Source of the DNA: an uncultured Thermoprotei archaeon
Lineage (GTDB): Archaea > Thermoproteota > Thermoprotei > Thermofilales > B15-G2
Direction of reading: 5' to 3'
DNA length: 64,000 nucleotides
Assembly: GCA_965367815.1 (NCBI GenBank)
Contig: CBDUKN010000013.1
Span: 1-64,000, forward strand
Part shown: positions 1 to 64,000 of the stretch, piece by piece
How positions within the stretch are numbered: the first letter of the stretch is position 1
How the letters are laid out: each line of letters opens with the position of its first letter
The notes under the pieces: model-generated
Seen by the model: only the letters and a program-made list of their open reading frames with translations
Database searches by the model: none
What the model was told of the DNA's origin: nothing
Position numbers and translations under genes: made by a program

Positions 1-217
1 GGTGAATATAGTATTGATGAGAAATAAAATAAAAATTGAGAATAAAAATGAAAATATAACAATTATTATTAAAATAATAGTAAATGATTATTTTTTAGGC
101 GCTTTATTAAATGATAAAAATATAAAAATTAAGTATATAGCGGTACTTCGCAAAGATTACTGTCTGCGCCCCCTCTCTGAAAGATATTAATGGCATGGAA
201 CAATACTACGGGGAAAT

Positions 218-472
218 ATGGTAAAGATACTCAAGAGAATATTTAATAAAAGGGGAGCTCAGTTACTCGAAGAAGGCTTACTCCTAGCTCTAGCAGTGAT
301 GGCTTTAGCAGTCTTAATAGCTATAGCGAGTGGGATTTTCACAAACCTAAAAGACTTACTCATTGGTCAGGATAAATCTCTTGAGAAATTCCTAGTCGAA
401 GTGCTAAGGGATGACCTAGATACTCTCTGGAATAATATCTTAGGAGGGATTAGTAAATGCAAAGGATGTTAA
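218..472 (+). CDS. Small pilin-like protein with class III (prepilin) signal peptide, Flp-like
   Basis: Basic leader ending KRG, then AQLLE (Glu at +5) and a ~20-aa hydrophobic stretch; 84 aa. Confidence 0.7.
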   Translation: MVKILKRIFNKRGAQLLEEGLLLALAVMALAVLIAIASGIFTNLKDLLIGQDKSLEKFLVEVLRDDLDTLWNNILGGISKCKGC

Positions 473-909
473 TTTTCTCTAGTTATTTTTAAATTTTTTA
501 TTCTACGCTTTAATCTTTGAGCAATTTTTTTATCTATATAATAACATATTACTTCTGGTGTAACTCTACCTATTCCACTCTTCTGTCTAATAAGTATATG
601 GAAGCCACTACTATTTTTTCTGGCAATTATCTTTATAATATAATCATCTGGTTTAGCTTGCCGTTTATAGCCATAATTATCTGTAAAATAGTAAATTACT
701 TTAAAGTTTAGTAATGCTTCTTCATTTGTTTTTTCGATTAGATTTACCTTAAAAATTCTCTCACCTATGTATATTTGTTTATGTCCAGTGACATCAAGTT
801 GAATGCTATCGGAATAATTATTTAGCTCTAAAATACAATTGACAATCAGTTCAACTATTTTATCAATAAATGGTGTGATTCTATATCTTCTTTCTAAATC
901 CCATCGCAT
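469..909 (-). CDS. Hypothetical protein
   Basis: 146-aa ORF filling the space between neighbours; no motif recognised. Confidence 0.55.
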   Translation of the reverse strand: MRWDLERRYRITPFIDKIVELIVNCILELNNYSDSIQLDVTGHKQIYIGERIFKVNLIEKTNEEALLNFKVIYYFTDNYGYKRQAKPDDYIIKIIARKNSSGFHILIRQKSGIGRVTPEVICYYIDKKIAQRLKRRIKNLKITREN

Positions 910-1029
910 GCTACACTATTTACCTAACTAGTGTTGGAACAGATATTTTTTCTGCCAGCCTTTTATTTATTTACATGAGATCTAGTGTATATTAGATAAG
1001 CTAAAATAAGAGGTAATATACCTAAAGAT

Positions 1030-2625
1030 GTGCAGAAAAAAGGTCTTGCGTTAGCTCTTATCTTAATCATAGTAATTGTTCCCTTAACTACACAGCAGAA
1101 AACTGTTCTGAGCGAGATGGGTACCATTATTTACGATTTCTTTGTAAACGATCAAGGAGATGCTCAAATTAAAATAGAAATAGATATTCCTCTTCAGTCA
1201 GGGGCTACGTGGTTATATCTGCCTAACAATATAACCTGGAAAATGAGCATAAAGCAGGGAATTATTACCGATAGTAAAGAAGTAACGACAAACTATGTTT
1301 TTTACAACAATTATTCTTTTCACTTTAAGGGACCACTTAGAATCGAAATAAGTTACTATTTCACTTATGCTTCACTTATAGGTCAAAAAACAGCGTTTTT
1401 TATGTCGCCATTAGTATATTTCGATGAAAAAATGAGAGGATTAATAAGAGTATATTTGCCAGCTTACATAAGTGTTATTGAAACTTATCCCAAAATATCT
1501 TCAAGAAAGGTAGAGGGTAAATACCTCGTACTCAATTATATTCCGCAAGTAACGCCCCTAAGAATAATGATTCACTATGCGATAAATGAGACTCAGTTAA
1601 CTGAAGTAAATAGCGAAATTAAATACTCAGGTAAAATAATTAAAGTAAATATTATAACTCATCCACGCTATATCAGTATAGCAAATAGAATAATAAAAAC
1701 ATACCAGAAAGCATATCCGATACTGAGAGAAATTTTCCATGTAGACTTAGACAATATTACAGTTAGATTCAAGGCACCTTCACTAGAGGAAGTAAGTATA
1801 ATGGGATATGTGCCATTAAAGGCTAAAAAACTAGGAGACATTTATTTGAATATTCTCTGGATAAGAACTAAAAAGGGTTTCTTTGAGCAAATAGCTCTAC
1901 ACGAATTAGTACACCACTTCCTATGGAGAGCTGGAGTAAATCCCTACTCTCTATTGTGGTTCCATGAAGGGTGCGCCGATTACTTTAGCATACACCTATG
2001 TCTATACTATTTCAATTTAAGTGGAGCAATTTATAGACACGAGGATTTAGTAAAGAATGCGGAAGAGTACTTAAGTACTTCAAAGAAAATAGGTTTCATA
2101 CAGTACTGGTCAGTATTGAAAAGACCGAGCAATATATTCCTTTACTATGCATTATCATACTACATAGTCCTAACACTAGGGAATAATTATGGTAACTTCA
2201 CGTACTACTCTAAAGTATTCAAAGTGATAGTGTCTAAAGGCGAGATAAATACTAATGAAGAACTCGTGGACGCATTATCTGAGGCAGCAGGAGAAGACTT
2301 AACAAACCTATTCCTCGAGTGGGGCTTCCGCATATCAAAAACGAAAGCACGCTATTCAATAATACTGAAAGAGTATAAAGTGAACAGAATATTTGGGTCT
2401 TCAAACTATAATTATGCATCTAAGTTTATTGAATGCTCAAAGAATGCGTTTTACTCAGGAGAACTAATACAGTCCCTATACTTTATGGCATTAGCATTCA
2501 TAGCAGCTTATCCTAACTCAATTATAGTAGCAGCGCTAATAATATTAGTGATATACATTTCAGTAAGAATGACTGAAAACCATGAATATGAACCACAGAA
2601 ACTTGAAGAAACTTCGGGCACTTAA
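1030..2625 (+). CDS. Secreted, membrane-anchored gluzincin metallopeptidase (M1/MA-like)
   Basis: N-terminal signal peptide, HELVH zinc motif with downstream WFHEG, C-terminal hydrophobic anchor. Confidence 0.8.
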   Translation: MQKKGLALALILIIVIVPLTTQQKTVLSEMGTIIYDFFVNDQGDAQIKIEIDIPLQSGATWLYLPNNITWKMSIKQGIITDSKEVTTNYVFYNNYSFHFKGPLRIEISYYFTYASLIGQKTAFFMSPLVYFDEKMRGLIRVYLPAYISVIETYPKISSRKVEGKYLVLNYIPQVTPLRIMIHYAINETQLTEVNSEIKYSGKIIKVNIITHPRYISIANRIIKTYQKAYPILREIFHVDLDNITVRFKAPSLEEVSIMGYVPLKAKKLGDIYLNILWIRTKKGFFEQIALHELVHHFLWRAGVNPYSLLWFHEGCADYFSIHLCLYYFNLSGAIYRHEDLVKNAEEYLSTSKKIGFIQYWSVLKRPSNIFLYYALSYYIVLTLGNNYGNFTYYSKVFKVIVSKGEINTNEELVDALSEAAGEDLTNLFLEWGFRISKTKARYSIILKEYKVNRIFGSSNYNYASKFIECSKNAFYSGELIQSLYFMALAFIAAYPNSIIVAALIILVIYISVRMTENHEYEPQKLEETSGT

Positions 2626-3253
2626 ACTAATAGAACCTTTTCTAAAGTCAGAGAAATGTTTTTTAGTGCTTTCAAATCTAATACCAGATAAATATTTTGT
2701 TATTGATATAGCGTACTACAGAGAGAAATTTAAAATAAATGTTCTAGAAACAGGACCTATAAAACATATAAATAAATTAAACAGTATAGTGCAAAGAATA
2801 ATAGATTATGTAGTATTATTCAAGAGAAGCTATTTAGCTGAAAATGATTTAAATATATCAAATGAAACTAAAAAACCACTTTTCTTCTTTAATAACATTA
2901 TGCCGAAAGTATTTCAATATAGAGATATATTTTTTAAACTTAATGATAGTATAAATTTAACATTCTTTAATGGTCAGTTTTACTTTAATATTGATTCTTC
3001 TCAATACTTATTTGAAACAGTAGATAAAATAAAGAAATTAAATGAATTAAATGTAAGTAAAGTGTACCTAGTATGTTACGAGGAAAATACAAAGAACATA
3101 AAAAGAAAATTGTCAAAAGTATTGAATTTGCAAATTGATACGTCTAGAGATGATTTACTTAAAGCAGTAGATATAGCCATACAGGCTACTGCGATATTAG
3201 AAGGACTTTTTAGTGCCAGCTTTATACTCTATGTGCCTAGAAATTATGAATAG
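2582..3253 (+). CDS. Hypothetical protein
   Basis: 223-aa AT-rich ORF overlapping both neighbours in an operon-like arrangement. Confidence 0.55.
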   Translation: MNMNHRNLKKLRALKLIEPFLKSEKCFLVLSNLIPDKYFVIDIAYYREKFKINVLETGPIKHINKLNSIVQRIIDYVVLFKRSYLAENDLNISNETKKPLFFFNNIMPKVFQYRDIFFKLNDSINLTFFNGQFYFNIDSSQYLFETVDKIKKLNELNVSKVYLVCYEENTKNIKRKLSKVLNLQIDTSRDDLLKAVDIAIQATAILEGLFSASFILYVPRNYE

Positions 3254-3920
3254 TAAAAGAGTTGTAGGTATAGATGAAGCTGGAAGAGGGCCGGTAGTAG
3301 GACCAATGGTGGTAGCAGCCGTAGCCCTGAAAGAGGAAGATCTTAGTCTGCTATTCAAGCTAAACGTCAAAGACTCGAAAAAATTATTACCTAAAACTAG
3401 AGAAAAACTTTTCCATAAAATAATAGAAAATGTAGAAAAAACTATTATAATTATAGTGAACCCACCTACAATCGACTATTATGTAAATAGCAGAGAGTCT
3501 TTAACTGAATTAGAGGCAAATGTTTTTTCTCAAGCAATAAATGAACTTAAGCCCGATATAATATATATTGACGCAGCGTCTATAAATAGCAGAAAATTCC
3601 AAAGAAGAATAGAAAATAAACTTAAACAAACAAATGTGAAAATAATATGTGAGCATAAGGCTGATGAGAAGTATCTTCCTGTGTCAGCTGCATCCATTAT
3701 AGCTAAAGTTATGAGAGATTCTCTCATATCTTCAATTAAGCGGTTTTTAGGTGAGTTAGGTTCTGGGTATCCTTCAGATCCTATAACTAAGAATTTTATA
3801 AAAAACTTAGAAATAGTAGCAAAAAACAAAAATTTCTTTAGAATATCATGGAAAACAATAAAAGAGCCTATATCATCACAAAATATACTAAAATATACTT
3901 CTACATATTATTTACTATAA
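3246..3920 (+). CDS. rnhB: Ribonuclease HII
   Basis: GIDEAGRGPVVGP, DSKKL, SAASIIAKV, GSGYPSDP motifs; in-frame ATG at 3246 preferred over 3213. Confidence 0.95.
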   Translation: MNSKRVVGIDEAGRGPVVGPMVVAAVALKEEDLSLLFKLNVKDSKKLLPKTREKLFHKIIENVEKTIIIIVNPPTIDYYVNSRESLTELEANVFSQAINELKPDIIYIDAASINSRKFQRRIENKLKQTNVKIICEHKADEKYLPVSAASIIAKVMRDSLISSIKRFLGELGSGYPSDPITKNFIKNLEIVAKNKNFFRISWKTIKEPISSQNILKYTSTYYLL

Positions 3921-3984
3921 ACTATGCAACCGATTAACATGTGTATTTTCCTAAACACTTATTACCGTTAATAAAGAAATTAGC

Positions 3985-4431
3985 ATGGAGAAAATGTATA
4001 AAATATCACCACTTAGACATGCGTTAAAGAGATCGTGGAAACGTGTTGAAAAAGCCTATGAAGGAGTTATTTCGTCTTCAGACGAAGACAAGCCCTATGC
4101 TATAATAGATTTTATTGAGTATATCTCAGAGTATGCAGAAATATTGGCAAAACTAATAACAGCTAAAAAAGGAGAGGACCCCGAAGAATATGAAAAATAC
4201 CTTTCTAGTTTACATGATCCAGAGTACAAGAAGATACTTGCCTTAGCTAAAATAAGAAAAGTTCTTTACAGAGGTTATAAAGTAAGTGAAGGAGGAGTGC
4301 TAATAGAAAGAGATAATTCTATTTCAGACTTAGCTCTAAGTATAAAAGAAGACAAGTACATCATAACATCAAGCGAAGTAACTATATTCTATAAAATGCT
4401 ATTAGATATAAAGAATAAAATTTATAAGTAA
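3985..4431 (+). CDS. Hypothetical helical protein (possibly degenerate HEPN/DUF86-like)
   Basis: Helical N-terminus; KIRKVLYRGY loosely resembles the R-x4-H-x-Y motif but lacks His. Confidence 0.45.
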   Translation: MEKMYKISPLRHALKRSWKRVEKAYEGVISSSDEDKPYAIIDFIEYISEYAEILAKLITAKKGEDPEEYEKYLSSLHDPEYKKILALAKIRKVLYRGYKVSEGGVLIERDNSISDLALSIKEDKYIITSSEVTIFYKMLLDIKNKIYK

Positions 4432-4446
4432 ATTTAATTAAAATAT

Positions 4447-5367
4447 ATGAAATATTTACGAAAATACACTTTATCTAGGCCAATTAATTTAAACCTAACA
4501 CTTTATCCTTCATTTAATCTTGTGCTATTAGACAGAATAGATGAGAATAAGTACTTGAAAGTAATAGGCAAAGATTCCGGTAAACTGTTAACGGTTATTT
4601 CGCCGACAGAAATAATAAGTGATATAAGCGAGAAATTAATGCATTATCTCACTGGCGAGTGGTTTTATCCTGAAAAATATATGGCTTACCTAAAAGGAAG
4701 ACTACTGAAAATAGTAAAGGCTATTATAAGTCGTTACTCCGAAGTAAGTTTATCCGTTAACCCCTTCGATAGAGTATATATGTTTATATCAATATTTCTT
4801 TCTAAAACTACTAATTTTCATGTTAATGTCATAAAATGGTGCAAAAGAATATGGAAGGTCTCTGAAGGAGATATTTCAAGAATTTTGAGAATAGATATGA
4901 AAGTTATAGGAAACAGTTTTCAGCTAAAGCAGCTCCCCAGAGCTCTAAGCGACTATCTGAAATACGTTAAGCCTTATGAAGAAGACTTAACTAGGGACTC
5001 GTGGGATATAAGAAAGCAGCTACTAAAGTGCTGGGGATGTGGACCTAAAATAGCTGACGCTTATCTGCTCTTTGTCGCTGTTGACGAAATGTCTGTGCCC
5101 TGCGACAAGCATTTAGTTACAATGGTCAATAGACTCGACTTAGTATCTTATAGCAAACTGCCGCAGAAAAACTACTGTTTAAAAAATACGTGTATAGAAT
5201 GTCCGCTAGCTGAAGAGTGTTTAAGAAGCGTATTTGTAAAAACATTCGGCAGGCTCTCTGGATGGCTTCAGACAATTTTCTATATTCACGATAAGTTGTA
5301 CTGTAAAAAGGGACTCTGTAGAGAATGCTTTTTAGCCGAGTATTGCAAGAAGACTGAAACTAGATAA
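4447..5367 (+). CDS. HhH-GPD superfamily DNA glycosylase with Cys-rich Fe-S motifs
   Basis: LLKCWGCGPKIAD HhH motif, PCDKH catalytic Asp, two Cys clusters. Confidence 0.8.
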   Translation: MKYLRKYTLSRPINLNLTLYPSFNLVLLDRIDENKYLKVIGKDSGKLLTVISPTEIISDISEKLMHYLTGEWFYPEKYMAYLKGRLLKIVKAIISRYSEVSLSVNPFDRVYMFISIFLSKTTNFHVNVIKWCKRIWKVSEGDISRILRIDMKVIGNSFQLKQLPRALSDYLKYVKPYEEDLTRDSWDIRKQLLKCWGCGPKIADAYLLFVAVDEMSVPCDKHLVTMVNRLDLVSYSKLPQKNYCLKNTCIECPLAEECLRSVFVKTFGRLSGWLQTIFYIHDKLYCKKGLCRECFLAEYCKKTETR

Positions 5368-6160
5368 TTTCATCTTTTTGAGTAACTTCGCGTATTTTTC
5401 TCATGACTTTTTCTGGTAAGGCATAATCTTCTACACGTTTTTCTAGAGGATGTAATATTACTAATCCTACTTTGTCCACTATATCTATCTCGTATACTCT
5501 TAAATCATGTGGAGTTTGCCTCATTTTTTCTATAATGATATACCTCCTCAATCTGCCTCCCTTTATTGAGCGCTTAAATCTTATTATTCCATCAGCAATG
5601 TGTTCAGCTCCCCATCCAAAAGCAGAGCCTGTTGTTATAGCGTATTGGCTTGTAGCATATATTGTAAACCTCCATTTATTGAGTATTCTTTTTAAGTCAT
5701 AGCTTATTTGTCTGGCTAAAGACGGAGCTTTAAGCCAGAAAGCACTTAAAGAGTCTATAACAAGTCTCTTACAAGGAGAACCTAACTCTCTTTTAGCCTC
5801 GATAACTTTTCTTATCAACTCTTCTAAAGTAACCTCGCGTAAACTCCATCGATCTTCTTTTTCTTTCATTAAAGCATCTATTATAATTAGTCTACCAGTA
5901 TTTATTGCCTTTTCAAAATTCATGCCAAATTGTGCTGCCTGTCTAATTATGCTCTCTCTACTTTCTTCTGTTGTTACGTAAATGCACTTTTCTAAATTAG
6001 TTAGGCCAGCCCATATGAAGTGCAAACACGCGACAGTTTTTCCGGTACCTGGTTCGCCTGTTAATGTAACGAAGAATCCTTCGGGTATACCTCCGCATAA
6101 CATTTTGTCTAAGTCAAGTATTCCAGTAGATAATCTCTTTACTTTCATCACGACTATCAC
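5360..6160 (-). CDS. Single-domain KaiC-like/RAD55 ATPase
   Basis: Walker A GEPGTGKT, LVIDS Walker B, IEKMRQTPH. Confidence 0.9.
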   Translation of the reverse strand: MIVVMKVKRLSTGILDLDKMLCGGIPEGFFVTLTGEPGTGKTVACLHFIWAGLTNLEKCIYVTTEESRESIIRQAAQFGMNFEKAINTGRLIIIDALMKEKEDRWSLREVTLEELIRKVIEAKRELGSPCKRLVIDSLSAFWLKAPSLARQISYDLKRILNKWRFTIYATSQYAITTGSAFGWGAEHIADGIIRFKRSIKGGRLRRYIIIEKMRQTPHDLRVYEIDIVDKVGLVILHPLEKRVEDYALPEKVMRKIREVTQKDEII

Positions 6161-6235
6161 TAATTTATAGTATGATGTTCCTTAAATAGGAAACTATTAT
6201 AACATTTTTTCGATTAAGCTTTCGGAGGTGGCTAA

Positions 6236-7357
6236 ATGAAGCTCTATGAGTACCAAGCTCGTGAAATTTTTAAAAAATACGGTATACCTGTTCCCCCCGG
6301 AGATATAGCAGAGAATCCTAAAAGGGTAAGAGAAATAGCAGAACAAATAGGTAAACCTGTTGTTATTAAAGCACAAGTGCTCCTGGCAGGGAGAGGAAAA
6401 GCGGGAGGAATTATCGTAGCTGAAACACCCGAAGATGCCGAAAAAAATTCAGAGAAATTAATTGATAGTTCTATTAAAGGATGTTTAGTTAAGAAAGTTC
6501 TAGTTGTAGAGAAAATAAACATATTAAAAGAGTTATACTTAAGTATAACAGTAGATAGAAGCAAAAGAGCCTACTGCTTTATTGCATCGCGGAGAGGAGG
6601 AGTGAACATAGAGGAAATAGCTCGAACAAGTCCAGAAGACTTAATTAAAGTATACATAGACCCTCTTGTAGGTCTACAGGAATACCAAATAAGAAAAATA
6701 CTCAATTTCCTCAATTTAGGAGAACTGAGCAAAGAACTAAAAGGGATAATTAAAGCGATGTACTCTATCTTCCTAGACTATGACTGTGAATTAGTTGAAA
6801 CAAATCCTTTAGCGATATCGGCTGAAAACAAGGTATTAGCTCTTGATACTCGAATGACAATTGATGACAATTCTGCGTACAGGCATAAAGATATAGAAGC
6901 ACCTGAAGAAGAATTTAGTGAATACGAGAGAATTGCGAGAGAAAAAGGCTTTAGCTATGTAGACTTGGACGGAAATATAGGAATTATAGGCAATGGAGCT
7001 GGATTAACAATGGCGACAATGGATTTAGTTTATTTCTATGGAGGAAAACCTGCAAACTTCTTGGACATAGGAGGCGGAGCTAGAGCAGAAAAAGTAAAAG
7101 AAGCAGTGAAACTCCTTTTAGCAAATCCTCGAGTTAAAGCTATTTTAATTAACATACTGGGAGGTATAACTAGGTGCGATGAAGTAGCTAGAGGAATAGT
7201 AGAGGCTTTAAAAGAGTCCGGAAAAGACAAACCAATATTTGTTAGAATGATGGGTACAAAGGAAGAAGAAGGCAAGGAGATTTTAGAGAAAGTTGGAATA
7301 AAAGCTTATGAATCTATGGAAGAAGCAGCTAAGGCAGCTGTAGAGGTGGTGAAATGA
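6236..7357 (+). CDS. sucC: Succinyl-CoA ligase (ADP-forming) beta subunit
   Basis: [37 protein letters not shown]. Confidence 0.95.
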
Positions 7358-8223
7358 TATTAGTAAATAAGAACACTAGAGTCCTTGTTCAAGGAATAAC
7401 TGGAAGAGAAGGCAGTTTCCATACAAAGGCAATGCTGGATTATGGCACTAAGATTTTAGCTGGAGTTACTCCAGGCAAAGGAGGACAAAGCGTTCACGGA
7501 GTACCTGTCTACAATTCAGTAGAAGAGGCACTCACTGAACATCCTGAAATAAATACTTCGACAGTATTCGTGCCCGCGCCGTACGCACCTGATGCAATTT
7601 ACGAAGCTATAGACGCCGGAATAAGGCTTATAGTAGTCATTACCGAACATATCCCACTACATGATGAACTTCGAGTAATTTCTTATGCTAGACTTAAAGG
7701 AGCGTGGATAGTAGGTCCGAACTGTCCTGGAGTAATATCGCCAGGAGAATCAAAAGTCGGAATAATGCCCGGACATATTTTCGAAAAAGGGGTTATAGGA
7801 ATAGTTTCTAGAAGCGGAACTCTGACATATGAAATAGCGCATTTAATAACGAAAGCTGGACTAGGTCAAAGTACATGCATAGGTATAGGAGGAGACCCTA
7901 TAGTAGGCATGGATTTCATTGAAGTTCTTGAGCTTTTCGAGAAAGACAAAGAGACAAAAGCTGTTGTCGTGATAGGCGAAATAGGAGGAACCATGGAAGA
8001 AGAACTCGCCTACTGGATCAAGAAAAGAGGCTACTCTAAACCTGTTGTCGCCTATATAGCTGGCAAGACGGCCCCACCCGGAAAGCGCATGGGACACGCT
8101 GGCGCAATAATTACAATGGGTATGGGAACCGCGTCAAGCAAGATTAAGGCATTCGAGGAAGCAGGAATAGCTGTTGCAAAAACTCCTAGAGAAGTGATAG
8201 ACTTACTCCTAAAGAAAATATAG
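7354..8223 (+). CDS. sucD: Succinyl-CoA ligase alpha subunit
   Basis: [28 protein letters not shown] phospho-His motif. Confidence 0.95.
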
Positions 8224-8282
8224 TTTAGCTCGAAACAAATAGCTTAATATACTCGATATAAAAGAAAGACTAGGAGATAACC

Positions 8283-9095
8283 GTGCCGAAGGACTGTAGA
8301 GACTGTATATTTTTTTCAAATGGTCGCTGTCTTAAGCTTAATATAAAGGTAGACAACCCTGCTTCACCACCTTGTCTCGAGAAAGAGAAAGCGGGTGCCA
8401 TTACATTATCTTTAGAAGATCTAGAGAAAATAATTGGAGTAGAAGAAAAGAAGCCTGCCACACTTGAAGAAGTTTTCTCTGAAATACGTGAATATGGAGA
8501 GGAGATCGAAGTAAGTAGAGAAGAAGTGCCTTTTAAAGAAGTTGCGGAAAAGCCTCCTAGAAAAGAGGGGGTAGAGGTTCCGCCAGTAGAAATAGTCAGT
8601 GTTCCGCCGAAGCCAAAAAGAGAGCTTACACTTGAGGAAATAATTAGGAAATATAATAGCGTATTAGAGGATCTTCAAAAGAATTTAAATAGTTTATCGA
8701 TGCTAGAGGAGTTTAAAGACACTATAAGTCCAGAAGTATATGAAGAAAGAAAAAGAGAGCTCGAAGAGGTAATAGATGAACAGCAGAAGAAACTTAAAAG
8801 CCTAGAGAAAATGGCGGTCAGCAAAGGAGCTATTAAATGTCCGCAATGTAATGCATTAAATCTTCCAAGCAGTAAAGTCTGTACACGCTGTGGACGAAAA
8901 CTAGTTAAAAGAAAGAAAGAAGAATATGAACCTAAGCGCAAAGAAAAATTAAAAGCAAAAAGATTCTTCACGTTTTCACTAATAGCTCTAGGAATAATCT
9001 TAATATACATGGGTATTTTAAATGGTGACTGGAGCTACCTTAAAAGCTTGATCCAAATACCCTGCGCCAGCTGCCTTAAAGGGCTCTTACCCTAA
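8283..9095 (+). CDS. Cys-rich/coiled-coil/double zinc-ribbon membrane protein with C-terminal CxxC
   Basis: N-terminal CRDC..C..C, coiled coil, CPQC..CTRC ribbon, TM helix, terminal CASC. Confidence 0.75.
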   Translation: MPKDCRDCIFFSNGRCLKLNIKVDNPASPPCLEKEKAGAITLSLEDLEKIIGVEEKKPATLEEVFSEIREYGEEIEVSREEVPFKEVAEKPPRKEGVEVPPVEIVSVPPKPKRELTLEEIIRKYNSVLEDLQKNLNSLSMLEEFKDTISPEVYEERKRELEEVIDEQQKKLKSLEKMAVSKGAIKCPQCNALNLPSSKVCTRCGRKLVKRKKEEYEPKRKEKLKAKRFFTFSLIALGIILIYMGILNGDWSYLKSLIQIPCASCLKGLLP

Positions 9096-9110
9096 GCACA
9101 GGGAACCCCT

Positions 9111-10007
9111 ATGCCTAAAAGAAAGATAGGAGTAATACGAGCAATATTAGCTGTATTTTTCTTTTTCCTAATGAATTTACGCGTTCTGGAACCTTTAGTA
9201 GAGATAGAAGCCACAGGATTGCCTCTTCCGGTATTAAACTGCTTCTCTATGGGAGTATTTATTATAGTTAATAGACCCTCAAGCACAATTGTATGTGCGA
9301 TGGGGGCACTTCAGAGAAGTATTGCTCAAGGATACATTCCTCTACTGACAATAGGTGTAATAATCCTTATAGGGGCTATTATTGGGAGAGCTTTTTGCGG
9401 ATGGGTTTGTCCCTTTGGTTTAATACAGGAGGCCTTATGGAGAATTGCTGGAAAGAAAAATAAAATTAAGTTTGACCTAAGCTATGTTCAAGACGCGATA
9501 CTTCTCCTAGTCATATTTACTGTAATTTTAAAAGGTTTAGTTACTGTAGCTATTTTATCTATTCAGTTGCCTATTTACGGAAAAATAATAGATGAAACAT
9601 TCTACGAAGGGCCATTCTGTGCTTTTTGTCCATCAGCTACCCTCCTAATAATACTGCCATCAAAAATGCTGGAAGTAGCTCTCACAGGAGAAATCTCGCT
9701 AACTCCATGGGCTATACTAAGATTATCGATCTTAGCTTTCTTCATAGCAGCCTCGTTATTTACACCAAGACCGTTCTGCAGATGGATTTGTCCTCTCGGA
9801 GTACTCATGGGATACTTCAATAAAATATCTTTATTAACGATTAAGCGTGATCCAACTAAATGTATTAAATGTGATAAATGTTTAAGAAATTGTCCAATGA
9901 AAATTAATATTATAGAATATGAAACGATAACTAGTAAAAAATGTATAAAATGTTTAAGTTGCGTAGATGTTTGTCATAAAAAAGCTTTAAGTGTATCTAT
10001 TAAGTAA
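9111..10007 (+). CDS. NapH/MauN-type membrane 4Fe-4S protein
   Basis: GRAFCGWVCP, FCRWICP, two CxxCxxCxxxC ferredoxin motifs, several TM helices. Confidence 0.9.
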   Translation: MPKRKIGVIRAILAVFFFFLMNLRVLEPLVEIEATGLPLPVLNCFSMGVFIIVNRPSSTIVCAMGALQRSIAQGYIPLLTIGVIILIGAIIGRAFCGWVCPFGLIQEALWRIAGKKNKIKFDLSYVQDAILLLVIFTVILKGLVTVAILSIQLPIYGKIIDETFYEGPFCAFCPSATLLIILPSKMLEVALTGEISLTPWAILRLSILAFFIAASLFTPRPFCRWICPLGVLMGYFNKISLLTIKRDPTKCIKCDKCLRNCPMKINIIEYETITSKKCIKCLSCVDVCHKKALSVSIK

Positions 10008-10023
10008 ACTTATAGGGGGCACT

Positions 10024-10695
10024 ATGGGCTACGTAAAGTGGCTTGGACATGCTGCCTTCGAAATACTGCTAGACAACAAAATAATATTAATTGACCCTTG
10101 GCTTTCAACTAATCCTAAAGCTGCATGTAAACCTGAAGACATAAAGAGCGTCAATATAATACTTGTGACACACGACCACGGAGACCACCTAGGAGATGCT
10201 GTAGAAATAGCAAAAAGAACAGGAGCATGCTTTGCGGGGATCTATGAGCTAGTTAATTTCATGAGAGAAAAGGGTGTTGAAAAAACAATAGGAATGAATA
10301 TCGGTGGAGAAGCCGAAGTCGAAGGTATTAAAATAATACTCGTTCCGGCATATCATTCAGCTGAAAGAGGTAGAGAAGTCGGATACATAGTGAGAGGAAA
10401 AGAAGCCAGTGTATATCATGCAGGAGACACAGGGCTATTTTACGACATTAAGCTCTACGCAGAGCTCTACCCAATAGACATAGCATTAGTTCCAATAGGA
10501 GGACTATTCACAATGGATCCTTATCAGGCGGCAAAATTCATATCCTTATTTAAACCTAAAGTAGCTATACCAATGCACTACGGAACTTTCCCGCCAATAG
10601 ATAAAAATCCAGAGGACTTCGCTAAGGCAGTAAAAGAACTCGGCGTAGAAACAAAAGTAGTGATACTTAAACCTGGAGAGAAATATGAATTTTAA
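10024..10695 (+). CDS. Metallo-beta-lactamase fold metal-dependent hydrolase (UPF0173)
   Basis: WLGHA, THDHGDH, YHAGDT, PMHYGTF; ATG at 10024 follows GGGGG RBS. Confidence 0.92.
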   Translation: MGYVKWLGHAAFEILLDNKIILIDPWLSTNPKAACKPEDIKSVNIILVTHDHGDHLGDAVEIAKRTGACFAGIYELVNFMREKGVEKTIGMNIGGEAEVEGIKIILVPAYHSAERGREVGYIVRGKEASVYHAGDTGLFYDIKLYAELYPIDIALVPIGGLFTMDPYQAAKFISLFKPKVAIPMHYGTFPPIDKNPEDFAKAVKELGVETKVVILKPGEKYEF

Positions 10696-10703
10696 GTAGC
10701 AAG

Positions 10704-10727
10704 AATTAGTGTTTTTAATCACTAATT
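10704..10727. terminator. AT-rich inverted repeat between convergent transcripts
   Basis: AATTAGTG-N8-CACTAATT containing a T-run, downstream of both the hydrolase gene and the minus-strand ncRNA. Confidence 0.35.
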
Positions 10728-10747
10728 ATATTCAAGCATTATTTAGA

Positions 10748-10899
10748 GGAGCCCCGTCTTTGGGGGCTTAGTAATCTTAATTATCTGAATTGAATGTAAT
10801 AAAGACATCACTTTATTGGGATTGCTGAGTTCTTAAAAACCCGGCACTGTGCACTTAATAGTACGCCGAATAATGCCCCACTATCCCCGACGGGGCGCC
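10748..10899 (-). ncRNA. Unclassified structured ncRNA with terminal bulge-helix-bulge (predicted circular RNA precursor)
   Basis: 5' GGCGCCCCGUC-GGGG-AUA-G pairs with 3' C-CCCC-AAA-GACGGGGCUCC; internal hairpins; BRE/TATA (GAAAACTTTATATG) about 25-30 nt upstream. Confidence 0.7.
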
Positions 10900-10921
10900 G
10901 ATATAATTATTGTTTTACACT

Positions 10922-10935
10922 CATATAAAGTTTTC
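10922..10935 (-). promoter_or_regulatory. BRE/TATA promoter of the BHB ncRNA
   Basis: Minus-strand GAAAAC-TTTATATG at the typical archaeal distance from 10899. Confidence 0.6.
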
Positions 10936-10944
10936 TCAGAACAG

Positions 10945-11211
10945 TTAATCTATCTTTTTGATAACTATTTTATTTACATTATATTTTAATAGAAGCTTTT
11001 TTATATAATTGATTTTTTCATGGTTTCCTCTAAAGAATATTGATGCTGTATCTTTCCAAGGCTCAAGTAGAACTACGCATATAAAATCCTTGCAAAATAT
11101 TAGGTACTCGTAGGCATGCCATCTCACAGGACACTTCATTTTCTTCAACTCATGAAAAAGCTCCAAGCGAGTTAAATAAAATCTGAGATCTTTAGGCATT
11201 ATTTTACTCAA
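10945..11211 (-). CDS. Hypothetical protein
   Basis: 88-aa ORF overlapping the stop of the DUF92 gene. Confidence 0.6.
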   Translation of the reverse strand: MSKIMPKDLRFYLTRLELFHELKKMKCPVRWHAYEYLIFCKDFICVVLLEPWKDTASIFFRGNHEKINYIKKLLLKYNVNKIVIKKID

Positions 11212-12067
11212 ATAGAAGTATATAGATGAGCACTGCTATTATTGCTCCTGAGAGCGTAGTCATTAGGTTTACCAGCTCATTGTTAACAAATTTTATTCCA
11301 CTTAAATATTCTGTTTTCATGCCACACTTGTGGATCTTCTTATCAGTTTCCTTATTGCACTTAGGGCACCAGTATTTAACTTGAATAGTTGCACCCAAGA
11401 AGCTATCTATTTTCTCTGCAATAGACCCAGAGAGGAATGTTACTATGAAGATTGATACCGGGTCTATTGCACTCTGCGGCGGAGAAATATACTGGTACAA
11501 GGCAGCTGAAATGATAGCTATGAATAATGCTCCTAAGAAGGATCCTAAAGTACCCAGCTTAGTTACTCCACCTGAAGTTCCTGGAGGAACTTTTTTCTTA
11601 AGATTTGTTATTAATACTGGGTCTTCTTTTGATAGAAGTCCTAGTTCTACCGCCCAGGTATCGGCGTCAGCTGAGCTCACTGCGCCGAGGAATGCTACCG
11701 TTAATATATGAGAAAGCTGATTCGGGTCTGGCCATAGTAGAATATTGTTTTCGTACATGCCTTTAAGTAGCGCAGCTATGCCAGCAATGCCTCCAGCGCA
11801 TACCACTTGTAGTGCCGTTCTACCACTTTTCTTTTCAGCTGCACCCTTTTCTTCCTTTGCTCCGTACTTAACTTTAGTTAAAATACTAGAGCTGAGGAAA
11901 AAGCTCATAATAATTAAAAAACAGGCGGGGCTCCCGGCAAAAGTCAATATACCTACAATAAGCCCGGCAATGAGGCCGGAAAGACTCACGAAGTTCTTCT
12001 TATACGAAGGGATGCCTATTGCCAAGGTAACTATGAAGCCTAAGAGCAGGTTTTGGTACAAATCCAT
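11204..12067 (-). CDS. DUF92/TMEM19-family membrane protein
   Basis: GRTALQV, ADTWAVELG, PGTSGGVT, DSFLGATIQ, NNELVN. Confidence 0.9.
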   Translation of the reverse strand: MDLYQNLLLGFIVTLAIGIPSYKKNFVSLSGLIAGLIVGILTFAGSPACFLIIMSFFLSSSILTKVKYGAKEEKGAAEKKSGRTALQVVCAGGIAGIAALLKGMYENNILLWPDPNQLSHILTVAFLGAVSSADADTWAVELGLLSKEDPVLITNLKKKVPPGTSGGVTKLGTLGSFLGALFIAIISAALYQYISPPQSAIDPVSIFIVTFLSGSIAEKIDSFLGATIQVKYWCPKCNKETDKKIHKCGMKTEYLSGIKFVNNELVNLMTTLSGAIIAVLIYILLFE

Positions 12068-12177
12068 GGTCCCCGCCCTTTTAAAGGCTATCTCATAAAA
12101 TCTATATAAGCTTTTTGAGGAAAAGTGAAATAACTGCTGAAATACGTTTATACGCTATACTGTAATCAAGTACTATA

Positions 12178-13191
12178 GTGGTCTCAAGAAGAGTTTTCCT
12201 TGACAAAGATTATGTACGTGCAAAAAACATAATCGCATGTGTTTTAGGCTATATTCACCCACCGGACAGAGTATTCTGTTACCCAAAATACATAGCTTTA
12301 TATAAAGGACAAAGTCTATGGACTAAAAACGGCGAAGTTTACATAAGAATAACCCCAGATTACTCTACGTCAAGTATCGTAAATAGTATAAATTATCTTA
12401 GAAAGTTTCATCCAGAGTACCTGTATTACGACAACTTCTTTAAAACAGAAATAGCAGCAATACCGCTCAGCGATATTTCAGCACATTATTTGCCGGAAGA
12501 ACGACTCAATGAAATATTAAATAAAAATCAATTAGATTCATTAGAAACCAAAGCTGTAGCACTTGTCAAGCAAATTTCGAAAGAAAGTAAAGTAAATATA
12601 AGAGATTTTGGAATTACAGGATCCATTTTACTGAAAATACATAATGTAAAAATATCCGATATAAATCTAGTAGTATACGGCATTAAGAATTCTTGGAGAG
12701 TACACAAAGTACTCAAAGAAATGAATTTTGAGAGACCTTACGAGAAGTGGGCTAAAAGGATGTCTAAAGTTTACCGTGTACCGCTAAAACTAGCTGAAAA
12801 AATCTGTCTGAGGAGAGTAAATAGAGGAATTTTTTGCGGAAAGAATTTTTCTTTATCATATGTTTTAAAGCCGCATGAAATTGACAAAAAGTATGGCAAA
12901 TACGGCTACAAGATCATAGACAGGGTGCGTGTTGAAGCAGTCATATTGGATAATACGCGGTCTTTATTTTTTCCTTATACTTATGCAATAAGGTGTATTA
13001 AAGTTGAAAAAACTAAAAGTATAGATATAAGAGAACTTATTTGTTTTCAAGGCATATACTGTGGTGTATTTGATAACGAAGAGAAGGTACTTATCGAGGG
13101 GCTTTTACTCGAGATAATTGACGGCGAAGAAAAATACTACAGTATAGCCGTAGGGCTAAGAGAGTATTCTGGTCTAGTAGAGGTCATTTAG
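12178..13191 (+). CDS. Predicted nucleotidyltransferase (COG1665-like)
   Basis: GYIHPPDR, GITGS..SDINLVVYG pol-beta-type motif. Confidence 0.75.
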   Translation: MVSRRVFLDKDYVRAKNIIACVLGYIHPPDRVFCYPKYIALYKGQSLWTKNGEVYIRITPDYSTSSIVNSINYLRKFHPEYLYYDNFFKTEIAAIPLSDISAHYLPEERLNEILNKNQLDSLETKAVALVKQISKESKVNIRDFGITGSILLKIHNVKISDINLVVYGIKNSWRVHKVLKEMNFERPYEKWAKRMSKVYRVPLKLAEKICLRRVNRGIFCGKNFSLSYVLKPHEIDKKYGKYGYKIIDRVRVEAVILDNTRSLFFPYTYAIRCIKVEKTKSIDIRELICFQGIYCGVFDNEEKVLIEGLLLEIIDGEEKYYSIAVGLREYSGLVEVI

Positions 13192-13873
13192 AAAGAATTT
13201 GTGCTTTATCTGGATACCCTACAATAACTTTTTTCACTTTCTTGCCACTAAATAGCCCTGTTTCAACGACACCCGGTATTGCCTTAATAGAAATCTCAAG
13301 GCTTTCTGCATTCTCTACTTCTTTGCCATAATAGAGATCTAGAATAAAGTTGCCGTTGTCTGTCACTACTGGGCCTAATTTGCCTTTACTTGAATATCGT
13401 AGGACTACTTTTCCATATTCAGATAACTTTTTTCTAACAGGTCTTAAGGCAAAAGGAAGCACTTCAACTGGTATAGGTTTGTTCAAGCCAATTTTTTCCA
13501 CGAGTTTCGTGTAATCTACTATAATAACGAGTTCTTGCGAAGAGTAATCTACTACTTTTTCTCTCGTATGGCAGCCTCCTCCACCTTTAATTAAATTAAA
13601 CTCTCTGTCTACTTCATCTGCTCCGTCTATAGCAAGTTCAGGAAGATGATCCTCTAGTGAAACTACTTTAAAGCCTGCTTGTCGAGCAAGAAATTCTGTA
13701 TCATATGAGGTTGGTATAACATAAAGTTCTGTCAGCTCAGTACCTAATTTTTGAGCTAGTATATCAATTAGCTTAGCTACTGTACTTCCCGAGCCTAGTC
13801 CTAAAACCATACCGTCTTTAACTAACTTAGAGGACTCTTCTGCAGCTCTTTTCTTAGCTTCCTCAACAGACAT
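13184..13873 (-). CDS. rpiA: Ribose-5-phosphate isomerase A
   Basis: GLGSGST, DGADEV, IKGGGG, TDNGNFILD. Confidence 0.95.
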   Translation of the reverse strand: MSVEEAKKRAAEESSKLVKDGMVLGLGSGSTVAKLIDILAQKLGTELTELYVIPTSYDTEFLARQAGFKVVSLEDHLPELAIDGADEVDREFNLIKGGGGCHTREKVVDYSSQELVIIVDYTKLVEKIGLNKPIPVEVLPFALRPVRKKLSEYGKVVLRYSSKGKLGPVVTDNGNFILDLYYGKEVENAESLEISIKAIPGVVETGLFSGKKVKKVIVGYPDKAQILSK

Positions 13874-13992
13874 ACAGTAAACTAAGAGAATTCAATTAAA
13901 TAGATATCATCGTGGTTTACTTCTCTATTCAATTTTTTCGCTAGAAACTTAGTTAATTAAGTTAATATCTGTTTTTACGTATAAAAATAGCG

Positions 13993-14541
13993 ATGAAGCG
14001 GTCTGTAAGTAAAGCATTTGCTTATCGTCTCTTACACCCTAAACTCACAGTTCTAATAACGTCAGCTAGCAAAGACGGCGAGGTAAATGTTGCGACATTT
14101 GCTTGGTGCATGCCTACAAGCTTTTCTCCCCCGCTACTAGCTGTAAGTATAGCTCCTGAAAGATATACCTATAAACTAATAAAGGAAACAGGAGAATTCG
14201 GAGTAAACATACCTAGCTGGAAGCTACTTAGAGAAACTTTTGCCTGCGGAAGAGAAAGCGGAGAAGAAGTAAATAAAATAGCAAAGTATGGTCTTAAGCT
14301 AATGAAACCTAAGAAAATAAAAGTTCCGCTTTTAGCCAACTGCGTGGCGAACATGGAGTGCGTTGTTAAGGCGGAGTTAAAGACAGGAGACCACGTGCTC
14401 TTTGTAGGAGAAATAGTTGAAGCTTATGCGGAAAAAGAGCTTTTCGATAAATGCTGGGATTTGAGTAAAGTGAAATTGATATACCATGTAGGAGGAAATA
14501 GATTTACTACACTAGTCTCTGAAATTACTCTAGTATCTTAA
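13993..14541 (+). CDS. Flavin reductase family protein
   Basis: SFSPPLLAV, GEFGVNIP, GDHVLFVGEI. Confidence 0.9.
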   Translation: MKRSVSKAFAYRLLHPKLTVLITSASKDGEVNVATFAWCMPTSFSPPLLAVSIAPERYTYKLIKETGEFGVNIPSWKLLRETFACGRESGEEVNKIAKYGLKLMKPKKIKVPLLANCVANMECVVKAELKTGDHVLFVGEIVEAYAEKELFDKCWDLSKVKLIYHVGGNRFTTLVSEITLVS

Positions 14542-14578
14542 ACGTTACTTAAATACTATCTGCACAAAAGGTATCATC

Positions 14579-15568
14579 GTGAGGCTTAAAGTTGTAGCAG
14601 AGGAAAAATCACTTGACTCCCTATTGAATGAACTATCTAAAAAAGCTAATGAAGTATCAGAATTAAAAAAGAGAATAGAAAGTATAATAAATCTTCTTTC
14701 TGAAAGATACTCTAAAAATGAGAGCTCTGTAGTTAAAAACTTATTCAACAGTTTTATTAAATCTCATACACCTCCTCCTCCCCCAGCGATACAGTCAGCT
14801 TCGCTGAGCTTGGAGAGAAATCTTGAAGAATACAGCGCAAAGCTGAAAAACTACCTAGACTTATTGGCCCGCTATGCTAGAGGCCTAGAGGAGTGCTTAG
14901 AGGCTGAAAAGAACTTGAAGAGACTTTTAAGTAAAATAGAAGAAAACTTACCTATAATAGAGAAAATAGATCCCTCTATCCACAGCTCAATAGTCAAAGT
15001 AAGACATAAAGCCCTTAGAACACTCCAAAACCCTTCAGTTCCAGACCCTTATGCTCTTGCAGACGAACTCAAGAAATATACTAGAGAGCTAAAATGCCTA
15101 ATTCATCGATTTGAACAAAATTACAAACGAAAGTTAATAGAAATAACAGAAATGTGTGATGCAGCTTTAAAGCTATATTATCAGGTAAAACCTCTAGTAA
15201 CTTTTGACAAAGCTGAAATAGCTAAAGAGAACTTCGAGAAAATCAAAAGTATTAAGAGTAAAGTCATTAAAGCTGTATCTGGTCTCGCCCAAGGAAAGTA
15301 TTCCGAAGAAGTTCTCGGGCTAGAAAACGAAGTGAGAAAAACAATAGAAATATACGAGAAGATACTTGGAGAAGAATCTTCAAAAGACTATGCTAAAGTA
15401 CTGTCTGTCCTCTCATTAATGTCTAAGAGCTCTAGAACAATACCTTTCCACACGCTTATAGACGAAATTTCCCGAAGTACAGGTATGTCTCAAGAAGAAG
15501 TAATCAAAATGCTAGTTTACCTTAGTAGAAAGCACGCTGTTAAGATAAGAGTCAAAGTAGAAGTTTAA
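14579..15568 (+). CDS. Coiled-coil protein with probable C-terminal winged helix
   Basis: Long heptad-rich helices, polyproline HTPPPPPA, wHTH-like C-terminus. Confidence 0.6.
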   Translation: MRLKVVAEEKSLDSLLNELSKKANEVSELKKRIESIINLLSERYSKNESSVVKNLFNSFIKSHTPPPPPAIQSASLSLERNLEEYSAKLKNYLDLLARYARGLEECLEAEKNLKRLLSKIEENLPIIEKIDPSIHSSIVKVRHKALRTLQNPSVPDPYALADELKKYTRELKCLIHRFEQNYKRKLIEITEMCDAALKLYYQVKPLVTFDKAEIAKENFEKIKSIKSKVIKAVSGLAQGKYSEEVLGLENEVRKTIEIYEKILGEESSKDYAKVLSVLSLMSKSSRTIPFHTLIDEISRSTGMSQEEVIKMLVYLSRKHAVKIRVKVEV

Positions 15569-15569
15569 A

Positions 15570-15617
15570 TCAGCGCAAATCGTTTCGATCATTCTTCTCC
15601 AGCCCGCTTTTCATCAT
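15570..15617 (-). ncRNA. C/D box sRNA overlapping the 3' end of the UPF0179 gene
   Basis: AUGAUGA-AAAGCGGGCUG-GAGA-AGA-AUGAUCG-AAACGAUUUGCG-CUGA. Confidence 0.75.
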
Positions 15618-16077
15618 CTATTGCCTGAACTTCAACTAAAACCAGGCTGTGCCCCAGGACACATTCTATTTTGGATAAGACCTTAGATATTTTTATTTTA
15701 GTGCCTTTAGTGACAGCTGGTGCAGGGTTGCAGTACCTGTAATATCTGCATCGATTTCTGTAGGGGCACTGAGAGAAATCCTCATTATAAACCAAAGTAA
15801 TTCCTTCAATAGCTTTGCTTGAAGGCAGAGCTATTTGCAAAGGTTCTTCAACAACTTTTACTACTACGGCAGGTCTATTGGTTAAAGGACATACGTGTTT
15901 CTTTTTTCTCACAGATACAACTCTATACGTTCTGCCAGGTTTAAGTTTAGACAGACACGCCTTGAATAATTTACATCTCTTCTTACATACATCAGGTATA
16001 CTATACAGTACAAAGCGATAGCCTACTTTAGCTTGGTGTTCGTCAAGGAGAGTTACTATCTTCTTGGCCTTTGTCAT
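15589..16077 (-). CDS. UPF0179 family protein
   Basis: IVTLL..AKVG, Cys pattern, LKPGRTYRV, HVCP, C-terminal CVLG. Confidence 0.85.
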   Translation of the reverse strand: MTKAKKIVTLLDEHQAKVGYRFVLYSIPDVCKKRCKLFKACLSKLKPGRTYRVVSVRKKKHVCPLTNRPAVVVKVVEEPLQIALPSSKAIEGITLVYNEDFSQCPYRNRCRYYRYCNPAPAVTKGTKIKISKVLSKIECVLGHSLVLVEVQAIDDEKRAGEE

Positions 16078-16114
16078 GGTCTCGCAGTGATTATAGTATT
16101 GTAAAAGAAGTTAT

Positions 16115-17689
16115 TTAGGTTTTAGTTACAATGCCTAATCCTCTAGTTCTGCTCTCCCTAAAAACAAATACGTCACCTTTTCTGATATACCACGGATGAT
16201 AGAGAAATCTCAACTTAACGTATGCAGTATCTCCTGTTCTTAAAGGCTCCTTAGATAATTGCTCGAAAACTACGGCGTGCCTAATTGTATGAATATGACA
16301 TACAGCTTGATAGCCGCGCTTTATCATCGTAGGATGGTGGAGTATTTTAACTTCAGCTTCAAAGGATCTCACAGGAGATGGATTTGATGATTGAGAGAGC
16401 AAGCACATACCTTTTTTAACAAAACAGGGGTCTATTCCCTGTAAAGCTAAGCAAGCCTCTTCTCCAGCATGAGCTTCTTCTACGTTTACTCTATTAACAT
16501 GAATAGATTTCACCTTAACTAAGTGGAATTTACCGTGTTCATCGGGTCCTATTAATACTTTTTCATCGACCTTAACTTCTCCCTCTAATATCAGACCGCT
16601 TACAACAAGCCCTACTCCTTTAACATTAAATGTATGCTCTACGTACATTAAGAAGCTACGCTTTCTTTTTTCTTTCCATCTCATTCTGGGTGGCAGAAGA
16701 TTTAAAAATTTTTCCACGTGATGTAGACCTTCTCCGGTTACGTTAGATACAATAAATATAGGGACGACTCTAGACTTAGGAATAAGTCTTGCTGCTAAGA
16801 CTACATCTGACTCATTTTCAACAAGAAGCGGTATTTTTCTGACTCCTGGCATTTTTAAAATAGAATACAGCTCAGCAAGAGTCTTATTCAATATTTCTGG
16901 AGGTACCAAATCTTTTTTCGTAATCACAGTAAAGAATGGTATTTTTAGGGCTACAAGAAGACCTAAATGTTCTCTTCCCATACCTATTAAGCCAGCGTTT
17001 GCTGCGACAACAAGCATAGCGTAGTCTGGCGCCCTGCCCATAACTCCCTTTAATGTAGTTCTAAGGTATCTCTCATGGCCACCTAAGTCTATTAAAATAA
17101 TTATTTTAGAACTTTTTAAGAAAATTTCTGACTCCTCCAAAGGATCTAAAAGCTTATGATTAACTATGTTTCCCTCAATATCATAGCCTAAGTAGTTGGG
17201 AGTGATAGATGACGTTCTGCCGCTTTTAATTTCATGTAAGTATCTAGCTATTTTAGACATAGCTAAGCCATCTCCGTCGTCTAGCTCTCCTGTACACAGA
17301 ACACTTATAAGAGTGGATTTACCGCTGTCCACGTTGCCTAGCACAGGGATATTTAGGAATATTGGAGGAGAATCTTTTCTACATCTCCTAATAAATACTT
17401 CGACTACTTTGCCTCGTTTTCCTTGAGCTACTTGAACTATCTTCCACACAGCACTAATTCTCTTAGTAGCCTCATCTAGGACTTTGAGAGACTCCTCTAG
17501 TTCTTCTTCGCTTAAGCCAAGAGGTCTTCCATCATCAGTGACTCCCAAAACTAAGAAAGCTTCTCCACCTCCTTCGCCGAGCCTATACTTAAGCTGAGTA
17601 GCAAGCTTTTCTATTTTCTCATCGCTTCTTTTGATTTTTAGCTTATATTCAACCGGACCTAATTCTTTTTCAGCAGGATATACTTTCAC
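16115..17689 (-). CDS. GTPBP1/2-family translational GTPase
   Basis: VEYKLK..RLGEGGGE N-terminal domain, GNVDSGKST, HEIKSGRTSS, DLGGHERY, TKKD, EF-Tu-like domains II/III. Confidence 0.92.
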   Translation of the reverse strand: MKVYPAEKELGPVEYKLKIKRSDEKIEKLATQLKYRLGEGGGEAFLVLGVTDDGRPLGLSEEELEESLKVLDEATKRISAVWKIVQVAQGKRGKVVEVFIRRCRKDSPPIFLNIPVLGNVDSGKSTLISVLCTGELDDGDGLAMSKIARYLHEIKSGRTSSITPNYLGYDIEGNIVNHKLLDPLEESEIFLKSSKIIILIDLGGHERYLRTTLKGVMGRAPDYAMLVVAANAGLIGMGREHLGLLVALKIPFFTVITKKDLVPPEILNKTLAELYSILKMPGVRKIPLLVENESDVVLAARLIPKSRVVPIFIVSNVTGEGLHHVEKFLNLLPPRMRWKEKRKRSFLMYVEHTFNVKGVGLVVSGLILEGEVKVDEKVLIGPDEHGKFHLVKVKSIHVNRVNVEEAHAGEEACLALQGIDPCFVKKGMCLLSQSSNPSPVRSFEAEVKILHHPTMIKRGYQAVCHIHTIRHAVVFEQLSKEPLRTGDTAYVKLRFLYHPWYIRKGDVFVFRESRTRGLGIVTKT

Positions 17690-17709
17690 TACTTCTCGTA
17701 CTACGTTTA

Positions 17710-18315
17710 GTGGGAAGAGTATTTATCTCTAGCTGTGTCAATATACTCGCTGTGGCGATATATTTAACAGAGGAACTGAGAAGAAAGCTAAAGAATCCCT
17801 TAGGCGAGCTCATCGAAGGCCCACCTGCTTACACTATAAGCGTACTCAAGAGAATTATAGCGTCGCATGACAAAACTATACTAATAACTGTAGGCGACTT
17901 TGTTACCTACAACGTTTTTACAAATAACATTGAGCCTGAAGTATGTGTTATAGACTACAAAACTTTAAGACAAAAAGACTATAGAGTAAAGAAAATCATA
18001 GAGAATTATATTAAAATATCTGTTAAAAATCCTCCGGGAACCATAACTTCAGAAGCGTACTTAACGCTTAGAAGAGTTCTACACGCTATTAATTTTGAGA
18101 AAAAGTATGCTATCTTAGTGGAAGGCGAAGAAGATTTATTGACTCTTCCTGCAATAGTTGAAGCTCCGTTGAAATCTTTTGTCGTCTATGGTCAACCCCA
18201 CAAAGGTATTGTTGTAGTGTATGTAACCGAGGAGAAAAAGAAAGAAATTATGGAAGAATATATTTCAAAATTCAAGGGATTTGAAGACTTTAAATCTAAT
18301 GTATTATCTTCTTAA
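17710..18315 (+). CDS. GTP-dependent dephospho-CoA kinase (DUF359)
   Basis: LKNPLG, TVGD, NPPGTIT, GEEDLL, YGQP; true start may be the GTG near 17752. Confidence 0.9.
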   Translation: MGRVFISSCVNILAVAIYLTEELRRKLKNPLGELIEGPPAYTISVLKRIIASHDKTILITVGDFVTYNVFTNNIEPEVCVIDYKTLRQKDYRVKKIIENYIKISVKNPPGTITSEAYLTLRRVLHAINFEKKYAILVEGEEDLLTLPAIVEAPLKSFVVYGQPHKGIVVVYVTEEKKKEIMEEYISKFKGFEDFKSNVLSS

Positions 18316-18976
18316 GGATAAGTTTACCTCCTGCTAACATCAGAATATAGTCTACTGTTTTGTTTAGCGCTGTTTCTACAAGAGATTCTGGTACTCCAGG
18401 CACACCACATGAAACCACTAAAACATTCTTTGTGAAGTCTCTAATCATTGTTAGCTGTGAATCTCTATGAGGAAAAACATGAAGTATTTTTTCTTCATCA
18501 GCCAGTACAATGTTGCTAGAAGACAGATTTTCAGGTTTTCCTCCAATGGGCAGAAATAGCTCGTTTTCTTTAGCAAATCTAAGCTCTACATTACCCTTTA
18601 TTCTGTCTAAATCATAGAGGCCTATAGGTACTAAAGTCTCCATTGATGCGGCATTACCTGCATCAACTACATTATTTATTAGGGGGACTTTACCTCGGAG
18701 AGCTCTCCTAACTAGAGCTTCGCTCGCTGGACGAGTTTTCGTGGGATCTATTCCTAGTCTCCAGTAGAAGTCTCTATACGCTCTGATAACTGGATTGTTT
18801 TTAAGGGACTCTAACGAGTATTTTGACTTAGTTATAGACGTGACTTTATTCAACAAACTTCTTTCCTGAGGACCACTCGGCTTAACAGAGACTCCTTCGA
18901 TTACGCCAATCCCTAAAACTATTTCTCCGTATTTTTCTTTAACTTCCTTTGCAATTTTTACGGAGATTTCTTCCAC
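18296..18976 (-). CDS. B3/B4 domain protein (PheRS-editing-like)
   Basis: GIDPTKTRPASEAL, INNVVDAGN, GLYDLD. Confidence 0.9.
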   Translation of the reverse strand: MEEISVKIAKEVKEKYGEIVLGIGVIEGVSVKPSGPQERSLLNKVTSITKSKYSLESLKNNPVIRAYRDFYWRLGIDPTKTRPASEALVRRALRGKVPLINNVVDAGNAASMETLVPIGLYDLDRIKGNVELRFAKENELFLPIGGKPENLSSSNIVLADEEKILHVFPHRDSQLTMIRDFTKNVLVVSCGVPGVPESLVETALNKTVDYILMLAGGKLILKKIIH

Positions 18977-19019
18977 AGAAAGACTGCTTTAGGCGAAAAT
19001 ATATTTGCGTCGACGAGAA

Positions 19020-19095
19020 AATATAAGTGCCCGCGACGCCCGCCGACGCCCCTTATTGGGATGGGATGAAAGCGGGCGCCGAGCTATATAATACA
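19020..19095 (+). ncRNA. Putative single-hairpin H/ACA guide RNA
   Basis: CGCCCGC/GCGGGCG stem, K-turn-like CCGA...GGAUGA, ACA 14 nt after the stem, TATA-like AATATATT upstream. Confidence 0.5.
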
Positions 19096-20232
19096 CTTAT
19101 AGACCTGTGTTGTTAAGGCTCCGTGAAGCACACGTCTTTTCTCTATAATTTCTGCGTTCAGCAAGTTACATGCTTTTTCAAATTCTTTAAAAGCTGCAGT
19201 AATAACTACTAGTGTGCAGTGGTCCACCAAGGACTTTAAGGATTTGAGAAACTCTTTATAGAGAATTGGTATATATTCCCTCCGAGTCAGTTTTACTCCA
19301 TAAGGTGGGTTGACTACAACATATTCAGGAGAGACATCGAGATATTTCTCAAGGTGACGAGCATCACCTTGAATAAACTTTATTGTGTTTCTTACTCCGG
19401 CGCTTTTAGCGTTTGCTATGGCTCCTCTTAAATGCTTAGGTGATATTTCAATAGCGTAGATAGAATATTTCCCTCTGTTAGAACTTTTTTCTATAATATC
19501 TAGTAACTTAGCGTATTTGCTGCGGTCGAATGACATTAGTTTTTCGAAGCTGAAAGAAGTTTTTCTAAAAATACCTGGTGCAATGTTTCGTGCAATAAGC
19601 GCAGCTTCTATTGGAATAGTGCCCCCGCCACACATAGGGTCCAAGAATACGTGATCTTTAGTCCATCCAGAGAGGTATACTAGTGCTGAAGCGATAGTTG
19701 TCTTTATTGCAGCAGGGTGATCGTATATTCTATAGTTTCGCTTGTGAAGCGAGTCTCCAGTTGTATTTACAGCTATAGTGAATTCATTGTCGACGAGATA
19801 GCAGAAGAACTCCACATCAGGATTCTTCAAATTGACTTTAAGGCGGACTCCTGTGTCTCTCCTAAAGCTATCTATTATTGCTTGACCTACTGTTGCAGCT
19901 ATATCAATACTAGTAAAATTATGTTTCCCTGATCTTTCTGCTCTAACAGCAAAGCTCTGATTTCTATCAATAACTTCCGTGAAATCAAGCGAACATGTAT
20001 ATCTGTATATTTCACTTAGTGTCCTGCATCTATCTTCGCCTAATATCCAAAGCAGTCTATGTACTGTTCTTGCAAGCAAGTTAACTATGTAAATAGCCTT
20101 TTCATCAGCGCTAAAAAATACTTTAGACTTTCCGATCCTAATGTTGCTTGCAGAAGGCAGTAACTTTAAGAGCTCCTTAGCTGTGATATCTTCAAGACCC
20201 CTATTAGTGGTTACACAGAAGTCCAAGTTCAT
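19084..20232 (-). CDS. trm14: THUMP-domain tRNA guanine-N2 methyltransferase (Trm14-like)
   Basis: THUMP domain, LHKRNYR, HPAAIK, DPMCGGGT, NPPYG. Confidence 0.85.
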   Translation of the reverse strand: MNLDFCVTTNRGLEDITAKELLKLLPSASNIRIGKSKVFFSADEKAIYIVNLLARTVHRLLWILGEDRCRTLSEIYRYTCSLDFTEVIDRNQSFAVRAERSGKHNFTSIDIAATVGQAIIDSFRRDTGVRLKVNLKNPDVEFFCYLVDNEFTIAVNTTGDSLHKRNYRIYDHPAAIKTTIASALVYLSGWTKDHVFLDPMCGGGTIPIEAALIARNIAPGIFRKTSFSFEKLMSFDRSKYAKLLDIIEKSSNRGKYSIYAIEISPKHLRGAIANAKSAGVRNTIKFIQGDARHLEKYLDVSPEYVVVNPPYGVKLTRREYIPILYKEFLKSLKSLVDHCTLVVITAAFKEFEKACNLLNAEIIEKRRVLHGALTTQVYKCII

Positions 20233-20516
20233 TCTATAGAGTTTTCCTCATATTCTAATAAATTCCAATCGTAGTCTTCACTTAAGACTACTAATAGATA
20301 AGCGCGTATTTCATCGGCGTCTTTCTTATTTACTTTAACTAGGATTCTGGGTCCAGAATAATAGCTATATTTTCTCTTAATGGAAAGTACTTTGACAAAC
20401 TTTAGTTTATCAGCTAAGTACTTTTTATAAAATTTTAATGGGAAATCGAATATAGTGACTCTTTTCTTGGAGTTTATAACTATCTCATCGTAACTAGCTG
20501 CAAACATGAGTACCAC
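20229..20516 (-). CDS. Hypothetical protein
   Basis: 95-aa ORF coupled to the trm14 start. Confidence 0.6.
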   Translation of the reverse strand: MVLMFAASYDEIVINSKKRVTIFDFPLKFYKKYLADKLKFVKVLSIKRKYSYYSGPRILVKVNKKDADEIRAYLLVVLSEDYDWNLLEYEENSIE

Positions 20517-20542
20517 TTGTTTTATTCTCTCAGAATGACACC

Positions 20543-20779
20543 CTACCTACTTAAATACTTTTTGAGCCTCGCAAGAAATCCCTCTTTCTTTTTTCTTTTA
20601 ACTTTAGATATTTGAGGAAGTACTCTATCGAAGAAATCTTCTCTAAGAACATCTCTTGGAACGAACTCCTCACAGTTTCTTTCGATTTCCGGCTGCAGTA
20701 TATAGATTTTCTTACATGTACACGTACCTGTTCCAGCAAATACCTCTTCGTAAAAAATACAGTCTTTACACCTAACCAT
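20543..20779 (-). CDS. Small Cys-rich metal-binding protein
   Basis: CKDCIF..C..C motif, basic amphipathic C-terminus; overlaps the upstream kinase stop. Confidence 0.65.
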   Translation of the reverse strand: MVRCKDCIFYEEVFAGTGTCTCKKIYILQPEIERNCEEFVPRDVLREDFFDRVLPQISKVKRKKKEGFLARLKKYLSR

Positions 20780-21743
20780 AGTATCTTTCTACAGCCTTAT
20801 TTGCTTCTTCCAGTATTTCTGCAGATAAAAACTCGGGGGCAGTGTTCTTAATAGCTATTATTAAAGCGCCGATAGCTGGAGGGTACTTTGGCTTAATTAA
20901 ATTGACTTCAATAGATTTTTCTGCAAGATATTTCTTGAGAGGAGATAGTATTAGTTCTCCTGCCCTAAATACTCCTCCTATTAGGGCTACGTCAATTTTT
21001 TCTCGAAAACCAAGTCTCTTATATACAGCTACTATGTGTAAAGCTATTTCTTTCGCGGCCTTTTCTAAAATCATTTTCGCTACTTTGTCTCCTTTAAGCG
21101 CTTCTTCGCTTACTATTTTGGCTAATGAAGCTACTTCAGTTACAGAAACGCCTTTTCTGTAGAAAATATCAATTATTTCTTCTACCTGTTTTAAATTGTA
21201 TTTCTCTATAATTCTGTCAAGAAGACTTGTTTTTTCTCCTCTTCCATCGTAAGCTTTAAGCGCATGTGCTAGTGCTTCTCTGCCAATCATATAGGCGCTG
21301 CCTTCGTCTCCTAGCAGAGGACCCCATCCTCCTACTCTAATGTAGTTTCCTTTATCGTCAAGACCTGCGGCAACAGAGCCTGTTCCAGCTATAACAATTA
21401 TTCCTTTGTTTCCTCCGGTAGCGCCGTATATAGCTATAACTGAATCATGTACAACGAAGTTTTTGTCAGCCAGCTTCACTTTTGTAATTGCTTCTTCAAC
21501 TACTGTAAAGTCACTGGGCGAGTCTAGGCCAGCTAGACCATAGCACGCAGAAGTCACAGGCATTTTTCCTCCTATTTGGCTTAGAGCCTGATCTAGTGCT
21601 TCGCGAAGGTTTGCGACAGCTTTTTCCAGACCTACATCATGGTAATTTGATGGACCACTTATGCCTACACCGATTTCCCTTTTCTCTGAAACAACGACAG
21701 CTAGAGTCTTAGTAGCGCCGCCGTCTACGCCAGCCCAAATCAT
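20772..21743 (-). CDS. BadF/BadG/BcrA/BcrD-family sugar kinase (GlcNAc kinase-like)
   Basis: GVDGGATKT, IAGTGS, GGWGPLLGDEGSA. Confidence 0.9.
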   Translation of the reverse strand: MIWAGVDGGATKTLAVVVSEKREIGVGISGPSNYHDVGLEKAVANLREALDQALSQIGGKMPVTSACYGLAGLDSPSDFTVVEEAITKVKLADKNFVVHDSVIAIYGATGGNKGIIVIAGTGSVAAGLDDKGNYIRVGGWGPLLGDEGSAYMIGREALAHALKAYDGRGEKTSLLDRIIEKYNLKQVEEIIDIFYRKGVSVTEVASLAKIVSEEALKGDKVAKMILEKAAKEIALHIVAVYKRLGFREKIDVALIGGVFRAGELILSPLKKYLAEKSIEVNLIKPKYPPAIGALIIAIKNTAPEFLSAEILEEANKAVERYYG

Positions 21744-21792
21744 TGATTACATATCTGCTTCTAAACTTTTATCATTTTCCGTGAATAAAACG

Positions 21793-21840
21793 TCAGAGAG
21801 CATCCGGTCGATCACTTTATCACTTAGCCTTTTTCATCAT
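21793..21840 (-). ncRNA. C/D box sRNA
   Basis: AUGAUGA-AAAAGGCUAA-GUGA-UAAA-GUGAUCG-ACCGGAUGCUCU-CUGA in an intergenic region. Confidence 0.8.
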
Positions 21841-21940
21841 CCAGTTTTCGTCATTGACTATTTCTCTACCTCGTAGCGTGAAATTTAAGCTTTTGTGAAA
21901 AACAATTTATACGCCTGTCGAGAAGTATTTCTAGATCTTC

Positions 21941-23368
21941 ATGCCCCATCACCCTCTATATGACAAGCTGAAAGAAATAGTGGGAGAACAGAATGTCAGC
22001 GATGAAGAACATGTTCTTATAGCGTATTCACGGGATGCGTCACCTCTTCCTCCACATAAACCAGACATAGTTGTAAGACCGAAAAGTGTAGACGAAGTAG
22101 TCAGTATAGTTCAGCTAGCTAACGAAACAAAGACTCCGGTAATGGCGACAGGCGGTAGAGTATCCATGTGTGGTGCCTGTCTACCTCTCAAAGGAGGTAT
22201 AATGATCGACATGACAAGAATGAATAAAGTGTTAGATATAGACGAAGACAGGTTAGTGGTTGAAGCAGAGGCGGGAATAACGTGGGCTAATTTACTTTAT
22301 GAAGTAGATAAAAGGGGATACAAACTAGGATACCGAGGTCCCTACAGCGGGCACGCTGCAACAATAGGAGGATCCATTTCATGTAATTCTACAGGTCTTG
22401 GAGGAGCTAAGTGGGGGCAGGCCCCGGACAGCGTAGTATCGCTTGAAGTAGTTTTGCCTACCGGAGAAGTGCTAGAGACAGGTACTGCAGTAAATCCTTA
22501 CGCTAAGCGATTCGCTAGATATTGTTTCGGCCCCGATCTTACAGGCTTGTTCCTAGGGGATCATGGTATACTTGGAGTAAAAACGAAGGTAGCGCTGAAA
22601 GTATACCCTAAGCCAGAAGCAGTGCTTTATGGGTGTTTTGGATATAAAGACTTAGAATCCTGTGCTAGAGCATTTTATCAAATTCAGAGAACAGGGCTCG
22701 CCGAAGACTTAGTTATTTTATGTAATAGAAAAAGCATAGAGTACATACTCCCAGACGCTGCCACAGCTTTTACTGGTATAGAAGCTCTCTTCGTATATGT
22801 GATTGAAGCCGAGACACAGAAGATAGGTGAAGCCATTAAAGAGTACCTTGACTCAATAGCGGTAAAACACGGAGGCATCGACTTAGGTACGATGTTTCCG
22901 GAAATGTTCTGGAACGCAAAATACGAGATGATAACTCCTCTATTTGAATGGGGCCCCGAATGGGCTGGGTCCTGCCACCTACTTGAAACTACGAGAATAG
23001 TTGAAGCGACTAAGAAGTCAGTTGAATTATTTAAGAAGTATAAGTTCGACAAGTTTGGAATAAAGTACATAATAACAGCAATGTGCGCTGGAAGAACAGT
23101 ATGTGTATTCACAGCTCACCCATACTTTAGTTCATTAGACAAGAAACAGCGAGAAGTAGTGCTAAAGTACTGGGAAGAAAGAAAGAGAGAGGTAATTAAG
23201 TACGGAGGATGCTTTTACTGGACAGGAGTAGGGCTTTACCCAATCGTAGTAGAGCTTTTAAGAAAAGAGTGGTGGAACGTGTTAGTTAAAATAAAGAAGG
23301 CGCTAGATCCCAACTGCATAATGAATCCTGGAGCATTTAAGATTCTAGGTGATGTGTATGAAGCTTAA
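21941..23368 (+). CDS. FAD-binding oxidoreductase (GlcD/D-lactate dehydrogenase-like)
   Basis: PDIVVRP, ATIGG, LEVVLPTG, GPDLTGLF, IKKALDPNCIMNPG. Confidence 0.9.
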   Translation: MPHHPLYDKLKEIVGEQNVSDEEHVLIAYSRDASPLPPHKPDIVVRPKSVDEVVSIVQLANETKTPVMATGGRVSMCGACLPLKGGIMIDMTRMNKVLDIDEDRLVVEAEAGITWANLLYEVDKRGYKLGYRGPYSGHAATIGGSISCNSTGLGGAKWGQAPDSVVSLEVVLPTGEVLETGTAVNPYAKRFARYCFGPDLTGLFLGDHGILGVKTKVALKVYPKPEAVLYGCFGYKDLESCARAFYQIQRTGLAEDLVILCNRKSIEYILPDAATAFTGIEALFVYVIEAETQKIGEAIKEYLDSIAVKHGGIDLGTMFPEMFWNAKYEMITPLFEWGPEWAGSCHLLETTRIVEATKKSVELFKKYKFDKFGIKYIITAMCAGRTVCVFTAHPYFSSLDKKQREVVLKYWEERKREVIKYGGCFYWTGVGLYPIVVELLRKEWWNVLVKIKKALDPNCIMNPGAFKILGDVYEA

Positions 23369-24923
23369 ATATATTAAAGAAGTTTTAGACGAGCTTTACA
23401 GCTGTGCTAGATGCCAAGAATGCAGAGAATCTGTCAAAATAGCTTCTACAGGTAAAAACATATACAAAGTATGTCCTATAAGAGAGCTCCTAGGTTTCGA
23501 CGCCTACACTGCACGCGGACGTATACTAAATATCCAAGCAGTTGTTGAAGGTAGACTAGAACCCGACAAATCTTTCGTAGAATATATTTACACATGCCTC
23601 GAGTGCGGACTCTGCCGCGAAGTCTGTATAGCAAAAATGGGTAAAGGAGTAGACTTTGTATCAATAATGGAAGCTTTCAGAAAAGACCTATACGAAAACG
23701 GCTTAATAATGGATACTCACCGTACAGTAATAAAATCACTAAAGGAGAACTACAACCCGTACAAGCAGCTACACGAAGATAGACTTGAATGGCTTGATGA
23801 AATCTCAGACCAAGTGAATGTTAAAGTAGGAGAGCACGCGAAATATGTTTACTTCGCAGGATGTACAGCTAATCATATTACGACAGAAATAGCTCAAGCA
23901 ACGGTTCAAATACTATCTAAACTCGGAATAGACTTCACTCTCTTAGAAGATGAGTGGTGCTGCGGCTTCGCGGCAATGATCATAGGAGGAGAAAAAGATG
24001 TAAAAGATTTTATAGAACATAACATTGAGCAAATAAAGAAGACTGGAGCTAAATACGTTATAACATCCTGTGCGGGATGCTACAGAGTTTTCCGTGAACA
24101 CTACATAGAGAAATACAAAGCCGACATAAAAGTAGTCCATACAGTAGAACTCCTAGACACTGCTATAAAAGAAAAGAGAATTTCATTTAAGTCTCCCGGA
24201 AGAAGAATTAGAGTAAGTTACCACGACCCCTGTCACTTAGGCAGACACAGCGGAGTCTACGAGGCTCCACGAAACGTCATTAAGGCTATACCTGATGTAG
24301 AGTTCGTAGAACCCCTCAGAACAAGAGAATACACTATATGCTGTGGAGGATCTATCATCTCTTCGCATGCCGACCTTTCATTAGACGTAGCAAAATACAG
24401 ACTTAAAGACTTTGATGAAATAAAGCCAGAAATTCTGTTATCCTGCTGTCCATTCTGCTACAGAAACCTTAAATACGGAATACAGCTTGAGAGAAAACCC
24501 TATGAGGCCATGGATCTAGTAGTATTTATTAAAGACTTAATTAAAGTAGAAAAAGTAGCCGAAGAAAAAGAAGACATAAGCAAGAAACTAGCATCATATC
24601 TTGCAGTACACCCAGAAATATTCAGCGAATTAAAGAAGGGATCTATACTAAACTACTACATTGCCGGAAAAATATTCCACGTAGAGAAGTTAAAAGATAC
24701 TATTAAAGTAGAGTTCGGCGAACACCACAAGGCTGACGTGGACTTATTTATGACAGAGAAAGCAGTTGAAGCACTTACATCAGCTAAAAACAAAGAAGAA
24801 TACATGAAGACATTTAAGGAAATGTATAAGCAGGGAGACATCAAGTACAAAGCTAGAGCAAATCTCTTCACACTAGCCCGCAAAGGATACGTCTCTTGGG
24901 CCAAAAAGGCAGGGCTCATCTAA
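23358..24923 (+). CDS. Fe-S oxidoreductase (GlcF/GlpC/HdrD-like) with C-terminal SCP2-like domain
   Basis: Two 4Fe-4S motifs, two CCG domains (WCCG, YHDPCHLGR, ICCGG), ~110-aa extra C-terminal domain. Confidence 0.85.
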   Translation: MKLKYIKEVLDELYSCARCQECRESVKIASTGKNIYKVCPIRELLGFDAYTARGRILNIQAVVEGRLEPDKSFVEYIYTCLECGLCREVCIAKMGKGVDFVSIMEAFRKDLYENGLIMDTHRTVIKSLKENYNPYKQLHEDRLEWLDEISDQVNVKVGEHAKYVYFAGCTANHITTEIAQATVQILSKLGIDFTLLEDEWCCGFAAMIIGGEKDVKDFIEHNIEQIKKTGAKYVITSCAGCYRVFREHYIEKYKADIKVVHTVELLDTAIKEKRISFKSPGRRIRVSYHDPCHLGRHSGVYEAPRNVIKAIPDVEFVEPLRTREYTICCGGSIISSHADLSLDVAKYRLKDFDEIKPEILLSCCPFCYRNLKYGIQLERKPYEAMDLVVFIKDLIKVEKVAEEKEDISKKLASYLAVHPEIFSELKKGSILNYYIAGKIFHVEKLKDTIKVEFGEHHKADVDLFMTEKAVEALTSAKNKEEYMKTFKEMYKQGDIKYKARANLFTLARKGYVSWAKKAGLI

Positions 24924-25062
24924 GCCTAGATATTTTATAAGTTTCTTTAACTGCTTCTTATACAATAAACGATACGTAGTCGAAGTACCTGAGAAAATAG
25001 TTATAGAGAATCTTGATTTCAGCTAGTAAGTCTTATAACTCTCCAATTGTTAGTAGTGCTGT

Positions 25063-27042
25063 ATGGAAAATAAAGTTGCATTTTTAAATGTCAGTAAACG
25101 CGAAATCAGAATAGAGAAAGTAGATAGAGAAGACATCCTAGGGCCCGTTGACTGGGGAATATACTGCCACCTTGAGCTTTACGAGAGCCACAAATACGAT
25201 ATCTACGATGAACATAATGTTCTGTGCCTCGGAATGGGCAAATTAGCTGGGGGAGTTCTACCAGGATCTCATAGGCTCATCGGATGCTTTAGATCACCAT
25301 TAACAGGAGGATTCTATGTATCAACAATGGGAGGAGCGGCATATGCATTCAAATACCTTGGAGTAGACTACATTACAATAGAGGGTAAAAGCGACAAGCC
25401 CCTAATAGTAGCGCTAAAGGGTACAGAAAAAGGAATAGAAGTTAAATGGGAGACTATAAGCAAAGAAGAATTAATGAAAATATTCAAAGAATATAAAGAT
25501 AAAAAAGGAGTTTACGCACTTCATGAATATGTCTTAGAGAAAATAAAAGACTTTTACATTAAAGATGGAAAATACTTAACTTTCAGAATAGCTGTAATAG
25601 GGCCTGCAGCCCTAAATACGAATAACGGCGGACTTTTCTCAGCTGTAATACGTAACGGTGAAGTAGACGAGGGAGCAGAAGATTGGATGGCAAGAGGTGG
25701 AGGAGGATCTGTTCTCTACAGAGCCCACAATGTTGTAGCTATTGCCTTTGGAGGAGACTACGACTGGAGGAAAGTAGAGCTAGTTAAGGACATAAAGAAG
25801 CTAGACGAACTGTTCTCTCAAGCACTAGGTAAAAAGTACAGCGAAGCAGTTACTTCGGCTACAGTAAAGTACCGCTATAATGAGAAGATAAAGTCAGGGG
25901 GTACTTTCGGCGGAAACTACTCTACACTAAAAGACAGAACATTAATGTTCAACTGGAGGCAGATGTACCTCGATATAGAAACCAGAATGAAAATGTACAA
26001 CGAATATATCGTTAACCACTATCTCAAACAGTTCAACGAGAGAATAATCGAAAAGAAGAGTTTCAAGACATGCGGCGAGCCATGTGTAGCAGTATGTAAG
26101 AAAGTTGAAGGACCCTATAAAGTCGACTACGAGCCTTACAGCGCAAATGGACCTCTGTGCGGAATATTTGATCTCGACGCAGCACACACTGCTGTTCACG
26201 CGGTAGATGCAATGGGATTTGACGCCATAGAGTTCGGCAACACTGTTGCATGGGTACTAGAGGCTCTACACCTAGGACTACTTCAGCCCGAAGAACTAGG
26301 CGTCAGCGGGAAACCATACTTCGATATAGAGAACTTCAAACTAGAATACTCTAAACACAACGCTGAGCTAGTAGCACAGCTAGCTGAAAAAATAGCTTTC
26401 GCTGAAACAGAAGTAGCCAAGATAATAGGTGAAGGAAGCAGACCTGCTACACACAAGCTCACTGAAAAATACAAAGATAGAGTAGAGAAGCTAGGAAAGA
26501 AGTTTGAAGACTTAGCAGTCTATGTACCTTTCGGCGAGAAAGGAGCAATTACACCTTGCCAGTACTGGGACCCAGCCTTCTTAGTACCACTACCATTCCA
26601 AGGAACATTCATGACAAAATACCACGCACCATTTATGGAGCCAGAAGAGTTCGCCAAAGTCTGCGCAGACAGGTTATTCAAAGAACTTTACTCTGAGAAC
26701 TATGGCTTCTGCAGATTCCACAGAGGATGGTGGGAGAAGATAGCTGACAAGCTATTCAACACAGCACTAGGCACAAACGTAAATCTATACGAGCACAGCA
26801 AAGAGCTAGTAAAGAAAGTAATAGAATATGATGTCAAGGCAGGGTGCAAACCAGTTTTCTGGGAAGGAGAAAGAACAATAGACATATTTGTAACATACGT
26901 CGAAGATGAAGCGAAGAAAGGCAACGAGACAGCTAAAAAGTGGTTAGAGAAAGTACAGAAAAACAAAGTCGAGGCAGCAAAAGAATACTGGAGCAAATTC
27001 CTCGAAGAATTCGAAAAAATAGTAGGTACTTCTTGGAGATAA
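25063..27042 (+). CDS. gor: Glyceraldehyde-3-phosphate:ferredoxin oxidoreductase (GAPOR)
   Basis: AOR-family fold with GAPOR-typical GSHRL, STMGGA, KTCGEPCVAVCKK, DYEPY, CRFHRGW. Confidence 0.88.
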   Translation: MENKVAFLNVSKREIRIEKVDREDILGPVDWGIYCHLELYESHKYDIYDEHNVLCLGMGKLAGGVLPGSHRLIGCFRSPLTGGFYVSTMGGAAYAFKYLGVDYITIEGKSDKPLIVALKGTEKGIEVKWETISKEELMKIFKEYKDKKGVYALHEYVLEKIKDFYIKDGKYLTFRIAVIGPAALNTNNGGLFSAVIRNGEVDEGAEDWMARGGGGSVLYRAHNVVAIAFGGDYDWRKVELVKDIKKLDELFSQALGKKYSEAVTSATVKYRYNEKIKSGGTFGGNYSTLKDRTLMFNWRQMYLDIETRMKMYNEYIVNHYLKQFNERIIEKKSFKTCGEPCVAVCKKVEGPYKVDYEPYSANGPLCGIFDLDAAHTAVHAVDAMGFDAIEFGNTVAWVLEALHLGLLQPEELGVSGKPYFDIENFKLEYSKHNAELVAQLAEKIAFAETEVAKIIGEGSRPATHKLTEKYKDRVEKLGKKFEDLAVYVPFGEKGAITPCQYWDPAFLVPLPFQGTFMTKYHAPFMEPEEFAKVCADRLFKELYSENYGFCRFHRGWWEKIADKLFNTALGTNVNLYEHSKELVKKVIEYDVKAGCKPVFWEGERTIDIFVTYVEDEAKKGNETAKKWLEKVQKNKVEAAKEYWSKFLEEFEKIVGTSWR

Positions 27043-28914
27043 CTACCTTAACGTTAAGCCTATTTTTTCTAACTCACTAATAACGTAGTCTAAGCCTAGT
27101 TTCTTTAAAGTCTCTTTCTTAGGCACACCGTTTTCATCCCAGCCTCTTGCTTCATAGTAGTAGGAGAGTAGCTGGTCATATTTCTCTTTGTCAAGCTTTC
27201 GTCCAGCTAAAGGACCCTTAGTTAGTGGTTCTTTAAACCACTTCTCGGGAGGATAGTCGTATTTTCTGCTCCACTCGCCATATTCTCTTATCCAGAAAGC
27301 TCTTATCAAGTTGTATATTCTGTCAGCTACTCTATAATGATCTTCAAGAGTAAAGTTAAGTCCCGTAATAGCGTTGAATGCTTTGACGTAATAGTCTAAG
27401 CCTAAGCCTAGTTCTATCCATGGCAGACGGCAGACAGTAAAAGTCTCGAATATACCGCCTCTTATTCGTTGCATTTCGATAAGTCTCTCTACTTTCTCTC
27501 TCGATATTACGTCTCTACCCATTTTGAGCTCCCAGGCTATGAACCAAGCATCTTTATGGTGAGCGCCGATAGGCGAAGTACCGTAGGCTAAAGCCATACC
27601 GGGCGCTGCGTGGCAGTCATAGGCAGATATTTCGAGTCCTTTAACGTGCATTGCTATTTCAATAGCCTTGCCGCCTATTTTCTCGGCAGCGGCTCTCACT
27701 CCTTCTGCAAGCAGGTCGCCAAATCCTTTTTTATAGGCTATCATTTCCATAAGCTTAATTGCTGCGTCGACATTTCCGTACTCAAGCTTAAGGCCTCCTG
27801 TGTCTTTGGCTGAAATAATTCCTTTAGAATAAAGCTCCATGGCGAAACCTATAGCCGACCCAGCCGAAATAGCCTCTAAGCCTAACTGGTCAGCCATAAA
27901 GTTCATCTTAATGACAGCGTCCATAGAGTCTATTCCTAGATTCGAGCTAAACATAGCTACGTTCTCGTAGTCTAGCTCGCCCCATACTCCTGCATATCTG
28001 CCTTTTCTTGCAATACAGACGTTGCCGCAGGGCATGGGGCAGAAGAGGCAGCCTTTTCTGAGCACTTTATATTCCTTATCCATAATTTCTCCGCCGACTT
28101 TGCTGTATCCTTCGAAAAATCCTTCACTAAAGTTGTATGTAGGTAGAACAGATGCTTCTTGGCTCCACTCAATAGTCATCATAGTTCCTTGACGAATCCA
28201 CTTTCCGTATGCCGGAGACTTCTTTAGAAAATCTACTGCCTCTTTGTACAGCTTTACTACTGTATCTAGATCTGCTACAGGAATGTCTTTCCAGCCCTCA
28301 CATACAATTGCTTTTAATTTCTTCGAGCCAAAAACAGCGCCCATGCCAGGTCTTCCGCCCGCTCTACCGAACTCTGACATTACTGTAGATATTTTAACTA
28401 AGTTCTCTCCGGCAGGACCTATAACTAGTGTTCCTACATCAAAACCGTATTCTTTTCGAAGTTCAACATCTGCGTCAATAGCACCTTTATTCCACAAGTA
28501 ATCTGCTTTCTTTATTTCAACAGAGTCTGGTGTTATGTGCAGATATACGGGAGTCTTAGATGCTCCTTCAATTACTATAGCGTCGTAACCGGCCATTTTG
28601 AGCTTAGCTGAGATAAGAGAGCCTATGTTTCCGTCGCCGTAGCCGCCAGTTAAGGGAGACTTCGATGCTATGACAATTTTGCCGCTACTAGGTACAAGAG
28701 TTCCTGTAACAGGACCTGTAGCTACTATCAGCTTGTTTTCTGGAGAAAGAGGATCTATTCCTCTTGGAAGCTCGTCCCAAAGAATCTTTATAGCAAATCC
28801 TCTTCCTCCTATAAAGTTTAGAGCCAAGTCTTTAGATAAGTTCTGTGTCTTTATCTTACCTTCGGTAAGATTTACCCTAAGTATTTTACCGACCCAACCT
28901 CCCTTAAACTCCAT
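27043..28914 (-). CDS. Tungsten aldehyde:ferredoxin oxidoreductase family protein
   Basis: IGGRG, KSPLTG, GPAGENLV, GSKKLKAI, CLFCPMPC, DYEN. Confidence 0.93.
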   Translation of the reverse strand: MEFKGGWVGKILRVNLTEGKIKTQNLSKDLALNFIGGRGFAIKILWDELPRGIDPLSPENKLIVATGPVTGTLVPSSGKIVIASKSPLTGGYGDGNIGSLISAKLKMAGYDAIVIEGASKTPVYLHITPDSVEIKKADYLWNKGAIDADVELRKEYGFDVGTLVIGPAGENLVKISTVMSEFGRAGGRPGMGAVFGSKKLKAIVCEGWKDIPVADLDTVVKLYKEAVDFLKKSPAYGKWIRQGTMMTIEWSQEASVLPTYNFSEGFFEGYSKVGGEIMDKEYKVLRKGCLFCPMPCGNVCIARKGRYAGVWGELDYENVAMFSSNLGIDSMDAVIKMNFMADQLGLEAISAGSAIGFAMELYSKGIISAKDTGGLKLEYGNVDAAIKLMEMIAYKKGFGDLLAEGVRAAAEKIGGKAIEIAMHVKGLEISAYDCHAAPGMALAYGTSPIGAHHKDAWFIAWELKMGRDVISREKVERLIEMQRIRGGIFETFTVCRLPWIELGLGLDYYVKAFNAITGLNFTLEDHYRVADRIYNLIRAFWIREYGEWSRKYDYPPEKWFKEPLTKGPLAGRKLDKEKYDQLLSYYYEARGWDENGVPKKETLKKLGLDYVISELEKIGLTLR

Positions 28915-29318
28915 TATTTCACCTCAAGAGCTCCCATAGGACACCATTTAACGCATACAGGGTCTCCGCCACACATATCGCAGACAAGAGGAATCTTGAG
29001 CTCAGGATGCGTAAAAATTAATCCGTAAGGACATGCTTTTGCGCAAAGGAAGCATCCTGTGCACTTTTCTTCGTTAAAGACTATGTATCCTTTCTCACTT
29101 TTACTCAAGGCGCCTGTAGGGCAAACTTTAGTGCAGGGAGCATTATCACACTGAAGACATACTCTAGCTTCGTGAACTACTCCTTTTGACGAAAACTTTG
29201 TAGATATCTTAATGCGGCTCTTAGATATGTTAATTACATTGAAGTGGCTGTAAGAGCATGCTTCTTCGCATATATGACATCCTGAGCATTTATCTGGGTT
29301 AAAAACTATTTTCGACAT
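28914..29318 (-). CDS. 4Fe-4S dicluster electron-transfer subunit for AOR
   Basis: Multiple CxxCxxCxxxC motifs; coupled to the AOR start. Confidence 0.9.
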   Translation of the reverse strand: MSKIVFNPDKCSGCHICEEACSYSHFNVINISKSRIKISTKFSSKGVVHEARVCLQCDNAPCTKVCPTGALSKSEKGYIVFNEEKCTGCFLCAKACPYGLIFTHPELKIPLVCDMCGGDPVCVKWCPMGALEVK

Positions 29319-29351
29319 CTACTTGATATTTTTTACCGAAAAATATAAGCA

Positions 29352-30203
29352 TTAATTTCTTTTAGCAAAAAAGTCTATACATATTTTGTAGATTCTGGGA
29401 GCGTATGGCAAAACAATTCGTCTAGATAGAATTTTATAATCGTAACCCATTTTTCTACACCACTCGTCAATAATTTTCTCTGCATCAGAATAGAGACTAT
29501 TCTCATGGGACCAGTGGTAAAAGTGAATAATACCTCCTGAGTCTTTAAGGCACTGAAGTGCCACATCTAAAAATGTGTGAGCACCTTTAGGTAAAGGCAT
29601 TAATACTCTGTCACACGAGCCATACCATCTTGGGCAAAGTTCTCTAACATCTCCTAAGTAAGCTTCCATAACCTTTTCTAATTTATTTATCTTGATGTTT
29701 TCAACTAAATACTTAAATGCGTCGGGATTTATTTCAATAGCAATAATTCTCTTTACCAAAGGCTGCTTCTTGGCAATAGCTATACCAAAGGGCCCTACTC
29801 CAGCAAACATATACATAACTACTTCGCCTGGAGAAACTTGGGAAGCAATTCTCATGCGCTCGGTACTTTCTCTTGGAGAAAAGTACGCTTTAGTAGGATC
29901 TACTTTAATTATGTACCCATATTCCTTATGGTAGACTTCTGTATTAGGGTCTCCCAAAAGAAGCTCGTATTCTCTAGTACGGTAAATACCTTTTCGGCCA
30001 GATTTTTTCCGAAGAACGGTCCTGATGTGCTTATTTATTTTTACTATAGCATCAGCGATTTCGTATTTCAAGTGCTCTATTTCTGGAGGTATTTCAACAA
30101 TGGCTACTGCCTTCTGTCTAGAACCGATAATATCGTAGCTTGACGGAATATATTTCAGTAAATCTTCGTCGATTTTTCCTTTAAAGTAATCTTTTAATCT
30201 CAT
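29352..30203 (-). CDS. Trm5/Taw2-family tRNA-modifying SAM transferase
   Basis: YFSPR, MFAGVGPF, EINP, DRVLMPLP, YAPR. Confidence 0.88.
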   Translation of the reverse strand: MRLKDYFKGKIDEDLLKYIPSSYDIIGSRQKAVAIVEIPPEIEHLKYEIADAIVKINKHIRTVLRKKSGRKGIYRTREYELLLGDPNTEVYHKEYGYIIKVDPTKAYFSPRESTERMRIASQVSPGEVVMYMFAGVGPFGIAIAKKQPLVKRIIAIEINPDAFKYLVENIKINKLEKVMEAYLGDVRELCPRWYGSCDRVLMPLPKGAHTFLDVALQCLKDSGGIIHFYHWSHENSLYSDAEKIIDEWCRKMGYDYKILSRRIVLPYAPRIYKICIDFFAKRN

Positions 30204-31912
30204 GGTCTCTTGCCTACACTCAAATATTTTAGTGCCTCTTTTGATTCAAGCAATTTTTCTACTTCTTCAAGAGACCTAAATGGCCTCTTAAGCTTTATCT
30301 CAGCTGCCTTCCTTTTACCGATGCCTGGTACAAGCTCTAGTAAACTCGTAGGAGCCTTATTTACATCAAGAGGATATGGTACAACCGTTACTGAGCGATA
30401 TCCGTAACCCACTACGGCGAAATCGTAGTATCTATAGAGAGGTAGTCTTTCTGGGCAATAAAGTAAAAGAGGATAGCTTCCCGGCTGCCTAGCGTAAGTA
30501 GCTTTACCGTAATGTTTTTCAGTAAAAGCTTTCTTCAATACTGTGCCTAAGGGCACAAGCCTTGTCAACATAGGCTGATCGATCTCTCTCCTTACTTTCT
30601 CTTTAAACCATTTAAAGTACTTCTTGTGTTTTCTAATAATTCTATCACCTATCTCCCACATAGGAGTACCTGGAAAAGCTAAGACTTGTCTAATGTTAAT
30701 TCTTCTTAGTAGAAGACCTTCTCTCAAAACTTTTCTCAAGAACTCTAGGTTCAAGTAGTAAGTTTCCTTAGTTTCTCCTATAAGACCACAAACAAAGTTT
30801 ACTCCAGGCAGTATTTCAGGCAAGCCATTCCATCCTCTTACCCTTCCTACTTCATTAATTATTTTTATAGCTTCAAATGCTTCACCGGGCATAACCTTGA
30901 GATTATTGAGCTTCACTACTCTGGGGTCAGCGCTCTCTATTCCAAAAGCAGCAACATCGCCTGGAGTATGATATTTCATGAGTATTTTTGTCACTTCAAT
31001 AGATTTTTCCCTATGGTGGTAAATAGTACCTGGATTAACGTTATCTATGTGTAGAGTCTCTAACTTGGGAGCATTTATCCTAATTCCTCTAAGTAATCTT
31101 TCTATTGCTTCAGGCGACGGTTCGGGAAACTCGCTTTTACCGGTATCTTTAGCCATATATGTATAAAAGTCTGCCTGCCTACCTAGCCTAAAGTGTCTCA
31201 CTCCTACATTATGCAGAGCCTTTACCTCTAAAACTATGTCTTCTGCGCTCCTGTAAGTAACTTTACCGTATCTAACTGTAGTGCAAAAAGAGCATCCGCC
31301 TACAACAAAACGAGGGCATCCTCTATAAGTCTCTATTTCGCAGATAAGGTTCTTACCAAAGCAGGGATGCTGCTTTGCAATAAGCGCGCCCTTAATAGCG
31401 AACTCCCTAATCTCGTCATAACTAGTTCTTATGGCATGAGAGTCCACTTTCTCTAATGAGAATTTCTCGAGAATTAAGTCTCTTACAACGATTTCCACAT
31501 CTCCCTTAACTACTATATCATAGTAGTTTTCAAAGAACTTGGGATCAATAGCTATTTTACCGCCTTCTCCCCCATATCCAAATTTCGCTACAGGGCCTCC
31601 TAGTATCTTTATTTTAGCTGGCAGTAGAGAACTCCACTTAATTAATTCGTCGAGCTTAATCGGATCGCCTCCCAAATACTTTCCGGGTACACATACTCCG
31701 GCTATAACAATAAGTAAATAGGCTTTTGAGCAAATTTTCTGAAAATGCTCAAAATTGCTTCGAGCTTGATCTACAGTAAAGTACTTTATTGTAGCATCTG
31801 GACATAGACTCCGTATTGCTCCAGCAACATACCTCGGGTAAACATCTAAATAGGGAGGTACTCCGAGACCTGCAGGTTCGTCAGTATACCCGTCCAGTAT
31901 TACAGCTATCAT
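30200..31912 (-). CDS. Radical SAM protein with C-terminal HhH (COG1031-like)
   Basis: DGYTDEPAGLGVPPY, RGCPRFVVGGCSFC, VPGIG HhH. Confidence 0.88.
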   Translation of the reverse strand: MIAVILDGYTDEPAGLGVPPYLDVYPRYVAGAIRSLCPDATIKYFTVDQARSNFEHFQKICSKAYLLIVIAGVCVPGKYLGGDPIKLDELIKWSSLLPAKIKILGGPVAKFGYGGEGGKIAIDPKFFENYYDIVVKGDVEIVVRDLILEKFSLEKVDSHAIRTSYDEIREFAIKGALIAKQHPCFGKNLICEIETYRGCPRFVVGGCSFCTTVRYGKVTYRSAEDIVLEVKALHNVGVRHFRLGRQADFYTYMAKDTGKSEFPEPSPEAIERLLRGIRINAPKLETLHIDNVNPGTIYHHREKSIEVTKILMKYHTPGDVAAFGIESADPRVVKLNNLKVMPGEAFEAIKIINEVGRVRGWNGLPEILPGVNFVCGLIGETKETYYLNLEFLRKVLREGLLLRRINIRQVLAFPGTPMWEIGDRIIRKHKKYFKWFKEKVRREIDQPMLTRLVPLGTVLKKAFTEKHYGKATYARQPGSYPLLLYCPERLPLYRYYDFAVVGYGYRSVTVVPYPLDVNKAPTSLLELVPGIGKRKAAEIKLKRPFRSLEEVEKLLESKEALKYLSVGKRP

Positions 31913-32211
31913 ACTTCACTTAATTCATACTTTTAGGAAAGATTATAATGAGTTTTTCTTTAAAAGTTACATGAGAAAAATTCTGATGAGAGGCTTGCCC
32001 ATTTTTATGAAATCTACATTGATTTAAATCAGTAAAATCATCGGTAAACAATGGTAGACTTTTCTGAAGTGTGACATTTACCAATAAATTATTTAATGAA
32101 ATTAATTTATTAAAAAATAATGGAAGTATCTGATGGTGGCGGTGGAAGGAATAAACTAAACCGGGCTTTCTAATGGAGACTTTACTGAAGTTTACTAATG
32201 ATAATAGAACG

Positions 32212-32260
32212 TCAGCCGGGTAAGTTTAGTTCATTAATCACTTCCGGGAGTACTCATCAT
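32212..32260 (-). ncRNA. C/D box sRNA
   Basis: AUGAUGA-GUACUCCCGGAA-GUGA-UUAAUGA-ACUAAACUUACCCGG-CUGA. Confidence 0.8.
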
Positions 32261-32312
32261 CCCTAGAGTAAATAGTAAAAAATCTAAGTAAAGTTTACTG
32301 GATATGCTACGG

Positions 32313-32891
32313 TTAGAAGATAGGTTTAGCTAATATTTTCTTTATCTTGACATCGAAGAAGTTTCTTGAAGGAGCTGCTGTTAATATTACTGCTGTGTCT
32401 GCTCCTCTACCTGTACCAGCTATAGCTACGACATCTTCTCCGGGCGCAAAATATCCTGCATCAGTAGCCATTAGAGTAATTTCTACGGCAACTTTCATTC
32501 CTTCGCAGAACCTTCTAAGCACGTTAGCTATGAGGCCCACTAAGGTTAGGCCTCCATATTTTTTCTCGATGGCTCTTGACACTCCACCTAGAGCATGTGC
32601 TGCCGTAACTATATGTGCTCCTTTTTCTCGGAGTTTCTCGGCAATTTTTTCATCAAATTCTTGGCGGATATTTTCTCTGAACCAGCTTGTATGAGTTACT
32701 ATGACTAAGTTGTATTTAGAGGGGTCAAAGTAATTAAGAGCTTTTTCTGCTACTTTGCCTCTAGTTGAGGCGACAACTATGTTTTTTATATTATATTTTT
32801 CTGCATATTCTTTAGCTATCTTGAGTGTAATCTCTGTGTTTTCTTCTTCAGCAAATTTTTCAAAATATACTACCTTCTCTTCTATAGGCAC
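32313..32891 (-). CDS. Pyruvate kinase C-terminal-like domain protein (COG1751)
   Basis: VVASTRG, GMKVAVEITLMATDAG, GTGRGADTA. Confidence 0.88.
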   Translation of the reverse strand: MPIEEKVVYFEKFAEEENTEITLKIAKEYAEKYNIKNIVVASTRGKVAEKALNYFDPSKYNLVIVTHTSWFRENIRQEFDEKIAEKLREKGAHIVTAAHALGGVSRAIEKKYGGLTLVGLIANVLRRFCEGMKVAVEITLMATDAGYFAPGEDVVAIAGTGRGADTAVILTAAPSRNFFDVKIKKILAKPIF

Positions 32892-32934
32892 ATATAGTTA
32901 AGGTAAAAGAAAACTTATAAGAGTAATTAGGGGC

Positions 32935-32987
32935 TCAGCCGCTCCACGTCCTTCGTCACCAACTAGGCTTTCCCTGCTTCGTCATCG
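32935..32987 (-). ncRNA. C/D box sRNA (second of a tandem pair)
   Basis: AUGACGA-AGCAGGGAAAG-CCUA-GUUG-GUGACGA-AGGACGUGGAGCGG-CUGA. Confidence 0.65.
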
Positions 32988-32992
32988 CCATT

Positions 32993-33040
32993 TCAGCTAT
33001 GGGTGGCGTCTTCATATGTCTGTTCCCGGTTCTTCATCAC
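32993..33040 (-). ncRNA. C/D box sRNA overlapping the PRTase stop codon (first of a tandem pair)
   Basis: GUGAUGA-AGAACCGGGAA-CAGA-CAUAUGA-AGACGCCACCCAUAG-CUGA. Confidence 0.8.
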
Positions 33041-33717
33041 TGTACTTCGTAGACCAGTTCTTCTTCTTTCTCTACCTTCTTAAGTTTACCGTTCGCTATG
33101 AGTAAGTCTAGAGCCAGCTTATAGTATTCTTCGCCGACGTCTATTCCGTACCATTCTTTAAACTTCTCTACTATTTCGCTAAACTTCCATGTTTTCTTCG
33201 TTTTACCTTCTTCGCCAAGCATTTTCTCTATGAATTGGGTAGTGTCTTCTAGTCTTGTCCACGGATACTGGTACCATGTCCAGTCTTTGACATCTTCTAC
33301 ATAATAGTCCGGCTTTATTTTACACACAGGACTTATCCACTGCATTGTAGCTACTTTAATTTCCTTTGGTTTGCATTCTGAAGTTAAGTGCTCTTTTGCC
33401 ACTATAATGGAGTCTCCTGTATCAGCAATATCGTCTACAAGTAGAACTTTCTTTCCTGAAAGATCGACTTTAAGTGGATATTTGACATGAGCCCTAGCAG
33501 TTATTTCAGCGGCTTTTCCCCAGTGGACTACCTGTACGCTTAAGAGTTCGTGAATGTCGAGGAAGTCGCAGAGAAGTCTTGCTGGAACAAATCCTCCTCT
33601 CGCAATAGCTACAACAGTATCAGGAATCCATTCGGACTCTCTTATTTTCGCTGCTAGTTCTCTACACCACTCTACGACTTCCTCCCATTTAACAAGTTTG
33701 CATTTTACTTTGACCAC
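33037..33717 (-). CDS. Purine phosphoribosyltransferase (HGXPRT-like)
   Basis: IARGG, VLLVDDIADTGDS PRPP-binding motif, WYQYPW. Confidence 0.9.
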   Translation of the reverse strand: MVKVKCKLVKWEEVVEWCRELAAKIRESEWIPDTVVAIARGGFVPARLLCDFLDIHELLSVQVVHWGKAAEITARAHVKYPLKVDLSGKKVLLVDDIADTGDSIIVAKEHLTSECKPKEIKVATMQWISPVCKIKPDYYVEDVKDWTWYQYPWTRLEDTTQFIEKMLGEEGKTKKTWKFSEIVEKFKEWYGIDVGEEYYKLALDLLIANGKLKKVEKEEELVYEVQ

Positions 33718-33811
33718 GGTCTCCCTTAATGAATAGTGGTCTTTTTTTATTTAAGCTTAAATTCGATACTCTAATGTAATTTTTATTAAGGTAGTTAAAT
33801 AAAGTAGACTC

Positions 33812-34315
33812 GTGAAAGCTAAAAGGCATCTACTCAGCAAAAAAGACAAGAAGGCTTTAATAAAAGAGATAGCGGAAAAATACCCGGAACTCTCTGAATT
33901 AATTAAGGAAGCTGAAATAGTAGAGAAAGCTGAAACTGATGAAGGGACGGTGATAATTGCCGACAAGACTCCTTGTCTAATAATTCTGGAAGAAGATATT
34001 ACAATACCTGCGCTGAAAATATTGCTCAAGGAGAAATACCAAGACCTCTTGCCGAAGGTAGTTGTAGACATGGGTGCTGTACCTCATATAGCTAATGGCG
34101 CCGACGTAATGGCTCCAGGAATAACTCAAATTAAAGGTGATTTCGAGAAAGGAGACATAGTGGTGGTTGTCGACGAAAGACACGGTAAGCCTCTTGCTGT
34201 CTGTAGAGCGTGGTACTCTAGCAGCGAAATAAGACAGATGAAAAAAGGAAAAGTGCTAGAAAATCTACATTATGTAGGAGACGACCTTTGGGAGTTCTTT
34301 AAGTCTTTAGCATAA
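33812..34315 (+). CDS. PUA-domain RNA-binding protein (DUF1947, MCT-1/Tma20-like)
   Basis: VVDMGAVPHIANGADVMAPGI, LHYVGD. Confidence 0.9.
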   Translation: MKAKRHLLSKKDKKALIKEIAEKYPELSELIKEAEIVEKAETDEGTVIIADKTPCLIILEEDITIPALKILLKEKYQDLLPKVVVDMGAVPHIANGADVMAPGITQIKGDFEKGDIVVVVDERHGKPLAVCRAWYSSSEIRQMKKGKVLENLHYVGDDLWEFFKSLA

Positions 34316-34833
34316 TAGAGGATTATCTTGTGTATATGAAGAGGACTGTGCGACTTTAACTCGACTACCTTTGATGGAACAATATCTTCAAAAGAATAAT
34401 CGTGTAAAACAATTCTAGCGCTTGGTTTAATTTCTCTAGCTAGCTTGTATTTAAGCAAACGAAGTGTTTTAGGAAGGAGGTATAGGGTAACTATATCAGC
34501 GTCACTAATGTTTATCTCGAAGAAATCTCCTACAATTATTTTGACTCTGTCTTCAACACCCTCTTCCTTAGTTCTCCTAGTAGCTATTTCTGCCAAGTGG
34601 GGATTTATTTCCACTCCTACGCATCGGCATCCGAAATATTTGGCAGCGACAATTAGGATGTTTCCGTCTCCGCAGCCTAAGTCTACTACAAGTTCCCCAG
34701 GCTTAGCTTCAGCAAGTTTAAGCATTTCATATGCAACATACTCCGGTGTAGGCGAGTAAGGCGAAAGTAGTTGATATGAGAAAATGTAGAAAGGTGTTCG
34801 AGAGAGTTTCTTATACTTATTTTCTGAAGACAT
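34270..34833 (-). CDS. Class I SAM methyltransferase (protein-lysine methyltransferase-like)
   Basis: PYSPTP, DLGCGDG, ADIVTLYL, RIVLHD. Confidence 0.85.
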   Translation of the reverse strand: MSSENKYKKLSRTPFYIFSYQLLSPYSPTPEYVAYEMLKLAEAKPGELVVDLGCGDGNILIVAAKYFGCRCVGVEINPHLAEIATRRTKEEGVEDRVKIIVGDFFEINISDADIVTLYLLPKTLRLLKYKLAREIKPSARIVLHDYSFEDIVPSKVVELKSHSPLHIHKIILYYAKDLKNSQRSSPT

Positions 34834-35356
34834 CGTTTACCGCTTTAATAAAGTCGTGTAAATCTCTGTCAGTGTAGGCTACTAAAAATATTTTATCGAA
34901 GTCTGCTCCACTGTTTAAGTAATCTTTAATGCATTTAGCCATTGTTTTCACTGCATCGTAGACCCTTAGTCTGCCTACGCCTGTACCCATACCTGGAAAA
35001 GCTATTGACTTTATTTTCATCGAAGACGCTACTGAGAGTGCAGCTAAAACAGCCTTAGAAACTGCTTCAAGTGAAGTGCGCTGAGCGGGTTTTTCCATAG
35101 TAGGAGCATGAATAACATACTTGGCTTTCAGCTTGCCAGCTGTTGTTGCAACAGCTTTACCCACAGGAACAGGGGCTTTTCTTAAAGCTTCTTTCTCGAT
35201 AATATCGCCTCCTTTTCTCTTAATCGCGCCAGCAACGCCGCCTCCCATGATCATTAAAGAGTTAGCAGGGTTGACTATAGCATCAGCCTCTACTTCTGTA
35301 ATGTCTCCTTTAATGACTTCAATTACAGTACCCTTATACTCTACTCTCATAATCAA
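34817..35356 (-). CDS. Macrodomain ADP-ribose-binding/hydrolase protein
   Basis: GDIT, AIVNPAN, GGGVAGAI, FPGMGTGVG. Confidence 0.93.
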   Translation of the reverse strand: MIMRVEYKGTVIEVIKGDITEVEADAIVNPANSLMIMGGGVAGAIKRKGGDIIEKEALRKAPVPVGKAVATTAGKLKAKYVIHAPTMEKPAQRTSLEAVSKAVLAALSVASSMKIKSIAFPGMGTGVGRLRVYDAVKTMAKCIKDYLNSGADFDKIFLVAYTDRDLHDFIKAVNDVFRK

Positions 35357-35409
35357 TTACTCATGTAAATAGACAAGTATATCAGTTTTCTCGACAGTAA
35401 AATAGTGGG

Positions 35410-36567
35410 ATGATATTTAGAATTGCTTGGTATTTTTCCAAAAAAGAAAAGGAATGCTCTCTCTGTGGCAAAAGATCTCCAGTAATATCAAGTACTATTG
35501 GTGTTTGCGTTGATTGTCTTAGAGAAAATCCCAGCGAAGCACTTAAGATAGCGATGGAGGCACATAAAGTAAGCAGAGGTAAGTACGGGCTTCCATTCGA
35601 ACCTCCAAGAGATCCTAAAGGACTGAAATGCACAATGTGTGCTAATGAATGTGTCATAGGAGAAGGTGGCTACGGATTCTGCGGTCTCGTAAAAAACGAG
35701 GGAGGTAGACTAGTTAGACTCGCGGGAACGCCCGATAAAGGTATAGTTGACTGCTACTATGACCCACTGCCTACTAACTGTGTAGCAGAATGGATTTGTC
35801 CGGGCTGTACTGGAAGAGGATACCCAAAGTACGCTTATTGCCCCTCAGCTGAAAGAGGGTACTACAATTTAGCTGTATTTTACGGAGCCTGCAACCTTGA
35901 CTGTCTCTTCTGTCAAAACTGGCACTACAGAGAAAATACTTTTCGTATGTCTCCAATTATGACATCAAGAGAATTGGCAGAGAAAGTTAGAGAAAAAGTT
36001 TCATGTGTATGTTTTTTCGGAGGGGATCCTTCACCACAAATGCCTCATGCAATAAGAGCTAGTGAAATCGCCTTAGAGAAAGCTTCTCGTGAAAAACGCA
36101 TACTAAGAATATGCTGGGAAACCAACGGTTTAATGAATCCTACGTTCCTCGATAAAGCCGTAGAGCTATCGCTTGAAAGTGGGGGATGCATAAAATTTGA
36201 TGTAAAGGCGTGGACTCCAAGCGTATATAAGGCTCTCACAGGCTGTGATAATAAACGAGTATTCGAGAACCTAAAGGGAGCAGCTAAAAGAATAGAGGAA
36301 AGGAAAGATCCTCCACTGGTCATAGTGAGCATTTTACTTGTACCTGGCTACGTTGATCTTTATGAAGTTGAAAAAATAGTTAACTTTATAGCTGATCTGA
36401 ATACCTCGATACCTCTTTCGCTATTAGCTTTTCATCCAGACTACTTAATGAATGATATTCCGCCTACTAGTAGGAGACATGCAATGGAGGCTCTAGCTAT
36501 TGCCCGTAAAGCCGGCCTAGAGAATGTCAATATAGGCAATATATGGCTTCTAGGAGACTACTATTAG
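35410..36567 (+). CDS. Radical SAM protein (PFL-activating enzyme-like)
   Basis: CNLDCLFCQNW, FFGGDP, WETNG, N-terminal Cys clusters. Confidence 0.9.
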   Translation: MIFRIAWYFSKKEKECSLCGKRSPVISSTIGVCVDCLRENPSEALKIAMEAHKVSRGKYGLPFEPPRDPKGLKCTMCANECVIGEGGYGFCGLVKNEGGRLVRLAGTPDKGIVDCYYDPLPTNCVAEWICPGCTGRGYPKYAYCPSAERGYYNLAVFYGACNLDCLFCQNWHYRENTFRMSPIMTSRELAEKVREKVSCVCFFGGDPSPQMPHAIRASEIALEKASREKRILRICWETNGLMNPTFLDKAVELSLESGGCIKFDVKAWTPSVYKALTGCDNKRVFENLKGAAKRIEERKDPPLVIVSILLVPGYVDLYEVEKIVNFIADLNTSIPLSLLAFHPDYLMNDIPPTSRRHAMEALAIARKAGLENVNIGNIWLLGDYY

Positions 36568-36623
36568 TCAGTCCGCGGCCTAATAATCATCCCCGGGAGG
36601 TCTCGAGCCCTCCTCCTCATCAC
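36568..36623 (-). ncRNA. C/D box sRNA
   Basis: GUGAUGA...AUGAUUA-UUAGGCCGCGGA-CUGA, GC-rich in AT-rich context, TATA (AAATATATA) ~27 nt upstream. Confidence 0.7.
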
Positions 36624-36689
36624 CACAACTTTAAAGTAAATTCAGCTCTATATATTTCTTGAAAATAGCTGGCAAAGTAAGGTGAAAAA

Positions 36690-36899
36690 TTGGGTAAAAT
36701 AAAAGCGTATATGTGCCCGAGGTGTGGATCGCTTAAAGTTAAGCCGCTAACGCCTTTAAGCGGAGTTATCACACCCCAACAGTATATTTGTGAGGACTGT
36801 GGATATATATCGACAGTATTCCTTGTGGTGGAGATAAATGTTGAGTCTGAAAGACTTCGTGAAGAAAATAGATCACACGGTTCTAAAACCGAACACTGA
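36690..36899 (+). CDS. Small CPxCG zinc-ribbon protein
   Basis: CPRCGS...CEDCGY; GGTGA RBS upstream. Confidence 0.75.
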   Translation: MGKIKAYMCPRCGSLKVKPLTPLSGVITPQQYICEDCGYISTVFLVVEINVESERLREENRSHGSKTEH

Positions 36900-37527
36900 C
36901 CTAGAAAAAGTTCTAAGTGAAGCTGAGAAAGCAGTTGAGATAGGCTTCGCAGCGTTTGTCGTACCTCCAGTCTATGTGAAAAGAGTCTCTGATGTACTTT
37001 CCTCAAGTGACGTCAAATTGTGCACTGTTGTAGGTTTTCCTTTAGGCTACAGTACTCTCGAAGCTAAGCTAGCTGAACTAGAGAAGGCAGTGAGTGACGG
37101 AGCAGAAGAAATCGATACTGTAATGAATATTTCGTATTTAAAATCAGGGCTCATTGATGAACTTAAAAACGAGCTTTTGTCATTAGTTGAAGCTGCTCAT
37201 AGCAGTGGATGTATAATAAAAGTAATTATCCAGACAGATTATCTGACAGATGAAGAGAAAATAGAGGCCTGTAAACTACTTATTGAAGTAGGAGCTGATT
37301 TCGTTAAAACATGTACAGGTTTTGGTCCAGGAAGAGCTATGCTACATGATGTTACTCTTCTCAGAAAAGTGGCGGGAGATAAGATTAAGGTAAAAGCAGC
37401 TGGAGGAATAAGGCATGCAGAAGACGCTCTAGCGTTTATTCAAGCAGGAGCAGATAGAATAGGAACAAGTAGCGGCGTGACAATAGTTGAAGAGTACAGA
37501 AAGATCTTAGAGTCTAAAGAGGGTTAA
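36838..37527 (+). CDS. deoC: Deoxyribose-phosphate aldolase
   Basis: IDHTVLKP, VGFPLG, FVKTCTGF, KAAGGIR, RIGTS. Confidence 0.95.
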   Translation: MLSLKDFVKKIDHTVLKPNTDLEKVLSEAEKAVEIGFAAFVVPPVYVKRVSDVLSSSDVKLCTVVGFPLGYSTLEAKLAELEKAVSDGAEEIDTVMNISYLKSGLIDELKNELLSLVEAAHSSGCIIKVIIQTDYLTDEEKIEACKLLIEVGADFVKTCTGFGPGRAMLHDVTLLRKVAGDKIKVKAAGGIRHAEDALAFIQAGADRIGTSSGVTIVEEYRKILESKEG

Positions 37528-37984
37528 CTCCTCTCTCAATAGCTTTTTCCTCCAACTTTGTTACGTACTTTTTCTTAAATCCTATGAAAATACCTCCATA
37601 TTTTCCTCCGACATAAGCTATAGTTGATTCACCTACTTTTAGTAAATCGGCTAAGTCTTCGCATAAAACATCTATAGAATTTACTACAACACTGTCATTA
37701 TTTAAGGAAACTCTAGTTATCTTGTTAAGCATTACTCTTATCCCTCCAGGAACTCCGAGAATCTTCAAATACTGATGCGTCTTTGGCGGAAGAATTTGGT
37801 TTAACAAAGAGTTTTCTATGTCTAAGTGAGTTACTCGAGCTAGAGAGTAGCCTTTGACGTGGAGATAGACTTCAGTTTCAGAAGATACGTCTACACGTCT
37901 ACTACCGAGTAAATATACTTTAGCGTTCAAGAGAATTTTACCTGGAGCAGGACCTGTCACTAATATTCTTGTCTTCAGGCACAA
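37514..37984 (-). CDS. Hypothetical protein
   Basis: 156-aa ORF with beta-rich composition (ARVTHLDIE, YVGGKYGGIFIGF). Confidence 0.65.
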   Translation of the reverse strand: MCLKTRILVTGPAPGKILLNAKVYLLGSRRVDVSSETEVYLHVKGYSLARVTHLDIENSLLNQILPPKTHQYLKILGVPGGIRVMLNKITRVSLNNDSVVVNSIDVLCEDLADLLKVGESTIAYVGGKYGGIFIGFKKKYVTKLEEKAIERGVNPL

Positions 37985-38040
37985 AATATTTCTTACCTAA
38001 AGCAGGTTCTAAAAGAACTAAACTGTAATTTTAAATAATA

Positions 38041-38613
38041 TTGGTAATAAAATCAAATGACCGAGAAATGTTGAAGGAGGCTCTTGTCCTGCAGCTAGCC
38101 ATTATAGCAGTTCCAGCATATACTGCGAACTCTATCCCAGTTCTTGCCGCAAAAATACTTAAAAAGAGAACGCCTATAGACATGGGTAAAACGTTTATCG
38201 ACGGAAGACGTATTCTAGGGGACGGAAAAAGTGTTGAAGGCTTTATTGCAGGAGTAGTCGCTGGAACCGCGACATTTTTCCCCGCAAAGCTTGTCGTGAC
38301 TACTTTCTATTCTCAGTACTTAAAGAGCGTAGTATTATCACTACAGCTCTTCTTTGTAACGGCATTCGGGGCTCTTTTAGGAGATATACTTGGATCGTTT
38401 GTAAAAAGAAGATTAGGTATGCCTAGGGGTCATCCGTTTCCTGTAGTTGACCAGCTAGGCTTTATGGTCACTGCGCTATTACTCGACTATCTTATTTTCT
38501 CAATAAACATTTTTTCCATAGAAACACTTTTGCTCTTAATGCTTACATATATTATACATAAATTGTCTAACTACTTGGCATTCAAGACCGGGCTCAAGAA
38601 TGTTCCCTGGTAA
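38041..38613 (+). CDS. carS: CDP-archaeol synthase
   Basis: PAYTANSIPV, DGRRILGDGKS, GDILGSFVKRR, DQLGF, LKNVPW; start may be 38068. Confidence 0.92.
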   Translation: MVIKSNDREMLKEALVLQLAIIAVPAYTANSIPVLAAKILKKRTPIDMGKTFIDGRRILGDGKSVEGFIAGVVAGTATFFPAKLVVTTFYSQYLKSVVLSLQLFFVTAFGALLGDILGSFVKRRLGMPRGHPFPVVDQLGFMVTALLLDYLIFSINIFSIETLLLLMLTYIIHKLSNYLAFKTGLKNVPW

Positions 38614-38698
38614 TTTTGCTGAACTAGTCAAAGGCTTTTTCAAGATATACTTCTGCTAAATAAAGCTTAGATTTAAATAAAGGAGAAAAGATATTCTC

Positions 38699-39442
38699 TT
38701 GATGAGACTAGTATTTGGAGATGCTAGGGAGTGGAAATATCTTGTAGAAAGCTTAGCTGCGCTAATAGATGAAGCATGCTTTAAAATAACGCCAGACGGA
38801 CTAACATTAAGAGCTCTAGATCCCTCACGTATAGCAATGGTAGATCTCTCTCTTCCACAGACAGCTTTTGAAGAATTTGAGTGCGAAGAAGAAACTGTAA
38901 TTGGAGTAAACTTCGCTGAATTAAAGAAGGTTATGAAGAGAGCCAGAAAAGACGAGAAAGTAGAGTTATCGACATCAGCTAGCAGATTCAAAATAAAGAT
39001 TATGGGAAGAGCTGACAGAACTTTCTCGCTTCCAATACTAGATATACCTGCCGAAGAAATTCCTGCAATAAAAGTAGACTTTAAAGTAAAAGCCAGAATG
39101 CTCAGTGATTCACTTAAAGACGCTCTCTCCGACGCAGATCTAGTCAGCGATTCAGTAAAATTTGAGGCTACCGAAGACTTACTCAGAGTATCTGCTTCAA
39201 GTGATAAAGGCGAAGTAACAGTAGACTTCTCTCTCGCAGGAGGCTCTCTCCTTGAATACGAAGTACAAGAAAACAGCACCGCATCATACAGCCTAGAGTA
39301 CCTCCTAGATATGGTCAAAAAGGCTTCGGCTCTATCTGATGTAGTGACAGTAGAGTTCGCTACAGCAAAGCCTATTTCGCTTACATTTGAAATAGCTGGT
39401 GGCGGAATTCTACGATACTTCTTAGCTCCAAGAGCAGAGTAA
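38699..39442 (+). CDS. pcn: DNA polymerase sliding clamp PCNA
   Basis: ALDPSRIAMVDL, YSLEYL, RYFLAPR. Confidence 0.95.
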   Translation: MMRLVFGDAREWKYLVESLAALIDEACFKITPDGLTLRALDPSRIAMVDLSLPQTAFEEFECEEETVIGVNFAELKKVMKRARKDEKVELSTSASRFKIKIMGRADRTFSLPILDIPAEEIPAIKVDFKVKARMLSDSLKDALSDADLVSDSVKFEATEDLLRVSASSDKGEVTVDFSLAGGSLLEYEVQENSTASYSLEYLLDMVKKASALSDVVTVEFATAKPISLTFEIAGGGILRYFLAPRAE

Positions 39443-39446
39443 ACTA

Positions 39447-40004
39447 ATGGGTAAAAATCCTAGCGAAATATTAGAACTTATTAATTTACTAGAAAGCTAT
39501 AAAAAATATCCAAGCGAAGTAAGTGCTTGTTTTTACTTATTAAAACAATCGCTTAAACATGCTAATCAGAAAGATTCTTTAGCAGCGTATACTTACCTAA
39601 GAGCTTGTCTAGAAAATATACTGGAAATCTACTACATTTATAGCAAGTATGGTGCTTTTTCTCAAAACGGATTTAGTGAGCTAATTAAAGCCAAGAAACG
39701 AGGGAGAGCATTTACACTCAAAATAATTAACCAATTTAAGGGAGTACCAGGCCCTTTCAAAAAGAAAATAGCTAAAACTTACATTGAAGTAAGTACAAAA
39801 CTTCATCCTCCGTTCAAGCTAAATTCTTTTGATTATATTTCTTTTAATGAAAACTTTACGAAAGTGGTAGATATAGTAGCTTTTTTAATAATTAAAATTT
39901 ATAAAAAATCACTGTGTAGTGAAATATTGCAGAAAATTAGAGAAAAAAGCCTTAAATATGGTCTAACATTGCTAAGCAGCAAATCTCTCTATTACTCTTC
40001 GTAA
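39447..40004 (+). CDS. Hypothetical helical protein (HEPN-like fold possible)
   Basis: LRACLE and STKLH loosely resemble HEPN; AT-rich. Confidence 0.5.
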   Translation: MGKNPSEILELINLLESYKKYPSEVSACFYLLKQSLKHANQKDSLAAYTYLRACLENILEIYYIYSKYGAFSQNGFSELIKAKKRGRAFTLKIINQFKGVPGPFKKKIAKTYIEVSTKLHPPFKLNSFDYISFNENFTKVVDIVAFLIIKIYKKSLCSEILQKIREKSLKYGLTLLSSKSLYYSS

Positions 40005-40516
40005 AGAGAGTCTTCTTCCGAAGTAGATTCATTTTCCTCATAGTCGAATTGGTCTGCAGGAACAGTGTACTCGACCAGGTGTCTAGCTACGTAGATGGGT
40101 GCGCCTGCTCTAACAGCTAAAGCTATGGAGTCTGAAGGTCTTGCATCTATGTACTTGTATTCGGGCTTAGATTTACGGTCATCACGTAAAACTATAGTCG
40201 CTACATATACTCCACTTATCACACCGTCAACTGTCACTTTTTCTATAGTTATTCCGAGAGACTCAAGCATAGAAAGAATTAAGTCGTGAGTAAGAGGTCT
40301 TTGCGGCTTAAATCCTTCAAGAGCCATTTGAATAGACATTGCCTCCGGTTCATTAATGTAAATGGGCAGAACCAAGTCTCCCCATTCAGGACAGGCGAGA
40401 AGTATTACATAAACAGGTCTAACGAAGATACTTAGTCTAGAAAGATACTTATCTCTGAAGACAACTCGATAAATACCTTTTACTTCGGCTTTAAGGTACT
40501 CGTCATATTTTCTCAT
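39992..40516 (-). CDS. Bifunctional nuclease (DUF151)
   Basis: LPIYI, RPLTHDL, DARPSDSIALA. Confidence 0.92.
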   Translation of the reverse strand: MRKYDEYLKAEVKGIYRVVFRDKYLSRLSIFVRPVYVILLACPEWGDLVLPIYINEPEAMSIQMALEGFKPQRPLTHDLILSMLESLGITIEKVTVDGVISGVYVATIVLRDDRKSKPEYKYIDARPSDSIALAVRAGAPIYVARHLVEYTVPADQFDYEENESTSEEDSLYEE

Positions 40517-40557
40517 ATGTCTAACTCTAATCGTGCTTGTGTTAAATTAAAGTTTTT

Positions 40558-41352
40558 CTATGTATTTTCAAAATAAGAGGATATTTTCTGGATAAAACTA
40601 CTGCAGAGGAAAGCAAGAGTCTTGAGAAGAGTATGCTGAGTTTTCAAGTAGTGTAAGATATCATTTAGAGTGTTTTTATCATAGCTGAAAAGTATTCTAG
40701 GAGAGTACTCGACATCAAGTAGAAAGAGGCCTTCTGGAGGCAGTGAAGGCACCTTGGAGTCTACTTTTCTCTCTAATCTGTCTTCAATGAAATCTAAGTC
40801 TATATCTCCTCTGCCTGCAGCTACTAAGCACCAGGCAATTTTTCTTATCATTTTATTTAAAAATCCTTTACCTCGAAAAGTAATTATTAAAAAATCAGGT
40901 ATTTTCTCTACTTTTATTTTGTATATTGTCCTAATAGTATTCTCTCTTCGAGTGGCTATGGAGAAATTCCAAAAATCGTGGGTGCCTATAAAGAGCTCTG
41001 CGGCCCTTTTAATGGTGTCTATGTTTTCACCAAAGTAAGGTATTATGTACACATATGTTCTGCTTTCTGCTTTACGGGGAGAAAACTTTTCGTCAACTTC
41101 GGCTAAAGCATAAAGAGCTAGTCCGCGAGGCAAAAATACATTAATCCTTTTGAGATTCCGAAGAACTACATTAGAGTAAAAAGCTACTACTTGACCAAGA
41201 CACCAGACTCCCGCATCGGTTCTTGAGGCAAGTGGTAGTTTTTCTGAAGTAGATATACGGCTAGCTTTCAAAGCATACTTGATTTTCATCTGCATATATC
41301 TCCAGTCGCCTAACCTCCCGTCGAAAAATACTTTAGCTGCGTATTTCAGCAC
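40558..41352 (-). CDS. truA: tRNA pseudouridine(38-40) synthase
   Basis: SRTDAGV, GTHDF, FLNKMIRKI, PPEGLFL. Confidence 0.9.
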   Translation of the reverse strand: MLKYAAKVFFDGRLGDWRYMQMKIKYALKASRISTSEKLPLASRTDAGVWCLGQVVAFYSNVVLRNLKRINVFLPRGLALYALAEVDEKFSPRKAESRTYVYIIPYFGENIDTIKRAAELFIGTHDFWNFSIATRRENTIRTIYKIKVEKIPDFLIITFRGKGFLNKMIRKIAWCLVAAGRGDIDLDFIEDRLERKVDSKVPSLPPEGLFLLDVEYSPRILFSYDKNTLNDILHYLKTQHTLLKTLAFLCSSFIQKISSYFENT

Positions 41353-41407
41353 GATAGTAGTTCGCCTAAAAAGTATTTAGACTTGCCTCGCAGTAAATAG
41401 ACGAGTA

Positions 41408-42418
41408 ATGCCCTGTTGCAGAAGAACAGTATTCGTGGAAGATCTTCCCTTAATTGGGTGTATAGCTTTCGGGTTAATTGACAGAGGAACTAATGTCATT
41501 CAAGTAAGACCTTCTTCAATGTGTCCTCTTTCATGCATTTTCTGTTCTACTGATGCTGGCCCCAAGTCAAGACATAGGTTAACAGAATATGTTGTCGACT
41601 TAGACCTGCTTATAGAGTGGTTTGAGTATATAGTGAAGTTTAAAGGGGAAAAGAAAATAGAGGCCCATATAGACACCGTAGGAGATCCGCTGGCGTATCC
41701 GCGTTTAGTGGAACTAGTCCAGAGACTTTCAGAAGTGAAAGGAGTAGAAGTTATTTCTCTTCAAACTCACGGAGTGCTTCTTACAGAAAAAATAGTCGAC
41801 GAGCTGGCAGAAGCAGGGCTTTCGAGAATAAATTTGTCGATAGATGCTCTGGATCCTCTATTAGCAAAAAAGCTCGCCGGAACAGAGCGCTATGATCTAC
41901 ACCACGTAATGAGAATAGCTGAGTACATTGCGAGTAAACCCAACATAGATCTGCTAATAGCGCCCGTATGGGTTCCCGGAATCAATGACCATGAAATCCC
42001 CAAAATAATAGAGTATGCCCTTAAAATAGGTGCAGGCAAAAAGTGGCCAGCACTAGGTATACAAAAGTACGAGGCTCATAAGAGGGGTAGAAAGCCTAGA
42101 GGTGTAAAACTAATGAGCTGGGGTCAATTTTATAGAAAACTAGCAGAGCTTGAGAAGAAGTATAAAACTAAATTAATACTAAGGCCTGAAGACTTTGGCA
42201 TACACAAACGTCCGATGATACCTATACTGTATCAAAAAGGAGAAAAAGTGTTGGTAGAAATAGTTGAAAAAGGATGGCTCAAGGGAGAACTACTTGCAGT
42301 AGACAAAAAGCGGCAGCGAGTAATAACAGTTGTAGAAACACAAGTACCCATTGGAACAAAAATGTATGTGAAAATAATTGCTAATAAACATAATCTCTAT
42401 ATAGCAAAACCTCTCTAA
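41408..42418 (+). CDS. Radical SAM protein with C-terminal TRAM-like domain (COG2100-like)
   Basis: IDRGTNVIQVRP, CPLSCIFCS, EAHID. Confidence 0.88.
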   Translation: MPCCRRTVFVEDLPLIGCIAFGLIDRGTNVIQVRPSSMCPLSCIFCSTDAGPKSRHRLTEYVVDLDLLIEWFEYIVKFKGEKKIEAHIDTVGDPLAYPRLVELVQRLSEVKGVEVISLQTHGVLLTEKIVDELAEAGLSRINLSIDALDPLLAKKLAGTERYDLHHVMRIAEYIASKPNIDLLIAPVWVPGINDHEIPKIIEYALKIGAGKKWPALGIQKYEAHKRGRKPRGVKLMSWGQFYRKLAELEKKYKTKLILRPEDFGIHKRPMIPILYQKGEKVLVEIVEKGWLKGELLAVDKKRQRVITVVETQVPIGTKMYVKIIANKHNLYIAKPL

Positions 42419-42484
42419 GCTATTTAAGTGCAATCTTAAGCTTTAGTCCAAACAAATATTTGTTTTAACAAAGGTACATTTACT

Positions 42485-43369
42485 GTGCAGGAGAAAAAGG
42501 CTGAAGAAGTATTGAAATTACTCAAGGAAAGAAGAAGTGTTCGTAAATATTCTTCCCGAGAAGTACCCGCGAAGTATATTGAAATGCTGCTAGAAGCAGC
42601 CTCATATGCTCCATCAGGAGGAAATAAAGCAGACTGGAAGATAATACTTGTAACAAATCCCGAGACTAAAAAACAGTTAACAAAGGTATCTCTTAACCAA
42701 GAGTTCATAGAGGAAGCGCCCTTGGTGCTAGTTTTCTGCGGAGGAAGACTAGTAGACGTTTCAGCGGCAATAGAAAATGTATTAATAATGGCTCATGCGC
42801 TTGGGCTAGAAGGCTGCTGGATAGGAGCTTTTGACAAAAATTCTGTAAAAAAGATACTCGGTATACCGGAGAACACTAAAGTACACTATATAGTTACAAT
42901 AGGCTTTCCCGAAGAAAAACTAACAGATCCGGGAAAAAGATTTGTTGAAGAAATAGTTTACTATGAAAAATGGAGTGAAAGCAAGTTATCTAAAGAAGCG
43001 CTTCTCAAAGTAATAAAATACAGTCTAGAGAAAGTGAAAGAATTCTATAACATTAGAAAAGAGGTTTTAAATAAATATGGTGAAAATAGCCTACATATGT
43101 ACCGTCTTGAAGAAAAATACTCAGCTTTCATATTTGCTTCTCTCGCAAAAAGAATAGTTGATATATCTTCCGAAATAAAATTCGAGCACCCGATTATTAA
43201 TGAAATTCGTGCAGTACTTAAAGAATATTCCATACAGAGAGGCAAGTACTTAGGCATAACTAAGGACATAAATTCGCCCGAAGTAGTAGCACTTGAAAGA
43301 AAGTATTCTATAAAAGTATTTCCAAAGATTTTTGAAAAAGCCTACAGGGCTCTAATTCAGCAAAGTTAG
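42485..43369 (+). CDS. Nitroreductase family protein with extra helical C-terminal domain
   Basis: RRSVRKY, APSGGN, GLEGCWIG. Confidence 0.85.
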   Translation: MQEKKAEEVLKLLKERRSVRKYSSREVPAKYIEMLLEAASYAPSGGNKADWKIILVTNPETKKQLTKVSLNQEFIEEAPLVLVFCGGRLVDVSAAIENVLIMAHALGLEGCWIGAFDKNSVKKILGIPENTKVHYIVTIGFPEEKLTDPGKRFVEEIVYYEKWSESKLSKEALLKVIKYSLEKVKEFYNIRKEVLNKYGENSLHMYRLEEKYSAFIFASLAKRIVDISSEIKFEHPIINEIRAVLKEYSIQRGKYLGITKDINSPEVVALERKYSIKVFPKIFEKAYRALIQQS

Positions 43370-43444
43370 CGAACTACGCCAGTATATCTGAGGTGAAAAG
43401 AAGCATAAAGCGTATAGAGCACTAGTGTGTAGTTTGAAGTAGAT

Positions 43445-44302
43445 ATGCGCATTCCGCGATTTGGTCCTGCGGGAAAGCCTTTAAAATACAAAGGCAAGGT
43501 AGAAGGTATACCAAAATACCTGAGAGAAAAAGGCTTAGATGCTTTTGAATATCAAGCAGTTTACGGAGTCAAAATAAAAGAGGAGGATGCGAGAAAGCTC
43601 GGCGAAGAAGCTAGAAAATTTAATGTTAAACTCAGTGTACACGCACCCTACTATGTTAACTTATGCAGCAAGGAGAAAGAAAAGTTTGAGAAAAGTATCG
43701 AGCGAATAGTTGAGTCTGTTAGAGCAGCTAGCTGGATGGGCGCTGAAATAGTAGTATTTCATCCCGGGGCATATAAGGGACAATCGTCTGAAGAAGCCTT
43801 TGAACGCTTTATTTCGGCGCTCAAAGAGATAGCTGATAGAATAAGTACTATAGAGGGAAAAATACTTCTGGGAGCCGAGGTAATGGGTAAGAAAAGCCAG
43901 TTTGGTAGCCTTGATGAAGTAATTAGAGCGGCGCAGAAAATAGATATACTCGTTCCTGTCATCGACTGGGCGCACTTACATGCACGAGATCAAGGAGTAC
44001 TTAAAACACATGACGATTTTATTAAAGTTCTTGAAAGAATAGAAAGAGAGCTTGGAAGTGATGTTGCGAAGAATCTTCACTGCCACTTTACCAGAGTAGA
44101 GTTTGGAGAGTCAGGAGAAAGAAAACATCGTATAATGGCTGAAGAAGATTACGGACCGGAGTTCAAGGACTTAGCGAAAGCTATTGCTGAAACAGGATAT
44201 ATCTCCACAATTATTTCAGAGTCTCCGTTGCTAGATGAAGATGCCTTAGTAATGAAAGAAATACTGATCAAAATATTAAAAGAAAAAGGTCTACTTCGCT
44301 AA
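43445..44302 (+). CDS. nfo: Endonuclease IV (AP endonuclease)
   Basis: HAPYYVNL, VFHPG, EVMGK, DWAHLHAR, ISESP. Confidence 0.9.
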   Translation: MRIPRFGPAGKPLKYKGKVEGIPKYLREKGLDAFEYQAVYGVKIKEEDARKLGEEARKFNVKLSVHAPYYVNLCSKEKEKFEKSIERIVESVRAASWMGAEIVVFHPGAYKGQSSEEAFERFISALKEIADRISTIEGKILLGAEVMGKKSQFGSLDEVIRAAQKIDILVPVIDWAHLHARDQGVLKTHDDFIKVLERIERELGSDVAKNLHCHFTRVEFGESGERKHRIMAEEDYGPEFKDLAKAIAETGYISTIISESPLLDEDALVMKEILIKILKEKGLLR

Positions 44303-45013
44303 ACTCAAATAGTAATCAGGTAAATCAAAGTTTACTCTATTTAGAACTAAAAGCTTTGCTCCTGAAACTTTAGCTTTTATGAAGTTTTCTTTCTTAGAAA
44401 TAATTCCTTGAAGAAAGAGAGGCAAAATGGTGAAAAATCTGGGTCCGGGCTCAAGCTTTATTTTAATAGATCCCTCTAGAAAACTGCCTTTGCTTTCAAA
44501 AATATACACTCTGGTGAATCCTAGTCCTTTAACATTACACAACTTCTCTTTACAGCCTTTCTTTTCTATAATCTCGTATTTTAAGCCAAAATAGTTCTGA
44601 GGCAGGGGACCTACTATTAGTCTAAATTTTCTTAATATGCTGGATTTCAATAAAATATTCAATTTAAATATGTTTTCACCAATAGACTTTAAGTCTATGT
44701 ATTTGATCTCCATTATTTTTCTTTGAAGCTCGTACTCTGTATCTATCCTGATGCCGTATGAAAACAAGGGAGTGTTTCTAACAAAGCGCAAATAAGGAGT
44801 TATCTTCCAGCCTACTATTTTCTCTTCTCCCACATTTTTGATAAACGTAGGTGGCTCTGGATGAAACTGTTTAAATTCAAGAGAACTAGGTAGTTTAAGC
44901 ATAAGGAGAGTATTCTCGGGTATAGGGGTCTCTGATGTAAGATAAGAAGAAATACTTTTGACTATGTCTCCGCGTTCACTTGAAAGTATATTTATTGTGT
45001 TAACTAGCTTCAC
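44291..45013 (-). CDS. Hypothetical protein
   Basis: 240-aa ORF; no motif recognised. Confidence 0.55.
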   Translation of the reverse strand: MKLVNTINILSSERGDIVKSISSYLTSETPIPENTLLMLKLPSSLEFKQFHPEPPTFIKNVGEEKIVGWKITPYLRFVRNTPLFSYGIRIDTEYELQRKIMEIKYIDLKSIGENIFKLNILLKSSILRKFRLIVGPLPQNYFGLKYEIIEKKGCKEKLCNVKGLGFTRVYIFESKGSFLEGSIKIKLEPGPRFFTILPLFLQGIISKKENFIKAKVSGAKLLVLNRVNFDLPDYYLSLAK

Positions 45014-45155
45014 TTCACATCACACTATACAACGTACACACCAAATTTATTTATTTTGAAGACCTTTACTGAATGAAGTAATTTACTAAGACTTTAGCGG
45101 AGCAATGGAGAGTGGAAAGCTTAAATAGAGGGAAGAGAGAGAATAGTAGCAGATT

Positions 45156-45566
45156 ATGAGCTTAGCAGATATTTTCACAAGACTTAATTCTTGGATAGAG
45201 ACACAAAAGAAGAATCTCGATCTACTCAAGAATATGGAAAAAGAGCTCGAAGAAGCTGATAGACTATCGCTACTGCTGGCAACTAGAGTTGCTTGCAGGT
45301 ACATAAACGATATTATAAGAGACTTTGATACCTGGCTAGAGAACCCCATGGTACTCTACCTTATGCCTAAGCCAATGCTAAGAGAGCTTCGCGCAAAATT
45401 ATGGGACATTATGTATGAGCTAATAAAGTTTGATATTAAGCACACTAGCGAATATAGAGACTACTTAAAGAAACTAGAAGAAGAAGGAAAAATCCCATTA
45501 ATGCTTCGTCTCCCTCTAAGAGAAAGGGCTTCGAGAGGAGCACCCAGATACCCAGCGCCTATTTAA
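45156..45566 (+). CDS. DUF2153 family protein
   Basis: ADRLSLL, FDTWLENP, MPKPML, DIKHTS. Confidence 0.8.
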   Translation: MSLADIFTRLNSWIETQKKNLDLLKNMEKELEEADRLSLLLATRVACRYINDIIRDFDTWLENPMVLYLMPKPMLRELRAKLWDIMYELIKFDIKHTSEYRDYLKKLEEEGKIPLMLRLPLRERASRGAPRYPAPI

Positions 45567-45572
45567 ATCTAA

Positions 45573-46280
45573 ATGAACAGAGAACTGAAGAACATATACA
45601 AGTGTAGAGTATGCGGAGAGTATACTGAGTCGCCCACTCACTGCAATACTCCATGTAAGCTGCTAATAGACGCGAGCACTAGACTTAGGTTAAGTAAACT
45701 TCTCTCAGCGTTACTGAGACACATACCTGAAAGTATAGGACTCAAACTAGATAACGAAGGTTTCGTAGAGATATCTGAATTAGTTAGAGCAATTAAGGAA
45801 AGATGGCCTAGAAGACATCTCTACTCATGGTTAACAGAAGAGCATGTCATAGCGGTAGCAAAGCTATGCCCTAAGCAAAGGTTCGAAATTAGAGGCAACG
45901 AAATCAGGGCAAGATACGGGCACAGCGTTCAAGTGAGCATCAAGCTAAATGAAGATAACTCAGTTAAAATACTCTACCACGGAACAACGATTGACGCGTT
46001 AAGCGGAATACTGAAAGAAGGTATTAAGCCTATGAAGCGACTAAAAGTTCACTTAACTTCATCGCTTGAAGAGGCGTATCTCAATGCTTCTAGAAGAAAG
46101 AAACCTCCAGTAATACTTGTAATAGATGCTGAGAAGCTACGTCAGAAAGGGCATCGTATATTTAGGGCGACGAACACGATATATTTAACAGACTACGTGC
46201 CACCGAGCTGTATAGTTAAAGTTATAAAATCTAGTACACTAGAAAGCCTCGATAGCCGTGAGCTTAAACGAAAGCCGTAG
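45573..46280 (+). CDS. kptA: RNA 2'-phosphotransferase (Tpt1/KptA) with N-terminal Zn ribbon
   Basis: LLRH, IRARYGHS, LYHGT, VHLT. Confidence 0.92.
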   Translation: MNRELKNIYKCRVCGEYTESPTHCNTPCKLLIDASTRLRLSKLLSALLRHIPESIGLKLDNEGFVEISELVRAIKERWPRRHLYSWLTEEHVIAVAKLCPKQRFEIRGNEIRARYGHSVQVSIKLNEDNSVKILYHGTTIDALSGILKEGIKPMKRLKVHLTSSLEEAYLNASRRKKPPVILVIDAEKLRQKGHRIFRATNTIYLTDYVPPSCIVKVIKSSTLESLDSRELKRKP

Positions 46281-46569
46281 AGAAAAGATAATGAGAGTAC
46301 TTTCTGAAACAAATAGACCTTTAACAGTAAATGAAATTGCCGCCGCCATAGGGATTTATGATCCGCGTGAAGTCAAAAGCATCTACGAGGACTTAAAACA
46401 TATAGCAAAAACAGTTCGGAGAAAAGGAGGCGTTCTATACATGGAGCCTCCTCAGTGCGCTAACTGCGGCTACGTGTTTAAGAACTTAACAAAACCACAT
46501 AAGCCGAGTAAGTGTCCTCGCTGCAGGTCAGAAAGAATATTGCCTCCGCGCTTCACTATCGAGTACTAG
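46258..46569 (+). CDS. HTH plus Zn-ribbon transcriptional regulator (COG3357-like)
   Basis: EDLKHIAK, CANCGYVF, PSKCPRCRSE. Confidence 0.88.
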   Translation: MSLNESRREKIMRVLSETNRPLTVNEIAAAIGIYDPREVKSIYEDLKHIAKTVRRKGGVLYMEPPQCANCGYVFKNLTKPHKPSKCPRCRSERILPPRFTIEY

Positions 46570-47850
46570 TTATAAAGAAATTTTCGCGATAAAAAAGCCT
46601 ATGCTTTGATGAAGATGCGGGAAAAATCTTCTGACATATTTACAAAAAGCATATTTTCCGTAGCCACTGCTGGCTTTTAAGTACTTTAAGTCGATTAAGT
46701 TGTCTTTAAATTTGCTGACTATTTCTTCTCCCTCTTCTGGAGCAAGCGAGCAGGTCGCGTAAACTACTTCATTCGCATAATTGACGATATTAGCTACTAG
46801 TGAAAACTGTACTCGCGAGAATTTATCAAGATCTATTTTCCTTAGCGTGATTCTTAAGGCGGGGTCTTTTCTTATAGCACCACTATTGCTGCAAGGAGCA
46901 TCAATAAGAGCTTTGTCAGCTTTTATCTTAAAATGGGCTTTAGCGGAATCTGCTTGAACAATATCGATGTTTTTTGCTCCAAGCTTCTTTAAAAGACTCT
47001 TCATTTGAGCCAATCTACTTGAACTGATATCTAGTGCGATAATTCGTCCCTTATTTTCCATTAATTGAGCAATTAAACTAGTCTTTACTCCTGGAGCTGC
47101 GCAAGCATCGATAATTGTTTTTCCTTTAGAAGGCGCGAGTGCGTAAACTACTGCGACACTAGCTTTATCTTGAGGAATAACTAATCCTCTCTTTACTAGC
47201 GAAATATTTTCTATAGTTTTCTTAGACTCTAGTACTTTAAGTAAGATAGGGTAATCTTTATCTAAAGTGACACGCACTCCCTCTTTCTCAAGCTTTCTCA
47301 TAGCATTTTCTATCGAAGTTTTGAGTGTATTTACCCTAAGCCAAGTGAAGTAGTATTCATTTGATTTAAGCAATTTTTCAGTTTCCCTATCACCTAGACA
47401 TTTCACCATTTTCTCAACAAACCATAGTGGGTGCGAGTAAAGCAGAGACAGTTTTTTGACTTTATTGTCTTCATCTATTATATCATCTATTTTAACATTT
47501 TTTAGCTTAGATAAAATTCTATGAAACTTACCAGGTATTAGTCCTCCAAAAATAAATGGCGAGTAATTTTTCTTTTCTACTACAATTAATCTAAAAGCAA
47601 CTATAAAAGCACTCTTTCTTCTCAAGGGAATGTTCTCAAGCTTATTATCTTTCATTACTTTTTCTGCTAAATAACACGATAAGAGAGATCTCCACGCTAA
47701 ACTATAGGCTGAAGGAGTTCCTCTTACACCTGCTTTTCTACATGCCTCAAGGAAACTCTTATCAAAACTGAGCCCTTTTCTGTAAATATTCTCAATAGTT
47801 AGAGTAGCTACTCTGAAGTCAAGCTTATCTTCGAGACTACTCAGTCTCAT
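46570..47850 (-). CDS. RsmB/NOL1/NSUN m5C RNA methyltransferase
   Basis: QDKAS, DACAAPGVKT, DAPCS, YATCS. Confidence 0.92.
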   Translation of the reverse strand: MRLSSLEDKLDFRVATLTIENIYRKGLSFDKSFLEACRKAGVRGTPSAYSLAWRSLLSCYLAEKVMKDNKLENIPLRRKSAFIVAFRLIVVEKKNYSPFIFGGLIPGKFHRILSKLKNVKIDDIIDEDNKVKKLSLLYSHPLWFVEKMVKCLGDRETEKLLKSNEYYFTWLRVNTLKTSIENAMRKLEKEGVRVTLDKDYPILLKVLESKKTIENISLVKRGLVIPQDKASVAVVYALAPSKGKTIIDACAAPGVKTSLIAQLMENKGRIIALDISSSRLAQMKSLLKKLGAKNIDIVQADSAKAHFKIKADKALIDAPCSNSGAIRKDPALRITLRKIDLDKFSRVQFSLVANIVNYANEVVYATCSLAPEEGEEIVSKFKDNLIDLKYLKASSGYGKYAFCKYVRRFFPHLHQSIGFFIAKISL

Positions 47851-48829
47851 ATTCTACTGCAAGCTTCAGTTTCTTCATGCGGTCTTCTAGAGCCCATGCG
47901 AATTCTTCTTTAAGAACAAGTATTGCTGCATGAGGAGAGATTATGCCTTTCTCAGTTATTATTGCGTCTATGTATTCTGGCGGCGTTACATCGAAAGCGG
48001 GGTTTCTGACTTTTATGCCAGGATACTTCTTGAGGAATTCTTCGCTGACGACTTCGGTGGGAGGTCTTTCTTCTATTGTAACTAGCTCACCTATGACTGT
48101 AGCGGGGCTGAATTTATAGGTTTCAGCTGCTACGAATACTCTTACTCTTGCTTCGTGTGCTGCTAACGCTATCATAGATGTACCAATTTTATTCACAACA
48201 GCACCATTAGCGGCTACGGTGTCCGCGCCTACTACAACTAGGTCTACATCTTTCATAAAGAATCTGACAGCCGAGTCAGGAATCAGAGTTACGTCAATAC
48301 CTTCTTTGGCGAGAGTTCTAACAGTTATTCTTCCTTGAAAGCGTGGCCGTGTTTCACATGCGTATACTTTTATGTCTTTTCCTTTTCTATGAGCTGTAAT
48401 AATCACTGAGAGAGCGGCTGAGCTATTGCAGTGGGTTAAGACAGTATCGCCAGACTTTATTCTACCTTCACCTATTTCTCCTATAAGCTCTGTTGCTCTA
48501 AGGGAGTACTCTATAAATTCGTCAGCCCATTCAGCTACCTTAGACCTGGCCTCTTCTAGAGTGAAGGATTCTATGTTTTTAGATAATCTTGACATAACGT
48601 AGGCCACAGCATTAGGTAGAGAGACGGCAGTAGGTCTTGTAGCTAGAATTAATTTTGAGGTATACTTCATGTACTCGTAGAAGTCTTCTAGTTCTGAACC
48701 CTTGTATGCTAATGCCGCTATTTTCAGCGCTTTTACTGCTGCTCTCGCTATTCTGCCGGCCCCTCTTATCTTCATAGATCTTATGTCTTCTGCTATTTGG
48801 AGAACTTCGGCTGGTAGAGTATAGTTCAC
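47837..48829 (-). CDS. Ribose-1,5-bisphosphate isomerase (eIF2B family)
   Basis: IRGAG, RPTAVSL, THCNS (catalytic Cys), ETRP, VGAD, NPAFDVTP. Confidence 0.9.
   Translation of the reverse strand: MNYTLPAEVLQIAEDIRSMKIRGAGRIARAAVKALKIAALAYKGSELEDFYEYMKYTSKLILATRPTAVSLPNAVAYVMSRLSKNIESFTLEEARSKVAEWADEFIEYSLRATELIGEIGEGRIKSGDTVLTHCNSSAALSVIITAHRKGKDIKVYACETRPRFQGRITVRTLAKEGIDVTLIPDSAVRFFMKDVDLVVVGADTVAANGAVVNKIGTSMIALAAHEARVRVFVAAETYKFSPATVIGELVTIEERPPTEVVSEEFLKKYPGIKVRNPAFDVTPPEYIDAIITEKGIISPHAAILVLKEEFAWALEDRMKKLKLAVEYETE
47950..47998. repeat. 49-bp exact repeat (copy at 48941-48989)
   Basis: Identical sequence in both eIF2B-family paralogs, offset 991. Confidence 0.9.
48124..48216. repeat. 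93-bp exact repeat (copy at 49115-49207)
   Basis: Identical sequence in both eIF2B-family paralogs, offset 991. Confidence 0.9.
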
Positions 48830-48830
48830 A

Positions 48831-49811
48831 TTAACACCTCTTGAGCTCGTTTATAAGCATGCCGATATCTTTTACTAAAGGAGGCCATCCGAAAATTTCT
48901 CTCACAATAAGGGGTACTGCTTGTGGGGCGAAAACACCTCTCTCAGTTATTATTGCGTCTATGTATTCTGGCGGCGTTACATCGAAAGCTGGACACAGTA
49001 CTTTAACGTTGCCTAATGCTCTGAGTTCATGTGAAGAGAGCAGTACTTCAGGTCTTCTATAGGTAAGTTCAACTACTTCTCCTAGAAAAGTCTCTAAACT
49101 GAACTTGTATGTTCCAGCTGCTACGAATACTCTTACTCTTGCTTCGTGTGCTGCTAACGCTATCATAGATGTACCAATTTTATTCACAACAGCACCATTA
49201 GCGGCTATTGCTTCGGCTCCAATTAGTACTAAGTCTACTTCTTTCATCATGTACCGCACAGCTGAATCTACGAAGAGAGTTACGGGAAATTTTCTCTTAT
49301 AGAGTTCTACGGCCATATCTATTCCTTCTCCGCCCGGCCTCGATTCAGGAATAAATACTGAGATATTCTTCCCCTCCTCTTTGGCTTTTTCTAGAACTTT
49401 TAGTACAGTATAACTGTAAGTATTGGTCAAGATAGTATCGCCGTCTCTAATGCGTTTCGCGCCTATTTCCGCTATAACTTCTACGCTTTCATGTGCCTCC
49501 TTAAGCATTTGGTCTATTTTATTACAGATTTTTTCTTTAATTTCATTAGAGCTGAGTTTCTTTTTAATACAGTCTATAGTTAATTCAATTACTTCACGCA
49601 AACAGTTAACTGTTAAAGCAGAAGTGGGTCTAGCTTTAATTAGAGGAGGAACATAACTAATTAAAGTATTTTTAATTTCTTTTACAGTCTCGCACGAAGA
49701 TATTTGGTTTTTTATAAATAGTAGTGCCTTTTCAGCAGCTTCAGTTGATCCGAAAATTCTGCCATCACGTAAATCGCTTACCAATTTATGAAAATCCTCG
49801 TACGCCTCCAT
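48831..49811 (-). CDS. Second eIF2B-family paralog lacking the R15P isomerase catalytic Cys
   Basis: RPTS, LTNTYS, ESRP, IGAE, NKIGT; ATG at 49811 preferred. Confidence 0.85.
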   Translation of the reverse strand: MEAYEDFHKLVSDLRDGRIFGSTEAAEKALLFIKNQISSCETVKEIKNTLISYVPPLIKARPTSALTVNCLREVIELTIDCIKKKLSSNEIKEKICNKIDQMLKEAHESVEVIAEIGAKRIRDGDTILTNTYSYTVLKVLEKAKEEGKNISVFIPESRPGGEGIDMAVELYKRKFPVTLFVDSAVRYMMKEVDLVLIGAEAIAANGAVVNKIGTSMIALAAHEARVRVFVAAGTYKFSLETFLGEVVELTYRRPEVLLSSHELRALGNVKVLCPAFDVTPPEYIDAIITERGVFAPQAVPLIVREIFGWPPLVKDIGMLINELKRC

Positions 49812-49852
49812 CTTAAATAAATAATATGAAAGCACGCCTTAATAAACTAAGC

Positions 49853-49888
49853 GTTGCAGCGCTATGCAACAGTGCAGCGCCATACAAT
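49853..49888. promoter_or_regulatory. Tandem 18-bp palindromic operator candidate
   Basis: GTTGCAGCGCTATGCAAC followed directly by AGTGCAGCGCCATACAAT, between two divergent TATA-like boxes. Confidence 0.6.
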
Positions 49889-49941
49889 TTAATCTAAATG
49901 CAACATAACTTAATAAATCAAATAGGTTCTAAAATATAGCG

Positions 49942-50496
49942 ATGAGAAAAATCACTAGAAAAATACCTGTTAAAAATATAATAGCACCCTCAGTCTTTAT
50001 AATATCTCTGCTCCTCTTCCATTCCTTTATAGTAGCTTTACTATGTACACTGGCCTATTTACTATACAGCAGGCGGAAGAATTCTAAAAGAAAAGAGAAA
50101 ACAAGTACTCCGCTGAAGCTCCTTAAAGGGGATCCAAGAGGCTACCTCTGTAGAAAGAAAATAACAACTGATCTCTATTTCTATCCTAAGAAAAATATTG
50201 TAATATTGCTTAAGCCGCTTAAAATAGAAGCATTTCTTCCGCTGAAAGTAAGTAAAGAGGACTCACTGAAAATAATGAATGCTTTCAAAAAACTAGATGT
50301 CGATGTAATATGTATTCATGAAGGTAGAGAAGCAGTTCTTCTACTGAAATACTCGACTAGAGCTTTTAGACTTACAAACGAAGTACTGCAAGAAATAGTG
50401 GGGGGTCTAGCAGCAAGACTCAGCATAGTTAGCGAATATACAGAATCATTTAAGCCGGCAGAATTTCCTCGAGAGCTAAGTTTTGCTTTAAGGTGA
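49942..50496 (+). CDS. Hypothetical membrane protein
   Basis: N-terminal hydrophobic hairpin; first gene of a 6-gene operon. Confidence 0.7.
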   Translation: MRKITRKIPVKNIIAPSVFIISLLLFHSFIVALLCTLAYLLYSRRKNSKRKEKTSTPLKLLKGDPRGYLCRKKITTDLYFYPKKNIVILLKPLKIEAFLPLKVSKEDSLKIMNAFKKLDVDVICIHEGREAVLLLKYSTRAFRLTNEVLQEIVGGLAARLSIVSEYTESFKPAEFPRELSFALR

Positions 50497-50500
50497 TATA

Positions 50501-51412
50501 ATGATTCTGGAAATAGCTATAGCTAAAAAATACTATGAGCCAGAATATTCCTTCAGCATATATGGAGAATCTCCTCCTCCTTGGAAAATACCACTAGATT
50601 ACTATTCTTCAGTATTGATAGCAGAGTCTCTTCGAGAAGTCTTTTCAATACCTTTTAGATACTATGTTGAGCTTCAAGAAGCGCTAGAAGAGCTAGTAGA
50701 AGAGGGTTGGAGATATTTAGACCTAAGCGCACTAGCAGAGAGGACTTCATTAGAGGTAGCGCAAGTACTTTGGACTATTAAGCGACTATTTATTGAAGAA
50801 CCTTTTTCCACAAGCATATTTACTGGCTCAGCTTATCCTATAAGTTATCTTTCATATATATTTGGTCTAATATACTTTAGAGAAAAAACAGACACTGTAA
50901 CAATATGCGACGCCTACTTAGCTACACCTCCTAAGAAGCTACTTACCTACATACTTTTATCAAGTTTACAGGGATTCAGAAAAGTTGTGCTCGTGTATCC
51001 TTCTCTAAGCCTAGTGCCGCCTGTACTAGCTAGTATAGCCGACAAAATATATAATCTTGTAGAGTCTGAAGAAGAAATAGAGTTTATAGAACCGTCGCTT
51101 AAAATAGAAAAGCCCATTTCTCTAGTAGATAAATTATTTTATAGTGAAGAAGATAGAAAAATAGCTAAAACAATAATTGCTTTGCTAAGTGAAGGAAGTC
51201 TCGTAGATAGAGCACTTATAGATGCAATTGTCTTAGAGTCAAGAGCAGAAGAAATAGTTGTAAGAAAAATAATAACAAAACTAATAACATACGGGCTTAT
51301 TTCAGAAAAAATTCTTCCGAACGGAAGATCTGTTCTCTCTCTTACTCGTAGAGGGTTTTTAGTAGCAGAGAGGGTGATGTTGAATGAGGATAAAGTGGAG
51401 AAAAAGCAATGA
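50501..51412 (+). CDS. Hypothetical protein with C-terminal winged helix
   Basis: KLITYGLI...LSLTRRG wHTH signature; GGTGA RBS. Confidence 0.7.
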   Translation: MILEIAIAKKYYEPEYSFSIYGESPPPWKIPLDYYSSVLIAESLREVFSIPFRYYVELQEALEELVEEGWRYLDLSALAERTSLEVAQVLWTIKRLFIEEPFSTSIFTGSAYPISYLSYIFGLIYFREKTDTVTICDAYLATPPKKLLTYILLSSLQGFRKVVLVYPSLSLVPPVLASIADKIYNLVESEEEIEFIEPSLKIEKPISLVDKLFYSEEDRKIAKTIIALLSEGSLVDRALIDAIVLESRAEEIVVRKIITKLITYGLISEKILPNGRSVLSLTRRGFLVAERVMLNEDKVEKKQ

Positions 51413-51707
51413 AATAGAATGGACCGTAAAAATACTACCTAATCAGGGAGTAATCATTGCAAGAGCTAGTCTCGTACATGTTAAAACAAAGCCTATGATT
51501 GTAAGGAAGATAGTCTTCTTAGCTAAAAGAGGATCTAGCAAAACGCTCTTTGAAGAGTGGTACACGCTTGAAGATTTTAAGAAAATAGTTTCGGCAGAAA
51601 AAGCTCTAGCAGAAATGGAAGAGCTTTCAGATATTGCTGTTGAGTTAGAAGAAGTAGTAAACAAGTTAATTGCAATAAAAGAAAAGGTGGTTAAACATGA
51701 AGAATAA
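51384..51707 (+). CDS. Hypothetical protein
   Basis: 107 aa, beta-rich N-terminus and helical C-terminus; overlaps both neighbours. Confidence 0.65.
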   Translation: MRIKWRKSNEIEWTVKILPNQGVIIARASLVHVKTKPMIVRKIVFLAKRGSSKTLFEEWYTLEDFKKIVSAEKALAEMEELSDIAVELEEVVNKLIAIKEKVVKHEE

Positions 51708-52647
51708 AAGTTGTTTAGAAGAAATACCTGGAATAGGGCCTAAGACAGCCAGTCTTCTTTCAAGTAAAGGAATAATGAGCCCTAGGCACTTAGCGCTATT
51801 TAATCCCGAAGAACTCTGCGAACTACTTGAATTAACTCCTGAGAGAGCCGAAAAAATAACTAGAGCGGCTAGAAGACTAATGAGAATCAAGAAGACCGTT
51901 ACTGCTAAAGACTATGCTGAAGAACTGACTAAAGTACCTCGGCTAACTACAGGAGTCAAAGCAATCGACGAGCTTCTCGGAGGAGGCTTAGAGCCTAGAG
52001 TCATATACGAGTTAGCAGGAGAATTCGGAAGCGGAAAAACACAGATATGTCATCAATTAGCAGTTACAGCACAGCTTTCAAGAAATAGGGGAGGCATAGG
52101 AGCGTCATGCCTCTACATTGATACAGAAGAGGCATTTTCTCCAAATAGAATAATCGCCGTGAGTAAAAGATTTTCACTAGATCCCACCCAAGTCCTCGAG
52201 AACATCAACGTAGTTAAAGTAGTTAACGTAGCTGATCTCGAAGACTCCATCAAAATAGATGCTGTTAAAATGATAGAAGAAAACGACGTTAAGCTAGTAA
52301 TCATAGACAGTATAATTTCTCTCTACAGGGCAGAATTTAAAGGCAGAGAAATGCTGGCAGCCAGACAGCAGCGCCTAAATTATGTTCTAGACTGGTTGCT
52401 GAGAATAGCTAAAGTCTATGAGATATATGTTGTCGTGACAAATCAAGTACTAGAAGTGCCGCTAGCTTACGGTGAAACAAAAAGACCTGCAGGCGGAATG
52501 GTAATGGCTCATGCTTGTACGCACAGGCTTCTACTCAAGAGAAGTAAAGAGAATCTCAGAGTAGTTGAAGTACTTGATTCTCCTAGACTACCCTACAAGG
52601 CTAGCGCAGTATTCAAGATTACGGAAAGAGGTGTAGAAGATGTGTAA
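51697..52647 (+). CDS. radA: RadA/Rad51-family recombinase (divergent, probably a paralog)
   Basis: HhH LEEIPGIGP, GEFGSGKT, YIDTE, IIDS, GREMLAARQQ, DSP. Confidence 0.88.
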   Translation: MKNKSCLEEIPGIGPKTASLLSSKGIMSPRHLALFNPEELCELLELTPERAEKITRAARRLMRIKKTVTAKDYAEELTKVPRLTTGVKAIDELLGGGLEPRVIYELAGEFGSGKTQICHQLAVTAQLSRNRGGIGASCLYIDTEEAFSPNRIIAVSKRFSLDPTQVLENINVVKVVNVADLEDSIKIDAVKMIEENDVKLVIIDSIISLYRAEFKGREMLAARQQRLNYVLDWLLRIAKVYEIYVVVTNQVLEVPLAYGETKRPAGGMVMAHACTHRLLLKRSKENLRVVEVLDSPRLPYKASAVFKITERGVEDV

Positions 52648-52966
52648 TTTAGATAAAGCTTTTCAAAAATTCGAGGAATGTATGATTAAAAAAGGAAAAT
52701 CTTTAAGTTTTATAAAAAGATGTCGAAAAAGACTAAGGGACGTAGTCAAAGTAAAAGAAAATATGTGGATAGTCAAGGGAAGACCGTCACTAGGAGACTG
52801 GTACTCAGCGTACATAGTAGTGTATATTGAAGAGAAAAAGAGGTATATGTGCTCATGTCAGTCACCTGAAAGAGCTTTTTCTGGAAAACGTAGAAAAGAA
52901 CTGTGTAGTCACGTAGGAGCAGTAATACTCTACAATATGGTGCATAGAAATGAGCACGCTTACTGA
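52640..52966 (+). CDS. SWIM zinc-finger protein
   Basis: YMCSC-x15-CSHV (CxC-xn-CxH). Confidence 0.85.
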   Translation: MCNLDKAFQKFEECMIKKGKSLSFIKRCRKRLRDVVKVKENMWIVKGRPSLGDWYSAYIVVYIEEKKRYMCSCQSPERAFSGKRRKELCSHVGAVILYNMVHRNEHAY

Positions 52967-53291
52967 GCTTTATGCATGTCCTATCTGCGGCAAAACTTTT
53001 TCGAGGAAAGAGTCTCTAGCAAAGCACATTGCCAGAAGACACGGCAACATGATAGTCATTTTAAGAGCTACTACAATAATAAATAGGCTTCAAGAAATAG
53101 AGCACCAATTAAAAATAATATCGAGAGAAATAGATAGAATAAAGTGTATTTTAGAGAGATTATCTGAAGAAGGGAGAATAGTGGTTCAGCAGAAGAAGGA
53201 AGAAGCAGGGCTCAAAACAGTAGATAGTAATCTGCCTTCGTTTCTGCAAGACAATCCGTGGTTAGCTGTTTTGAGTAAAAGAGGAAGGTGA
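52950..53291 (+). CDS. C2H2 zinc-finger protein with coiled coil
   Basis: YACPICGKTFSRKESLAKHIARRH; C-terminal LPSFLQDNPW. Confidence 0.85.
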   Translation: MSTLTELYACPICGKTFSRKESLAKHIARRHGNMIVILRATTIINRLQEIEHQLKIISREIDRIKCILERLSEEGRIVVQQKKEEAGLKTVDSNLPSFLQDNPWLAVLSKRGR

Positions 53292-53301
53292 TAAAGTATT
53301 T

Positions 53302-53319
53302 TACTTTGCAAGCAAAGTA
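53302..53319. promoter_or_regulatory. Inverted-repeat operator upstream of ArsR-like gene
   Basis: TACTTTGC-AA-GCAAAGTA, 8 nt before the GTG start. Confidence 0.6.
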
Positions 53320-53327
53320 TTTTTAGC

Positions 53328-53831
53328 GTGGATGAAAGAAAGATGGCCATGGTCCTAGGTGATGAGACTAGACTAAAGATTCTTAAGATTATTTACGAGA
53401 AGGGCGAAGTAAGAGGAGCAGACCTACCTCAAATGCTAGGAAAACACAGGTCAACTATTTCAAGACATTTAAGTGTTCTTCTAAAGTACTCCCTTATTTC
53501 TCGCAGACTTGTAAATGGAGACTACTACTATACTTTAACAGATGACGGGAAAAACATAGTAGGAGCATTAATTAAAACAGGGTTTAAGCCAGTAGTCGAA
53601 GTGCCTGTAAAATCTATCTCTATTAGAAGTCTGTTCTTAGGGAGAAGCGTATTTGACTTATTTGCGTTAGCTGTAGCGGCAGTACTTGGAGTAGTGGGAG
53701 TAGCAGGACTTTTTACTCAAGCTAAAGTACACGCTATTTCAAGAGTAGTGTGGCTCGTACTGTGGCTAATAGCGGCATTTGTAGCCTTTAAAATAATGAA
53801 GAAAATTAAAAGTCTTGTTGAGCCCTATTAG
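53328..53831 (+). CDS. ArsR-type wHTH regulator with two C-terminal TM helices
   Basis: LGDETRLKIL, STISRHLSVL, YTLTDDG, hydrophobic C-terminus. Confidence 0.85.
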   Translation: MDERKMAMVLGDETRLKILKIIYEKGEVRGADLPQMLGKHRSTISRHLSVLLKYSLISRRLVNGDYYYTLTDDGKNIVGALIKTGFKPVVEVPVKSISIRSLFLGRSVFDLFALAVAAVLGVVGVAGLFTQAKVHAISRVVWLVLWLIAAFVAFKIMKKIKSLVEPY

Positions 53832-55558
53832 AGAGCTATCTCGTAGACTTTAGCTACTTCTTCTAGCACAAGTCCTCTTAAGTCGTTTTCAGGGTTCTCT
53901 ACAGGCACTATTTTTACTCCATGAGTTTTCTTTACAAGAGAAAGACTCTTAGGGTATTTCCATCCTCTAACTAAGTGAAATACTACTACTCTATTCCCTT
54001 TACTAGCCAAGTGACTTAAATAGGGAAGAGCTTCGACAATATTCTGCCAGCCACAGTCAGTTATTATGATAATGAAGCAAGGTTCAGTCAGCTTTCCTAC
54101 GAGCCGCCCAATTTCATGTACCGGAAGAATAGTCATTTGCCCCAGTCTAAGCGACAAAATTATTTCCTTTATTCTACTTTCTGCATCCCAGTCAGCTACA
54201 ACATAATTTGACGAAAATGTTATTACAGCAGTCTTGCCTCCTTTTCGCTTTGCACTCAAGTATACGATGTGAGCTGCTGTAGCGGCGTCATCGAAAATAG
54301 ACACCATACTCTTGCTCGAGTCTAGTACTATGAGAGCAGAAGGAATATAGCCACTGGCTATACTTTGTCCTAAAAAGCTTGCTTTCCTAATCCACTTAAC
54401 AGCATTTACTTCAGGAATAAGAGGACCTTCCTCAAATGTAGCCTCTAAGTCTAGTTCTTCCAGTTCGTCTTCAACAGTCCAGTCATCAGGATACTGGGCT
54501 ACTGCCCACGTAGGCTTCAGTGCACGGCTCTTCTGAATAAACTCTATTAAGGCTTTCTCTGCTCGTGCTCGGTGCCAGTAGCTACGCCATATAGCGTCTC
54601 TAATTATCGACTCATGTATTTTTCCAATGGGTTTAGCTAGCTTTGTGGGCAGGAAAGGTTCTTCTAAACCTTTTTCTTCTCCTGCATACTTAGACGGAGG
54701 CTTAGCTTTCTCTATTTTTCCTGCAGTTTTCTTCATTTTCTCTAAGTATTCTTTAATCTTCTTTAAGGTCTTTTCAGTATCTACCCTATCTGATAAAACA
54801 TAATCAAAAAATGCTTTAGCTTCATTCTCGTCCTTCATTTCACTTAAAACAGTCGTTATGTCTTCAAATCCTCTTCGAGAGAAATCTTCTCTTACACTCA
54901 TAAACTGCTTTTTTAAGTACTTTGCTACAGCCTTTTTAGAGATTTCTTTCATTTGGTAGCTAACAGCCTTGCTTAAGACACGGGCCATTAGCCTTATTTT
55001 CTTAAGCCATGGCGCGCTGGTCTTGGCTATGACTGCGAGTTGCTTCCCTGTATCGTAAACTGGTGTGCTTATTCTATGTTCTTTTATGTCTGGAAAGAGA
55101 TTCTTGTACATAGCGTAAACTATTTGATCAGGGCCACTAGGCTTTATTTCAAAACGATAGTAAATGTGCTTGGGGATCTCCAGGAAAATATTTCTTAAAT
55201 AAAAGTAGTCTACTTGAGCATCTGCAAAAAGATGAAGAGCAAAATGCGCGAGCTCCCAGTTGCCTACTTCCGAGTAAGCCGCCCTCAAAAGCTCTTTCAT
55301 AGTGACTATGTCATATGGACAGTAGTGTGCATGGGCTAAAGCATGTCTAAAAATCCACAAAAGAATTTCCTCAAAGTCTCTTCTAGCAACAAGGTCTTCG
55401 GGTAAGCATACCCTTAATCCTCTCTTCGAAATAGTTATTTTGAAAGTATCTCCTATCTCTACTCGCTCAAGAAAAACTGGGGGAGCCATTAGCTCGCGGC
55501 GTGCTCTAACAAATACTTTCAAAATAACTAGTTCCAGTTTTTCGTGAGATAGTCTCAT
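53828..55558 (-). CDS. VWA-domain protein, MoxR partner
   Basis: MIDAS VLDSSKSM, IITD; N-terminal HALAH metallopeptidase-like motif. Confidence 0.85.
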   Translation of the reverse strand: MRLSHEKLELVILKVFVRARRELMAPPVFLERVEIGDTFKITISKRGLRVCLPEDLVARRDFEEILLWIFRHALAHAHYCPYDIVTMKELLRAAYSEVGNWELAHFALHLFADAQVDYFYLRNIFLEIPKHIYYRFEIKPSGPDQIVYAMYKNLFPDIKEHRISTPVYDTGKQLAVIAKTSAPWLKKIRLMARVLSKAVSYQMKEISKKAVAKYLKKQFMSVREDFSRRGFEDITTVLSEMKDENEAKAFFDYVLSDRVDTEKTLKKIKEYLEKMKKTAGKIEKAKPPSKYAGEEKGLEEPFLPTKLAKPIGKIHESIIRDAIWRSYWHRARAEKALIEFIQKSRALKPTWAVAQYPDDWTVEDELEELDLEATFEEGPLIPEVNAVKWIRKASFLGQSIASGYIPSALIVLDSSKSMVSIFDDAATAAHIVYLSAKRKGGKTAVITFSSNYVVADWDAESRIKEIILSLRLGQMTILPVHEIGRLVGKLTEPCFIIIITDCGWQNIVEALPYLSHLASKGNRVVVFHLVRGWKYPKSLSLVKKTHGVKIVPVENPENDLRGLVLEEVAKVYEIAL

Positions 55559-55560
55559 TA

Positions 55561-56775
55561 CTACATTAACTCTATGCCAAGGTTATACTTAATGCTTTCT
55601 TCGGGCTTAATTAACCCTTCAGCAATCCATTTTTCTTCAAGGTGAACAAGTTCTTCTGCGAAAACTAAGTCCTCGAGAGCTATTTCTTTAGCCTTATTGT
55701 AGAGGCCTCTATTGAAACCTTTAATAAGTTCATTTAAAATATACCATTGTCTTCTACTCTCTCTATCTCTCATTTTAACTTTTTCCATTTCAATTATTTC
55801 CTTTAAATCCGAGATAATGTTCTTTACTTTAGTTAAAGTTATTCTATGCGGCAGAATCCAGAGCAGCATATCGTATATGTCATCTTTTGTACATGACCCT
55901 TCTAGCCATATTTTGGCTTTAGCCAGCTGAGTCAATACTATGCCCGCGCGCTCACTAGGCCCCTCTTTTATTTTGCTACAAATATCTCTTATGAAATGGC
56001 AGCCCTCACAGAGAGCAAGAGGCTTCAATTCAGCTAAATCTCTATTTCTAATGCACACCTGTAAGTCTCTTACAATAGTGTTTATTAAGCCCCTTATTTC
56101 TAAGTCTACTTCTATTTCCTCTACTTCTTTTCTAATTTCTTTTAAATCTTCAGGAGAAAGAACTTGAGGCATAGACTCTACAAGTTCTCCTCTATGTTTC
56201 TCAAGTATTTCTTGAAGCGCAAATTTCTCGCTTAAAGTCAGCGGCCTTAAATAAACACATATATCAAATCTGTCATAGAAAGGCGGCGGATGAATAAAGG
56301 TTGTAGGATCATGGGGATTTTCGTTAGCAATTAAAGTATAGTCCTCTACTCTATATCGATGACCATAAGCCCACACTTCTCCAAACTGCAACATGTGGTA
56401 AATATTAGCAGTCGTATAGGGATTCAGTCTATTAACTTCATCTAGTCCTTTACCTTCCGCTTTAACAAAGGCTGCCCATACAACTCTTTCTACACCTTCT
56501 TTTTCAAGTGAAGGTAAGTGAAGACGGCCGAGTACTTCACCGCGCTTTACTTCAGAAGCTCCCGATATTACTACGAAGTCTGAGCCGTAGATTCCTTTGA
56601 GTAAGAGCAACATTAACGTAGATTTTCCGGAGCCTCTTGGTGCTCTAAAGAGCGTTGTGGCTCTTGTGTGAAGCTGGTTTAAAATAATTATTCTAAGTAC
56701 TTTATCGTTGCAGATAAATCTGCTCTTAATTTCTTCTTCAAGCTTTTTAACTAAGTTTCTATAATATTTACTCAT
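55561..56775 (-). CDS. MoxR-like AAA+ ATPase
   Basis: APRGSGKS Walker A, LDEVNR, ANENP, YDRFD. Confidence 0.88.
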   Translation of the reverse strand: MSKYYRNLVKKLEEEIKSRFICNDKVLRIIILNQLHTRATTLFRAPRGSGKSTLMLLLLKGIYGSDFVVISGASEVKRGEVLGRLHLPSLEKEGVERVVWAAFVKAEGKGLDEVNRLNPYTTANIYHMLQFGEVWAYGHRYRVEDYTLIANENPHDPTTFIHPPPFYDRFDICVYLRPLTLSEKFALQEILEKHRGELVESMPQVLSPEDLKEIRKEVEEIEVDLEIRGLINTIVRDLQVCIRNRDLAELKPLALCEGCHFIRDICSKIKEGPSERAGIVLTQLAKAKIWLEGSCTKDDIYDMLLWILPHRITLTKVKNIISDLKEIIEMEKVKMRDRESRRQWYILNELIKGFNRGLYNKAKEIALEDLVFAEELVHLEEKWIAEGLIKPEESIKYNLGIELM

Positions 56776-56778
56776 AGT

Positions 56779-57090
56779 TCACCTCAAAACAAGGATTAAT
56801 ACTATAGTAATTAACATGAAGACACATGTAAGCGAAAGAATTTTTAGCCATTTTCTATACTTGGCAACAGACTTTTCTAAAAACTCAAGGCGCTCTTTAA
56901 GATCATATGCTGTGCTCTTATTTAAAATAATATAATCTCCCTTTTCGTCAAAATAATACATATCGAGGAAACCTATTACTCTACGTCCAGTTTTCTCTAC
57001 ATTAAACCATTTAATATGATTCTTCTCCACAATAACATCTGTTTTCTCAGCAACACTTTTCAAGTACTTTATGAAAGAATTGCTGCTCAT
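56779..57090 (-). CDS. Hypothetical tail-anchored membrane protein
   Basis: C-terminal TM helix; in operon with MoxR. Confidence 0.65.
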   Translation of the reverse strand: MSSNSFIKYLKSVAEKTDVIVEKNHIKWFNVEKTGRRVIGFLDMYYFDEKGDYIILNKSTAYDLKERLEFLEKSVAKYRKWLKILSLTCVFMLITIVLILVLR

Positions 57091-57134
57091 TCACTAATCC
57101 TATCTTAGAGCGCTACTTAAGTTTTATGAGAATT

Positions 57135-57992
57135 CTAGGGAATAACGCGCGGCAGGAAGTAGTTAACAAAGTAGCTTAAGTAGAATACTACTGTCACTAA
57201 GAGAAATGCTTTGGCTTCACTTATTTTCTTGTATACGGTGAGAGTCGCGATCAAGAAACCTATAGTGAATATTTGTGCAAGTCTATACAGTAGAGCCGCT
57301 GAATAAAGAAAAATTTCACTGTTATTAAAGTACGGTTTAGTTAGACCAATGAGCAGTACTACGAGATATATGGGGATAAAGGATGCAGATGAAGCTGCAT
57401 AAAATTCAGGTAGAGAGCTTTTACTGCCTAGGGCTCTTGAAAGAAGATCGAGAATTACAGCTACAACAAGCCAGCTTAACATGCTTTCGGTGACTGCGAA
57501 AATCTTGTCACTTATTGTAAGAAAAACAGTGTTCCTAGATTCGAGTAAGACTATTTCAAATCCCCATAGTGCAGAAGGTATTGCGGCCAAAATCACAGAC
57601 AGTATTACAGCTATTCCTTCGAGTAAAGGTTGCTTATAAAGCGAAGTAAATAGTTTGGTTGGAATAAAATAAGGTTTAATATATTTGTCAAAAAACTCTA
57701 CTACTTTAGGCTTTCCTCCGAAAACTTCTTTCAGTAAATCTTTTTCCTTTTCAAATATCTTAAAGAGCTTAAGGCCGTCTTCTGTTAACCTATACTTTTT
57801 ATCCTCTGTTTGCTCAATAACTCCTCTAAGGTTCTCTAAATGATAGTAGAGAGTACCTGTACTGACTTTGAGTTGTCTCTTAAGCTCTGTAAATGTCTTT
57901 GCACCTTCTCTACCTAAAACCTCTACTATTTGTCTGCGAAGAGGATTGCTGACAACAGTGTTTAGCAACACATAGGGATCTTTATTCGCCAT
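57135..57992 (-). CDS. wHTH regulator fused to a multi-TM (Yip1-like) domain
   Basis: NPLRRQIV, STGTLYYHL, YRLTEDG, then ~5 TM helices. Confidence 0.82.
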   Translation of the reverse strand: MANKDPYVLLNTVVSNPLRRQIVEVLGREGAKTFTELKRQLKVSTGTLYYHLENLRGVIEQTEDKKYRLTEDGLKLFKIFEKEKDLLKEVFGGKPKVVEFFDKYIKPYFIPTKLFTSLYKQPLLEGIAVILSVILAAIPSALWGFEIVLLESRNTVFLTISDKIFAVTESMLSWLVVAVILDLLSRALGSKSSLPEFYAASSASFIPIYLVVLLIGLTKPYFNNSEIFLYSAALLYRLAQIFTIGFLIATLTVYKKISEAKAFLLVTVVFYLSYFVNYFLPRVIP

Positions 57993-58091
57993 GGGATCAC
58001 CGCAAAGCTATACTTTCTTTTACGAGACTATTATTAGGTTTACGCCTTCAGAAAATTTATATTTTAAGTTCGGAATGAAAAATAGTAATTA

Positions 58092-58967
58092 ATGAGCGTT
58101 ATTAGAGAGTTCGATCCATGGAAAAGTCCTCTCTGTACATGTCCTCCAAAATACTCGCTTTCGCCTTACACAGGGTGTGGGCACTCTTGCATTTACTGCT
58201 ATGCATCATCGTACATTAGAAACTTTTACAAAGTCAGGTCTAAGAAAAATCTACTCACAAGAATCAAAAAGGATTTAAGAAAGATAGATAGAAATAAAGT
58301 AATATCTATAGCAAATAGCTCAGACCCCTATACTCCTCCTGAAGCAGAGTTAAAGTTGACCAGAGAAGTTTTAAAAATCCTAGTTCCAGCTGGATGTAAA
58401 ATACTGCTTGTAACAAAATCCGATCTAGTGTTGAGAGATTTAGACATAATCAAGCGAGGTAAAGTCAGCGTAAGTATTACAATAACTACTCTCGACAAAA
58501 GGTTAGCTAAAATACTTGAACCCGGAGCCCCTCCACCCGATCACAGAATAAAGGCCGTTAGAGTTCTTTCAAAAGAAGGAATAGGAGTTTCTGTTAGAGT
58601 AGACCCTATTATACCTCTAATTAACGACAATTTTAAAGAGATAGAAAAACTTGTTGAAGAAGTCAGCAAGGCTGGAGCAAAACACCTAATAACATCAACT
58701 TATAAAGCTAAGCCAGACTCTCTCGTCAGAATAATTAGAGCTTTTCCCGATCATGCCCAGAAATTTAAGGAACTTTACTTAAATGAAGGAGAAAGAATTT
58801 CAGGCTACCGGTACTTGAAAAATGAAAAGAGACTAAGCATAATTAAAGAGGTGAGAAATATTGCTCTAGCACATGGACTGACTTTTGCTTCATGTAGAGA
58901 AGGCTTCGGCTACTTGAATACGGCCATATGCGACGGATCACATTTAATAGACTATTGTTTACGCTAG
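58092..58967 (+). CDS. SplB-like radical SAM protein
   Basis: PYTGCGHSCIYCYA, SSDPY, VTKS, LEPGAP. Confidence 0.9.
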   Translation: MSVIREFDPWKSPLCTCPPKYSLSPYTGCGHSCIYCYASSYIRNFYKVRSKKNLLTRIKKDLRKIDRNKVISIANSSDPYTPPEAELKLTREVLKILVPAGCKILLVTKSDLVLRDLDIIKRGKVSVSITITTLDKRLAKILEPGAPPPDHRIKAVRVLSKEGIGVSVRVDPIIPLINDNFKEIEKLVEEVSKAGAKHLITSTYKAKPDSLVRIIRAFPDHAQKFKELYLNEGERISGYRYLKNEKRLSIIKEVRNIALAHGLTFASCREGFGYLNTAICDGSHLIDYCLR

Positions 58968-59003
58968 ACTTAAATTGCTATATTCCATTTTAATTATAAG
59001 AAA

Positions 59004-59843
59004 ATGGCTGATTCATACTCCCTCTCAGTGCTCACAGATGAATTATATGCCTTAATTAAAGAAAAGAAAGAGTTATCGTTTGATGAACTTAAGAAATGGA
59101 TGAAGAAAAAAGAGATAGGGTATTTGTCACTTTATGCTGTAGTGGAAGAGCTCTCAAAAAAGGCTGATGTGTGTTTCTCTGAAGAGAAAGTGGCTGTTGA
59201 GCTTTCTCCTATTTTTACATTTAATTTTCCTCAAAAAATATTTCTGAAGATAAAGAAAGAAGAAAAGAAGATTGAGAAGAAAGAGGAGAAAAAAGAGAAA
59301 GTTGAGGAAGTAATACCATTACGGTATACACCGGTAAAAACGACAAAGACGTCCAAAAAGAAAATGGAGAAGTCTAAGCGACATAAAACGCTAACTAGAG
59401 TAAAGCCTTTAATAGAGCTCATACCTCAGCCAAGACCTGAAGAAAAAGTTGAAAAAGTAGAAGAGAAAGAGGAGAAAGTAGAAGAAAAGAAAATAGAAAA
59501 AGAAATTAAAGAGAAGCCAAAGGAAGTTTCTAAAGAAGAAATAATTGAAGAGCGTAAAGAAGAAAAAGAACTTACAAAAGAAGAAGAGGAGAAAATACTT
59601 GAACAGTTTGACGAAGACATGAGAAAAGCTATAGTGTATTTAAATAACTACTGGAGCGTAGGTGCAATAAGATTCATGCAAGATCTCAAAAGAATGGGTG
59701 TAAAAGACCCTAGAAGGCTTATGCTTAAGTTAGCGGAACTAGGTTTTGTTGAGATAGTACCTGATGGAGTAGTAAACGCTACACCAAAACTACCTAAAGT
59801 AGGTAAGAAGATAACGCTAATAGATTTACTGGGCTTGAGCTAA
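59004..59843 (+). CDS. Hypothetical protein, two wHTH-like domains joined by an E/K-rich linker
   Basis: Low-complexity centre; YWSVG-containing C-terminal domain. Confidence 0.7.
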   Translation: MADSYSLSVLTDELYALIKEKKELSFDELKKWMKKKEIGYLSLYAVVEELSKKADVCFSEEKVAVELSPIFTFNFPQKIFLKIKKEEKKIEKKEEKKEKVEEVIPLRYTPVKTTKTSKKKMEKSKRHKTLTRVKPLIELIPQPRPEEKVEKVEEKEEKVEEKKIEKEIKEKPKEVSKEEIIEERKEEKELTKEEEEKILEQFDEDMRKAIVYLNNYWSVGAIRFMQDLKRMGVKDPRRLMLKLAELGFVEIVPDGVVNATPKLPKVGKKITLIDLLGLS

Positions 59844-59845
59844 AT

Positions 59846-60205
59846 TTACTTTGGCAGATTGTCTGCTAGTTCTTTAGGTACGTATATGGGTACTCTGTGA
59901 TTTAAGTTCACTGGAACAATTACTTCCTCTTCATGTAGAGTTCTCAGAAGAGCTTTAGCTAAGCTTATTTTAATGTTGAGTCTTGTAGCTAAGACATATG
60001 GAGTTATACATTTCATTTTCTTTACTTCGCTCTGAGCCAACTTGATTAAGTCTTCATTTACTAGAGGAACTATCTTAGGCAGAGTAAGAGTAGGTGTTTC
60101 AAGTTTGCCTTTCTTCTTTCTCTTCTTAGCTTTCTTGCTCTCTTCTTGCATTCTACTGAGCCTTTTTTCTAGCTGGGAGAGAGTTGGTTTCTTCTTACCT
60201 CCCAT
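59846..60205 (-). CDS. rps25e: 30S ribosomal protein S25e
   Basis: MGGKKKPTLSQLEK, ITPYVLA..IKISLAK. Confidence 0.9.
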   Translation of the reverse strand: MGGKKKPTLSQLEKRLSRMQEESKKAKKRKKKGKLETPTLTLPKIVPLVNEDLIKLAQSEVKKMKCITPYVLATRLNIKISLAKALLRTLHEEEVIVPVNLNHRVPIYVPKELADNLPK

Positions 60206-60320
60206 GGTTTCACCATTAATACATAATTATAGCAACTATTTAAGTTTACTTAAAGGACTTAGTTGAAGAAAGTCACAGTAAAAAGTAAATAATACTTTTA
60301 TTGCTTCTGGGAGATTGCAC

Positions 60321-60413
60321 TCACTTAATGAATAATGTGACAAGGGCGACGAGCAAAGACAGAATGAAGAGTACTACTAGTAGTAGCGCTGAAATGGCTT
60401 TACGTCTAGACAT
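60321..60413 (-). CDS. 30-aa hydrophobic micropeptide with class III signal-like motif (not in ORF track)
   Basis: MSRRKAISALLLVVLFILSLLVALVTLFIK*, TATA-like TTAATATA ~25 nt upstream. Confidence 0.6.
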   Translation of the reverse strand: MSRRKAISALLLVVLFILSLLVALVTLFIK

Positions 60414-60531
60414 ATGTCTATTATCTCTCGTTCAAGTATATTAATATTCTTTAAAGTCCCGAAGTTTCACGAGAAAATTTTCTTGTAGGCAATGCTAATA
60501 AATAGGCTTATGCGCTAATATTTAGGAGACT

Positions 60532-61074
60532 ATGGATTTATTTGAAGCTATTGAAGGTAGAAGGAGTATAAGAGCCTATCTCCCTGACCCTGTAAAAGAA
60601 GAAGACTTGAGAAGAATTCTTGAAGCTGCAATTAAAGCTCCTTCTGCAGGTAATCTTCAGCCATGGGAATTTATTGTGGTTAAGGACCCTGAAATAAAAA
60701 GAAAGCTTAGTGAGGCGGCTTTAGGACAGGAATTTATCGAAGAAGCGCCAATAGTGATTGTTGTATGCGCAAATACCATGCGTTCAAGCTCTGTGTACGG
60801 TAGTAGAGGTGCATCGCTATACTGTATACAAGATACTGCAGCCGCTATTCAGAACATGCTATTAGCGGCGTATGCCTTGGGATATGGAACATGCTGGGTC
60901 GGCGCTTTCTACGAAGACGAAGTATCGCGAATACTAGGTCTCCCGAGCTACATAAGGCCAGTAGCTATAATACCTTTAGGAAAGCCTGCTGAGCGCCCTT
61001 CACCTAGACCTAGAAGACCTTTAGAAGAAGTAGTTCATTTAAATAAGTATGGAAGGAAGTATTTTAGTGGATAG
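60532..61074 (+). CDS. Nitroreductase family protein
   Basis: RRSIRAY, APSAGNLQPW, GTCWVGAF. Confidence 0.93.
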   Translation: MDLFEAIEGRRSIRAYLPDPVKEEDLRRILEAAIKAPSAGNLQPWEFIVVKDPEIKRKLSEAALGQEFIEEAPIVIVVCANTMRSSSVYGSRGASLYCIQDTAAAIQNMLLAAYALGYGTCWVGAFYEDEVSRILGLPSYIRPVAIIPLGKPAERPSPRPRRPLEEVVHLNKYGRKYFSG

Positions 61075-61077
61075 AAG

Positions 61078-62331
61078 ATGGCTAAAAAAATCAGAGTAAG
61101 ACTATACGTAGACTCACTAGATTCCCCCATAGTTAAAATATTCAGAGAAGCTGTAGACGTATTTACTTATGTCTACGGCAGAGAAGCTATTGAAGCCGAT
61201 GTAGCTCTTTCTTTATCAAGAATCGATCTCCCTGTAGTCTCAATAAATGGAGTAGAGGTATTAAAAAGCAAAGTTCCACAAGTAGATGAGCTGGTAAGCA
61301 TATTTATAGAGTTTTATCACCGTGCACCTGAAGAACAAGTTGTTGAGGAAAAACCTAAGCCAGCTGAAATAAAGCCAGAGAAAGTAGAGAAAAAGCCTCC
61401 ACTCGAGAAGCCTACGTCAAAGCCTCCCGAAAAACCGCCAACACCTCCATTAAAGCCCCCTGAAAAGAAGGTCGAGACTAAAGAAGTTAAACCTAAGCCC
61501 GAGGCAAAAACAAAAACGATTTACGAAGAAAAAAGACCCAAACCTTCGAAGAAACCAAAGAAAGCTAAAGCTGTGCTAAGGCTCATTGTCTTAGGTGAAG
61601 ATGATGCAAATCAGAGACTTCTAGCACTAAATGCTAGAAGCGCAGTTAATGCAATGAAAATACTTTATGGATCTAGAATAAGGCTTGTAGAGCTGAGTAC
61701 AACATCTCCTAAAGGCGCAGAACTCGCCAAGAAATTAAATATCTCTACTCTACCAGCCCTCGTACTAGGACACAAAGTAATCTCAGCTGGAAAAATACTT
61801 TCTTCGGAGGAAATACTAGATATTCTGAAAAGAGAACTGGCTCTAGCCAAAGTAGCTAAAGCAAAAAAGCCTAAAAAGAAAGAAATGTTCACACCCTTAG
61901 CTCTGAGCTTATTGATATTTATTGCGCTCTTACTAGTAGCTTCTCTACTGACGCCTTTGCTCAAAATATTCTATATAGTAACTAGGAATGTTATTCTCCT
62001 CACTGGATTTCACGCATATCTAACAGAGTCAGCGTTAATTGTAGAAGAGTTCACAATACCATTCTCGGTATCCTATGCGCTTATACCATCACTGATAGCC
62101 GCTATACTTCTATACGCACTTACTCCCGGTCTAAAGTCAAGAGATAAACTCGTGCTAATAGTATTGTGCATTGCCGTATTAACTCTGCTAGAAGTACTCA
62201 GAGTAGTAGTAATAGCTTTCGTGAGCGTAACTGAAGGAAAAGTCTCTCCATTCATTTTAAAGTACTCACAGTACGTTTACTTGCCTTTAGTCCTAATTAC
62301 TTGGTACTTCTCGGCTGCAAAATCTAAATAG
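61078..62331 (+). CDS. Two thioredoxin-like domains, P/K-rich linker and archaeosortase/exosortase-like membrane domain
   Basis: LPVVSING and LPALVLG cis-Pro loops without CxxC; LLEVLRV in TM region. Confidence 0.6.
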   Translation: MAKKIRVRLYVDSLDSPIVKIFREAVDVFTYVYGREAIEADVALSLSRIDLPVVSINGVEVLKSKVPQVDELVSIFIEFYHRAPEEQVVEEKPKPAEIKPEKVEKKPPLEKPTSKPPEKPPTPPLKPPEKKVETKEVKPKPEAKTKTIYEEKRPKPSKKPKKAKAVLRLIVLGEDDANQRLLALNARSAVNAMKILYGSRIRLVELSTTSPKGAELAKKLNISTLPALVLGHKVISAGKILSSEEILDILKRELALAKVAKAKKPKKKEMFTPLALSLLIFIALLLVASLLTPLLKIFYIVTRNVILLTGFHAYLTESALIVEEFTIPFSVSYALIPSLIAAILLYALTPGLKSRDKLVLIVLCIAVLTLLEVLRVVVIAFVSVTEGKVSPFILKYSQYVYLPLVLITWYFSAAKSK

Positions 62332-62749
62332 ATTCTTTAATAAGGATTCTAGCAGGTATACCGTTACATGTCTCAACTAGAAGAGAAAATCCCTCGATAT
62401 CTCCAGTAGTTTTAGCTAAATACTCTACAATTTTCCTGACCTTGCTTAGTGAGTTTATTTTATCGTTGAGAGATCTCAGCACCTCTTCAATTACATTTAA
62501 TTCGTCTATTGCTCTAGCGCCTATAACCACTTTCAGGCCAGCGATATCTACTTCATATATTGATGTTGCTTTAGATCCTATTATTTTACTAAATACTTCA
62601 TCTAAACGCTTTAATCTCTCTGCCTTTACTTTTAATTCCTTATATCTTTCCGAAAGAGACTCTATTTGTTTTCTGGCCTTTGAGATTTCTTCATCTACGT
62701 AGGATAATAGCTCTTCAAAGCTATTAAAGGCAAGCATACTATATGACAT
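62324..62749 (-). CDS. Hypothetical coiled-coil protein
   Basis: 141 aa, helical hairpin pattern ending NGIPARILIK. Confidence 0.7.
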   Translation of the reverse strand: MSYSMLAFNSFEELLSYVDEEISKARKQIESLSERYKELKVKAERLKRLDEVFSKIIGSKATSIYEVDIAGLKVVIGARAIDELNVIEEVLRSLNDKINSLSKVRKIVEYLAKTTGDIEGFSLLVETCNGIPARILIKESI

Positions 62750-62859
62750 ATCTGGTTTTTAGTACGAGTATAGCAATATAAATATATTTCTTGTATTCAA
62801 AGGCTATCTTTACTAATAATACTCTAAACTTATTAAGAAGATGTTGTTAGAGAGTACAG

Positions 62860-63678
62860 GTGCCCATGAACAACTTGGGCGCGGCAATGTCTAATGCTCT
62901 CTTCAGGGTACTTAGCTTAATCGGAGCGTACAAAATATATGAAAAGGCCTTACTGAAGCAAATAAAGTCTAAAGAACTGCCTTCTCACGTAGCTTTTATT
63001 CTAGACGGAAATAGGCGATGGGCTAGAAAAAGGGGGCTTCCTCCATGGTATGGACATGAGCAAGGCGCGAAGAAGGCAGAACAAGTGCTTAAATGGTGCC
63101 TCGAGCTAGGCATTAAAACGGTAAGCCTTTATGTTCTTTCCACAGAGAATCTCAAGCGAAGACCAGAGGAAGTAGCGAAGATACTTGAATTAGCAGAGAG
63201 ATACTTAAATAGAGCGCTAAACGAAGAGCTTTTTGATAAATATAAAGTAAAAGTAAAAGCCTTAGGGAGAATAGATCTACTCCCACCTTCTCTTCAAGAA
63301 AAAATAAGGGCGCTGGAGAAAAAGACTGCCAACTACTCTAATCACTACCTAAACATATGCATTGCCTATGGAGGAAGACGAGAGATCGTAGATGCGGTTA
63401 AAAAAATATGCCGCGATGTACTCGAGGGAAAAATTAAACTAGAGCAAATAAATGAAGAACTTCTTAAAAAATACCTTTATACCTCTCACTTACCTAATCC
63501 GGAGCCAGATCTTGTTATAAGAACAAGCGGTGAAGCTAGAATAAGCAATTTTCTACTCTACCAAATAGCTTACAGTGAATTACTTTTCTTAGACGTCTAC
63601 TGGCCTGATTTCAGGAAAATAGATTTGCTTAGAGCAATTAGAATTTACCAGCAGAGAAACAGAAGATTTGGTAGATAG
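62860..63678 (+). CDS. uppS: cis-Prenyltransferase (polyprenyl diphosphate synthase)
   Basis: HVAFILDGNRRWA, STEN, YGGR, IRTSGEARISNFLL. Confidence 0.95.
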   Translation: MPMNNLGAAMSNALFRVLSLIGAYKIYEKALLKQIKSKELPSHVAFILDGNRRWARKRGLPPWYGHEQGAKKAEQVLKWCLELGIKTVSLYVLSTENLKRRPEEVAKILELAERYLNRALNEELFDKYKVKVKALGRIDLLPPSLQEKIRALEKKTANYSNHYLNICIAYGGRREIVDAVKKICRDVLEGKIKLEQINEELLKKYLYTSHLPNPEPDLVIRTSGEARISNFLLYQIAYSELLFLDVYWPDFRKIDLLRAIRIYQQRNRRFGR

Positions 63679-64000
63679 CTACTTTGTGATACTCTTTAAT
63701 GTTGTTAAGTACTCCTTTATGGTTTTTATAGCCGAATTATACTCTGATATTGACGCGTTTTTCCCGTATAAAACCACTATTCCTCTATAATCATACTTTG
63801 TCAGCAGCTTAACCAATCTATAGAGATTTGATCTCTTTTTCTTAAAAACTATGTAAGGGACTCTCAGTAGCTTAATGTAGCCCATGTGCATTAACACCTC
63901 TGAAATAGTTTTCCTCTTTTCACTTACTCTTTTTACATCAAATGAAATTCCGCAGTTGAAGAATATTTCTTCGTTTAAAAATGATATAGCTTCCTCTATA
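63679..64000 (-). CDS. Partial ORF (5' end outside window), hypothetical
   Basis: Frame of the 63679..63897 ORF stays open to the window edge. Confidence 0.6.
   Translation of the reverse strand, partial: IEEAISFLNEEIFFNCGISFDVKRVSEKRKTISEVLMHMGYIKLLRVPYIVFKKKRSNLYRLVKLLTKYDYRGIVVLYGKNASISEYNSAIKTIKEYLTTLKSITK

Follow-up and report, generated by a model that had tools for sequence, protein, structure and literature searches.

A putative RNA gene between ORF88 and a convergent hydrolase gene

The window, which here means the whole 64,000-nt stretch of DNA that we analysed, comes from the genome of an uncultured Thermoprotei archaeon (G000) and carries an RNA element of the bulge-helix-bulge (BHB) type at 10748-10899 on the minus strand. 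The element lies 48 nt past the stop codon of an 88-aa open reading frame, ORF88, and abuts the 3' end of a convergent gene for a metallo-beta-lactamase-fold hydrolase. The features upstream of the element are as follows:

10945-11211, minus strand: upstream 88-aa ORF (ORF88), overlapping the end of the DUF92 gene; context, not an established part of the element
10920-10937, minus strand: BRE/TATA promoter, GAGAAAAC TTTATAT GAG, 9.8 bits against the tRNA-promoter matrix

A spacer of about 20 nt separates the BRE/TATA element from the stem. We scored this promoter with a weight matrix derived from the tRNA genes of the same genome, of which 43 were usable; their promoters have an A+T fraction of 0.9-1.0 at -28 to -24. 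At 9.8 bits it outscores all but 1.4e-4 of genome positions and lies above the tRNA promoters' 75th percentile of 8.0, and the best promoter register sets the predicted start at 10899, 3 nt ahead of the stem. The matrix is a general promoter model, with thousands of genome sites at or above 8 bits, and the score is therefore to be read as that of a good promoter, rightly placed, and not of a special promoter class. A TATA-like element was present at an equal distance in all three aligned homologs. Thus, the proposal of an earlier, sequence-only reading that a BRE/TATA promoter precedes a dedicated gene was borne out, both by the tRNA-like register of the element and by its recurrence in the homologs.

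The element is conserved within one genus

Besides the copy in G000 we found two distinct homologs, one in a metagenome-assembled genome of a sister species (G001; the sequences L002, L008 and L015 are the same and were counted with it as one homolog) and one on a metagenome contig (L014). Among 41 genomes of the order, blastn found the RNA in two, G000 and G001. A covariance model, R1, recovered the same two from these 41 genomes together with a 23.7-bit match in G033, the alignment of which has no central helix and which we judged to be noise, as we did an extra 19.9-bit partial match in G001. A second model, R2, applied to 120 genomes of the class, returned, besides G000 and G001, a partial match of 21 bits in G047. 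A pattern scan of genome contigs gave six stretches, namely the G001 record and five bacterial chance matches. In viral contigs, a first pattern scan produced at least 103 chance matches, and model R2 was negative in 100 of these; the two matches of a second scan were one unrelated phage sequence. By the searches described here the RNA family is confined to one genus, with members in 2 of the 120 class genomes and on one metagenome contig. The L014 copy was retrieved through the neighbouring 88-aa protein and not through the RNA sequence, and its BHB therefore counts as an independent observation.

Between species the RNA is 73-81% identical; the spacer upstream of it reaches 54-60%, and third codon positions in three neighbouring genes 39-64%. 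Identity so far above that of spacer and third codon positions points to purifying selection acting on the interior of the RNA as well as on its stem. The trailer downstream of the stem showed no conservation across the homologs, and a strain variant found in four metagenome DNA runs differs only at 10779, 10843 and 10898. Judged by its conservation and its promoter, the element is a selected, stand-alone RNA gene with a promoter of its own. The same comparison bears on the idea that the locus holds a decaying, functionless remnant, for instance a BHB intron left behind when a host RNA gene was rearranged. A remnant would suit the narrow distribution of the family, and mobile or rearranged BHB-flanked RNA genes are described for Crenarchaeota in PMC4731332; the retained promoter and the excess of identity over third codon positions argue for purifying selection instead, and make decay a very improbable account.

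All three copies of the RNA lie between ORF88 and the convergent gene, and in G001 the last base of the stem adjoins the stop codon of the latter. In a word-based protein search ORF88 gave two clusters and looked orphan-like. With a profile search the family turned up in 62 of the 401 genomes sampled from the phylum, and since this widens the family well beyond the RNA we dropped the argument from co-restriction and rejected ORF88 as a co-restricted partner of the RNA. An AlphaFold model of ORF88 (pLDDT 86.5) matched no fold in the PDB at E <= 0.001; the closest was the C-terminal domain of CPSF73 at E = 0.08. Its matches in the ESM Atlas were to unnamed Thermoproteota clusters only (0.86), and those in NCBIfam were noise. 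In 28 other genomes of the order the DUF92 loci had neither ORF88 nor the hydrolase within 1.5 kb, and synteny is thus unusable in those 28 genomes. At 29 further ORF88-family loci we found no comparable downstream BHB, the best scores being 19-31 compared to 35 here, on a scale on which control strands and flanks reach 19-48.

This arrangement raises the question of an action in cis, in which the element, instead of being a separate gene, would belong to its neighbours: it would form a structure or terminator in the 3' UTR of the DUF92-ORF88 operon, or act antisense to the convergent hydrolase gene. The short distance to the ORF88 stop codon, the contact with the 3' end of the convergent gene and the adjoining stem and stop codon in G001 are what such an element would show. 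Against it stand the element's own BRE/TATA promoter at tRNA-like spacing in all three homologs, an interior conserved far above the spacer next to a trailer that is not conserved, and the other 29 ORF88-family loci that do without a comparable element. We consider a role in cis highly improbable.

The transcript ends form a relaxed BHB motif

The predicted precursor can be divided into the following parts, the cut sites being placed by the rule described below:

10883-10899, minus strand: predicted 5' leader ('5' exon'), comprising the start at about 10899, the outer strand, GGGG and the two bulge bases 10884-10883
10896-10889, minus strand: 5' strand of the outer helix, GCCCCGTC, read from the sequence
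10888-10885, minus strand: GGGG of the central helix, with its partner CCCC at 10765-10762
10884-10882, minus strand: 5' bulge ATA, 3 nt, lying 3' of GGGG
10760-10882, minus strand: the 123 nt predicted to be excised, presumably as the circular product; cut rule checked on tRNA introns
10881-10766, minus strand: AU-rich interior of about 117 nt between ATA and CCCC
10765-10762, minus strand: CCCC, 3' strand of the central helix, followed by the AAA bulge; helix invariant in 3/3 homologs
10761-10759, minus strand: 3' bulge AAA, always 3 nt and reading AAA, AAT or AGA across the three homologs
10758-10751, minus strand: 3' strand of the outer helix, GACGGGGC, read from the sequence
10751-10759, minus strand: predicted start of the 3' trailer, the last bulge base 10759 and the outer strand 10758-10751

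In G000 the outer helix is an 8-bp GC stem, GCCCCGTC/GACGGGGC, which leads into the GGGG/CCCC helix. The two 3-nt bulges lie on opposite strands, each 3' of its own strand of the central helix, as in a BHB. This geometry of GC stem, GGGG/CCCC helix and two 3-nt bulges had been described in the sequence-only reading, and we found its elements as stated there in G000, with the geometry kept in all three homologs. An additional remark, that both bulges end in A, applies to G000 (ATA and AAA) and fails in the sister species G001, where the 3' bulge is AAT.

Across the homologs the outer helix keeps 7-8 bp and remains rich in G-C; one of its pairs has changed on both sides (T-A to C-G), another has lost both of its bases, and an inner pair has changed from T-G to C-G. 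The GGGG/CCCC helix is invariant. The bulge pairs of the three copies, ATA/AAA, AAA/AAT and ACA/AGA, differ in their letters and are always 3 nt long. In the three-copy alignment 41 of 41 pair cells are paired; shifting the partners by 1-3 columns leaves 39-62% paired. Covariation is non-significant with three sequences, in which most pairs are invariant: values as high as those observed arise in 165 of 500 shuffles. Thus, where homologs with covarying BHB stems had been proposed as a check, the motif itself is kept in 3/3 copies and the covariation falls short of significance (n=3).

The minimum free energy fold of 10748-10899 (ViennaRNA) has -47.7 kcal/mol (z = -3.24; 1 of 200 shuffles was as good) and includes the outer helix, the central helix and the 3-nt 3' bulge. 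The inner flanking helix reaches 2 bp at most, with a predicted probability of about 0, and falls short of the strict hBHBh' form; the motif, with its inner helix nearly absent, is therefore classed as the relaxed hBH/BHL form. In the outer and central helices 11 of the 12 pairs are G-C, compared to 33% GC in the interior of the RNA, and GC-rich ends around an AU-rich interior suit a signal for processing better than they suit a structural RNA. A rule placing cleavage after the second nucleotide of each bulge gives a predicted piece of 10882-10760, which measures 123 nt in G000, 125 nt in G001 and 121 nt in L014. Joining of the 'exons' would leave no more than a hairpin of about 23 nt with the trailer attached. 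The expectation that the exons amount to a small hairpin holds, since the flanks consist of the stem alone and show no conservation beyond it.

The CCCC run of the precursor has two possible partners, the GGGG of the leader, which makes the BHB, and the piece's own GGGGC. In a thermodynamic model the central helix has a probability of 0.63 in G000, about 0.8 in G001 and 0.35 in L014, where a competing GGGGGC/GCCCCC pairing is favoured (0.63). The same data can be read as a linear small RNA of about 150 nt, whose stem protects its ends at heat, whose bulges are incidental and which EndA neither cuts nor turns into a circle. This is an unlikely reading that has to be taken seriously: few stem pairs vary, which leaves the BHB register without statistical proof; an alternative fold of outer stem, internal loop and GGGGC/GCCCC is predicted to dominate in L014; and chance BHB geometries of nearly the same score exist in open reading frames, as described below. 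A stem that merely protects, however, needs neither an adjoining GGGG nor two bulges of exactly 3 nt that are kept in 3/3 copies while their letters change. Furthermore, the EndA of this organism accepts tRNA motifs that are equally relaxed, so that a motif of this kind would be hard to keep uncut.

The genome encodes a splicing machinery that probably accepts relaxed motifs

This last point came from an analysis of the splicing enzymes and tRNA introns of the genome. Two genes with an EndA domain (PF01974) are present, at C4:141353-141607 and C4:137336-137584, together with a gene for RtcB at C8:73046-74353. According to PMC4731332, the two-subunit, heterotetrameric EndA has the most relaxed BHB recognition, and enzymes of this family require no more than one 3-nt bulge on a 4-bp helix; read against that account, the two subunits indicate what is presumably a crenarchaeal heterotetramer with relaxed specificity. 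We then tried the geometry and the cut rule on the 18 analysable intron-containing tRNAs that ARAGORN predicts in the genome. The intron borders were recovered exactly in 7 of the 18 and within 1-2 nt in 3 more, and were missed in 8. Among the 10 recovered tRNA-intron BHBs the inner helix has 0-2 bp in 7, and the 3' bulge begins with A in 9, as it does in the RNA gene. The caveat of the sequence-only reading that the inner helix is weak was therefore accurate as to the helix, the probability of which is near 0, and is largely answered by tRNA introns of the same genome that are equally weak in 7 of 10 cases.

A scan of the genome for a 6-bp outer, a 4-bp central and a 2-bp inner helix at a spacing of 15-400 nt yielded 4428 geometric matches. 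The RNA gene was the best of them and the only one to score 29/30. The three next-best matches scored 28/30; two of these sit within long open frames and probably arose by chance, while one is a perfect hBHBh' motif around a 24-nt intron in the gene for ribosomal protein uS5. Its place among the top matches shows that the scan does recover true substrates. The 28/30 matches in open frames show as well that geometry alone is weak and no proof, and on geometry alone the BHB exceeds chance only marginally. A 'mirror geometry' control of the scan is simply the opposite strand and hence uninformative.

The interior of the predicted piece is AU-rich and probably largely single-stranded

Within the predicted excised piece the following elements recur in the homologs or offer pairing partners:

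10875-10879, minus strand: GGGGC, which can pair with GCCCC at 10767-10763 (5 bp, invariant in 3/3) and rivals the BHB central helix
10851-10866, minus strand: hairpin P1, 4 bp, the first TTAAG lying in its 8-nt loop; one pair is G-T, G-C or A-T
10802-10814, minus strand: invariant block AAGTGATGTCTT, the AGTGAT of which can pair with ATTATT at 10874-10869
10858-10854, 10836-10832, 10815-10811, 10780-10776 and 10771-10767, minus strand: five T-W-A-A-G-like sites, positionally conserved

The three predicted circles contain 3, 4 and 5 copies of TTAAG itself. The helices kept in 3/3 copies are GGGGC/GCCCC, the 6-bp long-range ATTATT/AGTGAT helix, which shows one one-sided change among the homologs, and a single 4-bp hairpin; no others were kept. 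Of the three to four interior hairpins proposed from the sequence, one 4-bp hairpin thus survives comparison, next to the two longer-range pairings, and the rest do not. The predicted circle has 38% GC, or 33% without its ends. The stable RNAs of the genome lie far higher, with a median of 70.7% GC for tRNAs (65-77%), 67.5% for 5S rRNA and 66.7% for SRP RNA, compared to 38.6% for the genome; GC-rich stable RNAs are a signature of thermophiles. The low GC of the predicted circle therefore suggests that it would be mostly unpaired at growth temperature.

After the predicted excision the GGGGC/GCCCC helix would close the junction in a hexaloop. When folded, the linear excised piece forms this helix equally well, and because the helix needs no ligation, ligation does not 'complete a fold'. 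The claim that circularisation completes a fold as in a permuted SRP RNA was consequently not upheld, and we saw no sign of a permuted known RNA. A search for targets in trans, by blastn-short of the circle against the genome, gave as its best match 14 nt at E = 1.1, which is at chance level.

The interior could in principle be a message. In a circular or permuted messenger, a reading frame would cross the ligation junction and encode a peptide of 32-37 residues. G000 and G001 share an ATG-started frame over the predicted junction that ends at the same conserved TAA, the indels within this frame sum to multiples of three when those outside it do not, and the interior is AU-rich and mRNA-like. 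In L014, however, two codons are followed by a stop, and an additional G alters the frame at the junction. Codons compared between G000 and G001 comprise 15 that are identical, 2 with synonymous and 15 with amino-acid-changing differences; over the three codon positions the differences are distributed 10/8/9, without a third-position excess or any coding signature, and there is no spaced Shine-Dalgarno motif. A messenger is, on this evidence, hardly credible.

Searches for known RNA families were negative as well. Rfam at gathering thresholds gave no match in the whole window, and at E <= 10 the interval 10400-11300 returned three noise matches only (snR161, mir-95 and PYLIS_1). ARAGORN found no tRNA in the window, and the Rfam tRNA model was also without a match. 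An SRP RNA was rejected, having no Rfam match at E <= 10, with a canonical Archaea_SRP at C34:3661-3993 (164.8 bits); so was 5S rRNA (RF00001), for which there was no match here, the genome's 5S gene lying at C18:56371-56490. RNase P RNA (RF00373 and RF02357) gave no match either, and alignment to the RNase P RNAs of three relatives was no better than alignment to shuffles. Together, the Rfam, ARAGORN and RNase P results agree with the earlier impression of an RNA with no tRNA, 5S, SRP or RNase P signature. A C/D box sRNA was also rejected, with the junction included in the search: the C box (RUGAUGA) occurs in 1 of 3 circles and the D box (CUGA) in 0 of 3. The RNase P RNA reading, for its part, had been prompted by a missing RNase P RNA.

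A predicted circular RNA and its relation to known EndA products

From the promoter, the motif and the enzymes of the genome we propose the following route. Transcription would start about 3 nt before the GC-rich stem formed by the transcript ends, and this stem, the 4-bp GGGG/CCCC helix and the two 3-nt bulges would constitute a relaxed BHB. A two-subunit EndA would cut after the second base of each bulge, RtcB would close the released piece of 121-125 nt into a circle, and the 17-nt leader and the trailer would be by-products. The AU-rich circle would be held by one GGGGC/GCCCC helix and would display mostly single-stranded conserved blocks and five UWAAG-like sites. It could then act as a covalently closed, exonuclease-resistant platform that binds protein or short RNA targets, with covalent closure taking the place of structure as protection. 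That EndA cuts and RtcB circularises this RNA, which would add an unrelated family to the EndA/RtcB circular RNAs such as the Thermoproteus SRP RNA, is the reading we prefer, with a probability of roughly 0.6.

The closest known case, described by Plagens et al. (2015; PMC4731332), is the SRP RNA of Thermoproteus tenax and T. uzoniensis, a permuted RNA that a heterotetrameric splicing endonuclease cuts out and RtcB presumably ligates into a circle. As that paper describes it, the SRP RNA shares with the present element a stand-alone gene, a TATA box of its own, a short leader and trailer that form the BHB, a product that is the piece between the cuts (predicted cuts in our case) and a crenarchaeal host with many tRNA introns. 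The two also differ. Ligation restores a functional loop in the Thermoproteus RNA, which is recognisable as an SRP RNA, whereas the RNA described here has no Rfam homology and a canonical SRP gene lies elsewhere in its genome; here, in contrast to the Thermoproteus RNA, the predicted junction falls in a hexaloop and the closing helix forms unligated as well. The Thermoproteus RNA is GC-rich and structured and ours has 38% GC, and the Thermoproteus circle was shown experimentally (PMC4731332) whereas ours is predicted from the sequence. The suggestion of an undescribed class thus divides into two: the route of biogenesis was already shown for the Thermoproteus SRP RNA (PMC4731332), while the RNA family is new.

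A search of the literature, with supplements (the usual place of circRNA lists) outside its scope, found no stand-alone BHB-flanked gene for an otherwise unknown RNA. In the literature covered, the EndA substrates beyond tRNA and rRNA were the Thermoproteus SRP RNA (PMC4731332), a Haloferax 5' UTR (PMC7714728) and the cbf5 mRNA (PMC2738675). More tentatively, and at somewhat less than even odds, the element may be the first dedicated archaeal circular-RNA gene that is not derived from a known RNA. The tRNA-splicing machinery would in that case serve purely to make circles, an AU-rich and largely unstructured RNA would survive only because it is endless, next to stable RNAs of about 70% GC, and the five UWAAG sites would make it a multi-site platform or sponge in trans for a protein or for RNAs. 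A conserved gene with the excised piece as its sole evident product would make EndA and RtcB a general archaeal route to circular regulatory or scaffold RNAs, beyond the repair of rearranged housekeeping RNAs. The value of the case is limited by an organism that is uncultured, a family found in one genus and a gene known from its sequence alone; the element does offer studies of crenarchaeal EndA specificity a short, well-defined natural candidate substrate, in which a relaxed BHB flanks an insert of 123 nt.

Other known products of EndA are circular rRNA intermediates, tRNA introns and the Haloferax 5' UTR intron (PMC7714728, PMC12558985). As with the rRNA intermediates, a long-range stem formed by the flanks carries the BHB, and EndA cleavage and ligation, both predicted here, lead to a circle; those intermediates, however, are kilobase-sized, are later reopened and are part of an operon, whereas the gene described here has about 150 nt and its circle is the presumed end product. 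Excised circular tRNA introns share their motif and enzymes with the predicted circle, fall in the same size range and can serve as functional RNAs (PMC12558985): the tRNA-Trp intron is a C/D box sRNA that is circular when excised (PMC12558985). In contrast to that intron, there is no tRNA here, the exons would form only a hairpin and C/D boxes are not conserved. The circular C/D box sRNAs made by an Rnl3-type RNA ligase (PMC9014305) are, like the presumed circle, small non-coding archaeal RNAs, but in the account given there they are independent of a BHB and have as their defining feature the C/D boxes, which the present RNA lacks.

As a candidate EndA substrate that is neither tRNA nor rRNA, the element also resembles the 5' UTR intron of Haloferax HVO_1309 (PMC7714728) and the cbf5 pre-mRNA intron of Crenarchaeota (PMC2738675). 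In HVO_1309 and cbf5 the exons are the product, whereas the RNA gene described here has no coding or conserved exon on either side. A BHB intron of the messenger kind occurs in the same genome, in the uS5 gene.

BHB introns outside the small RNA locus

The genome holding the window (G000, an uncultured Thermoprotei archaeon) and a sister-species metagenome-assembled genome (G001) carry an intron within a ribosomal protein gene, and G000 also carries introns in its tRNA genes, at the following positions:

G000 contig C8, 62590-62613 (positions 591-614 of retrieved stretch L022), + strand: 24-nt intron in the gene for ribosomal protein uS5, with a perfect hBHBh' motif
G001, about 1575-1610 of retrieved stretch L197: copy of the uS5 intron
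G000 contigs C4, C8, C9, C11, C18, C22 and C31: tRNA intron and BHB observations

The uS5 motif consists of the stem GCGCCAG/CTGGCG, the central helix ACGG/CCGT with bulges ATA and AAG, and an inner helix of 6 bp. Exon 1 ends in the residues ...RQTD, while exon 2 matches the Pfam families Ribosomal_S5, from profile position 17 on, and S5_C; without splicing, the frame runs into a stop codon within the intron. The sister-species copy has the same stems as that of G000 but a different loop. Protein genes of archaea seldom carry BHB introns, the classic example being cbf5. Among the 44 tRNA genes of G000, ARAGORN called introns in 19, one of which (on C11) is a wrap-around artefact. Several more tRNAs of this genome show BHB geometry at non-canonical sites, e.g. 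tRNA-Gly on C9, with a 25-nt insert.

RNase P

In a set of 41 genomes from the order, 34 carry an RNase P RNA. Models RF00373 and RF02357 detected none in G000, which is 99.4% complete, or in G001, and the protein Rpp29 (PF01868) was likewise not found. G000 encodes a PIN_5/TIGR03875 protein, a family that includes HARP, the protein-only RNase P:

G000 contig C2, 69693-70223, - strand: PIN_5/TIGR03875 protein gene

The tRNA promoters of G000 lie at a constant distance, with the predicted transcript start at or beside the mature 5' end. Ribonucleoprotein RNase P may be absent from the lineage.

The upstream neighbour and strain variation

The small RNA gene has the following upstream neighbour:

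window 10945-11211, - strand: 88-aa ORF

This ORF has no Pfam family and seemed an orphan in a word-based search; sampling 401 genomes of the phylum turned up its small-protein family in 62. The AlphaFold model is confident (pLDDT 86.5) and runs helix, four strands, helix, strand; a PDB fold search with this model gave no significant match. Sediments of hydrothermal and marine origin have yielded metagenome runs that contain a close strain relative at window 10686-11012. Over 451 nt, the related metagenome strain differs from the window at 9 positions, three of them (10779, 10843 and 10898) in the RNA region.
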